Source of the DNA: a virus
Taxonomy: Duplodnaviria > Caudoviricetes
DNA: 57,361 bases
Direction: 5' to 3' (one strand)
IMG/VR virus record: IMGVR_UViG_3300025725_000003
Location: 1 to 57,361 of that record
Below, one piece after another: positions 1 to 57,361 of this stretch (within the stretch, counting starts at the first letter, position 1; each line of letters starts with the position of its first letter). A program made the translations under genes and the position numbers. The notes below the pieces were generated by a model. The model searched no databases. It worked only from the letters and a program-made list of their open reading frames with translations, and had not been told where the DNA came from.

Positions 1-118
1 CGCCGATAAATTCTTTTCGGATATATATGGTCTCGAATGGCAGGGCCTAGAGTTGGATGTAATTTATTTTGAAGGGGATTGGTTGGATGAGGACCCCGGG
101 GGCCAGGAGGTGCTGTGA
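1..118 (+). CDS. 3' end of the ASCH-domain gene (same gene as 56818-57189)
   Basis: Encodes ...ADKFFSDIYGLEWQGLELDVIYFEGDWLDEDPGGQEVL*, the same as the C-terminus of ORF 56818. Confidence 0.85.
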   Translation, partial: ADKFFSDIYGLEWQGLELDVIYFEGDWLDEDPGGQEVL

Positions 119-122
119 TGTA
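1..122 (+). repeat. Terminal direct repeat/circular overlap, copy 1 (empty insertion site)
   Basis: Identical to 57072-57193 except A61 vs G57132; continues GTAGTCACTG. Confidence 0.97.
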
Positions 123-199
123 GTCACTGATTATACAATCAATTTTGTTATTATTGGTTTGATTTTAATTATCATCTGTTTGATTTTTGGACGGGTGGT

Positions 200-448
200 A
201 TGATGTCTGCTTTCCCTGTGGACCCGGTGACGAATTCGGTCAATTACATGCGAATACATGCTTCTAAAATGGGCTATGAGCAATGCTTCGATGGCCATCT
301 GCTAGCAATATACGACATGGAAGAGAAAGGCAAGGACGGCGTCCTATACTGCCTATGCAGAGTCGACACGCCTTGCCCATGCCCTGAAAGCGTGGACGAA
401 ATCGAGAGAAATGGTCAATGCCATTGCGGTATTTTCAGGAGGAAATAA
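200..448 (+). CDS. Ferredoxin:thioredoxin reductase catalytic (beta) subunit-like protein
   Basis: YCLCR...CPCP...GQCHCGIF matches the FTR CPC/CPC/CHC Fe-S and disulfide motifs. Confidence 0.75.
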   Translation: MMSAFPVDPVTNSVNYMRIHASKMGYEQCFDGHLLAIYDMEEKGKDGVLYCLCRVDTPCPCPESVDEIERNGQCHCGIFRRK

Positions 449-617
449 CGTGGCAGTCGATAACCAATTTTCCACTGATATTAAAGTTTGCGATCCTCGG
501 GTAAGAGGAAGTGCCGTCTGCAACATTGACGGGAAATGTTCAGTATGCGCTTATGCTGAGAAGTTTGAACACCCTGAGAAACACATTTGAATTTTTTGGA
601 AACGTAGGAGCTAAAGT

Positions 618-1160
618 ATGTCCCAAATACAGATAATCGCATTTGAAGGCGCAGATAATGTCGGAAAGAGTACACTCGCTGAGATGTTATCTGACTATTT
701 AGATCGTAAATTGATTAAATTTCCAAACGAAAGTATCGATTCAGGAAAACAAATCCGGAGAATGCTGAATGGTAATGACCCATTCGATCCGGCATATTCA
801 CAGGTTCTCCAAAATGAAAACAAAATCGACACGTTGAAAACAATTCGACCAGGAACTTATATTTTCGATCGATTTAAACTTTCCGAAATCGTGTATGGCA
901 TTGCAAATGAACTCTCCCGTTATGATGTTATGGCATTGGCTGACGGTCTCCCGGATCCAGACATTACATTTCTTATTACAGGCAGATCGTACGGGTATGA
1001 TGCTGACATTTACGGGGACGATGAGTACCAGTCCACGATAACGAAACTGTATCTCACTGAGGCTAAGAATAGTTCTGGTAGGATTGATACAATCAATAAT
1101 GAAAAGTCTATAGACGACGTTTTCGGGGAAGTTACGTGGGCGTTAAGGGGGATAATATGA
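618..1160 (+). CDS. tmk: Thymidylate-kinase-family dNMP kinase
   Basis: P-loop IAFEGADNVGKST, FDRF...SEIVYG and PDITF motifs. Confidence 0.85.
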   Translation: MSQIQIIAFEGADNVGKSTLAEMLSDYLDRKLIKFPNESIDSGKQIRRMLNGNDPFDPAYSQVLQNENKIDTLKTIRPGTYIFDRFKLSEIVYGIANELSRYDVMALADGLPDPDITFLITGRSYGYDADIYGDDEYQSTITKLYLTEAKNSSGRIDTINNEKSIDDVFGEVTWALRGII

Positions 1161-1951
1161 GCCCCTACTTCATAAAAGCCAATTCTATCCATCAGGCCCG
1201 TTTTGAAGCCGTGAAACTCATCATGGAAAAGGGTAGGATTATGAAAGACCAACGTTGCGAACAAACAAAATATATCAAAAATTTAATAATTTCGATTGAT
1301 GCAGACAACTGCGAAGTTTCAGCCAGCCCGCTCGTCGCTAGATGCGGTGTAATGTTTGGTGAAAATCTTATAACCGGGAAAAACCCAAAGCCGGAAGTAG
1401 AAGCCGTTAACTCAACCGTCCAGGATCCGGAATATAGTTACGGCGCCGAGGCACACCGAAATAACATGGTAGAGAAAATAATAGAACAAATTAAAACAAA
1501 TCCAGAATCAAGGCGGTTAGTAATCCCCCTTTTAAAACCGGAACATGTCGGGGGAACTGAAATTCCATGCATGATAATAACGGTTTTCGATATTGAAGAT
1601 GATTTCCTTAACCTCACGATTATGGGTCGATCAAACGACGATGTGATAGCCATGCAGAGCGACCTGAAGGGGTTTGAAATATTCCTTCGATGGATGGCAT
1701 GGCGGACGGGGTATGATGCAGGGACGATCGTGCTACACGTTGTTAATGCCCATTGTCGGATCAACTCGGACATGGACACTATAATAGAAATATTAAAAGG
1801 TGGAGCAGCAAATCTTACTCCATCAAACGTGCCCATCTCTTTGATAAGGAAAGCGAAATACCACTACCAGGGGGCAACAAATCTCACTCCCACAAAAGTG
1901 CCCATCTACTGGGATGAAAATAAGAAGATATTGAACGAGGGGGCAGCATGA
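1157..1951 (+). CDS. Thymidylate synthase/dCMP hydroxymethylase-family protein (dCMP-type Asp)
   Basis: YSYG, SRRLV, catalytic IPC, RSNDxxxAxxSD and HxxxAH motifs; ATG at 1157 overlaps the kinase stop. Confidence 0.85.
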   Translation: MSPYFIKANSIHQARFEAVKLIMEKGRIMKDQRCEQTKYIKNLIISIDADNCEVSASPLVARCGVMFGENLITGKNPKPEVEAVNSTVQDPEYSYGAEAHRNNMVEKIIEQIKTNPESRRLVIPLLKPEHVGGTEIPCMIITVFDIEDDFLNLTIMGRSNDDVIAMQSDLKGFEIFLRWMAWRTGYDAGTIVLHVVNAHCRINSDMDTIIEILKGGAANLTPSNVPISLIRKAKYHYQGATNLTPTKVPIYWDENKKILNEGAA

Positions 1952-2085
1952 TCCCCCTGACAAAACGAAACTGTGGAAATTGTGGAGGACTCTCAGAATG
2001 TAGAAAGACAAGCGGGGAGTTAAATAAGTACTCGCAAAGTTGGTGTTCTCTTTGGCCTGAAAAAACGAAGGGGGCGCAACGATAA
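1948..2085 (+). CDS. Small Cys-rich protein (45 aa)
   Basis: MIPLTKRNCGNCGGLSECRK...WCSLW; ATGA and TAATG overlaps with both neighbours. Confidence 0.55.
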   Translation: MIPLTKRNCGNCGGLSECRKTSGELNKYSQSWCSLWPEKTKGAQR

Positions 2086-2873
2086 TGGGGAAAGTAAAAA
2101 CAATCGAACAGTACATACCGGAAATTAGTGTAATATATCCACAAAAAAATAAGCATGGGGAGAAGCGATGTAGTAAATGTGGGGTTTTAAAAACATTATC
2201 CGAATTCTACAAACACAAGAGAGGTAAAGACGGCCTTGCGTGGTCTTGTAAATCATGCAACAAAGAATATAAGGAAAAGAACAAAGAAAAAATAAGCCTA
2301 AGAACGAAAAAATATAACCAAGAGCATAAAAACGAGCGGCGAGATTCCGCATATAAATATTATTTAAAAAATGTAGATAAAATAAAAGAATATAGTGAAA
2401 AGAACAAAGAAAAAATAAACCTAAGAACGAAAAAATATAACCAAGAGCATAAAAACGAGCGGCGAGACTCCGACCATAAATATTATTTAGAAAATATAGA
2501 TAAAATAAAAGAATATAATGCGGAAAGAAGACCACGAAATCGAGAACATGATAAGAAATATTTTAGAGAATATTTGATAATAAATCGAGAAAAACGATAT
2601 GAAAATGTAAGAAGATATAATAAAACAACTAATGGAAGAAATACCCGAAATAGACTTAGACAACTGCGAAGAACGTTTGGATACACCCCGATAAATAAAC
2701 AATTTTGTGGATCAGAATTTCATCATTTCCATATAAATAATTCATCTGATCTGGGTATATTCATTCCACGTGAAATACACCATTCTGTTTATCACAGTAG
2801 TTTAGATGGCACAGGTTTAAAAGAAATTAATAAAATTGCTTTACTTTGGTTATGCGAGCAGGCGGTGATTTAA
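2085..2873 (+). CDS. Putative HNH-like homing endonuclease with N-terminal Zn finger and Lys/Glu-rich coil
   Basis: CSKC...EFYK...CKSC Zn motif; C-terminal EFHH...IPREIHHSVYH. Confidence 0.6.
   Translation: MGKVKTIEQYIPEISVIYPQKNKHGEKRCSKCGVLKTLSEFYKHKRGKDGLAWSCKSCNKEYKEKNKEKISLRTKKYNQEHKNERRDSAYKYYLKNVDKIKEYSEKNKEKINLRTKKYNQEHKNERRDSDHKYYLENIDKIKEYNAERRPRNREHDKKYFREYLIINREKRYENVRRYNKTTNGRNTRNRLRQLRRTFGYTPINKQFCGSEFHHFHINNSSDLGIFIPREIHHSVYHSSLDGTGLKEINKIALLWLCEQAVI
2274..2519 (+). repeat. 123-bp (41-aa) in-frame tandem duplication inside the HNH-like gene
   Basis: EKNKEKI(S/N)LRTKKYNQEHKNERRDS..KYYL.N.DKIKEY occurs twice, starting at 2274 and 2397. Confidence 0.95.
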
Positions 2874-3583
2874 TGCCTGTAAAAAAAACAATCTCCCAAT
2901 ATGTAAATGAAATTAATGATCTATATAACCAGACACTTGAGTATCCAGATTCTGAAACATTTCAGAAAAAATTAAAAAACCGCGTTGGTTCATGGGCAGA
3001 TCTTTTAGAAATTACTGTGTTTGTTGCTTCCAATGAACAACGACCTTACACATCAGAGGAGTTAGGTTATTCCACAAGATCAATGTTATTAAAACAGCAC
3101 ACGAAAATTAAGCAGGTTGGGGACTTACATGCTTACTATTCGGGCGGTGGTGTTGCGGGATGGGTTGGCGTTTTAGTAGAGCGAAAGGGCGGCAAGAAGG
3201 GGATGGAAGATCTATACGGGACCCTGATGAACGCAGATAACTGTGCTCGGTTTTACAGGGAGATAGAAACATTTCAGGCAGATGAACGGTTCTCGCTGAT
3301 GGTCGTAATAGCCGAATGTACACTCACTGACTTTCTACTCTACGTTCCTGCATTCAATGGAAACAAACGCAACTATGACCACATTGGGGCCTCTGTGGAG
3401 TCCAGACGGGCAAAGATCAACTCACTCTATATTAGAGGAGTCCCGGTTTTGTTCGCGGGAGCACGAATAATGGCAATTGAGATGTATAGAGGGCTTATTC
3501 GTCAGTGGATCTTAAAAAATTACGTTTCTATCCTTAAACTGGGTATGCAAATAGAGGATAGCGAAAGATGTTGCCAAACATGA
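2873..3583 (+). CDS. ERCC4 (XPF/Mus81)-domain nuclease, probable resolvase
   Basis: SNEQ..P, VGD, VERK..EDL, RFYREI motifs; ATG at 2873 after a GGTGA SD. Confidence 0.75.
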   Translation: MPVKKTISQYVNEINDLYNQTLEYPDSETFQKKLKNRVGSWADLLEITVFVASNEQRPYTSEELGYSTRSMLLKQHTKIKQVGDLHAYYSGGGVAGWVGVLVERKGGKKGMEDLYGTLMNADNCARFYREIETFQADERFSLMVVIAECTLTDFLLYVPAFNGNKRNYDHIGASVESRRAKINSLYIRGVPVLFAGARIMAIEMYRGLIRQWILKNYVSILKLGMQIEDSERCCQT

Positions 3584-3735
3584 GGAGGGGAAAAAGGAGA
3601 GGATAATATGGATTACATTCAACTTCTTTTTTACATGAACGTCATGAATTGGATATCCGTTTTCCTTTTCATCGGTTGGTTTGTAATTTGGTTGTTGCTC
3701 GAGGATTGGGATAGAAAACAAGAAGGGGTAAGAAA

Positions 3736-4080
3736 ATGAAAGGTATTAACCACGAACGCCTATCGTTTTTAATTCTTTTATTTTTTTTAATTATGCTCTT
3801 TCATTTTAATATCCGTTTTGATATATTTCAGTTGATGTCATTTTGGATACTGCAGACACTGTATATTAACTGTGATCTGGATGCCAGGCACTCACGATCT
3901 AAAACCCGGATTGGGTATTTCAAATATATGTTTTATTTTACGAAACACCGAGGGATAATGCATAATCCGGCTTTATGGATGCTTATATTCATTGGATTTT
4001 GGCACATTGGGTATATGTGGTGTGGTACTGGTTTATTATTTTCAGCTATGATACATATTTTGAGCGATTCGGTTTCTTAA
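3736..4080 (+). CDS. Membrane-bound metal-dependent hydrolase (YdjM/DUF2227-like)
   Basis: N-terminal H, DLD, HRGIMH and HILSD motifs in a hydrophobic protein. Confidence 0.7.
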   Translation: MKGINHERLSFLILLFFLIMLFHFNIRFDIFQLMSFWILQTLYINCDLDARHSRSKTRIGYFKYMFYFTKHRGIMHNPALWMLIFIGFWHIGYMWCGTGLLFSAMIHILSDSVS

Positions 4081-4105
4081 GTATTAAGTTAGGAGGTTAA
4101 AAATA

Positions 4106-4255
4106 ATGAAATGTACGAACTGTAACAATGAAATGGATTTGGTAATGGATTTTGTGGTAGAAGGCGATTGGGACTACGAGGAGAGTATACAAACTTACAG
4201 ACCGCAGAAATTATATCAGTGCCCAAAATGTAAAACTGTAGCAAATAGTTGGTAA
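4106..4255 (+). CDS. Small Zn-ribbon protein (49 aa)
   Basis: MKCTNC...YQCPKC; strong AGGAGGT SD. Confidence 0.65.
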   Translation: MKCTNCNNEMDLVMDFVVEGDWDYEESIQTYRPQKLYQCPKCKTVANSW

Positions 4256-4291
4256 GTACCAACTATTTTAAAGAGTCGTGGTAGAGGAGAA

Positions 4292-4480
4292 ATGATAATG
4301 CCTTTCAATTATGAACAGTGGTTAACGAATCTGTTTAGAGATCTAAAGAACCGTGGAATACGAGCAATTCTCGAAAGCGATGGTTCGATAACCTGTGAAA
4401 AGGACGGGCACACATCAGTAACTACGAAAGTCGCAGTATACTCGAAGTATCGGGAATATCTAGTAAAATATCCAGATTGA
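4292..4480 (+). CDS. Hypothetical protein
   Basis: ORF with GAGGAG SD, followed by a T-tract. Confidence 0.55.
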   Translation: MIMPFNYEQWLTNLFRDLKNRGIRAILESDGSITCEKDGHTSVTTKVAVYSKYREYLVKYPD

Positions 4481-4489
4481 GAAAAGACA

Positions 4490-4507
4490 TTTTTTTTTCG
4501 TTTTTTT
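4490..4507 (+). terminator. Archaeal oligo-T terminator
   Basis: T-tracts directly after the last gene of the 200-4480 cluster. Confidence 0.55.
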
Positions 4508-4577
4508 GATGAGTAGGAAGTTATATATAGTATTCAGTACAATTACGTAGTAATATCATACTAATAGGAGTAGAACT

Positions 4578-4736
4578 ATGCCAGCTAAAGGATGGAAATG
4601 CCTCAATGTGAAAGACGAAGATTTTGAATTGATAGTGAAAATAGCTAAAAAGCGTGGAATGAATAATTATTCTGCGGTAATATTAGCATTTCAAAATACA
4701 TTTCCTAAAGATTTCCCACATAAAATAGAAGTGTAA
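4578..4736 (+). CDS. Ribbon-helix-helix-like regulator (52 aa)
   Basis: MPAKGWKCLNVKDEDFELIVKIAKKRGM...; paralogous to ORF 8916 (PPKGYKEIHLREDDFKVI); TATA (TTATATATA) upstream. Confidence 0.65.
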   Translation: MPAKGWKCLNVKDEDFELIVKIAKKRGMNNYSAVILAFQNTFPKDFPHKIEV

Positions 4737-4775
4737 TAATAAAACTACAGATATAATAAACTAGGAGCTTTACCC

Positions 4776-5492
4776 ATGATAGACAGCGTCATCAAAAAAC
4801 AAACTACTTACGACCAATCCCCAAAATATAAAATCGCAGAGAACGTAAGCACTGAGAAATACAACGAAGAACACACAAAATATTCACTGAGTGTTTGGCT
4901 AGAAGACCACGGGTGTAACGTTTTTTGGGAGAAGAAGAACGATTATAATAGACCTGTTTTTAATACCAAAAACTTTAACGGTGGCACATGCGAAAAACCA
5001 GATTTGTTAGTGGAACGAGTACGTGTCGGCGGATCACCTGTTTATTATGTGATTGAGGTGAAAAACGGGAGATCCAACAGCAATATTTATGATTCGTTTC
5101 CGCAACTACTGAGATACGCAGAGGGAAAACTACTATACCACATTGGAGAAACGCCAATAAATGTAAGTGGGTACTTTGTAGCGACCCAATTTAGTGAAAA
5201 GGGTCGTCTGTTTTCAAATGACGTACCGGGAGATATCCGCACATTTAGTAAAGGTAGAGTAGGAGCCATCGAAAGAGGGGAAATCCCCACCAATGAGTAC
5301 ATTCTGACAGAGCAATACATCCGATTATTATGGAGAATGGCGAGGCAAGCGTGCAGTGAAACCCGGATTGGGGCACTATTGAGCAATATTCTTAATAGGG
5401 AACGTATACCGTCTCCAATGCTCCAGTTTTCGGATATCCATGGGAACGCAGGATCCCAGGGACTCGAGATCTTGTACAAAACGGGGCAGTGA
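4776..5492 (+). CDS. PD-(D/E)XK restriction-endonuclease-fold nuclease
   Basis: E...KPDLLV...VIEVK...QLLRY pattern. Confidence 0.7.
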   Translation: MIDSVIKKQTTYDQSPKYKIAENVSTEKYNEEHTKYSLSVWLEDHGCNVFWEKKNDYNRPVFNTKNFNGGTCEKPDLLVERVRVGGSPVYYVIEVKNGRSNSNIYDSFPQLLRYAEGKLLYHIGETPINVSGYFVATQFSEKGRLFSNDVPGDIRTFSKGRVGAIERGEIPTNEYILTEQYIRLLWRMARQACSETRIGALLSNILNRERIPSPMLQFSDIHGNAGSQGLEILYKTGQ

Positions 5493-6631
5493 GTGAGATG
5501 TCGGTTTATACATTCCAGTCTGAGTTCAAGCGGTTCCATGAACTGCTAACTAAAAATGCACCGACTGATTATCAACCATTTTATTTCCCGCTTATGATAG
5601 GCGGAAAAGACCCACTGCCAAGAATAAGCTGGAAAAACAATAGAAAGACGTTCACCGAAGCTTATGACCTTATGGGAAAAGGATATAATATCGCAATTGC
5701 CGCCACTGAAATGGACTGTCTTGCGATTGTCGATGTCGACGATGTGTCGCTGGTCGGGGATATCAAACCTACTCTCAAAATAAGATCACGAAAGAGAATA
5801 GGAGAACATAATTTCTATTTTACCACGGATAAACCGGCCTCGTCCAGAAGTAGAAGTGCAAAATGCATCATCCCTACCGATGATGCGGGGGAAGTGCGTT
5901 CACGGTGGGGGTATGTAGTTGCGGCTGGATCATATGTGGAATGTTCAGACGACGATATTTCTAAAATTCCCGAAAAAGACCGAGAAAACGCGGGTAAATA
6001 TTCGATCCTGGAAGAAAGGGACGTTGCTGAAATCACATTCGACGAGTTGCCAGATGTTTATAAGCAGGCAGTGCATAAAAAGGAATCGGATGCAGCGGCA
6101 CGGGAAGTATGGACACAGGAAAGGAATGCTAGGAAAGGAAATGAGAAAAGAGAAAGCAATTCAAAAAGTGCACTGTGGACCCTAACAATTCACGATGTCA
6201 CAGGAAAACGGGATAACCCCAATTATAGATTTAGTTCACCATTCCATGGCTCGAGCACGTTCAAAGACACATCCGTGTCTGGTGGAGTCATGCACTGCTG
6301 GAGGCATAACGCCTGTCACTCAGCTTTAACATACCTGGCGGTCGAAGCAGGGGTATCCACGTGCAACGGGGCAGGGTATCCGCACGGCGGAGGTTGCTCG
6401 GATGTAAATTTTGATGATCCGTATACGATTTACACAGTGTGGAAGTACGCGAAAGACGCAGGATATCTGCCTAAAAACGACCCTATACCACAGCAGGGGG
6501 TTGTTTATTACGCACTAAGCAAGAAAATATGCACGGTTAAACAATTGATAGATGGATGGAAATTACCGGGCTACGTTTATCACATTGCGGTTTTGATTGC
6601 GACGAAGGAAGGGATCAACTTTGGTCGTTGA
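5489..6631 (+). CDS. Primase-polymerase (AEP Prim-Pol) with C-terminal Zn-binding domain
   Basis: K.P, GYNIAI, IVDVD, GEHNFY, GEVR..WGYVV..GS motifs; PFHGS...CWRH..CH. Confidence 0.8.
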   Translation: MSEMSVYTFQSEFKRFHELLTKNAPTDYQPFYFPLMIGGKDPLPRISWKNNRKTFTEAYDLMGKGYNIAIAATEMDCLAIVDVDDVSLVGDIKPTLKIRSRKRIGEHNFYFTTDKPASSRSRSAKCIIPTDDAGEVRSRWGYVVAAGSYVECSDDDISKIPEKDRENAGKYSILEERDVAEITFDELPDVYKQAVHKKESDAAAREVWTQERNARKGNEKRESNSKSALWTLTIHDVTGKRDNPNYRFSSPFHGSSTFKDTSVSGGVMHCWRHNACHSALTYLAVEAGVSTCNGAGYPHGGGCSDVNFDDPYTIYTVWKYAKDAGYLPKNDPIPQQGVVYYALSKKICTVKQLIDGWKLPGYVYHIAVLIATKEGINFGR

Positions 6632-8363
6632 TGTCTCCATTCCGCATAATGATTTTTTGACATCTGATGATATCAAGGATTACATTAAAAACAATCTACT
6701 TGAACTTAGAGAGGATGCGGCGGAAGACGAAATTATAAAATTAACTGAAAAGAACAATATAAAAGGGGACACTCGAAAAGTAATTCAAAAATATTACAAA
6801 GCCGAAAAGAAAGCACACGACGCATTAATCAAAAAATTAGAAGAGAAAAACGAAGAAACGACCGATTTAAGAAGCGTTTATTCCAGTATAATAACAGCTA
6901 CCGACCGGACAACGCAGATAAAACAGATACAGGAGCATATCGTTTCGGACTGGCTCAGTATGAGAGAAGACGAAACCCTGATTTTCATAAAAGAGATATG
7001 CGAGGCGTTTGGACTCGATCACGAAATCAAATCAATTTTAAAGAAGTATTACACGGTTGAGAAAACGTCATTTGATGAATCAAAACCGAAGCAATCGAAA
7101 ACAAACGATGTAGATACCCTTGACATTGATTTAGACGAGCAGGACATAAGTCAGTCATTGTTAGATAAAGCTGACCGAATGGCTGATCGGATATTGAGGC
7201 GTGGCGATCCGATAAAATACATTTTGCAGACAGTGGCAAAAAAACACATAGGCGATGAAAAAACGGAAGAGGCGATGTGTGTATCAATTGCGGGGCAATG
7301 TTGTATTAATACAGCGGGTATCCAAATAGTAGTAAATGGGGAAAGTGGAAGTGGAAAAAGTGACGGCACTAAAAAGCATCTGCATTTAGTACCAAAACGA
7401 TGGAAACGAACTACCAGTCTGTCTGCAAAAGCACTATACTACATGGAACTTAAACCAGGAATAGTTATTTTTTCAGATGATACCAACATGGATCAAGAGT
7501 TAGGAGAAGTCTTTAAACAGTCAACTACTAACTACCAGGAATATACCATTCGTACATCGGTAAAGGATCAGGAAAAACACACGATTTCCATACCACCAAG
7601 AATAAACCTGTTTCTTACATGCGTCCATTCAAATGTTTCAGACCAGATCCTAAATAGACAGTTAGTATTTGAAACCGATAGTGGACCAGAACAAAAAAAT
7701 AAAATATTTGATCTACAACGGAAACTCGAAAAAGAAGGAATCAATCCGTTAGAGGTTACATTGCGTGTACTTATTTGCAGACGAATGTATTCAAAATTAA
7801 AAGAAAATTTATTCACTGTCGCGATACCCTATCTTGATCGAATAGACATTTTAGATAAAAGTAACAGTCGTGTATTACCGCTGATATGTGATATGATAAA
7901 GGGGTATACCATTTTCAAATGGAAACAGCGAAAATTCGATGAAAACGGAAAGTTGCTGGCAGATGAAGATGATTTCGAGCGAGCAAAGGCGCTGTTCAAT
8001 TCACGAGCCGAAAATACAATGACTAAATTAACAAATACTGAAAACGAAATAGTGAAGTTTATATTACTCAACCAGGTGAAAAATCGTGGCATCGGATGTT
8101 CGGTAAGTGAGATTTCAATCGGTATCGGAGTGGCGTATCATACAGTAAACCGTCTAATCGTGGGTAGAAAAGATAGAGACGATGGTGGACTACTTGCTAA
8201 AATGAAGGGGATGCGAAAAGAAGACATGACAATAACCGAATACACAAGGGACGGAGGTGAACTCACGGAAAGTAAAGGCAGGAAGGCTGAAAGATATAGA
8301 GTAGAGGACTGCGATATATGGGACATGTTCAAGCAGGATTTCATAACGATGCAACCTAACTAA
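6597..8363 (+). CDS. Replicative P-loop ATPase/helicase with C-terminal winged helix
   Basis: Walker A NGESGSGKS, Walker B IFSDD, QILNR arginine finger; directly follows the primase; start probably near 6621. Confidence 0.7.
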   Translation: MRRRKGSTLVVDVSIPHNDFLTSDDIKDYIKNNLLELREDAAEDEIIKLTEKNNIKGDTRKVIQKYYKAEKKAHDALIKKLEEKNEETTDLRSVYSSIITATDRTTQIKQIQEHIVSDWLSMREDETLIFIKEICEAFGLDHEIKSILKKYYTVEKTSFDESKPKQSKTNDVDTLDIDLDEQDISQSLLDKADRMADRILRRGDPIKYILQTVAKKHIGDEKTEEAMCVSIAGQCCINTAGIQIVVNGESGSGKSDGTKKHLHLVPKRWKRTTSLSAKALYYMELKPGIVIFSDDTNMDQELGEVFKQSTTNYQEYTIRTSVKDQEKHTISIPPRINLFLTCVHSNVSDQILNRQLVFETDSGPEQKNKIFDLQRKLEKEGINPLEVTLRVLICRRMYSKLKENLFTVAIPYLDRIDILDKSNSRVLPLICDMIKGYTIFKWKQRKFDENGKLLADEDDFERAKALFNSRAENTMTKLTNTENEIVKFILLNQVKNRGIGCSVSEISIGIGVAYHTVNRLIVGRKDRDDGGLLAKMKGMRKEDMTITEYTRDGGELTESKGRKAERYRVEDCDIWDMFKQDFITMQPN

Positions 8364-8370
8364 GCCGACT

Positions 8371-8860
8371 TGTTTACCCAGGCCGCTAGACACCGATTTG
8401 TATATTTCCAAGACGGAAACGCCCAATTAACGGCATCGGGCAAGCTCGATGTCAACCGCTATTTTTTAACCAATTGTTTGTCATTCTTTACCCAACGAAA
8501 CGGTATCGGTAGAATTCTTTACCCAAATGACCCACTTTTTGGAGACCCATATATTAATTATTATTTTTTATTTTTCTTTTTTTTAAACTATTTTGGTGAC
8601 CAATATATTTATCATTGTATTTTATTCTTTTTACTTGCTAAAATTCCTACATAACTATCATGTTTTATTTTCTCTCAATGTTGTGTAATAAAAAAAACAT
8701 TAATCTTTTTTTAAAAAAATCCTAATCATTTTTCTTATTTGGGTAAACAATTGGTCGTTTGTTTCCTCATTAATGTCTACTCTATCTTATTATAATATAT
8801 AATATATGGTTAAAGAATGGTTAAAGATTGGGAAAACATGGGATAAAGATGGGTAATAAA
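8371..8860. other. Candidate replication origin: convergent iterons around an AT-rich core
   Basis: TTTACCCA(A)-like copies at 8373, 8487 and 8518; inverted TGGGTAAA/TGGTTAAAG-like copies at 8740, 8807, 8818, 8829, 8839 and 8850; located just after the helicase. Confidence 0.6.
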
Positions 8861-8915
8861 TAACAGTGGACACTGTTGGATTAAGAGCGTGATATAACTA
8901 CCCATTTTATATACC

Positions 8916-9143
8916 ATGACTACCCTATTACAGGGTAGTAGAAATGTAAACGGGGGGGTTAGTATACCACCGAAAGGATATAAGGAAATTCACTTACGAG
9001 AAGATGATTTTAAGGTTATAACCGACTTCGCTAATGATAATGATCTAAAGTATGGTGCTGCTGTAAAACGCGCATTTAAAAAGGCTTATGGTTTGAAGTT
9101 TTCCGATGATAAACCGATTATTTTCAGGAAAAAAGGTGTTTAA
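8916..9143 (+). CDS. Ribbon-helix-helix-like regulator
   Basis: Paralogue of 4578-4736; true start probably near 8964. Confidence 0.6.
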   Translation: MTTLLQGSRNVNGGVSIPPKGYKEIHLREDDFKVITDFANDNDLKYGAAVKRAFKKAYGLKFSDDKPIIFRKKGV

Positions 9144-9371
9144 ATGAAAGACGGTTGCATCCATAATACTATTCGAGAAAACGTGTCTTATTGCAGGCTA
9201 TACCAGGATAAAGTAACTCCACAACGTTGTATAATGTCGAAGCGTTGTGACGGTACAACCGCAGAAAAAAGAAAGTGCCCGGAGTGGGGATTAATTGAAC
9301 TTGCTGAAGAGAAGGAAAGAAAGATAGTGTCAGCCAAAAAGAAGCAGGATAAAAAAGATAAACTTAATTAA
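9144..9371 (+). CDS. Small Cys-rich hypothetical protein
   Basis: Coupled ORF with a CPEW motif that is also in ORF 9642. Confidence 0.55.
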   Translation: MKDGCIHNTIRENVSYCRLYQDKVTPQRCIMSKRCDGTTAEKRKCPEWGLIELAEEKERKIVSAKKKQDKKDKLN

Positions 9372-9391
9372 TAACTTCGAGGAGCTAGAAA

Positions 9392-9634
9392 ATGCCATAT
9401 TGGAATGATAAACCCGAAACGTCAGCCTACAAAGGTAATCAAGACAACGATGTAAAAAAGGATGCCAAATTGCTAATGTATGACATTGGAAACTTTATGA
9501 AAGTGCACCCAGGCTTACCAATTGACCGATTGGTCAAAGAGTTTTGTAACAAATGGGCTGGTTACAATAAAGATTATTCTGAGTCATTTATTGAGGGAAT
9601 ATTTAAAAATTTGTATGAAATAAAAATGGAGTGA
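9392..9634 (+). CDS. Hypothetical protein
   Basis: GGAGCT leader. Confidence 0.6.
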   Translation: MPYWNDKPETSAYKGNQDNDVKKDAKLLMYDIGNFMKVHPGLPIDRLVKEFCNKWAGYNKDYSESFIEGIFKNLYEIKME

Positions 9635-9641
9635 AAAAACG

Positions 9642-9827
9642 ATGTCTAACTATTCGAAATGTAGATTTTCGATGTTCTATGCTGTAGAATGGAGATGTGC
9701 AAAGTCGACGGAATTAAAACTCAAATGTGAAGGAGGAAGTGCTGACATGTATGATTGCCCCGAGTGGGTTAACGCGTATCATGTCTCGTTTTACGACCCA
9801 ATGGCACGAGATAGCATGAATGAATAA
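9642..9827 (+). CDS. Small Cys-rich hypothetical protein
   Basis: GGAGTGA SD; four Cys; CPEW. Confidence 0.55.
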   Translation: MSNYSKCRFSMFYAVEWRCAKSTELKLKCEGGSADMYDCPEWVNAYHVSFYDPMARDSMNE

Positions 9828-10020
9828 AAATCAAAGTGATAAAAGAGAGACATTATATTTATCAAAATGTTAAATAATTTCATACGAAACTTAAGGAGCT
9901 AAAACTATGAACCAACCCCCCAAAAAACCAACCCCACCCTCGATCTTTTCAACAAAATGGGAAATCCCATGTTTTGTGATTGTCTGTAACGCAGCCGGGC
10001 CTATCAAGGAGTTGAAGTGA

Positions 10021-10236
10021 ATGCCTGTTATAACCAAATCCGGTCTTTGGATTGATTATGATGACGACAACAAAGATCTATTCATTCGATGGGGGAAAAC
10101 AGAGGACTATCGTATTTCGGAGGACCATGGAGATATAATTCTAGATCTTGACGCTGATAATGATATAATTGGAATTGAATTGCTACATTTTGATGTAAAT
10201 ACCAAATATTGTGCCAAGCCAATAATTAAATTTTAA
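10021..10236 (+). CDS. DUF2283-family protein
   Basis: IDYD...DLFI...IILDLD...IIGIELL. Confidence 0.7.
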   Translation: MPVITKSGLWIDYDDDNKDLFIRWGKTEDYRISEDHGDIILDLDADNDIIGIELLHFDVNTKYCAKPIIKF

Positions 10237-10266
10237 CTTCCCATAAAACTTAGGAGCTTACACCCA

Positions 10267-10533
10267 ATGACAAACTCTGTAATAATACTAAAAGATCAAA
10301 GTAATGTCCTTTATGACCCTCATATATCAAATCAAAAAAGCACATGGTACAAAAACACACTCTCCGGGCATCCGGCCCCGGTTACTCGGTCAATACCATG
10401 CGGATCATGTAAAAAATATTTTCTGATCCAGAAAAAGAGAAATGGCGATGTTGTTAACTGTCCTAGATGTGGTGCTACCCATACTGTGACACAGAAGATC
10501 GCGGTTGTTACGTCTGTGGAGCTGGTAATATAA
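10267..10533 (+). CDS. Zn-ribbon protein
   Basis: CGSC...CPRCG; GGAGCT leader. Confidence 0.65.
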   Translation: MTNSVIILKDQSNVLYDPHISNQKSTWYKNTLSGHPAPVTRSIPCGSCKKYFLIQKKRNGDVVNCPRCGATHTVTQKIAVVTSVELVI

Positions 10534-10832
10534 TTAAGTGCACTAGATGGATACCTGATCCCATTGTCCCCCCAGCCGAGTTCTCTGGCGCACCTAGGAC
10601 GAAGTAATAACACCGACTAAAAAGGAATGAGAATATGCCCTACCAAATAATAGGATGTAATCTGATGTTCGGCGCAACACTAGATACATATAAGGGATGT
10701 GAGACATGTAACATAACAACCGCTCATAACAATTGTCTCTGTGATATCATGGTAGCAGAGCGGCATTACATATATAAAAAAATTAAATAAAACTTGATTA
10801 ATTTCCAAGTAAACTAAAGGAGCTTCCCCCCA

Positions 10833-11135
10833 ATGAATATACGAAAACCAATCGCTTGTTTAATTATATTTATATTTCTGATTTCAACCGCCGCGGCCGC
10901 AGACTTTAAAAAAATGGGTTACGATGCCGGATATAAAAAAGGTGTCATTGATGGAAAAAACGCAGGAACATATGACTGCCATAAATATGGGAAAACCCCG
11001 GTCCTTCGGCATGTTCCGAATGTTGTAGTTTCCCCCGGATGGTCTGTTTTGTATAAGAATGGTTATAAATCGGGTTATTCTGCAGGCTTTAATTCCGGAT
11101 ACCAGGCTACTCGATACGCGGGTTTGAGGAGGTAA
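10833..11135 (+). CDS. Small secreted protein with GY repeats
   Basis: Signal peptide ending AAAA; GYxxGYxxG repeats. Confidence 0.65.
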   Translation: MNIRKPIACLIIFIFLISTAAAADFKKMGYDAGYKKGVIDGKNAGTYDCHKYGKTPVLRHVPNVVVSPGWSVLYKNGYKSGYSAGFNSGYQATRYAGLRR

Positions 11136-11168
11136 AATTCCCCTCAATAAACCGTTTCTTATTTTGCA

Positions 11169-11606
11169 TTGAAAACGAAGGTGGTTATTATAACTTTAAA
11201 TCCTGCACACATTCCCAATAAACATAAAAAACTCAAATGCTTTTTTACGATAGTCGGCCCAAAAACCAACCCCACCAAAATCATTCTCTCAAAATCGATA
11301 AATAAAGATTGTATTTTAAATCATCCGTTGATTTATGATACTTCATTTAACACATCGGTGGAAATTCAGCAAATATCAAAGGCAGAATATATTAGACTTT
11401 GTGACATATTCGACGAGCTCGAGACTTTTAACATTCTTGGAATTTCAAATATAGAACAGATAGACGGGGAAATTAAAAGACTGGAATCAAAATTAAATAT
11501 CCCTGAATTTGTAATACGGCCGCTTAAGTCTGCTGCAATAATCAAACAGTTAAATCGTAGAATCGATAGGTTGATAACGTTAAAAGGGTTTTTTAAATCT
11601 GATTAA
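11169..11606 (+). CDS. Hypothetical protein
   Basis: 145-codon ORF on the coding strand; start uncertain. Confidence 0.45.
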   Translation: MKTKVVIITLNPAHIPNKHKKLKCFFTIVGPKTNPTKIILSKSINKDCILNHPLIYDTSFNTSVEIQQISKAEYIRLCDIFDELETFNILGISNIEQIDGEIKRLESKLNIPEFVIRPLKSAAIIKQLNRRIDRLITLKGFFKSD

Positions 11607-11639
11607 GAGATGATAGTTATTTTTACTTGATGGTTGCAT

Positions 11640-11654
11640 AACGGCGTTAACGTT
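11640..11654 (+). promoter_or_regulatory. Late-promoter motif variant (ACGGCGTTAAC) upstream of terS
   Basis: Matches the shared CAC(A/G)GTGTTAAC motif. Confidence 0.5.
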
Positions 11655-11690
11655 ATCAAATCAAACTCACATTATAGCATAGGTATAATT

Positions 11691-12140
11691 ATGGAAGTCC
11701 AAAAGAAACGGCATAGAGTACAGGCGCCGATTAACCCCAATGTTTTCCACTGGACCGGACCGCGTATGAGGGCCGTATTATTGATAGCGGAAGGGAAAAC
11801 ACGGCATGAAGCCATAGCTCTAGACGTTGGGGTACATTATTCTACGTATTGGGATTGGCGCCAACATCCAATTTTCCAAGCTGAGTTGAGCAGGTTAACT
11901 CTTGCAAATGAAAAAGCAACTCGTGAGGGGCTTCTTAGATTAGCTTTTAGGGCAATTGAAGCAAAAATAGGGAACGTTGCCGATGACCGAAGTACTGTGC
12001 TTGAATGGTCTAAATTTATAGCTGATCTTCAGGGGCATATGAAGCAGAAGATTGAACTCGAGGGCAACGTAAATCATACAGGTGAAGTTGTAATATACAT
12101 TCCCGATAACGGAAGAGACAAAAAGGATGATGAAAATTAG
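11691..12140 (+). CDS. terS: Terminase small subunit (HTH)
   Basis: HTH (IALDVGVHYSTYWDW..HP.F); C-terminal VVIYIPDNGRD typical of TerS; precedes terL. Confidence 0.8.
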   Translation: MEVQKKRHRVQAPINPNVFHWTGPRMRAVLLIAEGKTRHEAIALDVGVHYSTYWDWRQHPIFQAELSRLTLANEKATREGLLRLAFRAIEAKIGNVADDRSTVLEWSKFIADLQGHMKQKIELEGNVNHTGEVVIYIPDNGRDKKDDEN

Positions 12141-13542
12141 ACCGCAGTCGGGGCCGCAAGAAGCTTTTCTTAGTTCTCCTGCGGATATAATCATATATGG
12201 GGGATCCGCTGGCGGAGGTAAAACGACTGCGCTTTTATTGGAATGTTTACGAAATATTCATATAAAAGGATTTGGCGCTATAATATTTCGTAGAACATAC
12301 CCACAAATACGGAGCGTGGGGGGATTATGGGATACATCCGAGGAATTTTATCCGCACGCTGGTGGGTTACCAAAGGAATCTGATCTAACGTGGGAATTTA
12401 AACCATATGGGACTAACATTAAATTCGCTCACCTTGAGCATGAAAAAAATAAACATGATTATCAAGGTGCCCAAATCCCCCTCATATGTTACGACGAGTT
12501 GACACATTTCAGTGAGTCTATGTTCTTCTATCTTTTGTCCAGAAACCGTTCGACTTGCGGAGTCAAGCCTTATATAAGAGCAACCTGCAACCCAGACCCC
12601 GATAGTTGGGTAGCGTTTTTCATATCGTGGTGGATTGACCAGGATACAGGCTTTGCAATACCAGAGCGTTCTGGAATAATCCGTTATTTTGTAAGGATAA
12701 ATAATATAATTAGATGGGATGACAGTGTTGGGGCATTATGGGAACAAGTGAAAAACGAAATACCAGAAGAAGATTACCATCCTCAGAGCTTTACATTTAT
12801 TGCAGCTAAACTAGACGATAATCCAGCCCTAACTGAGAAAGATCCAGGATACAAGGGTCGTCTTATGGCTCTGGATATGGTTGAAAGGGACCGGCTGTTA
12901 GGTGGCAATTGGAAAATAAGATATCAAGCCGGAACAATGTTCAGGGAAGAATGGTTCACTCAGAATATAATAGACGTTTCTGAAATCCCCTGCAATCCTC
13001 TGGATCTACATTATATCAGATGGTGGGACGCGGCGGCCACCGCGCAGAGCAAGGACTCTAATAACCCGGACTGGTGCTCGGGTCTATTAATGGGTGAATT
13101 CAAAGGTAGATTCTATATTTTTGATGTAAATCATTTCCGAGAAACACCCGCGGGCGTTTACAGAAAAATGGAGTCTACCCGGGATATTGATGGTAAAAAA
13201 GTCACAATCGGAATGGAGCAAGAGCCTGGGTCGGCATCGGTTCGAGAAATTGACACTCTCAAAACTACAATGTTCTCAGGTTACTCTTTTCACAGTGAAA
13301 CAAGCTCGGGTAGTAAAATAATCAGGGCCAAATTACTTTCGTCTGCTTGTGAGAATGGGTTAGTTTATCTTATCCGCGGTCACTGGAACCGTGAATTTAT
13401 TCAGGAACTTGTTAATTTTCCAGATCCCAAATGGCACGATGATCAAGCTGATTCAGCTTCCGCTTCGTTTAATTATTTATCGAGTCGTAAAGGTATGAAT
13501 AATTTCAGTCTATCAAGTATTGCAACAACGATAAGCCGGTAA
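12127..13542 (+). CDS. terL: Terminase large subunit
   Basis: PQ.GPQ, YGGSAGGGKT, YDELTHF, ATCNPD; RNase H domain WDAA...EQEPG...HDDQADS. Confidence 0.96.
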   Translation: MMKIRPQSGPQEAFLSSPADIIIYGGSAGGGKTTALLLECLRNIHIKGFGAIIFRRTYPQIRSVGGLWDTSEEFYPHAGGLPKESDLTWEFKPYGTNIKFAHLEHEKNKHDYQGAQIPLICYDELTHFSESMFFYLLSRNRSTCGVKPYIRATCNPDPDSWVAFFISWWIDQDTGFAIPERSGIIRYFVRINNIIRWDDSVGALWEQVKNEIPEEDYHPQSFTFIAAKLDDNPALTEKDPGYKGRLMALDMVERDRLLGGNWKIRYQAGTMFREEWFTQNIIDVSEIPCNPLDLHYIRWWDAAATAQSKDSNNPDWCSGLLMGEFKGRFYIFDVNHFRETPAGVYRKMESTRDIDGKKVTIGMEQEPGSASVREIDTLKTTMFSGYSFHSETSSGSKIIRAKLLSSACENGLVYLIRGHWNREFIQELVNFPDPKWHDDQADSASASFNYLSSRKGMNNFSLSSIATTISR

Positions 13543-13581
13543 TCTTCCCCTTTAATACATACATTTTTATCTAAAAACTAC

Positions 13582-13610
13582 ATATTTTATCTAGTTCACA
13601 TTGTTAACAT
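13582..13610 (+). promoter_or_regulatory. Late promoter (TATA + TTCACATTGTTAACA) for the portal operon
   Basis: Shared motif, 18 nt before ATG 13628. Confidence 0.6.
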
Positions 13611-13627
13611 TTAAACGCGAGGAACAA

Positions 13628-14878
13628 ATGTCTACACTAAACGCCGCTGCTCCGACTCCACGAAATCAAGGTTTTAAACTAGCTGCCGCCGCTGGAGTAC
13701 TGGGGAAAAAAGAAAACCCGGCTAATTTTGGAGATTATGTTAATTTTGATACTACAAATCGCTTCAATCGTTACCCGCAACTTATTAAAAGCACCCCTTA
13801 TGCTTCGATTGGCCTCAAGAAACTTAAGACTTCTTTGACAAAAGGACTGGATTTTGACGGTGACTCGCAGCAAGATGTCGATGAATTTAGAGCATGGTCC
13901 AAGAAAACGAATTTCATCGGTCAGGCTCAGACAGTAGCCGGTAACCTTTATAGAGATGGCATTTTTGCGGGGATTTGTAGCGGGAATGTTGACAAACTTA
14001 AACTAAGGCCTCTACTCATGGGCTACACTACGATCCTTCCTGACGGTGTTACATCCGGCTCTAGCCCTGGGATTATTATGCAGCCGGAGGCAGCACAGTT
14101 TATCGTCAATGAGGGGGGAACTGGTCAACTAAAAGAAACTCCGTATCCCGCTGAAAATGTGGTTTATGGGGTAATCGACGAGTGGGATTCGATCCAAGAG
14201 GATCTTAGATTGCGGCTTACATGCGGACTGTATGGGGAAAGTATGGTCGATCCTATAGAACTTTCGATTCGTTATCTCCACATTATCAATCAGGGATATG
14301 TAGAGTACGTAAGAAAATACGGTATGGGTCGTTACTCTTATTCATTTCCGTTAATGGAACAGATGGTCGAAAAGGGACTCATAAACTGGGATCAGTTTCA
14401 GGTCGAAATTACAAACTGGATGGAGAAAAACCAGTACCTCCGCCAAAACGAGGACCTCGTGGGTGTCGTCAAGGCAACGCCTGTCGATGCTATGGGAAGT
14501 CTCGATGTCATGCAGTTTAAGAAGGCTCTAGAGACTGACATTCAGTTAGGACTTTTACAGTCTGATATTTCGATGGGTGACTCAAAGGGCAGCACATATG
14601 CCGCGGGTTATGTTTCTGAAAATGCTCGAATGGTTGTTCTCGATTGTCTTCAAAAAACCGAGATCAATGTTTTACAAGATTATATCGATAAACGGTTAGT
14701 TCTCCTAGGAAAAACGCCTGGGTCAATACAAGTCATTGTCGATGAATTGAGTCTGCCACAGATGGCAGCATCCGAAGTGCTGGAATGGGCGAATACCGGA
14801 ATCATACAAAATGATGAAGCTCGAGAATGGGCAGGTTTCCCCACATCAATAACGAGCAAGTGGCACGAAGTGGCATAA
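13628..14878 (+). CDS. Portal protein
   Basis: Position after terL, size about 416 aa, C-terminal GII.NDEAREWAG motif. Confidence 0.8.
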   Translation: MSTLNAAAPTPRNQGFKLAAAAGVLGKKENPANFGDYVNFDTTNRFNRYPQLIKSTPYASIGLKKLKTSLTKGLDFDGDSQQDVDEFRAWSKKTNFIGQAQTVAGNLYRDGIFAGICSGNVDKLKLRPLLMGYTTILPDGVTSGSSPGIIMQPEAAQFIVNEGGTGQLKETPYPAENVVYGVIDEWDSIQEDLRLRLTCGLYGESMVDPIELSIRYLHIINQGYVEYVRKYGMGRYSYSFPLMEQMVEKGLINWDQFQVEITNWMEKNQYLRQNEDLVGVVKATPVDAMGSLDVMQFKKALETDIQLGLLQSDISMGDSKGSTYAAGYVSENARMVVLDCLQKTEINVLQDYIDKRLVLLGKTPGSIQVIVDELSLPQMAASEVLEWANTGIIQNDEAREWAGFPTSITSKWHEVA

Positions 14879-14904
14879 AATGAGTAAATGATGGAGAATT
14901 GAAC

Positions 14905-15372
14905 ATGGTTGTTATTACAGCAGCAAATCTGAAAATGTACCAAGGGACCGTATGGGCAGAAGGAACAACGCACGGCGGGGCTATCAATACATCCGCTGAA
15001 ATCGCGGCAAGCGGTGATCAGATAATATTTGACGACGTAACCGACGCACAAAGAGTATCGGGCGTGACAGAATATCGCAAAGTGTTTTTCCGAAACGAAA
15101 ATGCAGATCCCGTCAGTCTAAAAATCTGCATTTCTCAAAACTACACGGCTTCAAATGAAACAATATCAATTGCGCTCGCGGCCACTGCATCAGACGTACA
15201 AACTGCGGCTACCGCTTATTCATATAGTACACCTTCTACCGTGGCAACCGGGTTAGATTTAGGCGCACTTGGAAATAATGCTTCGCAAGGCGTCTGGATT
15301 AAACGTGTTGTGTCTGTGGGGGGTAATGGGTATGCGGTAGACACCATGGCTTTACAAATCGGGATGTACTGA
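14905..15372 (+). CDS. Putative virion structural protein
   Basis: beta-rich; FDDVT...G.TEYRKVFFRN...GVWIKR pattern seen in phage fibre-associated proteins. Confidence 0.5.
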   Translation: MVVITAANLKMYQGTVWAEGTTHGGAINTSAEIAASGDQIIFDDVTDAQRVSGVTEYRKVFFRNENADPVSLKICISQNYTASNETISIALAATASDVQTAATAYSYSTPSTVATGLDLGALGNNASQGVWIKRVVSVGGNGYAVDTMALQIGMY

Positions 15373-15374
15373 TT

Positions 15375-15680
15375 ATGTACAGTGCTACTCTATTATACGC
15401 AGTTGAAAATAAAGATAATCCAGATCAAATTTCGGTTACTGTGGAATATAGTAACAGTGACAAAACGTTTAGTCGCCAGTACGATTGGATTTCAAATACT
15501 GTCAATGAAAAAACAATTGACTTGACAATAAAAGACGAACTCATTAAAATGAATATTGATACTCTAACTATTTTGGAAATTATGCAACCTAGGATCGGTG
15601 ACAAACATTCGCTTGTAATTGCATCTGATAAAACGGTTACGGTAAAAATCGAGAAAGTTGCGCCAATTAAAACCGGGTGA
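15375..15680 (+). CDS. Hypothetical protein
   Basis: Translationally coupled ORF. Confidence 0.55.
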   Translation: MYSATLLYAVENKDNPDQISVTVEYSNSDKTFSRQYDWISNTVNEKTIDLTIKDELIKMNIDTLTILEIMQPRIGDKHSLVIASDKTVTVKIEKVAPIKTG

Positions 15681-17230
15681 TGCTCATGACCATTAAATAC
15701 TGCGATTATATAAACGGACTCGATACTAATGCTGGAAATTATAATACCCCATGCAAAACAATAACACAAGCGTCCATTGGATTGACCGGTGGCGATGAGG
15801 TCCGTGTCGCAAAAAGCCCGGAACCGATTAGTCTAACCGGAACTCTTGCATTTACAGCAGGGAGTACTACGGTTACAGGCACGGGCACAATATTCACAAC
15901 AGAACTTGTAATCGGGGATTTTATAATAGGCGGTGACGGTCACTGGTATGAAGTTGTTACACGAACAAATGATACATCGGTGGTGCTTTACCAGAAATAC
16001 TCAGGCGTGACCCAAAGCGGTCTATCTTCTCAAAAACTCGGTGTTACGAGCACAGGCGCCGCGTCTGCATCGGCTACCACTATTCAGGCGGTTAGTGCTT
16101 CTGGGACATCGGCGGCTCAGTTGGTGATATCGGGCGGATGGGATTTATCCACTCAAAGTGTAACATGGCATACGTTTTTTAGACAGATGCACAGCACTTT
16201 TGCTAATCGGTACGGAAGCGGGTTATATGTAGCTCGAAATTATACAACCGTTAGCAATTTGGGATTTCTACGCTATAATTACGGCATTTATTACTTTACC
16301 GCCTCAAATAACAATATTGCAGAATCGTGCACGTGCAACAGTAATTCCAGCGGTATTTACTATCTCACTTCACCCCTAAACGCTGCAATATCCTGTATAT
16401 GTAATTGCAATTCTACGGGTATTTACTATGTAGCTGGCCAAAATAATATCGCAACATCCTGTACATGCAATAGTAATTATTTTTATGGTGTTTACAGTAC
16501 AGTTGCCCATAATAATATTTTAACTTCATGCGTATGTAATTATAATTCGTGGTACGGTTTTTACGTTTCCGCTTCCGCTAATAACATTGCAACATCATGC
16601 ACATTTAATAATAATTTCAGTTGCGGCATTTATTACCTCAATTCATCGAATAACACTGTATCATCCTGTACATGCAACAATAACACGTCTTACGGCGTTT
16701 GCTCCGACTTATCGACTCTCACTTATATAAATAATTATCAGTCGACATCTAATCAGTCGACATCTATAGTGGTTATGGCTGCAAAAACATATTCCGAAAT
16801 ACCCGCGGTATGTGTGCAACGTTACAATAATACTTCTGGCAATCATCGCTGTTATTATGAGTATGGCGTTACATACCGTAACACTGCAGATGCTAGAAGT
16901 GGCGAATGCTTGGAATATGACCCTACATCTCTAATATATTACATAAAACAATCATTTTATTTTGCGGCTAATAGTGGGGTTGACAAAACACTGTCCGCTT
17001 ATGTCAAAGCGTCAACTGTTTTCAATGGTGATGTGAGTGGCGCTATATTTTTCATGGGTATAGCAATAACGGAATGGTCAGATATTACCCCTACCGGTTA
17101 TGATGCATATGAACAGAAGTCACTAGTTGCAAATGCTGCGGACATCATTGAAGATGGTGTATTAGAACTTCAGATAAAAGTTAGAGGCGATGCGGGCAGC
17201 GTATATGTAGATGATTTTTCAGCCGCGTGA
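15677..17230 (+). CDS. Parallel beta-helix (NosD-like) fibre/spike protein with C-terminal CBM-like domain
   Basis: About six 22-23 aa repeats NNI.tSC.CN.N..GIY; GT.TFT.GST.VTGTGT.F fibre motif; ends VYVDDF. Confidence 0.7.
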   Translation: MMLMTIKYCDYINGLDTNAGNYNTPCKTITQASIGLTGGDEVRVAKSPEPISLTGTLAFTAGSTTVTGTGTIFTTELVIGDFIIGGDGHWYEVVTRTNDTSVVLYQKYSGVTQSGLSSQKLGVTSTGAASASATTIQAVSASGTSAAQLVISGGWDLSTQSVTWHTFFRQMHSTFANRYGSGLYVARNYTTVSNLGFLRYNYGIYYFTASNNNIAESCTCNSNSSGIYYLTSPLNAAISCICNCNSTGIYYVAGQNNIATSCTCNSNYFYGVYSTVAHNNILTSCVCNYNSWYGFYVSASANNIATSCTFNNNFSCGIYYLNSSNNTVSSCTCNNNTSYGVCSDLSTLTYINNYQSTSNQSTSIVVMAAKTYSEIPAVCVQRYNNTSGNHRCYYEYGVTYRNTADARSGECLEYDPTSLIYYIKQSFYFAANSGVDKTLSAYVKASTVFNGDVSGAIFFMGIAITEWSDITPTGYDAYEQKSLVANAADIIEDGVLELQIKVRGDAGSVYVDDFSAA

Positions 17231-17239
17231 TGTGAAAAT

Positions 17240-18148
17240 GTGAACGGGAGTTTAAAATACTGGATTAACGGTCGTCCGATTATACCCGATGCGGGGGGCG
17301 ATTTAAAGTATTGGAGTCGTGGGTCACCGTTTGGTGTATATGTCACGGAGCAAGAGACCGTAACAAAAGACTTCACCTCCTCTAATGATATTCAAACATT
17401 CGATGTGTTTTCATCCAGTAATGATATTGGATTGCAAAAACCATTTGCAAGTATAAATGATATTCGAACATCGGGCGCATTTCTATCTAGCAACGATATT
17501 AAATTACTGAAAATATTATCAAGTGCAAATGATATTCGAATATTGAAAGTATTTTTATCAAGTGGCGATATTCAATTACAGAAAATACGGTCAAGCGCCA
17601 ATGATATTTTATTGAGAAGTGTATTTTCAAGTGATTCTGGTATCAATCTTGCAAAAATCCTTACTTCTTCCAACAACATCAACTTATCAAAGTTGTTCAT
17701 ATCATCAAATGCAATACCTGCAGCATTATTAAATAAAACATTTTCAAGTACAACTGACATTCGGACATCAAAAAGATTTGCGTTTAGTAACGACATTCGA
17801 TTACTTAGAAGATTGGCAAGTACAAATGATATTCGAACAACGAAAGTATTTTTATCTATTAACGATATTGGATTACAAAAAACATTCACATGTATAAATG
17901 ATATTCGAATATCGAAAGTGTTTTTATCGAGTAACGGTATTCGAATATCAAAAGTGTTTACGTTTAGTAATGATATCCGATTGCAAAAAACATTCACCGG
18001 TACAAATGGTATAATTTGTGTAAGTGGGAGAGATTTCAAATATCCATTAACTTATACTGTTTATCAAAAATCAAGAACGGCGACTATCTACCAAAAATCA
18101 AGAACGGCAACTATCTATCGAAAATCAAGAACTGTAACATTTGTGTGA
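17240..18148 (+). CDS. 12-residue repeat (beta-solenoid/fibre shaft-like) protein
   Basis: Many K.F.S.NDI(R/G/Q) repeats; three terminal YQKSRT.T. repeats. Confidence 0.65.
   Translation: MNGSLKYWINGRPIIPDAGGDLKYWSRGSPFGVYVTEQETVTKDFTSSNDIQTFDVFSSSNDIGLQKPFASINDIRTSGAFLSSNDIKLLKILSSANDIRILKVFLSSGDIQLQKIRSSANDILLRSVFSSDSGINLAKILTSSNNINLSKLFISSNAIPAALLNKTFSSTTDIRTSKRFAFSNDIRLLRRLASTNDIRTTKVFLSINDIGLQKTFTCINDIRISKVFLSSNGIRISKVFTFSNDIRLQKTFTGTNGIICVSGRDFKYPLTYTVYQKSRTATIYQKSRTATIYRKSRTVTFV
18062..18142 (+). repeat. 3 x 27-bp tandem repeat
   Basis: TA(T/C)C(A/G)AAAATCAAGAAC.G..AC.(A/T)T. three times. Confidence 0.9.
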
Positions 18149-18156
18149 GGGAAAAT

Positions 18157-18510
18157 ATGGTTGACATACAATTAGGGCAGGGCGATTCCGATAATATTCC
18201 TGTAATTCTTATTGAGGCTGGGACTGGCTCAGATCTTACGGGAGCTGTTGTAAAATTAATACTCGCTGATTTAGCAGGATCTTTTAAGTTTGAAATCACA
18301 TGCTCGGAAGGTATTCGAGATCCTAACACGGATGAAATTGTTACTGAGTTCTCAGCAGGCGGTATTACAGTTCCTATTGCAGGCACACACACCGTGGATG
18401 ATGGTTATTTATATGGGGAATTTATAGTTACCATCGGTAATCGACAGGTAACTTTCTTAAATGGCAACAATTATTTTGTAATGAATGTCATAAAGAAACT
18501 TGAAAATTAG
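18157..18510 (+). CDS. BppU N-terminal-like adaptor domain protein
   Basis: QGD...DLTGA.V...G.LYGEF.VT...TF pattern. Confidence 0.55.
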   Translation: MVDIQLGQGDSDNIPVILIEAGTGSDLTGAVVKLILADLAGSFKFEITCSEGIRDPNTDEIVTEFSAGGITVPIAGTHTVDDGYLYGEFIVTIGNRQVTFLNGNNYFVMNVIKKLEN

Positions 18511-18518
18511 GTTTTTGA

Positions 18519-19415
18519 ATGTTACTCGATTCAAAAGAGATTCTTAAAATCGAATCTCGTTTCTCCTCGCTTATTGAACGTACTTTCTTCAAAGGTACCC
18601 TCGGTCATCGAGCTCCGGAATTCAATAACTATGTTTCGACGTGGTTCAAATCTAAAACCTTTGAAAAACAGATTGACTCTATCATAGACGACGCCTGTCT
18701 TTTTTCAGCCGATTTCACGGACAACCAAATTAAGATGTCACGAACCCCCGGTCCACGGAGAAGCCCACAGCGCCCAAAACTTAGTGCGGCAGATAATACT
18801 CCCCTCCCAATTACCGAAGAAGTCGTAGCCCAGGCCGAAGGTCTCGCCGTTGAGGTAACGGACGCGATTGTTACTATGCTCAAGGACGAAGGACTTTATC
18901 GGGCAGCACCTGCGGCTTTAGAACGGCGGGTAAGGGATTTGTGGGACGGTGATAAATACAGGGCAACGCGTTTTGTAAGGACATTCATCGCCGATGTAGC
19001 GACGAACACGGCTGTTCACCGTTATAAACAGAATGAAGTAGATATGCAGTTTTACGCGAAGATTGACGGGAGAACGTCACCACAATGTAGACTCATGCAT
19101 GGCGCGATTTTTAAGTTTGATTCTCCTGAAATAAGTTTATACCGTTGCCCCCTCCATCATTTTTGTAGGTCTGCTCTGATAGCATACCCTTCCTCTCTCG
19201 AAATGGATCAGAACATGCTCTTTAAAAACCGCGACTTCTCCAAGCAGATGAACCAGAATTTTTCTTTTTCTGAAAATGAAGTAGATTCAAAAGTTATTAA
19301 AAAGGTATTCAAGGATATTGGCACTTTCAATGAGAAATATCGGATTAGTCAGTTTATTCTGGACGCTGATATAGAAAAAAGGTTAATGAAGTTAGGAGTC
19401 GGTATTTCAAGTTAA
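18519..19415 (+). CDS. Minor head morphogenesis protein (Mu gpF/SPP1 gp7-like)
   Basis: RA..FVRT, DGRTSPQC..MHG and PLHHFCRS motifs. Confidence 0.88.
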   Translation: MLLDSKEILKIESRFSSLIERTFFKGTLGHRAPEFNNYVSTWFKSKTFEKQIDSIIDDACLFSADFTDNQIKMSRTPGPRRSPQRPKLSAADNTPLPITEEVVAQAEGLAVEVTDAIVTMLKDEGLYRAAPAALERRVRDLWDGDKYRATRFVRTFIADVATNTAVHRYKQNEVDMQFYAKIDGRTSPQCRLMHGAIFKFDSPEISLYRCPLHHFCRSALIAYPSSLEMDQNMLFKNRDFSKQMNQNFSFSENEVDSKVIKKVFKDIGTFNEKYRISQFILDADIEKRLMKLGVGISS

Positions 19416-19551
19416 ATTAATTTATATCAAATTTCATATCTTTTTTTAACCGACAGGTGTGTATTTTTCACACACCAACACAAATAAATATAACAAGTTC
19501 GTGTATAATGTGCTTATTGTATATTTTTAGTTAAACTACAGGAGCTAAACA

Positions 19552-19950
19552 ATGCAAATTAGAGTAGTGTCCCACAGAGATGAAATACCATCCTTAAACC
19601 CGAGAGAATTTATAATCCATCTTGCCTTTAGACCAACTAATGTGGATATCCTGAACTTAGTAAATGCCTGCCCGAAAATAGAAGCTGTTCAAGTTCCTCC
19701 TTCCTATATCGGTTCAGTCTCGCGGTTCAGTATAATGTACCTTGGCGCGCGAAGAATTCAGCTTATTGAAGGAACGGTATGGGGTCATAGAAAGGACTTA
19801 TGTGAATATTATACGATCCCTCCCTCAGTGACAATTCGAATTCAAGAAATGAGAGGGCTTGGCGCCACCGCTGGGGTAATCGGAGAAAAACTAAAGAACG
19901 AATTTCGGATGGATGCTGGAATGATTGGATTTTTAGTTAGTAAAAATTAA
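19552..19950 (+). CDS. DUF1699-family protein
   Basis: MQIRVVS.RDEI..LNP.E..IHLAFRP.N...GTVWGHRKDL.EYY, typical of Methanosarcinales DUF1699. Confidence 0.85.
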   Translation: MQIRVVSHRDEIPSLNPREFIIHLAFRPTNVDILNLVNACPKIEAVQVPPSYIGSVSRFSIMYLGARRIQLIEGTVWGHRKDLCEYYTIPPSVTIRIQEMRGLGATAGVIGEKLKNEFRMDAGMIGFLVSKN

Positions 19951-20027
19951 ATTTATATTTTTTTCTTTTTTTGTTCACGTTTTTGAAGGAAGTGAGCTCT
20001 CATGCTTTCGTTTTTAGATGTTGACGA

Positions 20028-20058
20028 TATATTAATCATATATAACAGTGTTAACAAT
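20028..20058 (+). promoter_or_regulatory. Late promoter motif (ACAGTGTTAACA) upstream of the peptidase
   Basis: Shared motif preceded by an AT-rich TATA-like tract. Confidence 0.55.
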
Positions 20059-20117
20059 GTAAAACGAAAATATAGTAAATCGTGTATGATGTGAAAGATA
20101 CGTATCGGAGAGAAACA

Positions 20118-20867
20118 ATGGATGTTAAAAAAACATACGGCTGGAAAAGAGATTTACCAGATCAACGAGATTTCGTTTTTAAAATAACGCGTACGGCTTC
20201 ACTTCCCGCCTCCGTTGATCTCCGGTCAGGGTGTAGTGCAGTTGAGGACCAGGGCAACCTCGGAAGCTGCACAAGCCAGGCGACAGTCGGGGCATTGGAA
20301 TACCTAGGCATCAAAGACGGCGTAACATTCCAGGATTTAAGCAGGCTCTATGTTTATTATAACACGAGGGTGATTGAAAATTGTGTTCGATACGACGATG
20401 GTGCAAGTATAAGAAACACGATAAAGGCACTTGCTAAACAAGGGGCATGTAAAGAAACGATCTGGCCATATGTTATAAAACAATTCAAGATTAAACCCGG
20501 TACTGATTGTTACACTGATGGCGCAAAACGAATAATCATCGAGTATTCCAGGTTATTAACTCTCAATGATATGAAACACGCATTAGCAGACGGTTTTCCT
20601 TTTGTATGTGGGATATCCTTGTACACATCCTTCGAATCTGCGAAGGTTGAAAAAATGGGTATAGTTAATATGCCAGGTGCCAGAGAATCAATGATAGGCG
20701 GACACGCAATTATGGTCGTGGGTTATGATGATAAAACAAGTAGGTTTATTGTCCGTAATTCCTGGGGCACAGATTGGGGTCAGAAAGGATATTTCACAAT
20801 TCCATATACATATATAACGAGTTTAGGCGACGATTTTTGGGTCATTCGCACAGGTAAAGGATTATAA
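20118..20867 (+). CDS. Papain-like cysteine peptidase (C1)
   Basis: LP.SVDLR, DQGNLGSCT, GGHAI..VGY, RNSWG..WG.KGY; no signal peptide. Confidence 0.93.
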   Translation: MDVKKTYGWKRDLPDQRDFVFKITRTASLPASVDLRSGCSAVEDQGNLGSCTSQATVGALEYLGIKDGVTFQDLSRLYVYYNTRVIENCVRYDDGASIRNTIKALAKQGACKETIWPYVIKQFKIKPGTDCYTDGAKRIIIEYSRLLTLNDMKHALADGFPFVCGISLYTSFESAKVEKMGIVNMPGARESMIGGHAIMVVGYDDKTSRFIVRNSWGTDWGQKGYFTIPYTYITSLGDDFWVIRTGKGL

Positions 20868-20970
20868 TTTTAATATTTCTCCAAATAATTATATATCGTA
20901 TTCGTATATCATTATACGAATGATATAGTATATTTTAACAGGCGATTCTAAACAATGGAGCTTCCCCGAA

Positions 20971-22434
20971 ATGAAAACAGTAACTGTTCCATCTAGCATA
21001 GACGATAGTATAAAATTACAGAAGTTAATAGACTCAACAGGCAATACTCCATCTGAATTTATATTTCCAGATGGCGACATCGAAATTAAATCGCTTTTAC
21101 GACTGTACAACTTCACCAAGTGGAATGGAGCAAATTTTCATCTGATGGATAATGCCCCCCTCAGCCCATTTGCGGCGCAGGTTCCTCTTATTGGATCAAA
21201 GTATAAAACTGGGATTACGGGATTGGAGTTTTGTAATATAAAATTCGATGGGCATTATAGTACACAAAAATATTCAACTGCGAGCGCCGGCACCGATCAT
21301 GGAAAGGGATATCATAATTTCATCGGGTTGGGTGATGTTGCAAACCCCATATTTTCAAATGTTACAAATTGCTCTTTTCATGATATCATAGCCGGATATA
21401 ATCAAGGAGATGAGATCCGGGTCGAAGGCGGGAGCAATATAAGGGTATGGAATATTAAAAGTAAACTATGCGGACATGACATAATACATGGGAACTGCAT
21501 ACAAGATTCTGAAATATTCAATTGTAATGTTAATACACATTCTAACAACTTCTTAAGACTGCGGTCTTCCAACCACGTTAGGGTCCATGACAATATTATG
21601 GATGGAACTGGTACATATGCTCCACCTATGCAAGTTGAATCTATAAATAAAAACAAGGCATCGTCTGATATTTTTATTTATAATAATGTCATGAAGAACG
21701 CGCTTGGTCCAGGCATACAGATCATTGGCACGGTCCCATATAATTCAGGAATCACAATAAAGAACAATCTGATTTATAATTGTGGTTTGATGCCCGCTGC
21801 GAATAAACTTACAAATGTCCCAGGGATCGCTTTTGATGGGTTCGATAACGTTTTAATTGAAAATAACACTATAGATAAATGTAGAAGCTATGGGATTTTA
21901 GCAGGGCCATATAATTTATCCTCGACATATAAGGGAAAAGCAACCATCCGACGAAACATTGTGACAAGTACGAAAGTTGCATATACTCCAGGCCCGATGT
22001 CGGGCTGCGGAATCGCCGATTTAACAGGTGGACGGTATTCCATAACCTCCGAGGAAAACTGCCTTTATGGCAATTTGACGAACTACTACAAGATCACAAG
22101 TTCCGGAGACGTGAAGCTAAATCCTCTCTATGTCGCAAACAGTGACTACCACTTACAAAGCACCGGTGGGCATTATTCATCGGGGGGCGTGGTATGTGAT
22201 TCAACCACCTCTCCTTGTGTCCTACGGGACTATGAACTCGGGTGTTATAGTGGATGCTCCGAAGCTTCTTTTTTTCCCCCGGGTGAACTCCCGTGCGAGC
22301 TTCCTGCAATTGTCATCCCTAAAAAAGATGAAACGGATTTGAGGAACTTTTATACCGCTTTGCTGGAAAGTGGACTTTTAGAAAAGGGAGACAGGGTAGA
22401 ATTCATTCACGTCTCAACAGATTTCAAGGTGTGA
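20971..22434 (+). CDS. Right-handed beta-helix polysaccharide depolymerase, disaggregatase-related
   Basis: GKGYHN, GD.IRV..GSNI, GHD, NP.Y..SDYHLQSTGG...SPC motifs resembling Methanosarcina disaggregatase-related proteins. Confidence 0.65.
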   Translation: MKTVTVPSSIDDSIKLQKLIDSTGNTPSEFIFPDGDIEIKSLLRLYNFTKWNGANFHLMDNAPLSPFAAQVPLIGSKYKTGITGLEFCNIKFDGHYSTQKYSTASAGTDHGKGYHNFIGLGDVANPIFSNVTNCSFHDIIAGYNQGDEIRVEGGSNIRVWNIKSKLCGHDIIHGNCIQDSEIFNCNVNTHSNNFLRLRSSNHVRVHDNIMDGTGTYAPPMQVESINKNKASSDIFIYNNVMKNALGPGIQIIGTVPYNSGITIKNNLIYNCGLMPAANKLTNVPGIAFDGFDNVLIENNTIDKCRSYGILAGPYNLSSTYKGKATIRRNIVTSTKVAYTPGPMSGCGIADLTGGRYSITSEENCLYGNLTNYYKITSSGDVKLNPLYVANSDYHLQSTGGHYSSGGVVCDSTTSPCVLRDYELGCYSGCSEASFFPPGELPCELPAIVIPKKDETDLRNFYTALLESGLLEKGDRVEFIHVSTDFKV

Positions 22435-22616
22435 CAATGTGTCCAGTCCACACCCTATTTGAGATTGAAAAATTGCAGCATGAGATCGTAACAATCTCTT
22501 TGAAAAAACACTGTCGGACATGCGGTGATATGGAAATCGATAATGATTTTGGACTATATGGAACCTGTAGGAAAACGGGGAAACTTCATGCTCTTGATTA
22601 TATTTGTACATTCTAA
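22431..22616 (+). CDS. Small Cys-rich protein
   Basis: CPVH, CRTC, C...C; overlaps the upstream stop. Confidence 0.5.
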   Translation: MTMCPVHTLFEIEKLQHEIVTISLKKHCRTCGDMEIDNDFGLYGTCRKTGKLHALDYICTF

Positions 22617-22650
22617 TTGTCAAAAACATGTATAAAACGAGGCAACAATT

Positions 22651-23004
22651 ATGGCAATTAATTTTGTGGTAATGAATGAATGGATGACGTTTTTTATTGG
22701 TGCGCTGGTCGCAATCGTGACGGCGTATACTACCATGAGAGCACAGGGAAAAATTGCATATCCCGTGGCTTGGGTTGAAGCAGGAAAGGCAAAAATCGCC
22801 GATGGTGAAGAACAGATAAAACGACTCAGTGAAAAAAATATAATCACTCAGCATGTCCTAGCATCCGCGGGTAATATATCCACACAAGAACTTAGTGTGA
22901 TTTTGGCATTTGCAGCAGCCCGAGCGAATCAAGACGGTGGGTATACCATGAAAGATGCTCAGGACGTTGGGATAATGCTAGTCGAGGCTGCAAAAAGCAA
23001 ATAA
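22651..23004 (+). CDS. Single-TM membrane protein (holin-like candidate)
   Basis: N-terminal TM followed by RAQGKI; similar to the next gene. Confidence 0.5.
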   Translation: MAINFVVMNEWMTFFIGALVAIVTAYTTMRAQGKIAYPVAWVEAGKAKIADGEEQIKRLSEKNIITQHVLASAGNISTQELSVILAFAAARANQDGGYTMKDAQDVGIMLVEAAKSK

Positions 23005-23014
23005 GAGATGCAAC

Positions 23015-23446
23015 ATGACAGATGTCACCATCGATATAGAAGCCCTTGGATCAGTTATTACCGGGTTGGTGTCGGTTATCGTTGCGGTTTACAGTTATCT
23101 CAAAGCCAAAGGTTATATCGAGACATGGAGATCAAAACTCGCAATTACATCCGCTGTTTCTGATGAGCTCCAGCACACCCAGGATGGAAATGCACTTGCG
23201 AAACTCAAACTTTCGGATGATGTCCTTCATATATTACAGATACACGCGTCCGATGAAACCGGGTTGATAGACCCGAGCAAACTTGTGCAAGTTCTTGACA
23301 ACTACCAACGTATTCACGAACTCGTGACACTGAAACGTGTCATGACTGTGCAGGAACAGAACGAAGTGTGTGGGATAGTATTTGGGATACTGGGCGATTA
23401 CCCAAAGCAAACTGGACAAACGGAACCGGTTGAATTGAAAAAATAG
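23015..23446 (+). CDS. Single-TM membrane protein (holin-like candidate)
   Basis: N-terminal TM followed by KAKGYI. Confidence 0.5.
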   Translation: MTDVTIDIEALGSVITGLVSVIVAVYSYLKAKGYIETWRSKLAITSAVSDELQHTQDGNALAKLKLSDDVLHILQIHASDETGLIDPSKLVQVLDNYQRIHELVTLKRVMTVQEQNEVCGIVFGILGDYPKQTGQTEPVELKK

Positions 23447-23450
23447 ACGC

Positions 23451-23526
23451 ATATTTTAATACATTCACGGTGTTAACGGCGTGAAATTCGTATATATATA
23501 TTTTAATACGTTCACGGTGTTAACAT
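23451..23526 (+). promoter_or_regulatory. Tandem duplicated late promoter ATATTTTAATAC(A/G)TTCACGGTGTTAAC
   Basis: 27-bp direct repeat at 23451-23477 and 23498-23524. Confidence 0.75.
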
Positions 23527-23582
23527 TATGGATATAAGCATGCATTATTTGCAATTGTACATCAACAATCGAGGTTAATCAA

Positions 23583-24749
23583 ATGAAAAATATCATAGTA
23601 TCGCCAGGTCAATCAATTAACAGTTCGATTTCATCTGCTCAGTCGGGCGATGTAGTCTCTCTTAGTTCTGGGACTCACTCACTGACATCTGAAAAAATCA
23701 CAATGAAAAGCGGTATCCACCTTATCGGAGACAGTTCCGGGAATACAATCCTCAGAGCGGGACCGAATACAGGCGGCTCCGTTTCCGGTCAAACTTCAGA
23801 TGGTTGGATATATTGTTCGGGGCTGACCGACATCGAGATAAGCAATATTACTTTCACTAGTTCGGCAAGCGGAACAAATGACGGCGGGAAGGGCGAGACT
23901 CGAAATTGTATACTTTTAAAGGGATGCAGTAACGTCAAGATCCACGACAACAAAGTAATCAAGTATGTTTACAATGACTTTGTGAAATGTCACAGTGGCA
24001 ATAATGTCCAGGTGTATAACAACTCTGGACAATGCGGTCACGATTTTGTAGAATTCCTGTCGAGTACGAAGAACAGTAGGGCTTATGGTAATAATATCGT
24101 AGTCCAGACCAATACGGGTATCCGAGCAGACGGAGCTTCGAACATTGAACTCGATCACAATACCCTTACAGGCGCCGGCGGAACAGGTTGGTGCCTCCTG
24201 GAAATGGAGAGCGCGCTCTCTAATATCAACATCCATCATAATATATGCCACGATTACAGGGGATCCTCGGGTAGTTATGTCGTTGCTCCTGTGCATGCTT
24301 CGGGTTCTGTCTCGGTTCATGATAATATAATCTGGGCATGCGGATCAATTGGGTACGGCACAACTGCAAACAATACAATTAATCCAACGGATCATAGTAT
24401 TGCGAATTGGGTAGCGAAAGGGTACGGGGCAGGCGCATCCGGTAGTGTGGTGCCCCCTGTAGTAATTCCCGTTACACCACCCGTTACACCCGTTACCCCA
24501 CCTATTTTCCCCTCCGTTGTATCTGTTACATTTAGCGGAACGGGACAGTTCGTATGTGCTGCAAGTGGAAAGATTGCAAACAGCGATCAGATAGTGGTGA
24601 ATAAGGCGCTGGTATATGCAAAAGAGAATAATATTCCAGAGGTTAGGTTAAACGGGCCTCATTCATATTATATTAATTCATTGATTATAAAACAGGAAGG
24701 GGTGATGTTGTCAGGCGTTAAAGGTGCTCAGATAATATGGAACTTCTGA
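23583..24749 (+). CDS. Beta-helix protein without signal peptide; Pro-rich linker and truncated second domain
   Basis: Near-duplicate of the N-terminal domain of ORF 25124; C-terminal SDQ..NKAL...VRLNGP.SY.I resembles the disaggregatase N-cap. Confidence 0.75.
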   Translation: MKNIIVSPGQSINSSISSAQSGDVVSLSSGTHSLTSEKITMKSGIHLIGDSSGNTILRAGPNTGGSVSGQTSDGWIYCSGLTDIEISNITFTSSASGTNDGGKGETRNCILLKGCSNVKIHDNKVIKYVYNDFVKCHSGNNVQVYNNSGQCGHDFVEFLSSTKNSRAYGNNIVVQTNTGIRADGASNIELDHNTLTGAGGTGWCLLEMESALSNINIHHNICHDYRGSSGSYVVAPVHASGSVSVHDNIIWACGSIGYGTTANNTINPTDHSIANWVAKGYGAGASGSVVPPVVIPVTPPVTPVTPPIFPSVVSVTFSGTGQFVCAASGKIANSDQIVVNKALVYAKENNIPEVRLNGPHSYYINSLIIKQEGVMLSGVKGAQIIWNF

Positions 24750-24763
24750 AATATTAAGTGTGC

Positions 24764-24958
24764 TTATTTTTCAACCCACTTCTTTTTTAACCCCTTCAAT
24801 TCATCCGATTCTGGTTCTTCTCCATAAATACATCTTTTAACATCGATACTCAACAGAAGAGATCTTCGAAGTGCTGAGTTATAAGTATCTCGCGTTGTTC
24901 CAGCATCCCCTATTAACTCCCAAACATCTTGGTCAATTCGGATTGGTTTGGTTTTCAT
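24764..24958 (-). CDS. Ribbon-helix-helix/antitoxin-like regulator
   Basis: K.IRID.DVWE.I...G...DTYNSALRR. Confidence 0.65.
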   Translation of the reverse strand: MKTKPIRIDQDVWELIGDAGTTRDTYNSALRRSLLLSIDVKRCIYGEEPESDELKGLKKKWVEK

Positions 24959-25090
24959 CGGCGATACACCACGTTCCGATAGTATATAAAAGCTGTTACG
25001 GATGCTTACAACGTTACGTTTATGTACTTTACAGCAATAATGTTAGTCCACGAAATTGGATCAACAAGACTAAAACCGGAGCTGTAAAAT

Positions 25091-28015
25091 ACGATTCGAA
25101 GAAAAGGATCACCTGTTAGATTCTTGCAAACTGAAAACGTGCTTTCCCAAGTGTTTTTTCACGCAGGCCTGGCAGGGATCGCTGCCGTCACTCTTTTTTT
25201 GGCATTCGTGCCCTGTGTAACAGGGGCATCAACTGTCATGGTATCACCCAGTCAATCCATTAATGACGCGATTTCGTCGGCTCAGCTCGGTGATACCGTT
25301 TGCCTGACGTCTGGCACATATCAACTAGTTGATAAAATCATAATGAAAAGTGGTATCCACCTAACTGGGGAAAGTGCAGCAAACACAATTATAAGAGCTG
25401 GGCCAGACACCGGTGGTTCCGTCAGTGGGAAAACATCGGATGGTTGGATATACTGTAAGGGGCTTACCGACATTGAGATAAGCAATCTTACTTTCACGAG
25501 TACGGCAAGCAGTACAAAGGACGGCGGTCTAGGAGAGACTAGAAATTGTATCCTCCTCAGTGGATGTACAAATGTCAAGATCCACGACAACCAGATCATA
25601 AAATACGTTTATAATGATTTTGTGAAATGTCACAGCGGAAATAATATCCAGGTGTATGATAATTCAGGGCAATGTGGGCATGACTTTGTAGAGTTTCTAT
25701 CCGAAACAAAGAATAGTCGGGCTTATAATAATAACATTGTAGTCCAGACGAATACCGGAGTACGTTGCGATGGCGCTTCAAACATTGAGTTAGATCATAA
25801 TACACTGACGGGCGCGGGCGGTACTGGTTGGTGCCTCCTGGAAATGGAAAACTCGCTCTCAAATATCAATATCCATCATAACATAATGCATGATTTCAAA
25901 GGTTCGTCTAATAGTTATGCTGTCGCTCCGGTGACCGTTTCTGGTTCGGTTAGTGTCAATAATAATGTTCTGTGGGGTGTCGGATCAATCGCTTACGGCA
26001 CAACTAAGGATAATAATATCGATCCAGCAGACCGCAGTATTCCATCGTGGGTAGCAAAAGGATATGGGGCGGGGTCATCGGGTACTGTAGCTCCATCACT
26101 CATACCTCCTACTGCGCCGCAAGTTGTGATCACCCCACCCATAACAACTAATCCTCCACCCATAACAACTAATCCCACGCCCATAACAACTAATCCCACA
26201 CCCGAACCCGCTGGCGGTACAATGGTTTCCCCTACTGGTTCAAACTCGGATCAAACTGTAATAAATAACGCGCTTGAGGCTGTTCACAATTCGGGTGGCG
26301 GAAAAGTGTATCTTAATGCGGGAACTTACAAAGTAGACAACACGGTCGTTATTTGGTCAAATACCATCTTAACCGGGTCTCCGGATGCCATTATTATGGT
26401 TTCTCCGACCTCTTCGCAGTGGTTTACAGGTTCGACCGGAATTATAAGCTGTAAAGAAACAGTGAAAAACGTTGAGATTTCTGGATTTCAGATCAATGGA
26501 AACTTAGGAGCTCTTCCTGCAAGTTATGCAAATTCACCAGGTCATGATAAAGATTGCATGAGATGCATAATACTGCATGGAAATTCCGGAGATTATGCAG
26601 ATAACATAAAAATCCATGATATGAAACTTTACGACTCGTTCAGTGACGGGATGTATATATATTACGCAAAAAATGTCAAAGTCTATAATAATTTCATCTC
26701 AAATACACAGCACGAGGGCATTTTCTTATCGGTTGTTATAGGTGGAGAAATCTATAATAATAAAATAGCGGGTATAACATCGGATTGTCTCAGGCTTGAT
26801 AATAGCATTAATTGCAGGGTCTATGATAATGTGTTCTTCTCATATGATGGAACAAACCTAAATGGGGCTTACCCGCATGGCGAGAATGGTTTGCAAGTAG
26901 GAAATGCAGGTTCTTCCCATGGATATGATGCTAGTAATAAACCAACCGTCACAACCAACATTGAGATTTCAAATAACACGTTCGCCAACAATGGTTTAAA
27001 AGCCATCATGCTGGGTTCAGGGTCAGGCAATAACGTTTATGTTCACGATAATAAATTCATAGGTGTTGCTGAACTGAAAACAATGGGTATTCCAGTTGTT
27101 GGAAATACGGTTGAAAATGTTTCGGTTGAGAATCCACCAACAAAAGAGATGTCAGAGAAGATCTTCGGATCTATCTTTGATATCCTGAACACCGTTTTCC
27201 AGGATTCAGCCATCACCAACCAGACGGACGATCAGATACAGTATTCTGTGCAGAAAACAACATCCGGAAACATAGCAGGCGGAGTAAAGATCATAGGTTT
27301 TAGAAACACGGTTTTGATTGACAATATAACCTACATGCAGGACAACAACTCAACCATCGTTAAATCGGAGGCGATCACCACGGCACCCCTTGATTTCTGG
27401 AATCAGGGTAATGATAGAGTAGAGAAGACGATAGACGTTAATGTAAAGAATGGGAATGCAACGGCTGTATTAACTGTAAAAGTGAGGCACTATACGACTT
27501 CTTTCTCAAAGCAGAATAAAAAGATGGAACGGTCTTATTCCACCTCAACCGCGACCTTTAACGATATCGCAAAAGCCCCAAGCGTCTACCCTACGCCGGG
27601 GAACATATCCGGTCTAATAAATATTTATCCTACATATTTCGAGGTATATGTGCCACACACCGGGCTTGTCAAGATAGAGTATGTGTATGGCGACAATACT
27701 ACCGAACACCGTCTCCTTATCGGTGAGCGGACGAACAAGGATGGTATAGAGTACACGACGTACTCTAATATGGAGGACTGGACCGCTGGTCTAAATCATA
27801 CCGGGGATTGGGTTAGAGTATATGGCAAGTTTGATAACAGCAAATTAAACGTAACTGCCTGTACCCCCTATGAGGATATCCACGTATCAAATTTTAAGAT
27901 CACAGACAACGGCGAAATCATGCAGTCGATTGCGTTCTGGTTTTATCCGACAATAGGTTTTCTAGTCGCTTTATATTTACTCGGGGTGTATTACTGGCGT
28001 AGGATTTGGTACTAG
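25091..28015 (+). CDS. Secreted, C-terminally membrane-anchored double beta-helix surface protein
   Basis: Signal peptide, two beta-helix domains, PITTNP linker repeats, C-terminal TM + RR; start at ACG 25091 (after GGAGCT) or TTG 25124. Confidence 0.75.
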   Translation, partial: TIRRKGSPVRFLQTENVLSQVFFHAGLAGIAAVTLFLAFVPCVTGASTVMVSPSQSINDAISSAQLGDTVCLTSGTYQLVDKIIMKSGIHLTGESAANTIIRAGPDTGGSVSGKTSDGWIYCKGLTDIEISNLTFTSTASSTKDGGLGETRNCILLSGCTNVKIHDNQIIKYVYNDFVKCHSGNNIQVYDNSGQCGHDFVEFLSETKNSRAYNNNIVVQTNTGVRCDGASNIELDHNTLTGAGGTGWCLLEMENSLSNINIHHNIMHDFKGSSNSYAVAPVTVSGSVSVNNNVLWGVGSIAYGTTKDNNIDPADRSIPSWVAKGYGAGSSGTVAPSLIPPTAPQVVITPPITTNPPPITTNPTPITTNPTPEPAGGTMVSPTGSNSDQTVINNALEAVHNSGGGKVYLNAGTYKVDNTVVIWSNTILTGSPDAIIMVSPTSSQWFTGSTGIISCKETVKNVEISGFQINGNLGALPASYANSPGHDKDCMRCIILHGNSGDYADNIKIHDMKLYDSFSDGMYIYYAKNVKVYNNFISNTQHEGIFLSVVIGGEIYNNKIAGITSDCLRLDNSINCRVYDNVFFSYDGTNLNGAYPHGENGLQVGNAGSSHGYDASNKPTVTTNIEISNNTFANNGLKAIMLGSGSGNNVYVHDNKFIGVAELKTMGIPVVGNTVENVSVENPPTKEMSEKIFGSIFDILNTVFQDSAITNQTDDQIQYSVQKTTSGNIAGGVKIIGFRNTVLIDNITYMQDNNSTIVKSEAITTAPLDFWNQGNDRVEKTIDVNVKNGNATAVLTVKVRHYTTSFSKQNKKMERSYSTSTATFNDIAKAPSVYPTPGNISGLINIYPTYFEVYVPHTGLVKIEYVYGDNTTEHRLLIGERTNKDGIEYTTYSNMEDWTAGLNHTGDWVRVYGKFDNSKLNVTACTPYEDIHVSNFKITDNGEIMQSIAFWFYPTIGFLVALYLLGVYYWRRIWY

Positions 28016-28181
28016 TCCAACCGCGTCCGTTTCTTTTTTTTCAATGTTTGTGTTTCGCTCGTGTCGCGGCGGGGGTGGGTATACCTCGCGTAAACTCCAC
28101 AAGCTATTTATACATCCCCTGTGTACTATCTCACTATCTAGTACACACATACTCAACATAAACGAAATGGAGTTTTAAACC

Positions 28182-28559
28182 ATGAAAGTTGAACAAACAT
28201 TTCAGGCCGCAAAAAAAACCATTCTTGTGGTCTTATCGACAATCTTACTCGCCACGCCTTCGATGGCGGCAATTGATTACGGACAATTCTTCAATCCTGC
28301 GACGGCTGTCGGGAAGGTTGCAAGCACCCCCATGGGAGTAGCCCTTGTTAACATTCTTGAGCTCGTTGTGGGTATTGTAGTTCTCGGGGGGGTACTTGCT
28401 CTTATGGTAGCCTTTATTAAATTCGTATTTGGGCTCAAGACCGGAGCAGGCGACTCCGCATCGGATGGATACAAAGGGATGGGTGGTATAGCTCTCGGCG
28501 GACTCGTGCTTGTGATTTGTATTGCAATGTTCTTTTATTTCCTCGAATACAAACCTTGA
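28182..28559 (+). CDS. VirB2/TrbC-like pilin
   Basis: 125 aa; signal peptide ending SMA-A, then two Gly-rich TM helices joined by a short charged loop; first gene of the VirB4 operon. Confidence 0.65.
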   Translation: MKVEQTFQAAKKTILVVLSTILLATPSMAAIDYGQFFNPATAVGKVASTPMGVALVNILELVVGIVVLGGVLALMVAFIKFVFGLKTGAGDSASDGYKGMGGIALGGLVLVICIAMFFYFLEYKP

Positions 28560-28568
28560 GGTGGAGAA

Positions 28569-29591
28569 ATGAAACACTCTATACTCACCCTTTTTTTATT
28601 CACCTTGCTGATATGTCAGCCTATAATGGTTCATACTGCCAACGCATCCGCACTTGATGATGGAATAAACATGATAGCGCAGGGAATCGGCAAATATGAA
28701 CAATTAAAAGCAGAAGAGATGTTGAAGGGAAGTTTAGGTGTTACAATTGCGAATACCAGTGAGATGGACAGTTATACGCCCTCACAAAAATTAGTTTACT
28801 CGGTTGCTGCGGCCTCGCAAAACCCATTCGAGCTGGAATGGGTTCAACAGACCTTCGCGACTGAACTAATTTGGTATATGATCATCGGATTACTGATAAT
28901 TGTAGTCATAGGTGGGCTAAATATTATACAGAAGGCCTTCCCAGAAGAGATGTCCGGCACTTACCAAATGTTTACCGGGCGCGAGGGTTTTTTTGATTAC
29001 ACCGCAACTCTAAAAACGACGATGAAACTTGGTCTAATGCCAATATTAGCACTCCCGATAATTGAAACATTGCTGACGTTGGAACAGGTACTCTCTTCGG
29101 GTCTGACACTAGAGTCAATGCAGTTCATTGATACTCCATCCGTTAGTACAGGAGGAATATGGATATTCGAGGCGCTTGCATATGCTTCGTGTAGTTGGTT
29201 ATTCGCTATACGGATCGAATACATAAACATGTTTGCGGCACACATCCTCATAATAATTCTCCTACTTTGTATCTCGTGGTCAATATCAAAGTACGTTGGT
29301 GAGATGTTTATCGCTTGGTTCTTATCGGCGTTGATGATGCGCCCAATATTACTTTGGCTATCCGCCTGGGCAGTGGAGAACATCGCGAGGCAACCAAATG
29401 AGGTAATGAAAATATTTGCAACCGAACATACCATGACAATGGTTGTGGTTTTGTCTTTTGTGATTTCACTTGTTCTTGTGCTTTGGCCTGTTGTTATGTT
29501 GGTCATTAAGGTGCTTTTCGATTACTTACTAGGGGCTGGATACAAAATTATGAAAGTTTCAAATCAACTTAAAATGTTAAGGAGGCCTTGA
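28569..29591 (+). CDS. VirB6/TrbL/CedA-like polytopic membrane protein
   Basis: Signal peptide plus about 6 TM segments; IR..Y...F motif; operon context. Confidence 0.55.
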   Translation: MKHSILTLFLFTLLICQPIMVHTANASALDDGINMIAQGIGKYEQLKAEEMLKGSLGVTIANTSEMDSYTPSQKLVYSVAAASQNPFELEWVQQTFATELIWYMIIGLLIIVVIGGLNIIQKAFPEEMSGTYQMFTGREGFFDYTATLKTTMKLGLMPILALPIIETLLTLEQVLSSGLTLESMQFIDTPSVSTGGIWIFEALAYASCSWLFAIRIEYINMFAAHILIIILLLCISWSISKYVGEMFIAWFLSALMMRPILLWLSAWAVENIARQPNEVMKIFATEHTMTMVVVLSFVISLVLVLWPVVMLVIKVLFDYLLGAGYKIMKVSNQLKMLRRP

Positions 29592-29594
29592 ACA

Positions 29595-30443
29595 ATGTCC
29601 GCCGCTCCGATGTCGGGCAATCGTAATTTTAATCCGACTGTGCTAGGACTGCATCAAAACCAGCAGCTTTTGTTATTCATTCTTGTATTCCCGCTTATGG
29701 GATGTTTTATGCTCAGTATATATATGCTGGGATCTCACGTTGGCGTTTATGTGTCCATCGTATTTGGCATCCTTGAGCTATTGTTTTTCTTCGCGGTGGG
29801 AAGAAGCACAGCCTCACTATACCAATTTGAAAGAAACCTGAGGTTTATGTGGTCAGTACATCGTGGCACCGACTACATTAATAAATACGGGCATCACGGG
29901 ATACCGAAGGCCCGAAGTCTTACTCATATCAAAAAAGTACACGCCGGGGGCTATATTGAGTACTTTTTTGACAAGGAAAGGCCACACAATTGGGGGGGAA
30001 TAATCCACCTAAGTACTTTCACCCCCGAGGATCTCGACGCTTTTAAAGTAAACGTGGAAAGAATGTGTATTGGGCTTCCCGATCATTCGATTATTAAAAC
30101 AACTCTGAAAGTAAGATCTGATCTGACAGATCATGCCGAGTCAATCCGAAAGGAGCTCGGGAAGGAGGGTCTACCTCAAATCATCCGTGAATCAATGGAC
30201 GAACACCGTATAATGTGCGAACTCGCTAACGAGAAATCATACGAAAACCATATGTTAGTATTACTCTCATATAATGCATCTCCCGAGGGCGCAATGCATA
30301 AATTAGATATAATGATTGAGACAATTACCGAAATATTAGAAGGTATGAAAATCGGCTGTACCAGACTGCAAACCCCCGAGGCAATCGAGGATATGTTCTA
30401 TGGTGATATTACGTTTAACGTACATGGATTAAGGAGAATGTGA
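29595..30443 (+). CDS. VirB3/PrgI-like membrane protein
   Basis: LGL...Q then 2 N-terminal TMs and a soluble domain; upstream of the VirB4-like gene. Confidence 0.55.
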   Translation: MSAAPMSGNRNFNPTVLGLHQNQQLLLFILVFPLMGCFMLSIYMLGSHVGVYVSIVFGILELLFFFAVGRSTASLYQFERNLRFMWSVHRGTDYINKYGHHGIPKARSLTHIKKVHAGGYIEYFFDKERPHNWGGIIHLSTFTPEDLDAFKVNVERMCIGLPDHSIIKTTLKVRSDLTDHAESIRKELGKEGLPQIIRESMDEHRIMCELANEKSYENHMLVLLSYNASPEGAMHKLDIMIETITEILEGMKIGCTRLQTPEAIEDMFYGDITFNVHGLRRM

Positions 30444-30444
30444 C

Positions 30445-30603
30445 ATGGCAAAACAACTAGACACAGTGGGTATCCTAATTGGATATGCGAAGCCGGATGA
30501 AAACGCAGGAACTCCAATTATTTTGAATCTTTGCGACTCTAAATATCGGAGTAAGCATCTTGCCATATTCGGTGGTAGTGGATCGGGCATGAGGAGATTA
30601 TAA
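30445..30603 (+). CDS. 52-aa mini-ORF duplicating the Walker A region of the downstream VirB4 (catalytic K to M)
   Basis: LDTVGILIGYAK..ENAGTPI..N..DSKY.SKHLAIFGGSGSGM vs LDTEGILIGYAKHGENAGTPIFWNPNDSKYMSKHLAIFGGSGSGK; own AGGAG SD. Confidence 0.7.
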   Translation: MAKQLDTVGILIGYAKPDENAGTPIILNLCDSKYRSKHLAIFGGSGSGMRRL

Positions 30604-30604
30604 C

Positions 30605-33277
30605 ATGGCAAAACCACAGTACAAACCACACACCAACGATCATAGATTAACAACCCAGATGGCGCGCAAGGTAAGCAACGCTGTAAAAGGGATAGTATTC
30701 CGTTCAAAAGTGTGGTGGGAGACGTTTAGAGATTTTGAATATGAGAGGCTTTTGGAGGCAGAGGCTGCCTTCCTGGCTTGCCCCTCCTCGATTGAGTCTA
30801 CTGACAATGGTAACTTTTTAAGAATAAATGGAACTCGCCTGTCCCAATTATTCTACATTGCCTCGCCGTCTAAAATCGATCCCGCCGAAAGTGGGATACG
30901 AAAGAATGCTGATCCTTTCGTCCTTGATAAGATCATGGAAATTACGGACGATAAGAATATAGATCTGACCCTGACTCAGGTAATCTATAAGATGTCAAGT
31001 CTTGAGGATAGTCAGGAGACCGACAGAGAACTCACGAAAATGGATTGGATAAAAGACACGGAGGTTACAACATCGGGCAGGTACTCGCGGAGAATAGATC
31101 ACTACATCGAGGATATCGAGTCCGCCAGTAAACAAACATATGACGGTACCCACCGACCGTTTAAACAACTTGTCATCGCCCGAGTAGACGGGGACGACGA
31201 GCAGAAAGTAGAATTTCATAGTACTCACCTACAGATGATACTTAGAGGACATGGAGTCCTTACAGAAGTACCAAAAGGCGGTCAACTCGAAGCACTTAGA
31301 TCTAGTTTGATGTCTAATGATATCGTCAAGGGTGCGGTCCTTAAAACAATGTCCGATGTTGTTGCTGCTATGTGGCCAGGGAGGAACCCAAACCAGTGTC
31401 TGGACACAGAGGGTATCCTAATCGGATATGCGAAACATGGTGAAAACGCTGGAACTCCAATTTTTTGGAATCCGAACGACTCTAAATATATGAGTAAACA
31501 TCTTGCCATATTCGGAGGCAGTGGATCAGGCAAGAGCACATTACAGCTTTACATTGACTACAACGCCGTGCTTGCCGGCTGTGACTTTGTACACATATTC
31601 CCAAAAGAAGACATGGGAACCTCCGCTATCCGGATGATAGAGGCAATTGATGGGCAATTAATAAAGATTGGTGATAATGGGCAGAACTTTAACCCGCTCA
31701 TGGTCAATTACAATCCAAAAACGCACGGAAAGGATATCCTAGATCGGAAAAAAGCGTATATTAGACACAAGGAATCAGTCGCGAACTTTGCTAATATCAT
31801 CATCGGTGAGGGGTTTTCATCCTCAATGTCCGGTGTCTTCAAGAGATCTCTCTCCGAACTGTACGAGAAAGCCGGATTTGTAGATAAGAATGCTACGCCT
31901 ATCAACTTTGATCAGTGGGACGAAGGTAAGAAATGGCCATCGCTTGGTGATCTCGTGAACAAATGGGAATTGTGGGTTACAGATGATGATAAGAAGAAAG
32001 ACCGTACCACCCTTAAAGCGCTAATAAACCACTTTACAGACATCAAACAAGGTGAATCATTGAACTGGTTAGATAACCATGATTCATTTAATGCGTCTGG
32101 GCGGTTTATCTGTATCGACGTTTCAGACCTGAAAGATAATAAGAGATACCAGGACGCAGTAACTGTCCTACTGGTTGACATTATCAACACTAGGTTAAAA
32201 TCACCCAATATGGAGGCTTACAAGAAAAAGAATCGAACTATTATCATGCTCGACGAGGGAGCAAACCTTCTTGAAAACCCAGGAATGGAGAGGTATATCA
32301 AACGTTGGTTCAGAGAAGCAAGAGCAGGCAAATGTAGTATCATTCTCGACAATCAGGATACTCTTGGTGTGAAAAACATCCTGCCTATCCTGAAAGCAAA
32401 CACCGACGCGACTATATTCATGTGTAATATGTCTTCTGAAAACATTTCAGAGTTTGGAAAAGATTACCACTTTTCGGAGAAAGATAAAAACTATCTTATG
32501 GAACCTCCAGACGGAGACATTCGGAAGTTCCTCTTTGTGATGAATGGATCAAAGATCAAAGGTAGGGTCATTCTGAGTAACACACAGTCAAAAGTTTTCT
32601 TTGACAAGGAAATCGAAACACCACTATCAGGCGAGAGCTATTCGAAATGTGGGTATGAGCTATTAGACGGACTAGAGTGGATCAGGGACAAAGGTATAAT
32701 GTCAGATGATTGGATCTCTGGAATGAGGGACTCCGACCTCTCAGGGTGGACTAGAGTAACAAAGTTGACGCCTCCCGTAGTTGGCATGTCAAAGGTGATT
32801 TGGTTTAGAAACGATATCGTAAAGTTAAGTAAGATAAGCGGGGAATCGCCTGACCACTATGCGACCTGTTACCTGCTTGCGGGTGAACTAATCAGGGTCG
32901 GTTGTGCAAACGTATGTGTGAATAATTGGGGCGGCCAGGGTAAAGAAGACGCGGATGTTACCTGTGTTACTCCAGACGGACGCCGGCTATGGATGGAATA
33001 TGAGCATCCAAATTCACATCGTGAAGCTAAGATTGCGGATAAGAAGACCAAACAGATGCGATTCTGTGACGTATGGCGCTGTGTATGCCAACGGAAGAAT
33101 GAGGCAGTAGTCAAGAAGGCTGTCGGCGAAGACTTCTATATGGTAAGGGGTGAGGCTGTCAAAAACTACCTTCAGCAACTCTCCCGCTCTAATCCGATGA
33201 GGTATGATGGAGCGGGGCAACCAACGGAGGCCTTAAACCCCTCCGATTTTGGGGTTACTACCGTAAGTGAAGTATAG
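30605..33277 (+). CDS. VirB4-like ATPase with a C-terminal nuclease-fold-like extension
   Basis: G..IG, H.AIFG.SGSGKS, NFNPL, IMLDEG, REAR...IIL.NQ motifs; C-terminal D.D...W.EYE. Confidence 0.82.
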   Translation: MAKPQYKPHTNDHRLTTQMARKVSNAVKGIVFRSKVWWETFRDFEYERLLEAEAAFLACPSSIESTDNGNFLRINGTRLSQLFYIASPSKIDPAESGIRKNADPFVLDKIMEITDDKNIDLTLTQVIYKMSSLEDSQETDRELTKMDWIKDTEVTTSGRYSRRIDHYIEDIESASKQTYDGTHRPFKQLVIARVDGDDEQKVEFHSTHLQMILRGHGVLTEVPKGGQLEALRSSLMSNDIVKGAVLKTMSDVVAAMWPGRNPNQCLDTEGILIGYAKHGENAGTPIFWNPNDSKYMSKHLAIFGGSGSGKSTLQLYIDYNAVLAGCDFVHIFPKEDMGTSAIRMIEAIDGQLIKIGDNGQNFNPLMVNYNPKTHGKDILDRKKAYIRHKESVANFANIIIGEGFSSSMSGVFKRSLSELYEKAGFVDKNATPINFDQWDEGKKWPSLGDLVNKWELWVTDDDKKKDRTTLKALINHFTDIKQGESLNWLDNHDSFNASGRFICIDVSDLKDNKRYQDAVTVLLVDIINTRLKSPNMEAYKKKNRTIIMLDEGANLLENPGMERYIKRWFREARAGKCSIILDNQDTLGVKNILPILKANTDATIFMCNMSSENISEFGKDYHFSEKDKNYLMEPPDGDIRKFLFVMNGSKIKGRVILSNTQSKVFFDKEIETPLSGESYSKCGYELLDGLEWIRDKGIMSDDWISGMRDSDLSGWTRVTKLTPPVVGMSKVIWFRNDIVKLSKISGESPDHYATCYLLAGELIRVGCANVCVNNWGGQGKEDADVTCVTPDGRRLWMEYEHPNSHREAKIADKKTKQMRFCDVWRCVCQRKNEAVVKKAVGEDFYMVRGEAVKNYLQQLSRSNPMRYDGAGQPTEALNPSDFGVTTVSEV

Positions 33278-33408
33278 TTGTATAATAGCTCTATATTTTT
33301 CATCATTTTTTGGTCAGCCGTGAGTGGTATATCGTTTATCACCGCGTCGTGTCGTATGCGTTCCGGATGCATGGGAAACCTATATAAACTTACACAACAC
33401 TAAGCGAA

Positions 33409-33783
33409 GTGGTGATTTTTATCAAACGTGTTGCGAAATATGATGATTCTACCTCAACTGGCAAATTTTACGCTTTAGATCTGGATGTCTGGGCGGAAAC
33501 TGAACACCGCATTACAAGTGACAAGCGTTTAGGCATTGGCAGGGACACCGCCGGAGCAGAAACGGCAATTTTTATTCAAGTCGGGCACGATGGTGAGACT
33601 TTTAAGATACATGACGACAATGGGAGAGAGTTTCTGTTTTTCAATCGTCGAAATTGGATTGAATTGAGAAAAATGAAAGGAACTGATAAATATAAGCCAA
33701 TGTTTGTAAGTGAAAACGGAACGATTTGGATCGGAGAAAGTTTCAAAGGTTGCAACATCCGAGTATTTACTAAGTTGGAGTGA
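33409..33783 (+). CDS. Hypothetical protein
   Basis: ORF after a TATA box (CTATATAAA). Confidence 0.55.
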   Translation: MVIFIKRVAKYDDSTSTGKFYALDLDVWAETEHRITSDKRLGIGRDTAGAETAIFIQVGHDGETFKIHDDNGREFLFFNRRNWIELRKMKGTDKYKPMFVSENGTIWIGESFKGCNIRVFTKLE

Positions 33784-33789
33784 AAAAAA

Positions 33790-34251
33790 ATGACCTTTAA
33801 TTATATTATAAAAGGTGTAAGAGTAACACCGTTACATATATTCGCAATACTCGCGCTTCTCACGCTTGGGGGGGCCGCTGCTATTTTAAACCAACCTGCG
33901 GCAACTTTTCCAATCGGTAGTCACGACAATAATCCGATACTGGACTCCGCCTCATATGGTCAGCCTTCTGACTTTAGAGACCAAAGATTAGCCGAGGCTC
34001 AGGGGGTCGATAATATAGTTAATAACGTTCTAAGTGGTGCAGTTAAACCCGGAGATGGAAGTCACCGGTTATTCGAGATTGAATTTTATGCTAAGAGCGA
34101 TATTGACATGTCACCCGAGGACACTGCAACCAATGTTAAATATGTTGACTTCGTGATGTCTTCCGAGGATGTTATCAATTCATATATGTATAAAACAGGC
34201 AATGTTGACGAAATGCGAGCTTTAACTAAAGAAAAAAGAGATAAAATTTAA
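33790..34251 (+). CDS. Single-TM membrane/secreted protein
   Basis: N-terminal hydrophobic helix; GGAGTGA SD. Confidence 0.6.
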   Translation: MTFNYIIKGVRVTPLHIFAILALLTLGGAAAILNQPAATFPIGSHDNNPILDSASYGQPSDFRDQRLAEAQGVDNIVNNVLSGAVKPGDGSHRLFEIEFYAKSDIDMSPEDTATNVKYVDFVMSSEDVINSYMYKTGNVDEMRALTKEKRDKI

Positions 34252-34424
34252 AAGATGCCATTTGATTTTTGAGTCATCGCTTCCATTTCCTGCCCGGTCT
34301 TCCAATATTCGATAAGTGTGGAAACTACATCCTCGAAAGAATCCCCGGCTCGCCCTAAATTTCTTAATTTCTCTTTTGTTGTGATTGTTATTCGTATATG
34401 TTCAGTTGCCCATTCTTTTTCCAT
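34248..34424 (-). CDS. Ribbon-helix-helix/antitoxin-like regulator (58 aa)
   Basis: MEKEWATEHIRITITTKEKLRNLGRAGDSFEDVVSTLI; divergent from the capsid operon. Confidence 0.7.
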   Translation of the reverse strand: MEKEWATEHIRITITTKEKLRNLGRAGDSFEDVVSTLIEYWKTGQEMEAMTQKSNGIF

Positions 34425-34512
34425 AATTTAAAACGGCATTGTACGTATATCAAGTTAACGGCGTGACCATATATAATAGACTTACAAATCGTTGGTGGAA
34501 GGCAACCAAAGG

Positions 34513-34539
34513 TATTTAAATATTCACAGTGTTAACAAT
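34513..34539 (+). promoter_or_regulatory. Late promoter TATTTAAATA-TTCACAGTGTTAACA of the capsid operon (leaderless)
   Basis: Shared motif 5 nt before ATG 34545; no SD. Confidence 0.7.
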
Positions 34540-34544
34540 ATAAC

Positions 34545-35570
34545 ATGACTGTTTTTATTGAGGGACCCGCTCTCCCATTGGATATTAAAAATGTCAATGG
34601 TTGGGGAGTCCATACTTCCGACGCGGGTGCGGCTGTCTCTTCTCTCAAATCGTCTGTCATCCGTGTATGCGCACGTGATAGTCCGCACGGATGCGACATT
34701 TCAGAAGACCCGAATCGAGAGATCGGGCACATCGTTGATGCGTGGCAACAGAACGGCGTGGTAATGACAAAAGCTGCGATTACGGATACAGTCGCGAAAC
34801 AGAAGATCCAGGATGGGACGTGGGGGAATAAATGGTCGGTATACGCTCCGAATTATGACTCGTTAAACGACGGGTGGGCTAAAGGAATAAATATAAAATC
34901 TCTTACACTTGTTCAAAATCCTGCATGGGCCGATGCTCATTATGATTTATCGGCATCCGCAGACGGGAAATATGAATTGAGAAACGTTTCAGATTTTACA
35001 ATAATCACATCACATAAACCAGAAGGTGAAATAATCACGAAAGAACTCGAAGATAAAAACACAAATATCGAAACACCACTTTCAGCCGCTGCCAAAACAT
35101 GCGTAGAGCAGTTGGCGGAAATGACTCTGTTGATGGATGGAATGAAAAAAAAGTCATCCATGCAGGCATCTACAATCGAAGAACTTACAGCTTCGAAGGC
35201 AACTCTTGAAAAAGAAATAGGTGATAAAACAACGTTAATCGCATCGCTCGAAACGAAGGCAGCTGGATCTATGACAATTGAACAAGCCGAAAAATGGTTT
35301 GATATCAAAATGACGCAAGTGAAAGAAGCAGACAACCTTTCGGCTGCTAGAGACAGATTCATTGCAGCCAGGCAGGGAATTGGGGAAGAAGACACAAACA
35401 TGGATGAATATTCAGCACTGACAGCTTCCGCACTTGATAAAATAACCGGAACCTACCGGAAACTTTCGGTAAGTGAACCAGGAAGTGGGCCTGCTCCTAA
35501 ATATCCAGATACCCCAGCCGGCGGAACTGTTGGAAACTGTAACGCTGGACCCGGAGAGTGGAAAGTATGA
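34545..35570 (+). CDS. Prohead protease-scaffold fusion
   Basis: N.NGW, H..D...IG.I, WSV, LTLV.NPA.; C-terminal coiled coil. Confidence 0.75.
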   Translation: MTVFIEGPALPLDIKNVNGWGVHTSDAGAAVSSLKSSVIRVCARDSPHGCDISEDPNREIGHIVDAWQQNGVVMTKAAITDTVAKQKIQDGTWGNKWSVYAPNYDSLNDGWAKGINIKSLTLVQNPAWADAHYDLSASADGKYELRNVSDFTIITSHKPEGEIITKELEDKNTNIETPLSAAAKTCVEQLAEMTLLMDGMKKKSSMQASTIEELTASKATLEKEIGDKTTLIASLETKAAGSMTIEQAEKWFDIKMTQVKEADNLSAARDRFIAARQGIGEEDTNMDEYSALTASALDKITGTYRKLSVSEPGSGPAPKYPDTPAGGTVGNCNAGPGEWKV

Positions 35571-36031
35571 CATTTGGATTTGTAAAACCTTTAAATTCTA
35601 TAGTAGTGGATGATAACAGCGGCGGGAGAAAACCGCTTATTCAGGGCCTTAAAGTTGAGGTTGCTGCAAACATGTATCCTGGCCGTCTTGTTATTAAAGG
35701 AACAAATGACGACGACGCCGTAGTGTCGGGTGCTTCTGGACTCATAACCGGGTGGCTTGGCTATGAACAGGCGGATCCTAATTTTCAGCCCGTTGATGTT
35801 GACACCCTTTACGCCGCAAACGATACTGCCCCGGTTTTGTATGGCAGTGGTTTTGTTCTCGTCGCATCTCTTGCTGCAACTCAGACAATAGTGAAAGGCG
35901 ATCGTCTTAGCGCTGGGGCGTTAGGTCAGGTCGTTAAGACGGTCTCCCCGGCCGTTATTGTAGGCGTCGCAATGGAAACCGTTACAACCACCGGCAGCGC
36001 GGCTGATATCATGGTACTTAGTTTGATCTGA
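35567..36031 (+). CDS. Capsid decoration/cement protein
   Basis: Between protease and MCP; PGRLV, GDRL...GQVV...VGVA.E (DUF2190-like). Confidence 0.7.
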   Translation: MTFGFVKPLNSIVVDDNSGGRKPLIQGLKVEVAANMYPGRLVIKGTNDDDAVVSGASGLITGWLGYEQADPNFQPVDVDTLYAANDTAPVLYGSGFVLVASLAATQTIVKGDRLSAGALGQVVKTVSPAVIVGVAMETVTTTGSAADIMVLSLI

Positions 36032-36041
36032 GGTGGGAAAA

Positions 36042-36911
36042 ATGGTAACCGCAATAGCAACTTTTTCAAAGAAACTTGATCAAAAATTGGTCGATCCCCT
36101 CCGAAATGTACTGAAGGGTCGTAAACTGGTATATGTGACCTCTCCACAGGGCTTCGGTGTCTCATCGGTGGACTGGGGAACAATTACCGACGTATCGGAT
36201 GGTATGGTATCATATGGATTCCGCGGTGGAGTCCAGGACACAATCGGAGTCAATCTCCAAAATTCAAAAGTTCCGGTCTATTGGAAAGATTACGTGGTAG
36301 ACCGCAGACTATTCGAAAGCTGGCAGGGCAACGGGATTAATATTGACGCCGCAAGTGCAATCGCAGCCGCGTACAAAGCAGCTAAGGCTGAGGATACCGC
36401 AATCATTATGGGTGTGTCAAACGATGGCACGAACTATGATATAAACGGATTATATAAATCTGCAGGGAATAACGAATCTACCGCCGCAGACTTTGCAACA
36501 TTCGGAATGGCTACAACAAAACTGGGTCTTGCATTTCAAATGATGGATGATGATGGGATTCCCGTTGACTCACTTGCGTTTAACTGGGCACTTTCGTCTG
36601 TTCAGTACAGACAGTTGATGGCAAGTAGGTCAGCAAATGGAGTCAGAGAACTGCCTGATGTAATTGATATGCTCAATGGTGGATCTTTGTATTCGATGGG
36701 TACTATCCTTACAGCAGGTACAGGAATGCTCCTTCCAACTCCCGCAGTGGGAGAACCTTACATAGACTTCTACCTGACCTCCGATTTTAAGACCGAGCAT
36801 GGTTTTGACAGCAATCATCCAGACACTGGAGATCTGACTGGACGTGTTTATAGTGCTGGTATCCTGAGAGTAAAACAGGCCAACGCCATCACCGCAACAA
36901 CTGGAATTTAA
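36042..36911 (+). CDS. Major capsid protein (HK97 fold, encapsulin/linocin-like)
   Basis: LD..LV..LR..L.GRKLV, P...KD..V..R, AA...AKAED..I..G......GL. Confidence 0.85.
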   Translation: MVTAIATFSKKLDQKLVDPLRNVLKGRKLVYVTSPQGFGVSSVDWGTITDVSDGMVSYGFRGGVQDTIGVNLQNSKVPVYWKDYVVDRRLFESWQGNGINIDAASAIAAAYKAAKAEDTAIIMGVSNDGTNYDINGLYKSAGNNESTAADFATFGMATTKLGLAFQMMDDDGIPVDSLAFNWALSSVQYRQLMASRSANGVRELPDVIDMLNGGSLYSMGTILTAGTGMLLPTPAVGEPYIDFYLTSDFKTEHGFDSNHPDTGDLTGRVYSAGILRVKQANAITATTGI

Positions 36912-36924
36912 GGGGGTTGATTCA

Positions 36925-37203
36925 ATGGTCAAAGTAAAAGTGATATTGGGTAAAATTGCAGTCGGTGTCGTCGGAAACAAGGACGCCGGTATAAAAGAAG
37001 AGGAGACCCGTGTCTATCGGAGAGGGGACATTTTTGACTGCCCCGAAGATCGACTGGACGCCGTCTCTAGTAGTAACCAGATCGAGATACTCGAAAAACC
37101 GAAGTCACTGGAACACGCCAACGTCTACGGGGCCACAGATCGCAACCCGGCTGAAACAACCGTAAAATCACAACCCGCGGCCCAGTCTCCCGTGAAAAAG
37201 TAA
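36925..37203 (+). CDS. Small head-associated protein
   Basis: After the MCP; YRRGDIF motif. Confidence 0.55.
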   Translation: MVKVKVILGKIAVGVVGNKDAGIKEEETRVYRRGDIFDCPEDRLDAVSSSNQIEILEKPKSLEHANVYGATDRNPAETTVKSQPAAQSPVKK

Positions 37204-37212
37204 GGTGGTTTC

Positions 37213-37602
37213 GTGGCTCTATGTACCGTTGCCGATGTTCGAATACATGCAAATCCCGCGTCAGTTAGTGACCTCGAAATAACAGGTATAATTGCAAGTG
37301 TCACTACTGGAGTACTTACAAAATCTGGAGCTATAAATGCTTCTATACCATCGATATATCAGGCAATCGTTCACGGGGCCGCAGCCGTCACACTGAAAAG
37401 AGCGAGAGTAAACGGTGAGTTGGCTTCAAGTGTTGAAACGCCAGAAAGTAAGATTCAGAATCCCGATATCAAAGAGGAAATAAAATACCACGAAGAAGAA
37501 AGCAATTTTTATCTCCAAATATATAGAATGTCTTCTTTCTCTTCTTCTGGTTTCTCTCCTTCTGGTAGAATGGGCTATAAAACGGTTAACAATATGGAGT
37601 GA
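37213..37602 (+). CDS. Head-tail adaptor
   Basis: MALCTVADVR N-terminus; position. Confidence 0.7.
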   Translation: MALCTVADVRIHANPASVSDLEITGIIASVTTGVLTKSGAINASIPSIYQAIVHGAAAVTLKRARVNGELASSVETPESKIQNPDIKEEIKYHEEESNFYLQIYRMSSFSSSGFSPSGRMGYKTVNNME

Positions 37603-37603
37603 C

Positions 37604-37918
37604 ATGTTTTTCCCTTCGACGGTGACACTCAGACCCTGTATCTCCACCGATGCTCATCATAAGCATACCTATGGGATTTCATCTACACCGTCATGCAAAT
37701 ATGCGAAAAACGATCAGGTCGTTAAAGATCAAAACGGGGCAGATCTTCTAACAGTGGCCTGGTTGCAATTTCCGTTAGGTACATTGGTTTCAGTAGACGA
37801 CCAAATATTACTTCCTGACAATACTAACGCTCCTGTGGTTCTTGTTCGGACTATTCATTATCCTCACAACGGGCTAGAAATGTGTATCGAAGTGTATCTA
37901 GGCAAGGAGTCGGTATAG
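37604..37918 (+). CDS. Head closure protein
   Basis: beta-rich 104 aa in the neck cluster. Confidence 0.65.
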   Translation: MFFPSTVTLRPCISTDAHHKHTYGISSTPSCKYAKNDQVVKDQNGADLLTVAWLQFPLGTLVSVDDQILLPDNTNAPVVLVRTIHYPHNGLEMCIEVYLGKESV

Positions 37919-38271
37919 TGCCTGGCGCGGTTGAGTGTATCGCCAATCTTGCCCTGACAAAAGTAAGATTAGACGCGGCATCAAAGGCAGTCGTAAAACA
38001 GCATTGCAACGAAGTGCTCCGGAAGTCACAGACAACATATTGTCCGAGGGACACAGGCAATTTAATGCGTTCGGGGAATGTTTTTCAGTTCAAGGATACC
38101 CCTACAGAATTTAGTATGAGGGTGACTTACACCGCCGCGTATGCACTAAAACAACACGAGCTCCCATTTCACCATGCAGTGGGACAATGGAAGTATCTTT
38201 CGACTCCGTTTAATGAGATGTCTAGTCAACTTGTGAAAAAGTTAGAAGCAGCTTGGAGTTCTTCACTATGA
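37918..38271 (+). CDS. HK97 gp10-like neck protein
   Basis: CPRDTGNLMRS, YA..QHE, WKYL..P. Confidence 0.8.
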   Translation: MPGAVECIANLALTKVRLDAASKAVVKQHCNEVLRKSQTTYCPRDTGNLMRSGNVFQFKDTPTEFSMRVTYTAAYALKQHELPFHHAVGQWKYLSTPFNEMSSQLVKKLEAAWSSSL

Positions 38272-38651
38272 CCTGGGTCGAGGACATCGGAGCATATATT
38301 CAGGCCAACGGGATAGGCACACAAGCAATTGATATCTACTATCAAGGATTCAGTCAGACCCCCAATTGTATCGCTTTATTTGTGCAGGCGGGACAGTCTG
38401 ATAAATATACACTCCGCAAAACTCAGGTCCTTAAACGCCCCGAACTTGGTGTAAGAGTCCGTAATGTAGACGACACAACCGCGGAAACAAAAGCAACTAA
38501 CATTTATACACTTCTAAATCTAATTTCGAATCAGATAATCGGGTCTACACGTTTTAAAAAGATCAAAGCCATGTCAGATCCGTTTTTCGTTTCCCAAGAT
38601 GACAATAATCGCTTTATATATAGTATAAATTTTTCATTGGAAATTGGATGA
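38268..38651 (+). CDS. Tail terminator
   Basis: P...VRVR, D.N.R..YSINF pattern. Confidence 0.75.
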   Translation: MTWVEDIGAYIQANGIGTQAIDIYYQGFSQTPNCIALFVQAGQSDKYTLRKTQVLKRPELGVRVRNVDDTTAETKATNIYTLLNLISNQIIGSTRFKKIKAMSDPFFVSQDDNNRFIYSINFSLEIG

Positions 38652-38692
38652 TTACATGGTAAAAAACATATCGACGCATCCGGAGCTAAATA

Positions 38693-39421
38693 ATGACAGG
38701 CACTGATACACACATCGACACATTTAATTCAACGGTTTCAATTGACGGAATTGCAATAAATGGCATATTTCCGGATTCTATTCCATTCCCAAAGGGTAAA
38801 ACTGGAACGAAAGACTGCAGTACTCTAGGATCGGGCACAATACAGAGAAAGGGGCTGAAAACATTTGACCCCGGGAATTGTGCCCTTTCTGGCAATAAAA
38901 TTCCCGGCGATGCTGGACAGATTGCATTATTTGCAGCTTTTGGCGACAGGAAAGAACATATAATTACGGTTAGTATCCCTGACGCCGGAGAGCTCTTTAC
39001 ATATTCGGCATACGTTTCCACCGATTACCCGGACTCAAAAGACGATACTTATATTTTCACTGCGGATCTTGAAGCAACCGGGCCAGCCGTGTTAGGTACG
39101 GCATTTGCAACTATTACTAACATCACCACTACCTCGGGAACGGTATATCCAACAGGTGGAGTTCCCGCTGGTTCAGGTGTGGATATGATCTCATATGTTG
39201 CATCCGGCACTACTGTAACTCTTACGGTTACTGCGGCCGCTGCTTCATCTCTTGCATATTCAATCAATAATGGCTCGACATGGATTACTCTAACTTCTGC
39301 GGTAGCATCCGGAGCAATTACTCTCGGGGCCGCAGGGACTATGACACCCATTTTAATTATGGTCACTGAAGTTGCAAAAGCTACCAGATTTGTAAATCTC
39401 AATATTATAAAAGTGGCTTAA
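38693..39421 (+). CDS. Tail tube protein with C-terminal Ig-like extension
   Basis: GLK..DPG, D.GQIAL..AF, F.A.L..TG motifs. Confidence 0.8.
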   Translation: MTGTDTHIDTFNSTVSIDGIAINGIFPDSIPFPKGKTGTKDCSTLGSGTIQRKGLKTFDPGNCALSGNKIPGDAGQIALFAAFGDRKEHIITVSIPDAGELFTYSAYVSTDYPDSKDDTYIFTADLEATGPAVLGTAFATITNITTTSGTVYPTGGVPAGSGVDMISYVASGTTVTLTVTAAAASSLAYSINNGSTWITLTSAVASGAITLGAAGTMTPILIMVTEVAKATRFVNLNIIKVA

Positions 39422-39434
39422 GGTGTGGTTGTAA

Positions 39435-39884
39435 ATGTCTGGAAGCGAAGTGGAATTCATTCCCGGGTACAATATTTTTTTCACAAACAAAGGGCAGGAG
39501 AAACTATACTCCTCGCTCGGGGTCCGAACCTACAATCAGTTCATTAGAATGTTTAATGATGTCGACGGGTTCGATAATGACCAATTTGCAAAGATTATAT
39601 GCGCGGGTCTGATTTGGGAAAAGAAAACGATTACGCTTGAAGATGTTAAAAACCTGATAGAAGATGAATTTTATATTAAACTGGGCCGAGACTTTGAGGA
39701 CCTAAATACGGTAATCATAGACGGGCTTGCGAATTCCGGGCTACTTGATAAAAAAAGAGTAGCGGCGATTCGTAAATTTAAAAACATGACCCCTGACGAA
39801 ATCGAAAAACAAATGCTAGAATCCAAAGCGAAAAATGATGATGTGAAGCAGGGGGAGGATAGGGGGGAAGTATCGCTGAGCTAG
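39435..39884 (+). CDS. Tail assembly chaperone (G)
   Basis: Between tail tube and tape measure; ends in a slippery GGGGGAA. Confidence 0.75.
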   Translation: MSGSEVEFIPGYNIFFTNKGQEKLYSSLGVRTYNQFIRMFNDVDGFDNDQFAKIICAGLIWEKKTITLEDVKNLIEDEFYIKLGRDFEDLNTVIIDGLANSGLLDKKRVAAIRKFKNMTPDEIEKQMLESKAKNDDVKQGEDRGEVSLS

Positions 39885-40240
39885 ACATCGATGATTTTTT
39901 TGATCAACGACAGAGGATCTTATACAGTCTGTGCGGGAAATCCCCCGCTGAATTTTGGGGATTTTCCCCCGGACAAACCAACCAAATGATTGAAGTGGCA
40001 TCCGAAGATATGAACGCTAAAAATCGACTTGAATCTATCAGACATGCCGATTTAAAGGTATCAATTCTGAATGCCTTTTATAGTCAGCGGAAAGACGGGC
40101 GACTTTATAAGATTGAAGATTTTTTGGATGCGGAAACCGTGAAAGCGTTATCCCCTCAGACAGAAGTTACTAAGCAAAGACAGTCATCGGTTTGGTCAGC
40201 GGCGGGCCATGCATGCATAAAACAATTTGAAGACATGTAA
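39863..40240 (+). CDS. Tail assembly chaperone frameshift extension (GT), -1 frame
   Basis: The -1 frame is open from the slip site and reads SIAELD...SPAEFWGFSPGQT... into ORF 39986. Confidence 0.75.
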   Translation, partial: GGSIAELDIDDFFDQRQRILYSLCGKSPAEFWGFSPGQTNQMIEVASEDMNAKNRLESIRHADLKVSILNAFYSQRKDGRLYKIEDFLDAETVKALSPQTEVTKQRQSSVWSAAGHACIKQFEDM

Positions 40241-40310
40241 TTCGTCACAGCCACTAGACTAATCCACTCAAAAGTAACTAGAAACACATAGCAAGTGAAA
40301 ACGGTGAAAT

Positions 40311-42689
40311 ATGGGAACTGTTGGAGAAATATTTGCAGATGCTGGCCTCCATGTTGATGCTGGTAGTTTCGCGTCGTATGGCGCAGCGCTCCAGGGTGCA
40401 GAGGGTCAAATAGGTGAGTTTGCGTCTGGTTCGCAAGCTATGCTCGCGGGTGCTTTCACACTTCCAGCCGTTGCACTCGGGGGGATTGCTGCATATGGTG
40501 TTTCTCTTGCCTCAGGTTTCCAAGACGCTGGGACAACTTTAACGACTTTATACGGTACCGCCGACTTAGCAAAACAGAAGTTTCAATGGATGACGGATTT
40601 TGCTGCAACTACGCCTTTTCAGTTCGAAGAGGTTGTCCAGGGTGGTATCAAACTAAAATCCTATGGCATGGACATCGAACAATACGGTAAAACATTTGGA
40701 GATACTGCCTCGGGTATGGGGAAAAGTTTTAACGATGTTATCGAAGCCGTGGCAGATGCTCAGACCGGCGAGTTTGAGAGATTAAAAGAGCTTGGTATCA
40801 AGGCGGTCCAGGTAACAAAGGCGAACCTTGACCAATACACCAAGTATGGGGGGCAAGTTGGGGATACCATGTTTACCTATGTCAATCGGTCAGGGCAGCA
40901 GATGGCCACGGCCGTTGACAAAAATAACAGGGAAATGGTAACCTCAACTCTTTCAGCAATTTGGAATGAAAAATACGCTGGAGCAATGGAAACCCGGAGT
41001 AAGACGCTTTCTGGGATGGCATCAACTCTCAAAGATAATCTTACATTTGGTCTTGCTGATTTAGTCGGCTATGATATGAAAAACATGGAAGTCCAGACAG
41101 CTTCTCTGATGGGCGTTTTAATGGCCCTTGCTGGGGTAGCCGTCACAGTTACGGGAAGTTTTTCAAACATGAGTGAACCCGTCCAGACCTTTATTGTGGT
41201 TGCTTCGTTCGCTACCGCGGGGGTCGGTTTACTAGCGGCCGCAATGATAGGGTATGCTGCAGTTTTGCCTTTTATTACTGGCGCTACTGCTCTATTTGGT
41301 GTCACTCTAACCGCTGCTCTCTGGCCAGTTACGGGGGTCGTTGTTGGTCTTGGTTTACTCGCGGCTGGATTGGTTTATCTGAACGAAAAAACCGGCTTGG
41401 TTAGTGCGGTTTGGACGGAACTCAGCGACGAATTTACAATACTCGAAGATCGATTGTCAACTGGGTGGACGAATGTTAGCAACTGGATAGGGGCAAAAAT
41501 TGCTGAAATACAAGCCTACCTCTCCAATATCATCCCCGAAAGCGCAATTACCGCCGTAAATGATTTTGTGAATTGGGCATCCGGGTTATTGGGCAGCGAA
41601 TTGGGTGGTATCGCAACGGATAATCACGCAACTGCGGAAAATATACGCGCTAAAAACACCGCCGGAGCTCAAGCGGGTGAAAAGGAAAAGAAAATAAGTG
41701 ACATATTCAACCCGAAAAGCGAACAAAACGTTAAATTAATGGTAACCGCTGATACCACACAGGCCACGCCGCAGATTAAAACACTTGATGATTTATTAAA
41801 CAAACTCCCACCGGACGCCGCAAACGCAACGTCTGCTCTAAAGGGAACAGGTGGTGTCCCCGCAACTGGGTCGATTGCAGGATTAACGGGCATACAGCAG
41901 GGCGAACAAAGCGCCACCGCCGCGGCTAACCCCCTGCAGACCGCACTTACGGCAAACGGTAACGTTAGTTACGCTGGCACAAACGCGGGGATCGTGAGTG
42001 TGGATGCCAACGGTAAAAAGACCACATTTACGGTGGATCAATTGCGCGGATCCCTGAGTATGGCGGGTAATGTGCCTGCCTCCGGTTCTATGGCGAGTTT
42101 GGCGGGGGTTACGTCCAAGGCACAGGGAGCAACCGGAGCCGCTAAAACATTAGACGCAACGCTTACTGACGCCGGGGTCGTTTCATTTAATGGCACGAAT
42201 TCTCAAATATCTCTAGTTAATGCGAAAGGGGTAGTTACAAAACTTACGATTAGCCAACTCCAGACATATTTAAAACAAGCCGGTAATGTCAGCCAGGCCG
42301 GGTCAGCGGGCCAGCTTGCCCTAGTTGATTCTGCAGGAAAACGTACAAATATCACAACCATTCAAGCAAAAAACCTGCTTGCAAACATCAATGCTCAAAC
42401 TATGGCAAACGTCACCGGTGGAATCAATGGAATAACTACCGCGTGGGGTAAAGCCAATGCTGCGGCTAATGCCTATGCTAAATCCGCTATAGCTGACAGA
42501 GCAATCATGAAAACATATGAATCTGCCATGAAAGGCTCAACAAGCACAGGGCAGAGTAAAGGCGGAATTACTGTGGTCGGCGCAGGACAGAGCATCAAAT
42601 CGACTAACAATGTCACAGTAAACAATACTTATAATCAACCTACGGCAAGCGATAAAAAGGCACGACTTGCGATAATTGGGAGATCTTAA
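40311..42689 (+). CDS. Tape measure protein
   Basis: FAATTPFQ..EV, A.ADA.TGEFERLKELG tape-measure motifs; hydrophobic middle; Ala/Gly/Thr-rich. Confidence 0.92.
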   Translation: MGTVGEIFADAGLHVDAGSFASYGAALQGAEGQIGEFASGSQAMLAGAFTLPAVALGGIAAYGVSLASGFQDAGTTLTTLYGTADLAKQKFQWMTDFAATTPFQFEEVVQGGIKLKSYGMDIEQYGKTFGDTASGMGKSFNDVIEAVADAQTGEFERLKELGIKAVQVTKANLDQYTKYGGQVGDTMFTYVNRSGQQMATAVDKNNREMVTSTLSAIWNEKYAGAMETRSKTLSGMASTLKDNLTFGLADLVGYDMKNMEVQTASLMGVLMALAGVAVTVTGSFSNMSEPVQTFIVVASFATAGVGLLAAAMIGYAAVLPFITGATALFGVTLTAALWPVTGVVVGLGLLAAGLVYLNEKTGLVSAVWTELSDEFTILEDRLSTGWTNVSNWIGAKIAEIQAYLSNIIPESAITAVNDFVNWASGLLGSELGGIATDNHATAENIRAKNTAGAQAGEKEKKISDIFNPKSEQNVKLMVTADTTQATPQIKTLDDLLNKLPPDAANATSALKGTGGVPATGSIAGLTGIQQGEQSATAAANPLQTALTANGNVSYAGTNAGIVSVDANGKKTTFTVDQLRGSLSMAGNVPASGSMASLAGVTSKAQGATGAAKTLDATLTDAGVVSFNGTNSQISLVNAKGVVTKLTISQLQTYLKQAGNVSQAGSAGQLALVDSAGKRTNITTIQAKNLLANINAQTMANVTGGINGITTAWGKANAAANAYAKSAIADRAIMKTYESAMKGSTSTGQSKGGITVVGAGQSIKSTNNVTVNNTYNQPTASDKKARLAIIGRS

Positions 42690-42691
42690 AA

Positions 42692-45600
42692 ATGGCAACT
42701 ACTTACACAGTCGGTCTGACAGGTTCAGGAGCTACTTATATTTGTGATGGTACCGGCGACCAAACCCAGATAAACCAGGCCCTCGCGGCCGCGAACGGTA
42801 ACCCGGGAAGTACGGTTCGACTGTCGGATGGTACTTACAATATATCGGCCCAGATTCTGATGGGTAGTTCAACTACCTTAACCGGAAATACCGCAGATCC
42901 AACCGCAGTTAAACTGAGAGTTCCGAATTCGGGAGCTGGGGCTTTCCCTGACGGAACCGCCATAATTGAGAGGTTGGGGTCCGGGGTTGCTACGGGTGTT
43001 GAGATCTCTTATATGGAGATTGACGGAAATTGTGTACCGCAATCAACCACCCTAGGCCTGGCTCACGGTAAACCAAGTTCGTCAGGGTCAGGGGTAGAAA
43101 GGTGTATACAGTTTGCCGGCGGCTCCGGAAGTTACCCAAAGGCCAAAGATATTAATATCCATCATATGTATTTTCACGATGCATTCGGTGAAGCAATCCA
43201 TATTTATTATGCTCAAAATGTTAGATTTCATCACAATTCATGCTATAACATGCAGCATGATGCTATTTTTCTTATAGAGTGCGCCGGTAGCGGAAACGAA
43301 ATCAATAATAATATAATTGAGGGGATAACGGACGGGTGTATTCGGCTAGATAACTGCACCGATTTTAAAATACATGATAATACCCTTCGTCCGTATCACG
43401 GTCCTAATAACAATGGCGCATACGAGTACGGCGCGAACGGTATGCAGATCGCTAATGAAAGTAACAAAACCACTAAAACAAACAATCTTGAGATTTATAA
43501 CAACACATTTACCGATATTGATTTAACCGGGATTTGGTTTAATGATGTACTGGGAACTGCGGGGACCACTTCCCAGATCGTTCACCTTTATAATAACACG
43601 TTTACTAACTGTGGTTATACCTCGGGTTCAAGTGTTAACTATGGTTCGGGTATCACAGTAAATGGATGGGGAAATGGGTTAACAGTAGAATACAATACTT
43701 TTAATGGTTGTTATCAAAACGCTATTCAGATACTGAAAGCCATCGGAACTGCCAATTATACCGTTCTTATTAAAAACAATAATATAATTAATACAAGGGG
43801 CGCAGGTCATTCAACAAGTACGCTGTCAGCAAGTTACAAAGGATATGGTATTCTTAATTTAATCCCCACTCGAATAACGGCGACAATGATGGGCAATTAT
43901 TTTTCCGGAAACTTAAAGGGGAAATATTATCCAACCAACATGAGTTCAACGGTTGAAGCATCTACGTCTAACGGTCTTCGCCCGGGCTCGGAAACGACAG
44001 GCGGGGCAGGTGGGGCAGGCGGGTCAGCCGGGATAGATATAACAGTCGGGCAGGACGCAGCGAAGGCATCCGCGACTTATTTTTATTGTAATCCGGATAC
44101 TAGAAACGCAGGGACTCAGTTAAACTCCGCAATTACAGCAGCGGCACGTTCAGCAACGGCTACGAATCCGGTATATGTTTTCATAAAAGCAGCAGCGGCC
44201 CCATATTGGATTAATACTCAGGTTTTGGGAAAAAGTAATGTGAACATTGTGGGGGACGGGATATCCACAGTGACTCTAAAATTAATCAGTGGGTTGTCTG
44301 GCGGAAGTACTTACCCTCCTGGGTGGGGGAACGATTCGGGTGTTAGTTCATCGGGTGCTATGCTCATGCTTCTGAGTATTAGCAATGTTAGGCTATCGGG
44401 CTTCACGCTAGACGGCTCATGGGATGACCTGTACGCCTCGACTTATCCTAACCGGGGGCTTGGATATTTCAATGAAATTACAGTTGCCGGATCCTCCAAT
44501 ATATTCATAGACACTATAAAATTTATACGCGGCGCGAATGACGGCGTTATGGCAGGATCCACGAGTAATATAGTGGTTGCCAACTGTGAATTTAATATGA
44601 TCGGGCACGACGGAGCAGCTTATATTAGTTGCACAAACTCCGCGGTTCATCATAATAAATTTGCAATTAGAACAAACTCGGCTATAAGATTTGACAATAC
44701 CACCGGAAGTTTAGTTTTTTGTAATGAGGTTTGGACCGGGACCGGAGGAGGAGCAGGCATAGAATTACAACATGACGTAAACGGTAGCCTGCTATATAAT
44801 AATCATTTTCACAATATAACGGGGGCATCCCCGGGGTACGGTGCGATTGGGTACATTGGTCAAACCGTTTCAGGCAGCGGAGTACAGGTACACAACAACA
44901 TAATGGATAGTTGTACTTACTCCACTAATGACATGCCAGCCGGGTATACACTCACTAATAATTTAATTCTCAGTGCTCCCATCCTGGCTACCAATTACGG
45001 GACAAACACAGGAAATCTCACGAGTACGACAGGATTAACAAAATCCGGGAGTAACTATGCCAGAAATACCTATTATTCTGGTAGTGGTGTGACATATGGA
45101 ATTGACCCCACCATACTTTTAGACCTTCCGCCGATATTAAGTCGGCCGGGTGGCGGGATAGGCGGGGGTACAGGCGGAATCGTCACGCCCCCTACGTCAA
45201 CTATTCCTGTACGTTATATTCCCGGCGTGCGAACAATCCAACCCGATTGGGTATTTTCGGATTATTACATTTTAAATCAGGACGGATCGACCCATACCAG
45301 TTACGTGAATGGCTGGCCTCTTAATATTATAAGTTATACCGCCGACACACAAAAGGTACTCGCCACAAATAAAAGTCCAAGTATTGACGGTTGGAATATC
45401 GGAGATTTCGGTTTTGAAGGGTCAACCGCGACCATTGTATGTGGCGAGAACTCATTAGAAAGTGCCTGGGCATCGATATCCGCGTGGTATTCGCGTGCTC
45501 CCGCGATTCTTGAATTAGGTGACGTTTATTCCGAGTATTTCCTTGAATGTGTTCCGGGGAAACATAGTGCAGTTGTAAGAAAAGATCAGGGGGATATTCC

Positions 45601-48600
45601 CGCTGAGTATTATGAATATTCCATATCAGTGAAAACCACAATACCGTATTTCCAAAGCATCATGAAACGCATTAGAAGCAGGCTTGTTTATAATTCAATG
45701 CAGTGGAGCAGTGACGATAGTCAGCCTGGTAATAAACTGAAAAACGGATCATTTGATGAATGGGCGCCTAACGCTAATATGACGTGGACCTCCCAGACAA
45801 GCGCGGCTGACAACAATTGGAGGAGTGTTTGTTATGCCGATACGCTAGGGCTTTTTGTCGCAGTCGCGGAGACCGGCACTGATAACCGGATTGCGGTGTC
45901 CGATGGCTTTGGTGATTGGTCAATACCTTCCGGCCTATCGAGTGCGGCAAACCGTGATAATAATTGGAGATGTGGTATATGGGTACCCCCATCCACTAAT
46001 CTATCAACGGGCAGATTCATTGGTTTTTCAATAACTGGAACCGGAAACCGTGTCATTACGTCAGATGATTTGGTGACATTTACGGCTCAGACATCAGCAG
46101 CGGACAATTCATGGGGGTCTGCTTGTTATATCTCACCGAATGAAACTCTTGACAATGGCAGAGTTGTAGCGGTCGGTTACTCCGGGACGAATCGAGTAAT
46201 GTATTCGGATGATTTTGGTGTCACGTGGACAGCCGTTGTCTCGTCGGGTGAAGGATGCAACTGGTTGAGTGTAGCTTACTCTGAATATTATAAGCGATTA
46301 GCCGCAGTTGCGTATACAGGAACGGCCGGGGCGCAGGTCATGACATCCGATGATTTTGGGGCAACATGGACAAATAGGGCAAGCCCCACGCCGGTTCAAA
46401 AATGGACGAGTGTGATTAGAGTCAATGTGCTTGGGTGGTTTGTTGCGTGCAGCGAAGACGGAACGCAGCAGATAATGACCTCGCCAGACGGGATAACATG
46501 GACGCTACGGGATACCCCATATGGCAGCAGTACGCAAACAGGCGGTGGAACCGCAATAACCACTACCCCGTATACTACAGCCGTTGGTAGTTGGTACAGT
46601 TCGAAGTCCACTGCGTATTATGAAAATTCAACGAGCAAGGAGTTCGAAGTCGTTCTACCTGCACTCACGGGCGGGAGTGTTTACAGGATAGATCAGGTGT
46701 CATGCCAACTAAAAACCGGACTGGCGGGCACCACCGCATCTTTGAAAGTCACAATACAAGCAGCGTCTCTGTATTCGGGTGCTGAAACTACATTAGTGGA
46801 ATGGACAAACACAACGACTACTTATATTCAAAAAACGTTCGCCCTTGCCGTGAATTCTGCTACCGGAGAAACGGTTACCCTTCGGTATTATCTGAAAACA
46901 TCAAATGCCTCATATCGGGCATACACCACAGTGATTGGTTATATTTTTTCGGTGGCAGCGACAGGCGGGAGCAGTGTCACATATGCACGCAACCAATGGC
47001 GGTCACTTGTGGTTTCCCCCACAACTGATTTGATTGTCGCAGTTGCGCAAACCGGGACAGGAAATAGAGTAATGCTTTCTACGAACGCGGTGGACTGGAT
47101 AAACGGTGTTTCCGCTGCGGATAACAACTGGACATCGATAGCGTGCTCTGATTATACGTTTATAGCAGTGGGGGTCTCCGGAACGGGCAACAGGGCTATG
47201 GTATCCTCGGATAATGGGACAATTGAAAACATCCCACCCGCAGCATGGACTTTACAAAATACAGGCCTGAAGAGAGGTTTAGATTATATGGGTGATGGCT
47301 CAACAGGTGTCCTCATAACGGGCGATGGAGTGACCGCCGACATAGGCGGCATTTATCAGTCTGTTAATTGCGATGCAGGAGTCATCTATGTTCTTTCAGC
47401 AGTTGCAAAAACGATAGGACTAACACAGGGCAGTTTAGTGGTAGAGATATTCTCCGGTGGGTCCTCTATCCGACAACTCGTTTGGAATACGGCCACCGAC
47501 CCCGAAGAACAACAGATGACGGTAAAATATGATGTTTCCCCACTCGATTCGGTTATAAAAGTTCATGGGGTCGGAACACCAAACGATGGAGCTTTGTTAT
47601 TCTGTGACAGTGTGAGTTTTGAGAAATTGTCGGATTTTGAATTGTCTGCAGTGGGAAATGACATTATAACATACGGGCATGAAAATACAATTCCCGATAT
47701 CGAAGTCCATTCTGCGGTCCCTCAGACCGACAGCAGCGGCGTGATTACCGGAACTCAATTGATATACGACTCCGGGGTAACGTCATATACATCCGCCGCT
47801 ACATTCTACAGCCAGGCCTCCACGAGCATGGAGTTCACTGTCACTATTCCGGCACCTACAAACGGAGCAAGGAATAGACTAGACGAAGTTTCCGGCATGC
47901 TTTCAAACGTTCACGCGGGGACAGTATCTTACATGGCCGTTAATATGCAGGCGGCGTCTCTATTCGGGGGAGCCGAAACACCGATAGCCAACTGGACCAA
48001 TTCTACGACTACGGCAACCAAACAGATCAAAGCATTGTCGTCCTCCGCCGGGGTCAACGAAAGTATAATTTTAAAATATTTCTTGAAAACTTCGAATGCC
48101 AGTTATAGAGCGGTCGCTAGCCATTTTGGGTATAAGGTTACCCCACTGTTGGCATATTCGTCATCAAGTGATACAAACAGTCTGTCTATTTATAACTCGG
48201 TCGACCCATCCACTGTAATTGATATATGCAACCTCTTACCATATGGCTGCACTATATCAATCAACGCGGATTATACAGGATCATTTGAATATTCTACCAA
48301 TTTTGAGGACGATTCGGTGTTATCGACGATCGAGTCACGGATGGGAGAGATTGTATATTCTCCAGCGAACCGGACATTGACAATCGGTGTAGGAGCCGCG
48401 GTTGTATTTACTTTTGATACAAAGTTTGCAGTTACTGGGATGCCATTTATCCAAACTATGGTTATTTCAGGCATACCTCAGTTTTTGATTTCAGTATATC
48501 GTGGAACTGGCTATATGATAGACGGCAATACAGCCACTGATTTAATTAATACTATGATCTATCGAGAACTTGACAGCGGTGCTAATGTATCAATAATAGG

Positions 48601-48808
48601 GAATACTGTCTTCGGTATTCAGATCCAACCAAAAACCGGTGAATCGGTGGTATTGGGTTCGATTTTCGTGCACGCCGATTTAGTAACGATTGACGCACCT
48701 AGGCCGAAAATATTTGCAACGGGTGAACCAAATGTATTTACTTCGATTCTATCCGGTAATCCCGTTGTCTGCATATTGAAAACACGCGATCGAAATATGG
48801 TGATATGA
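42692..48808 (+). CDS. Giant distal-tail/receptor-binding protein (2 beta-helices, Asp-box beta-propeller, CBM-like and duplicated domains)
   Basis: Located between TMP and hub; CDGTGDQTQINQAL cap; SAADN.W/SDDFG.TW repeats; duplicated QAASL..GAET...YLKTSNASYRA domain. Confidence 0.75.
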   Translation: MATTYTVGLTGSGATYICDGTGDQTQINQALAAANGNPGSTVRLSDGTYNISAQILMGSSTTLTGNTADPTAVKLRVPNSGAGAFPDGTAIIERLGSGVATGVEISYMEIDGNCVPQSTTLGLAHGKPSSSGSGVERCIQFAGGSGSYPKAKDINIHHMYFHDAFGEAIHIYYAQNVRFHHNSCYNMQHDAIFLIECAGSGNEINNNIIEGITDGCIRLDNCTDFKIHDNTLRPYHGPNNNGAYEYGANGMQIANESNKTTKTNNLEIYNNTFTDIDLTGIWFNDVLGTAGTTSQIVHLYNNTFTNCGYTSGSSVNYGSGITVNGWGNGLTVEYNTFNGCYQNAIQILKAIGTANYTVLIKNNNIINTRGAGHSTSTLSASYKGYGILNLIPTRITATMMGNYFSGNLKGKYYPTNMSSTVEASTSNGLRPGSETTGGAGGAGGSAGIDITVGQDAAKASATYFYCNPDTRNAGTQLNSAITAAARSATATNPVYVFIKAAAAPYWINTQVLGKSNVNIVGDGISTVTLKLISGLSGGSTYPPGWGNDSGVSSSGAMLMLLSISNVRLSGFTLDGSWDDLYASTYPNRGLGYFNEITVAGSSNIFIDTIKFIRGANDGVMAGSTSNIVVANCEFNMIGHDGAAYISCTNSAVHHNKFAIRTNSAIRFDNTTGSLVFCNEVWTGTGGGAGIELQHDVNGSLLYNNHFHNITGASPGYGAIGYIGQTVSGSGVQVHNNIMDSCTYSTNDMPAGYTLTNNLILSAPILATNYGTNTGNLTSTTGLTKSGSNYARNTYYSGSGVTYGIDPTILLDLPPILSRPGGGIGGGTGGIVTPPTSTIPVRYIPGVRTIQPDWVFSDYYILNQDGSTHTSYVNGWPLNIISYTADTQKVLATNKSPSIDGWNIGDFGFEGSTATIVCGENSLESAWASISAWYSRAPAILELGDVYSEYFLECVPGKHSAVVRKDQGDIPAEYYEYSISVKTTIPYFQSIMKRIRSRLVYNSMQWSSDDSQPGNKLKNGSFDEWAPNANMTWTSQTSAADNNWRSVCYADTLGLFVAVAETGTDNRIAVSDGFGDWSIPSGLSSAANRDNNWRCGIWVPPSTNLSTGRFIGFSITGTGNRVITSDDLVTFTAQTSAADNSWGSACYISPNETLDNGRVVAVGYSGTNRVMYSDDFGVTWTAVVSSGEGCNWLSVAYSEYYKRLAAVAYTGTAGAQVMTSDDFGATWTNRASPTPVQKWTSVIRVNVLGWFVACSEDGTQQIMTSPDGITWTLRDTPYGSSTQTGGGTAITTTPYTTAVGSWYSSKSTAYYENSTSKEFEVVLPALTGGSVYRIDQVSCQLKTGLAGTTASLKVTIQAASLYSGAETTLVEWTNTTTTYIQKTFALAVNSATGETVTLRYYLKTSNASYRAYTTVIGYIFSVAATGGSSVTYARNQWRSLVVSPTTDLIVAVAQTGTGNRVMLSTNAVDWINGVSAADNNWTSIACSDYTFIAVGVSGTGNRAMVSSDNGTIENIPPAAWTLQNTGLKRGLDYMGDGSTGVLITGDGVTADIGGIYQSVNCDAGVIYVLSAVAKTIGLTQGSLVVEIFSGGSSIRQLVWNTATDPEEQQMTVKYDVSPLDSVIKVHGVGTPNDGALLFCDSVSFEKLSDFELSAVGNDIITYGHENTIPDIEVHSAVPQTDSSGVITGTQLIYDSGVTSYTSAATFYSQASTSMEFTVTIPAPTNGARNRLDEVSGMLSNVHAGTVSYMAVNMQAASLFGGAETPIANWTNSTTTATKQIKALSSSAGVNESIILKYFLKTSNASYRAVASHFGYKVTPLLAYSSSSDTNSLSIYNSVDPSTVIDICNLLPYGCTISINADYTGSFEYSTNFEDDSVLSTIESRMGEIVYSPANRTLTIGVGAAVVFTFDTKFAVTGMPFIQTMVISGIPQFLISVYRGTGYMIDGNTATDLINTMIYRELDSGANVSIIGNTVFGIQIQPKTGESVVLGSIFVHADLVTIDAPRPKIFATGEPNVFTSILSGNPVVCILKTRDRNMVI

Positions 48809-49974
48809 TGTATTACAAGTTTGACAGTCGGCTTATAATACAAAAAAAAGGGGGCAATAAATATTATTTTCATGTCGTGAGTGCAACGACTGACCACATC
48901 TACCCCTTTTCTATCCCAGTCGCGAGTATCGAGGTTATCGCAAATTCAGGCAAGCTCGATTATTTAACCATTGTGCGGTTCGATGATATAGTTCGGTACC
49001 AAGTATCTGTCCAGTATTCTCCAAATGAAAGAGCAGTCTGGCAAGATCTATTTGAGGGAAGGGTACTGACGATCCGGGCGCAATACGGGAGCGGGTCAAC
49101 TGCAACTATAATATGTTCAGGACATGCAGCGGAAACATCCTATGCGATTCTGTCGGAGGCCACAACGTATGCTAGCGCCACCGACTTAGCTTCTATAATC
49201 AATCATTATTCCTTTACTTATCTGAATCGCACACAAGTATTATTGCTAGAAGGTACGGGCATCACTGCCCCATATTCAACAAAAATAAACCAAAAATATG
49301 TTAAAGATATATTTTTAGATTTTGAGAAACTGTCCGGATATTCGTGGGCTTTTATTGCTCGCCCGACGTATGATGCTCAACACAATTTAATTACGCCGTG
49401 CCCCATCGAATTCAAACCGTTTTCCACAGTTCCGACTGATAAATATAAAGCTATCCAGGGGACACCAAGGCTTCTTTCTGCGGATTTCACCTCAGACGGT
49501 CAAAATGTATATACAAAAATAGTTGAGTATGGTAAAACGCCGGACGCCATCGCACCCGCAACCGAAGGAGTCCAGTACACGGGAACGGCAATTGACAGCG
49601 CCGCAGTCGCGTTATACGGCACCCGAACACTTGTAGAAACGGACACGGGCTTGGAAAGTAATGCCTTATGCGCTAGATTCGCAGAATATTATCTACCGCA
49701 CATCAAAAGTCCACGGGTGGCGGGATCCGTAACGCTCGAGGGCACGCCACAAGCATGCATCGGGGATCGAGTGACCACTAAAATACCTATGATAGACATC
49801 AACGGGGAACCATTAGATCCTAATTATCCTGTTCTCCGCGTCCATCATGAGGTAAGTTATGACTCATTTGAAACAACTTTGACATTAGGGGAAACTGTAG
49901 AAAAAGACTCTGAAGATTATCTTGTAGAATTCGCACGGAAAAACAGATTAGTATTATCAAATTTCATCACATAA
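48805..49974 (+). CDS. Baseplate hub/Tal-like tail protein
   Basis: LFEGRV, D...VALYG.R, G.P...IGD.V, V.H......TTLTLG. Confidence 0.75.
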   Translation: MMYYKFDSRLIIQKKGGNKYYFHVVSATTDHIYPFSIPVASIEVIANSGKLDYLTIVRFDDIVRYQVSVQYSPNERAVWQDLFEGRVLTIRAQYGSGSTATIICSGHAAETSYAILSEATTYASATDLASIINHYSFTYLNRTQVLLLEGTGITAPYSTKINQKYVKDIFLDFEKLSGYSWAFIARPTYDAQHNLITPCPIEFKPFSTVPTDKYKAIQGTPRLLSADFTSDGQNVYTKIVEYGKTPDAIAPATEGVQYTGTAIDSAAVALYGTRTLVETDTGLESNALCARFAEYYLPHIKSPRVAGSVTLEGTPQACIGDRVTTKIPMIDINGEPLDPNYPVLRVHHEVSYDSFETTLTLGETVEKDSEDYLVEFARKNRLVLSNFIT

Positions 49975-49997
49975 CGCAAAAAAGGAACAGACGGGTA

Positions 49998-50663
49998 TTA
50001 AAAATTACCTGTCTGGATATTGACTTTGTTTTTAATATATTTATTATTGGTTAGTATACTTGGGATAGCCTTAACCTTTATCCCAATCACGCAATTAGAG
50101 AACGTGTTGCCGGATATCTTGGTGCAGTAGGCGCCTTGAATTAATTCCAATCCAATCTTCGCCTTATAAAAAGTGTTTCCTGTCACGACATTATCTCTAC
50201 TAGCCGACGCAAGGTGTATTCCCCCGTTGGTGAACTGGTTGTTTATGAAGTTGTTGTTCCCCCAGTTGTCTGCGAGACCCACGACTCCACAGTTTACGAA
50301 GTAATTGTTCTGGATAGTATTACTACCGAAAGACCCACCGATGATACCGTACTTAGTGATCCTGAATCCGTTTATGTTTGCAGCCCCCAACGCTTTTGTA
50401 CTCTGACCCATCACAAATCCATAAACGGTGGGGTACTTACCAGGCTGGCCTACAAAGTTGACGTGGTTCTCGGTTATAAACACTCTTTCGGGGTAAGTGC
50501 CGGCCAATACATTAATTGTATCACCATCGTGAGCAGCATTAACAGCGCTTTGCACGGTTTTATATGCTGCCTTTGGACCGACAGTCAGACTTGCAGCAGA
50601 CGCCGCGCTGACCAATAAGGTGAGAATCAATATCAATGATATTATATATTTTCCGTTTGTCAT
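49998..50663 (-). CDS. Secreted NosD-type beta-helix protein
   Basis: Signal peptide; Y.TVQ.AVNAA..GDTI.V..GTY.E cap; N.F repeats. Confidence 0.8.
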   Translation of the reverse strand: MTNGKYIISLILILTLLVSAASAASLTVGPKAAYKTVQSAVNAAHDGDTINVLAGTYPERVFITENHVNFVGQPGKYPTVYGFVMGQSTKALGAANINGFRITKYGIIGGSFGSNTIQNNYFVNCGVVGLADNWGNNNFINNQFTNGGIHLASASRDNVVTGNTFYKAKIGLELIQGAYCTKISGNTFSNCVIGIKVKAIPSILTNNKYIKNKVNIQTGNF

Positions 50664-50698
50664 TTTACTTCCCCTCTTTTGTTAAACGCTACTTCAAT

Positions 50699-50911
50699 TC
50701 AATTTGTGAACCAGTGAATTATATAATCATTAAATTGGTATACGGATCGAAGCGGCTGGTCTGATGTTGAAGCGATAAACGACAACAACTGACCGCAAAT
50801 CATAATAATAAAAAAAACCTCAACCCCTAATATCCAATATTCTATACTTTTAAATTGTTTTTCTAAGACCTCGATTCTTTTCTGTAGATCGTCTTCTGGT
50901 ATTTCACTCAC
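50699..50911 (-). CDS. Small single-TM protein
   Basis: Short coiled coil followed by a TM helix. Confidence 0.5.
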   Translation of the reverse strand: MSEIPEDDLQKRIEVLEKQFKSIEYWILGVEVFFIIMICGQLLSFIASTSDQPLRSVYQFNDYIIHWFTN

Positions 50912-51206
50912 TTGTGTTCCCTCTGTTGTTTCATTTTACTCCCCCCAATTTTATTAATCGTCTATCTAACCTAATATGTATAGTTCCTGCTCTTGAACCG
51001 TCAATTTATCAAATTCGTTTAAGAATTCCACGATGCTGAGGGTATGCGAGATCGATATAAGTTGTTCGAGACTCATATTTTTATCCCCAAATCATTTTTC
51101 CGAGTATGAATATTGCTATTGTTAAAACAATATCCCATTTGTCCATGTTCTCATCTTCGTATACAAACATTTTGAAAGGCGTTCATCTTGGCGCCTTTCG
51201 TTTTAT

Positions 51207-51240
51207 TGCTATACTAATACTAGGCATTCATACAATATAA
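51207..51240 (-). promoter_or_regulatory. Conserved early promoter copy 1 (TATA...TGCCTAGTATTAGTATAGCA)
   Basis: 20-bp motif repeated at 51485 and 56221. Confidence 0.75.
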
Positions 51241-51246
51241 GGATAT

Positions 51247-51465
51247 CTATGAGATACCCATCTGATGTATTCCTGCCCCACTGATGTGTATATCATCGTC
51301 GTGTTTTACAACGTCTTTCAGTAGTGCAAATCTACCGCATTTTGGGCATTTTACTTTACTTTTTACCAACGCTCTGATATTTTCGTCGGCTTTATCCGAT
51401 GCCATGTAATACCCTATGCAGAGAGCACCACATTGACATGAGTAGAGACAGTCATATTTTGACAT
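51247..51465 (-). CDS. Zn-finger protein
   Basis: CQCG...CPKCG. Confidence 0.65.
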   Translation of the reverse strand: MSKYDCLYSCQCGALCIGYYMASDKADENIRALVKSKVKCPKCGRFALLKDVVKHDDDIHISGAGIHQMGIS

Positions 51466-51484
51466 GTTTTCGCTCCTTTTGTTT

Positions 51485-51520
51485 TGCTATACTAATACTA
51501 GGCATATATCGTATATAAAG
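51485..51520 (-). promoter_or_regulatory. Conserved early promoter copy 2
   Basis: TTTATATA + TGCCTAGTATTAGTATAGCA on the minus strand. Confidence 0.75.
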
Positions 51521-51611
51521 TTACTGGCTGTAACGTTTCATGCACCCGTCTGGTAATGTTGAGCGCGTGCGTATAGTAACGCTTAAATATAAAAAGGTGT
51601 ATCTATCATAT

Positions 51612-51878
51612 ATGGGAGCAAAACAGATTAGGATAAATCAGAATACATTGGACGAAATAAGAGAGATTAGTCAAACACTAGGAGACACTACAGACGATGT
51701 TACCATACGGCTTATATTAGCCGAGTACAGACGGTTGAACACAGAAACGGAATTGCTTAGCATGAAGTTGAGAGACTGCATGGCCGAGTACAGACAGTTA
51801 AGAACAGAAACGGAATTGCTACGAATGAAGTCGAAAGAGTCTGAGGAAACGTTCTTAGATTCTGCCATGCTAGAATAA
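51612..51878 (+). CDS. RHH-like regulator with duplicated coiled-coil segment
   Basis: KQIRINQNTLDEI...DDVTIRLIL; AEYR.L.TETELL.MK twice. Confidence 0.6.
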   Translation: MGAKQIRINQNTLDEIREISQTLGDTTDDVTIRLILAEYRRLNTETELLSMKLRDCMAEYRQLRTETELLRMKSKESEETFLDSAMLE

Positions 51879-51948
51879 TTAGAATAAAAATCTATAAGTA
51901 AGATGTTGTATTATACTTTCTAACTCTATAAACCGGACGGTTATAATT

Positions 51949-52866
51949 ATGAAACGAATATCCTCTATATTGGCTATTTTCCTTGTGATCTCCTCGGTTG
52001 CAATAGTTGCAGTCTCAGCAGGGGCCCAGGAGAATGGAAACTTGACTATTAATGTCACTCCTACCGCAGAACCAACGCCCGATACTACCGCCAATGCGTC
52101 TGACGGGAATGATGATAATACACAAGCCGATGTTACGAATGGTACCGGTGCAACAGTTACGCCAAAACCCGTAAACAACGGAACCACGGCAACAGTTACT
52201 CCGAAACCAAACAGTAACGCAACTGTTACCCCGAAACCAACAACAGTGCCAGTCACTCCAAAACCAACAACGGTAACAGTTAATCCAAAACCGAACAGTA
52301 ATGCAACTGTTACCCCGAAACCAACAACAGTGCCAGTCACTCCAAAACCAACAACGGTAACAGTTAATCCAAAACCGAACAGTAATGCAACAGTTACTCC
52401 GGAACCAACAACTGTGACAGTCATCCCAAAAACAACCCCGGGCAAAATCATACCTGCCCCAGTGAGTATCAAAAAGACTATTATAATATCCAAAACCAGC
52501 CCCGTTGACAAGGTTACCGCCGTCAACCCTAGTGAAGTCAAGTACGCGGATATCAACAACGAAGGAGTTCAGATCAGCGCCTTACACCCATTGAGTGATG
52601 GAGTGGAATATGTGAGTATAACAAATTATAATGCCTTCACAGCACACCTGGAAGGGTATAAAATACACGAAATGACGTGTAATAACACAATCGTATTCAA
52701 AGATATTGATGTCCTCCCTGGACACACACTGAAAGTATACACCGGTAGTCACCCTGACGGTCGGGATGTAGTCGGTACACACAAATTGCATCACATCTAC
52801 ACGCAACACGACACAGTTAAATTAATATGCGCGTGCGGGAATGTAATCTCTACATTTAAACAGTAA
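51949..52866 (+). CDS. Secreted Thr/Pro-rich glycoprotein with C-terminal lamin-tail-like domain
   Basis: Signal peptide; many N-x-S/T sequons; EYVSITN.....L.GY.I.....F...L.PG.TLKVYTG. Confidence 0.75.
   Translation: MKRISSILAIFLVISSVAIVAVSAGAQENGNLTINVTPTAEPTPDTTANASDGNDDNTQADVTNGTGATVTPKPVNNGTTATVTPKPNSNATVTPKPTTVPVTPKPTTVTVNPKPNSNATVTPKPTTVPVTPKPTTVTVNPKPNSNATVTPEPTTVTVIPKTTPGKIIPAPVSIKKTIIISKTSPVDKVTAVNPSEVKYADINNEGVQISALHPLSDGVEYVSITNYNAFTAHLEGYKIHEMTCNNTIVFKDIDVLPGHTLKVYTGSHPDGRDVVGTHKLHHIYTQHDTVKLICACGNVISTFKQ
52201..52420 (+). repeat. 84-bp in-frame tandem repeat (about 2.6 copies)
   Basis: PKPNSNATVTPKPTTVPVTPKPTTVTVN repeated. Confidence 0.9.
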
Positions 52867-52873
52867 AAAAGTA

Positions 52874-52933
52874 GGACGGCTCAGATTTGAGCCATCTAAT
52901 TTCAACACTTCTTTTTTTCTTTTTTTCTTTTTA
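52874..52933 (+). terminator. Hairpin plus oligo-T terminator
   Basis: GGCTCA-GATT-TGAGCC stem followed by long T tracts. Confidence 0.6.
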
Positions 52934-53075
52934 TTCCGTGCAGTATGTGCCGCAAGCGCAAATATATTATACGGTAGTGTTTAAATACATCACCGTATAA
53001 TATATAAGCGGTGATTTTATAAAAGCAATAATTAACAATATCGAATGTGATACTTCCAAAGACTATAGATTTCCT

Positions 53076-53861
53076 ATGTCATTGACTAGTGGGCATGTTT
53101 ACAAAAACGGATCCACTTTTTATGTGAAGGGTAGTCGACCAGTAAGTGATAACTACAACAGTGAAAAGTTCTCTATGGTTGTAGAAGGGGACTATACCTT
53201 CGACGAAGAAACCGAAACTGTGGTAAAAGAAAAAGACTGTATAAATGAACGGACTGAATATATCTCTTTTGTTTCTCCTACTGAATTAGTTAATCTATTC
53301 ATTGAGGAAATTAACAATACAGCAGTTATCATAAAAGATGCTGAGTTATTCTTGAAGTATCCAATTATTACAACTGGGATTTCGCATGTATATTTAGATA
53401 ACTGCATTGCTCACTGTGAAGGGGAACACTCTGGATTTGTGAATATATCTGGAACTCGCGGAGGCGAAGGATTTACTCCCGACGAAAAAAAGTACTTCCA
53501 TAAAAATCTAGAGTTCGTAGTTTCCAAGGCCACAACGATGTCAAATAATCATATAATTCCTGCAAAATACATAAAATACGGTTCCCAGAATAAAAAAGAT
53601 CAGTTGACTAGAGAATTTTGGCCTACAAATACAGAATTCCATTTAAAAGTTAACAAAGAAGACGAGGTTATTAATCTCGTCACGGATAAGCGTGGTTATC
53701 CCGGTTCATGCGGACCCAATAATAAAAATAGAAATTGTACTATAATCATCCACGGTGATTCTAATCCGACTGAAACGATTAGAGTAAAGAAGGGAGATAG
53801 TGTCATCGGTGTGCCGAAAGATCACGATATAGTCAACTATCGCGAAACGGGCCAGATGTAA
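53076..53861 (+). CDS. Hypothetical protein
   Basis: Isolated 261-codon ORF with its own upstream region and a T-tract terminator. Confidence 0.65.
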   Translation: MSLTSGHVYKNGSTFYVKGSRPVSDNYNSEKFSMVVEGDYTFDEETETVVKEKDCINERTEYISFVSPTELVNLFIEEINNTAVIIKDAELFLKYPIITTGISHVYLDNCIAHCEGEHSGFVNISGTRGGEGFTPDEKKYFHKNLEFVVSKATTMSNNHIIPAKYIKYGSQNKKDQLTREFWPTNTEFHLKVNKEDEVINLVTDKRGYPGSCGPNNKNRNCTIIIHGDSNPTETIRVKKGDSVIGVPKDHDIVNYRETGQM

Positions 53862-54126
53862 TCGAGACGCACAAAAATCAAAACTTCTTTTTTTCTTCTT
53901 TTTTTTTCATAACCCAATGGCTACAAAATAATAAAACGTAGCCATTTTCCACTAATTAACCTACAAACCTAAGAAAACGGAGCCTTGATAAGTCTGTGAT
54001 TTTTTCAGATGGCTACCTTTTAACTTAAAACGTAGCCATACTTTCTATAAAAATAAACATCCTAATATAAAAATATCGGGATACTAACACCGATGTAAAC
54101 ATGTAATTTCATCAAAAATAGACTGA

Positions 54127-54456
54127 TCATTTATTGTCATTTTCAAAAGCGTCTTCATATTGATCCAAATAAATCTTCCCCGTATACCTCACTGTCCATA
54201 TCCCTGTAACTATAGCAGATTCAATATATCCCATATCAACCAGGTGACGGATAGTGCCATCTTTGACGCCGGTTAGGGCGCACCTAGAAAGCCAACCGCC
54301 CCGTATGGTTCGTTTGTAGATGTCCAACGTATCAAGGACATATTTTTGGTGATCAGTTAATATATACATTTCCTCCTCCATCTCGGGGAAACATATATCA
54401 TTTTCCGAAATCATAAATTTTTCGCCTGGGGTCACACGTGTTCCATTTTTAGACAA
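54127..54456 (-). CDS. Putative winged-helix protein
   Basis: LT..Q..VL...TIRHLVDMGYIE; start uncertain. Confidence 0.45.
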   Translation of the reverse strand: MSKNGTRVTPGEKFMISENDICFPEMEEEMYILTDHQKYVLDTLDIYKRTIRGGWLSRCALTGVKDGTIRHLVDMGYIESAIVTGIWTVRYTGKIYLDQYEDAFENDNK

Positions 54457-54675
54457 AGCACGGTTTAGATATATGCATGTCGCGAGATAGAAGAGAAATT
54501 GTTAACCAAAACCCGTTCCGGGGTGATTATATTATACTGTGTGATATTTTATTCTACACAAGATAAGTTTATATATTTAAGACATATATTATATATTGTC
54601 CTCAAAAACAGCGCTTTAACTACCCCTTTATTCACTCCAGAAAAAAACAATATATATCATGCGAAAAACAGTATA

Positions 54676-54790
54676 AAAAGACAAAGAGACTGAAAAACTC
54701 CACCACGTCCGGAGCTATCTAGACTTATTGTGTGGTTTCTAATTCAGTCTCCTAAGTTGTCTTTTGGTTCTCATCAGGTCCCACCCTGAT
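54676..54790. ncRNA. Candidate structured small RNA
   Basis: AAAAGACAA/TTGTCTTTT and GAGACTGAA/TTCAGTCTC nested stems plus an ATCAGG/CCTGAT hairpin in an intergenic region. Confidence 0.35.
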
Positions 54791-54946
54791 AAGTTCCAAT
54801 ACTACTTTTTTATATCACTACTTACATTTATAGTTAATCGGATTTTATTTCTTCAAATAGTATAATTATGATGTATACTATATTATTATACGATTGGTAT
54901 AATATTATACGATTGATATTTTAAAAAATAAAAAAGTAATTATTTA

Positions 54947-55630
54947 TCAGTTCATATCTTGCGCTGGATTGATTATCTCAGCCTTATCTCGACTAAGCTT
55001 GAACCACATATGAGCAGATGGGATATTAAGCGTGAAGTTATACTCGTCCTCATCAATGATAAGCACTTTACTTCCGGTAGTTATGACAGTGTTTACTTTC
55101 TTCCACTGCATGAATCTCATTGATTTCCCCACCATCTCCGGGGGATATGCTATAGGGAGTTCGATCCCAAACCTATCCGGGTATTCTTCCGCTTTTGCGG
55201 TTGAGTTATGTTTTGCTTTTTTTGTATGTGTTTTTTTAACTTCACCTGGGTTCGTATATTCTTTTTTTGCAGGGACTTTTATTTCGGGGGGCGCCGGTGT
55301 TTCAATTACTTCAGCAGGAATCTCCGGCGCTACAAACTCTATTTCTTTCAAGATGGCGCATAGTTCCCCAGCGACCCCACGGTGTACAATCTCATTCCAT
55401 TCATCCGCAAAATAAACAATATCTTTTTTTATTAGCTCTGGGATTCCTTTTGCCCCCAGCTTAAATACCCGCTTAGATAGCGGACCCCACACATCCCAGT
55501 CTTCGGTATCTATCCCAGTTATACGGAGATGGTAATTACTCGATAGGGGATAAGTTGGTATCCCCTCGCCGTTGATTGTTATGGTCTGGTGTATGTTCTG
55601 CATTTGTGAAAGGGTAGTTTCAAAGGTCAT
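54947..55630 (-). CDS. Hypothetical protein
   Basis: ATG at 55630 preceded by the AAACCGGAGCTAGAAAAC leader. Confidence 0.65.
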   Translation of the reverse strand: MTFETTLSQMQNIHQTITINGEGIPTYPLSSNYHLRITGIDTEDWDVWGPLSKRVFKLGAKGIPELIKKDIVYFADEWNEIVHRGVAGELCAILKEIEFVAPEIPAEVIETPAPPEIKVPAKKEYTNPGEVKKTHTKKAKHNSTAKAEEYPDRFGIELPIAYPPEMVGKSMRFMQWKKVNTVITTGSKVLIIDEDEYNFTLNIPSAHMWFKLSRDKAEIINPAQDMN

Positions 55631-55909
55631 GTTTTCTAGCTCCGGTTTCAAATTCTAATTATATGTTGACATTATTTTCTAACAAACCGTCTTCTCATAG
55701 TTCTCAGTCTGATAATATATGCCCTTTTGGCTATCGTAGAAAACGAATAGTGATAAGTAAGCGTTTCAAGGTGTTCAAGAATAGTCATGCGGTTTCCCCC
55801 CTTTCACTCAGAAACACTTGCAGATCTATACTTCCGTTTGCCAGGCACAAAAGCTCACTGTCCGAAAGTGCCCGATAATCAACTGATCCGGTGAGTTCAG
55901 TCCAGGGAT

Positions 55910-56185
55910 TCATTTAGAAAACCCCAGAACTGCATTCATTCTTCTTTCGAAATTCTCAATGTAGAATTTATGCTCTTTTGCGATCTCGCTAATCGTGATA
56001 AATTTAGGTTCTTCGAAGATCGACCCCGTTCTGATAGTGTTCCACCCATCGCCTTCGATAGATTCCTGCCAGATCCCATCCGTCAGAGTTCCAAGTATTG
56101 GGTTTAGTGTTTCAAGTTCTCTTACTTTCGAAATGACAAATTCCCCAAGGGTTAGGGGTTTAGCTTCTTGTATTTTCCTTTTCAT
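55910..56185 (-). CDS. Hypothetical protein
   Basis: GGAGCT leader and conserved promoter upstream. Confidence 0.65.
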   Translation of the reverse strand: MKRKIQEAKPLTLGEFVISKVRELETLNPILGTLTDGIWQESIEGDGWNTIRTGSIFEEPKFITISEIAKEHKFYIENFERRMNAVLGFSK

Positions 56186-56220
56186 ATTTTTAGCTCCGTT
56201 AGTTTTTGGGATTGCGTTTT

Positions 56221-56255
56221 TGCTATACTAATACTAGACACTTATACAATATAAA
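56221..56255 (-). promoter_or_regulatory. Conserved early promoter copy 3
   Basis: TGTCTAGTATTAGTATAGCA preceded by TTTATATTG on the minus strand. Confidence 0.7.
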
Positions 56256-56313
56256 GGTACCCATACGATTCCCTCTAGATACTTTTAAGTACTATTGATG
56301 TGTATAATACATC

Positions 56314-56526
56314 ATGGTAACTGAATGCATCAAGGTTTCCGAGAGTACAAAAAGGTACATTGACAAACGGAAAAAAGCCGGACAGCACACTAGCCGGGAT
56401 TCTGCATTAAGAGAGATAATCGAAGATGCAGAGAAGTATCGGGCGACAACGAGAGAAGGTGTCGCCGAACGAGTAAGGATGCAGAGAAGTATCGAGGCCC
56501 AGAAAACTGAAAAAGACGAAGATTGA
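56314..56526 (+). CDS. Ribbon-helix-helix regulator
   Basis: IKVSESTKRYIDKRK...SRDSALREII; divergent from the early promoter. Confidence 0.7.
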   Translation: MVTECIKVSESTKRYIDKRKKAGQHTSRDSALREIIEDAEKYRATTREGVAERVRMQRSIEAQKTEKDED

Positions 56527-56817
56527 TAACAACGGAAGAAAACTAAAGGAGCTATACAAAATGTCAAAAATAGATTTCACGTTTAAAGAATTGATGGGAA
56601 GAACACTCGTTGAAGAAATGTTTGAGGAGTTCGTAGACCGAACGTTTCCCACGGTAGAAGTTGGGGATTTTATTGAGGTGAATTAAATGGTATGTCCATA
56701 TTCACCATCCGGTAAAAATAAAGTTAAATGCGAATTGTATAACGAGTCGGCTGTGGTTTGCAACGTAACATCCATGTCTGATTTCTGTAGAAAGTTCAAG
56801 GAACTGGAGGGAGAATA

Positions 56818-57189
56818 ATGAAATGTTATTTCAAAGACCCACACCACGTCTCACTCCTGAAAAATGGCGAACAGAGACAAACTACCCGGAAAGCGAGTAC
56901 CATCAAAACAGGCGATACCTTAGAGTGCGTTTCGTGCGAAGGTGACGAGCTGATAGGTACTGCTATGGTAACGAGTGTAATAAAACTGCGTGGCGGGCTT
57001 GTCATTGAGCGACAGCGGGATACTACTCAAGACTCCTGGGCTATACGGGGGGGGTTCCCCAGTTTTGCCGACGCCGATAAATTCTTTTCGGATATATATG
57101 GTCTCGAATGGCAGGGCCTAGAGTTGGATGTGATTTATTTTGAAGGGGATTGGTTGGATGAGGACCCCGGGGGCCAGGAGGTGCTGTGA
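56818..57189 (+). CDS. ASCH-domain protein
   Basis: F...H..LLKNG..RQTTR...KTGD...IG.A.VT.V...A.RGGF.S. Confidence 0.75.
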   Translation: MKCYFKDPHHVSLLKNGEQRQTTRKASTIKTGDTLECVSCEGDELIGTAMVTSVIKLRGGLVIERQRDTTQDSWAIRGGFPSFADADKFFSDIYGLEWQGLELDVIYFEGDWLDEDPGGQEVL

Positions 57190-57193
57190 TGTA
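57072..57193 (+). repeat. Terminal direct repeat/circular overlap, copy 2 (filled insertion site)
   Basis: 121/122 identical to 1-122. Confidence 0.97.
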
Positions 57194-57361
57194 AACTACC
57201 ACTGAGCTAAAGACTCAGTGGCTTTAAAAGCCTAAGTTTACCAGAACACTGATCGGAGTTAACAAAATCAGTAAACGATGTGGGCGAATACATAGTTACC
57301 TTCAGATGCCGTCTCAGTCTGAAGCTCTAAGCTGGTGCAACCCAACTGAGGTAAGGAAGGG
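57191..57361 (+). ncRNA. IS200/IS605 element end with IscB/IsrB-type omegaRNA (HEARO) scaffold, truncated by the window end
   Basis: GTAAACTACC start; CCACTGAG-CTAAAGA-CTCAGTGG end hairpin; GTAAACT/AGTTTAC pairing followed by CAG; ACTGAT/ATCAGT stem; ATAG.TACC-TTCAGA-TGC...TCTGAAG-CTCT stem. Confidence 0.82.

What the first reader, a model, noticed from the sequence alone, without database searches (positions are those of the whole stretch)
57172..57361. IscB-type omegaRNA element caught inserting into the virus: filled and empty alleles on one contig reveal guide and TAM
Seen: the two copies of the terminal overlap diverge just after the ASCH stop codon. The copy at the window start continues ...GTGCTGTGAT|GTAGTCAC (empty site). 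The end copy continues ...GTGCTGTGAT|GTAAACTACCACTGAGCTAAAGACTCAGTGG, an IS200/IS605 end hairpin and HEARO-like scaffold. One SNP (61/57132) suggests two haplotypes. Established: IscB omegaRNAs take their 5' guide from flanking DNA, and the TAM lies 3' of the target at the empty site. Inference: the guide is about GGCCAGGAGGTGCTGTGAT and the TAM about GTAG, so the element could cut element-free sibling viruses (homing or inter-virus competition). The nuclease ORF lies beyond the window.
Basis: partly seen in the sequence, partly recalled or inferred. Interest (0 to 1): 0.72.

Follow-up and report, generated by a model that had tools for sequence, protein, structure and literature searches.

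The report
IscB guide-RNA transposon end in methanogen virus
The last 171 bases of this viral contig are the guide-RNA end of a small IscB (Cas9-ancestor) transposon sitting in one variant of a methanogen virus while the contig start shows the element-free variant, a tidy natural example of a known kind of element rather than a new system.

Summary
Window 1-122 repeats 57072-57193 (121/122), then the two copies diverge. The end copy runs into a HEARO/IscB omegaRNA that starts exactly at 57191 (Rfam RF02033, E 1e-9, cut by the contig end).

New evidence:
- Two metagenome contigs of a sister virus (80-90% identical, syntenic) carry the same element, 171/171 identical. It sits 190 bp further on, inside the homolog of ORF 200-448.
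- That copy has a full omegaRNA, an intact 412-aa IscB (RRXRR+HNH) and a matching far-end hairpin.
- The closest named IscB relatives (65-73%) are in Methanosarcinaceae. The virus is a head-tailed methanogen virus, probably of Methanosarcina.
- The empty allele is seen independently in Logan contigs of two runs. The filled junction is seen only in the window.

The junction falls exactly on the element terminus, with no shared k-mer that could cause a misjoin. I therefore read it as a real polymorphic insertion (about 0.7).

In this IscB clade 20 of 23 far ends abut ATGAA, and the sister-virus copy abuts ATGGA. GTAGT fits only a loose NWRR pattern. The far end of the window's insertion could not be reached. 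Homing between viruses remains inference.

Verdict: new member of a known kind, moderate interest.

The parts
57191..57361 (+). 5' 171 nt of the IscB omegaRNA scaffold, which is the transposon right end in TnpA terms. It is cut off by the contig end.
   Evidence: HEARO RF02033 51.6 bits, E 1e-9, model 1-165/211. It is 171/171 identical to L004 2266-2436 and L005 983-1153. The complete RNA in L005 is 983-1200.
57199..57221 (+). Subterminal hairpin of the element end.
   Evidence: One match in the window, 0 expected. A near-identical hairpin (one base different) sits at the far end of the L005 copy, 2492-2514.
57175..57190 (+). Inferred guide: the viral bases that would be transcribed 5' of the scaffold. 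The 16-nt length is assumed.
   Evidence: Position only, directly 5' of model position 1. That guides come from the flank is taken from the literature (passages). Not tested here.
57072..57193 (+). End copy of the 122-bp overlap (filled allele, G at 57132).
   Evidence: Alignment.
1..122 (+). Start copy of the overlap (empty allele, A at 61).
   Evidence: Alignment. The empty continuation is also in Logan contigs of X2 (exact) and X1 (G for A at the base equal to 122).
123..199 (+). Element-free continuation (GTCACTG...), the intergenic DNA before ORF 200-448. Bases 120-124 (GTAGT) would be the TAM if the insertion is simple.
56818..57189 (+). Upstream viral ORF (123 aa), same strand as the element. 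Its stop codon ends 1 nt before the junction.
   Evidence: No Pfam family.
200..448 (+). Small Cys-rich ORF (82 aa). Its homolog is split by the same element in the sister virus, at the point equal to window 316|317.
   Evidence: Weak FeThRed_B match, E 2e-4.
317..321 (+). ATGGA, the motif that abuts the element's far end in the sister virus. It is element-free here.
   Evidence: L005 2533-2537 aligns with window 317 onward.

Best explanation
The contig is one full turn (57,071 bp) of the genome of a head-tailed methanogen virus, probably of Methanosarcina. The assembler then ran on into a second allele. In that allele a non-autonomous IS200/IS605-family element of about 1.55 kb (omegaRNA, iscB, no tnpA) sits 1 nt after the stop codon of ORF 56818-57189. 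It lies in the same orientation as that gene. The window holds only its first 171 nt. Shown: the identity of the element, its exact terminus, the element-free allele, and a complete copy of the same element at another site 190 bp away in a sister virus. Inferred: the element is moved in trans by a host TnpA. Read-through from the upstream viral gene gives an omegaRNA whose 5' guide is the viral sequence ending at 57190. IscB with that RNA could cut element-free genomes at this site, if the flank is an acceptable TAM. Repair from a filled genome in a co-infected cell would then copy the element (homing).
For: The RNA family hit begins at 57191. The tail is 171/171 identical to the copy in L004/L005. 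In L005 that copy continues into a full omegaRNA with the pseudoknot arms paired. It also has a 412-aa ORF with RRXRR (E 9e-63) and HNH (E 3.5e-9) domains. That ORF matches solved IscB structures at E ~1e-34, with the aligned RuvC and HNH motif residues kept. L005 is syntenic with the window on both sides of the element. Copies in 4 of 4 laid runs, with two different other flanks, all break at 57191. The window's tail carries C57254 and G57283 like the sister-virus copy; the abundant copies in all 4 runs carry A and A. The filled and other contexts share only GTA before the element, too little for a k-mer misjoin. The empty allele is in X1 and X2 contigs. No Y1 transposase was found in the window, while the control Methanosarcina acetivorans has one. 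Closest named IscB relatives are in Methanosarcinaceae: 65-73%, with names. Host clues: two proteins with Disaggr_assoc domains, TerL 53.6% identical to Methanoculleus virus Blf4, and 54-58% TerL relatives in 2 of 81 Methanosarcinaceae genomes. Co-orientation with the upstream gene matches the bias reported for iscB elements.
Against: No sequence other than the window bridges the filled junction. In X1 and X2 the virus contigs pass to the empty site, and the omegaRNA lies on other contigs with another flank at about twice the depth. Those are contigs only, which drop rare variants. A viral-contig scan for the junction found 0. The far end is unseen. The flank right of the junction (GTAGT) does not resemble the clade's ATGAA or the sister copy's ATGGA. 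The HEARO score is below Rfam's gathering score even for the complete copy (63.3 vs 83). Cleavage, transcription and homing were not tested.
Confidence: 0.7

Rival explanations
1. Assembly or library artefact. The 168-nt tail belongs to a copy of the element elsewhere (sister virus or host) and was wrongly joined to this virus.
For: Only the window shows the junction. The element is multi-copy and more abundant than the virus in the same runs. The flank lacks the family TAM.
Against: The contexts share only 3 bases (GTA) at the join, so a de Bruijn graph could not join them without real reads. The join falls exactly on the element terminus. The tail matches the sister-virus variant, not the abundant one.
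Confidence: 0.13
2. The junction is real but the event is not a simple insertion. The element's far end abuts ATGGA at 317 as in the sister virus, and 123-316 is missing in that allele. That would be an old shared insertion followed by loss of the flank next to the omegaRNA, which would give the RNA a new guide.
For: The sister virus has the element against ATGGA. The window has the same ATGGA at 317. The window's own junction lacks a TAM-like flank.
Against: No known mechanism deletes flush to the element end. No sequence shows such an allele. It needs two events.
Confidence: 0.12
3. The tail comes from a host locus where an omegaRNA carries a virus-derived flank as an antiviral guide, and the assembler walked from virus to host through it.
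For: None direct. The rest of the tail-bearing molecule is unseen.
Against: A guide-sized match is shorter than any usual k. The identical element variant is demonstrably inside a sister virus. None of 59 Methanosarcina genomes searched holds an IscB above 73% identity to it.
Confidence: 0.03

Closest known systems
IscB-omegaRNA (HEARO, Rfam RF02033) non-autonomous IS200/IS605 elements, e.g. the Geobacillus stearothermophilus IscB element of Meers et al. (preprint 10.1101/2023.03.14.532601; passages read)
   Same: The omegaRNA lies directly upstream of iscB and is bounded by the transposon end. There is no tnpA in the element. It is co-oriented with the upstream gene. Relatives abut ATGAA, the reverse complement of the TTCAT TAM reported there. 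The proposed role is cutting the element-free site.
   Different: It sits in a virus of a methanogenic archaeon. Its omegaRNA scores below Rfam's gathering score. The flank at the window's site does not match the TAM.
Methanosarcinaceae IscB elements (source names include 'RNA-guided endonuclease IscB' of Methanosarcina, Methanolobus, Methanococcoides)
   Same: 65-73% protein identity, about 70% DNA identity along the element. Same end architecture.
   Different: Cellular and multi-copy: 12 of 59 genomes searched, one with at least 32 matches. The scaffold starts GTCAAC rather than GTAAAC. No near-identical cellular copy was found.
OgeuIscB (PDB 7utn, 7xht)
   Same: Sequence match E 8e-34 over the RuvC and HNH parts. 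Its TAM NWRRNA (abstract listing) is fully met by ATGGAA. GTAGTC meets the first five positions but not the sixth (C where A is required).
   Different: 496 aa versus 412 aa. Distant relative. The TAM of the viral protein is unknown.
Free-standing and intron homing endonucleases of phages; 'transposon non-restorative homing' proposed in review PMC13565253 (passages read)
   Same: A nuclease gene present in some genomes of a viral population whose target is the allele lacking it.
   Different: Here the target would be set by an RNA guide copied from the flank. The review presents homing of OMEGA elements between co-infecting phages as theoretical, with experimental support only from plasmids.
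IscB-like ORFs in deposited phage genomes (30 records, mostly annotated HNH endonuclease or hypothetical)
   Same: IscB-family proteins inside viral genomes. 7 IMG/VR contigs also hold IscB at 46-49% identity, each with a HEARO hit above gathering.
   Different: All hits are below 45% identity. By the tallied first words of their names they are bacteriophages or unnamed phages, none an archaeal virus. No filled/empty pair is known to me for them.

Membership tests
HEARO / IscB omegaRNA (Rfam RF02033) | Covariance-model match at or above the gathering score (83 bits) | tested here: not met
   Window fragment 51.6 bits. The complete identical copy in L005 scores 63.3 bits, E 1e-12. This is a significant but sub-threshold, divergent member. 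9 of the 10 HEARO hits among the 11 loci scanned are above threshold.
HEARO / IscB omegaRNA (Rfam RF02033) | Closing helix at the very 5' end, pseudoknot arms, and position within 500 bp upstream of an IscB ORF on the same strand | tested here: met
   L005 alignment: P1 and the pseudoknot arms GAACA/UGUUC pair. The RNA is 983-1200 and the ORF starts at 1260. In the window only the 5' 165 model positions can be seen.
IscB nuclease | N-terminal RRXRR/PLMP plus split RuvC with an inserted HNH, catalytic residues kept | tested here: met
   P0001 from L005: PF14239 E 9e-63, PF01844 E 3.5e-9. Solved IscB structures match at E ~1e-34, with D58, E154, H211/H212, H294 and D297 aligned to identical residues. 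Their catalytic role is recalled, apart from D58/H209/H210 named for GstIscB. The ORF itself lies outside the window.
IS200/IS605-family element (non-autonomous) | Subterminal hairpins at both ends, no inverted terminal repeats, no target duplication | tested here: met
   L005: hairpins at 991-1013 and 2492-2514 in direct orientation, with flanks CAG| and |ATGGA not duplicated. In the window only one end is visible.
IS200/IS605-family element (non-autonomous) | Insertion next to the family's TAM (here ATGAA on the IscB strand) | tested here: inconclusive
   Relatives: ATGAA 20, CTGAA 2, ACAAT 1 of 23. Sister-virus copy: ATGGA. Window empty site: GTAGT, 1 of 5 matching. An ATGTA starts 2 nt left of the junction. 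The far junction is unseen.
IS200/IS605-family element (non-autonomous) | A Y1 TnpA transposase available, in cis or in trans | tested here: inconclusive
   None in the window (0 matches to PF01797), and the L005 element has no second ORF. The control Methanosarcina acetivorans has the family. The actual host is unknown.
RNA-guided homing (OMEGA 'non-restorative homing') | Guide matches the element-free allele, a TAM is present, and cleavage and copying occur | not testable with these tools
   The guide match follows from the geometry. The TAM is doubtful. No expression or cleavage data.

The most novel reading that the evidence does not exclude
The IscB element is an active RNA-guided gene drive inside a population of methanogen viruses. 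It has landed at two sites 190 bp apart in sister viruses, and each landing reprograms its guide to the new flank. In co-infected cells it would cut element-free siblings, either converting them or excluding them. That would be the first natural case of virus-against-virus OMEGA homing, and it would be in archaea.
Probability: 0.2. Interest if true: 0.8.

Novelty: new member of a known kind. Interest (0 to 1): 0.5.

Why it matters
IscB/TnpB elements are thought to persist by cutting the site they left. Spread between co-infecting viruses has been proposed but, in the papers I could search, is shown only for plasmids. Here one viral population carries both the filled and the empty allele, and a sister virus carries the same element at a neighbouring site. 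That gives concrete target, guide and candidate-TAM sequences for testing RNA-guided homing in viruses of methanogens. It also adds IscB to the short list of mobile elements known in methanogen viruses. It is not a new mechanism.

Tried and rejected
Searches for more copies or junctions:
- Exact scans of IMG/VR found nothing (own record excluded by the tool). Targets: the element start, the empty site, the far-end hairpin, the filled junction and the alternative flank seen in X1/X2/X4.
- That alternative flank and the X3 flank are absent from the window. The X1/X2/X4 flank is also absent from all fetched loci.
- A genome-contig scan for the element start found 0.
- The search for related loci with the 82-aa ORF in IMG/VR found no relative.
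- The IscB protein search found no contig of viral-genome size. The nearest cluster, at 97% identity, lies on contigs of at most 3.8 kb. So a complete filled genome was not located.

Reads: all 24 runs listed are kept as Logan contigs and only 4 were laid. Junction read counts were therefore impossible. The absence of a bridging contig is not evidence against the junction.

Label: 'ASCH' for ORF 56818-57189 gave no Pfam or PHROG match.

Rejected ideas:
- The 122-bp repeat as true terminal repeats of a linear genome. L005 is contiguous across the join, and 168 nt follow the end copy.
- ATGGA as part of the element. The window has it at 317 without any element.

Supplements of the papers were not opened; TAM tables there may bear on the TAM comparison.

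Full report
**Observation**

The first 122 bases of the window repeat at 57072-57193 with one mismatch (A61 / G57132). The two copies then part. The start copy continues GTCACTGATTATAC... and the end copy continues AACTACCACTGAGC....

The contig is therefore one turn of 57,071 bp, plus a 122-bp overlap, plus a 168-nt tail from a second allele. IMG/VR classes the record as linear and CheckV gives 88% completeness. However, a sister-virus contig runs straight through the end-to-start join, so the wrap is real.

**What the tail is**

- Rfam's HEARO model (RF02033) matches 57191-57361 on the + strand. The score is 51.6 bits, E 1e-9, model positions 1-165 of 211, flagged as cut at the 3' end.
- The score is below the gathering score of 83, which is why the whole-window gathering scan lists nothing.
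- A scan of JGI metagenome contigs for the first 32 nt of the tail returned two contigs, L004 (2,478 bp) and L005 (5,837 bp).
- Both contigs carry a sequence 171/171 identical to the window's tail.
- In L005 the sequence continues into a complete omegaRNA at 983-1200. It scores 63.3 bits, E 1e-12, and both the closing helix and the pseudoknot arms are paired.
- A 412-aa ORF follows at 1260-2498.
- The ORF has Pfam RRXRR (E 9e-63) and HNH (E 3.5e-9) domains. It matches solved IscB structures at about E 1e-34.
- The residues aligned to the RuvC and HNH motifs are kept (D58, E154, H211/H212, H294, D297). Their catalytic role is partly recalled.
- The ORF's stop codon lies inside a second hairpin (2492-2514) that differs by one base from the one at 57199-57221.
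- This is the anatomy of a non-autonomous IS200/IS605-family IscB element of about 1,550 bp.
- No Y1 transposase is encoded in the window, and the L005 element holds no second ORF.

**The sister virus**

L004 and L005 are not host DNA. L005 aligns with the window on both sides of the element:

- 280-784 with window 56692-57190
- 667-975 with window 2-310
- 2533-3367 with window 317-1151
- further blocks up to window 3568

Identity is 78-90%.

So a related virus carries the same element at a different place, between the positions equal to window 310 and 317. That is inside the homolog of the small Cys-rich ORF 200-448. All five uninterrupted homologs (the window's own protein plus 4 metagenomic proteins) keep the spacing I-x-[D/E]-M-E-E-K at that point.

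The far end of the element there abuts ATGGAAGAG, which the window has at 317 without any element. That fixes the far boundary.

One oddity remains. The two L005 flanks joined together are one base too long for the reading frame.

**Is the window's junction real?**

For:
- Copies of the omegaRNA in other contexts all break exactly at 57191. These are the contigs of 4 of 4 runs laid (two different flanks) plus L004 and L005.
- The window's junction lies at that same base. A random chimera would hit the terminus only rarely.
- The window's flank and the other flanks share nothing but GTA before the element. A k-mer graph could not join them without real reads.
- The tail carries C57254 and G57283, as in the sister-virus copy. 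The more abundant copies in all four runs carry A and A.

Against:
- In the two runs that hold the virus, the viral Logan contigs pass through to the empty site. X2 matches exactly; X1 has G for A at the base equal to 122.
- In those runs the omegaRNA lies on separate contigs, with another flank and about twice the depth.
- No other viral contig holds the junction.

Logan contigs drop rare variants and no raw reads were on offer, so this is silence rather than contradiction. I put a real polymorphic insertion at about 0.7. The X2 contigs break around 57132, which fits a SNP bubble there. The SNP and the junction are 62 nt apart, so their phasing is not shown.

**Host**

- The window encodes a large terminase (12127-13542), a tape-measure protein, a major head protein and a major tail protein.
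- Two proteins carry the 'disaggregatase related' domain PF08480 (20971-22434 and 42692-48808). From recall, this domain family is tied to Methanosarcina cell-aggregate dissolution.
- The terminase's best deposited relative is Methanoculleus virus Blf4/L4768, at 53.6% identity over 96%.
- 2 of 81 Methanosarcinaceae genomes hold relatives at 54-58% identity.
- The closest IscB proteins in species-representative genomes are from Methanosarcina and Methanosarcinaceae, at 65-73%.
- 12 of 59 Methanosarcina genomes have this IscB clade, one with at least 32 matches.
- In the large protein database, most of the source names given for relatives at 62-73% identity are from Methanosarcinaceae.
- Closer relatives (76-97%) sit on short unnamed metagenome contigs.

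**Guide and TAM**

According to Meers et al. (preprint, passages read):

- The omegaRNA side of iscB elements is the transposon right end.
- The TAM lies 5' of the left end.
- The Geobacillus IscB TAM is TTCAT.

I collected far ends of the Methanosarcinaceae relatives. Among 23 distinct far ends, the element is followed by ATGAA in 20, CTGAA in 2 and ACAAT in 1. Two of the 23 share a flank and are probably the same insertion. After the pentamer the sequences are unrelated.

ATGAA is the reverse complement of TTCAT. The sister-virus copy has ATGGA. The window's empty site has GTAGT to the right of the junction, matching 1 of 5 positions.

GTAGT fits only a loose N-T-R-R or N-W-R-R pattern, which 7% and 15% of window positions fit by chance. 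OgeuIscB's published TAM is NWRRNA (abstract listing). The nearest ATGAA-like pentamer, ATGTA, starts 2 nt to the left of the junction. Such pentamers occur at 2.6% of positions, so this is not significant either.

The viral subfamily's TAM rests on a single far end. There are two possibilities. The insertion may be non-canonical, or the unseen far end may not simply rejoin at 120-123. One alternative is that it abuts ATGGA at 317, with 123-316 missing.

**Mechanism**

Shown:
- An intact IscB-omegaRNA element lives in this viral lineage at two sites.
- Both copies are co-oriented with the upstream gene. This matches the orientation bias reported for iscB elements.

Inferred:
- The element is mobilised by a host TnpA in trans.
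- The guide is supplied by read-through from ORF 56818-57189.
- IscB cuts element-free genomes if GTAGT is tolerated as a TAM.
- Recombinational repair from a filled genome then copies the element.

The two viral guides are lineage-specific. The sister virus differs from the window's guide region (…GCTGTAAT|ATGA versus …GCTGTGAT|GTAG). The window differs from the sister's guide region at many TAM-proximal bases.

**Comparison with what is known**

IscB-like ORFs are already present in deposited phage genomes. One search found 30 records, all below 45% identity, mostly annotated as HNH endonuclease or hypothetical. One search found 7 IMG/VR contigs with IscB at 46-49% identity, and all 7 have HEARO hits above the gathering score.

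The homing role of IscB/TnpB is established for chromosomal and plasmid sites. A 2026 review lists homing between co-infecting phages as a theoretical type (passages). My searches found no paper describing IscB in an archaeal virus or a filled/empty pair in a virus. These searches cover only open-access text, and supplements were not opened.

**Verdict**

This is a new member of a known kind. It is interesting mainly as a ready-made natural test case.

Noticed in passing
window 20971-22434 and 42692-48808: Two large beta-helix proteins carry the 'disaggregatase related' domain PF08480 (E 4e-30 and 4e-12). They are likely tail or host-recognition enzymes aimed at the Methanosarcina cell envelope.
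   Followed up: partly
window 12127-13542: The large terminase is 53.6% identical to that of Methanoculleus virus Blf4/L4768. It is 54-58% identical to loci in 2 of 81 Methanosarcinaceae genomes (L108, L109), which are probably proviruses.
   Followed up: partly
L101 1460-~1880 and L105 698-~1110 (Methanosarcina genome G001): Elements of about 400 bp with the omegaRNA start and the far-end hairpin but no iscB. They look like miniature derivatives of the same family.
   Followed up: no
G057 (Methanosarcina genome): One genome holds at least 32 near-full-length matches to this IscB clade, most with open frames. This is a large recent expansion.
   Followed up: no
window 200-448: An 82-aa Cys-rich ORF (CxC...CPCP...CxC) with a weak match to the ferredoxin-thioredoxin reductase catalytic chain (E 2e-4, just under the Pfam cutoff). 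In the sister virus the element splits it, and the second half begins at an ATG right at the junction.
   Followed up: partly
window 122 (equal to 57193): The element-free allele in run X1 has G instead of A at this base, directly beside the insertion point.
   Followed up: no
L005 976-983 and 2533: The two flanks of the sister-virus insertion, joined together, are one base too long for the frame kept by 5 of 5 homologs. This could be a later indel in the disrupted gene or an extra base carried at the omegaRNA end.
   Followed up: partly
runs X1-X4, equal to window 57191-57361: A variant of the same omegaRNA (A at 57254 and 57283) is abundant in peat and soil runs of several studies. X1, X2 and X4 share one upstream flank; X3 shows another. 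Its genome of origin was not found in the window, in IMG/VR or in the fetched loci.
   Followed up: partly
window 56400-56630: Soil runs X3 and X4 hold contigs about 90% identical to this stretch at high depth (up to about 390) although they lack the rest of the region laid. It may be a conserved or mobile segment shared with other genomes.
   Followed up: no
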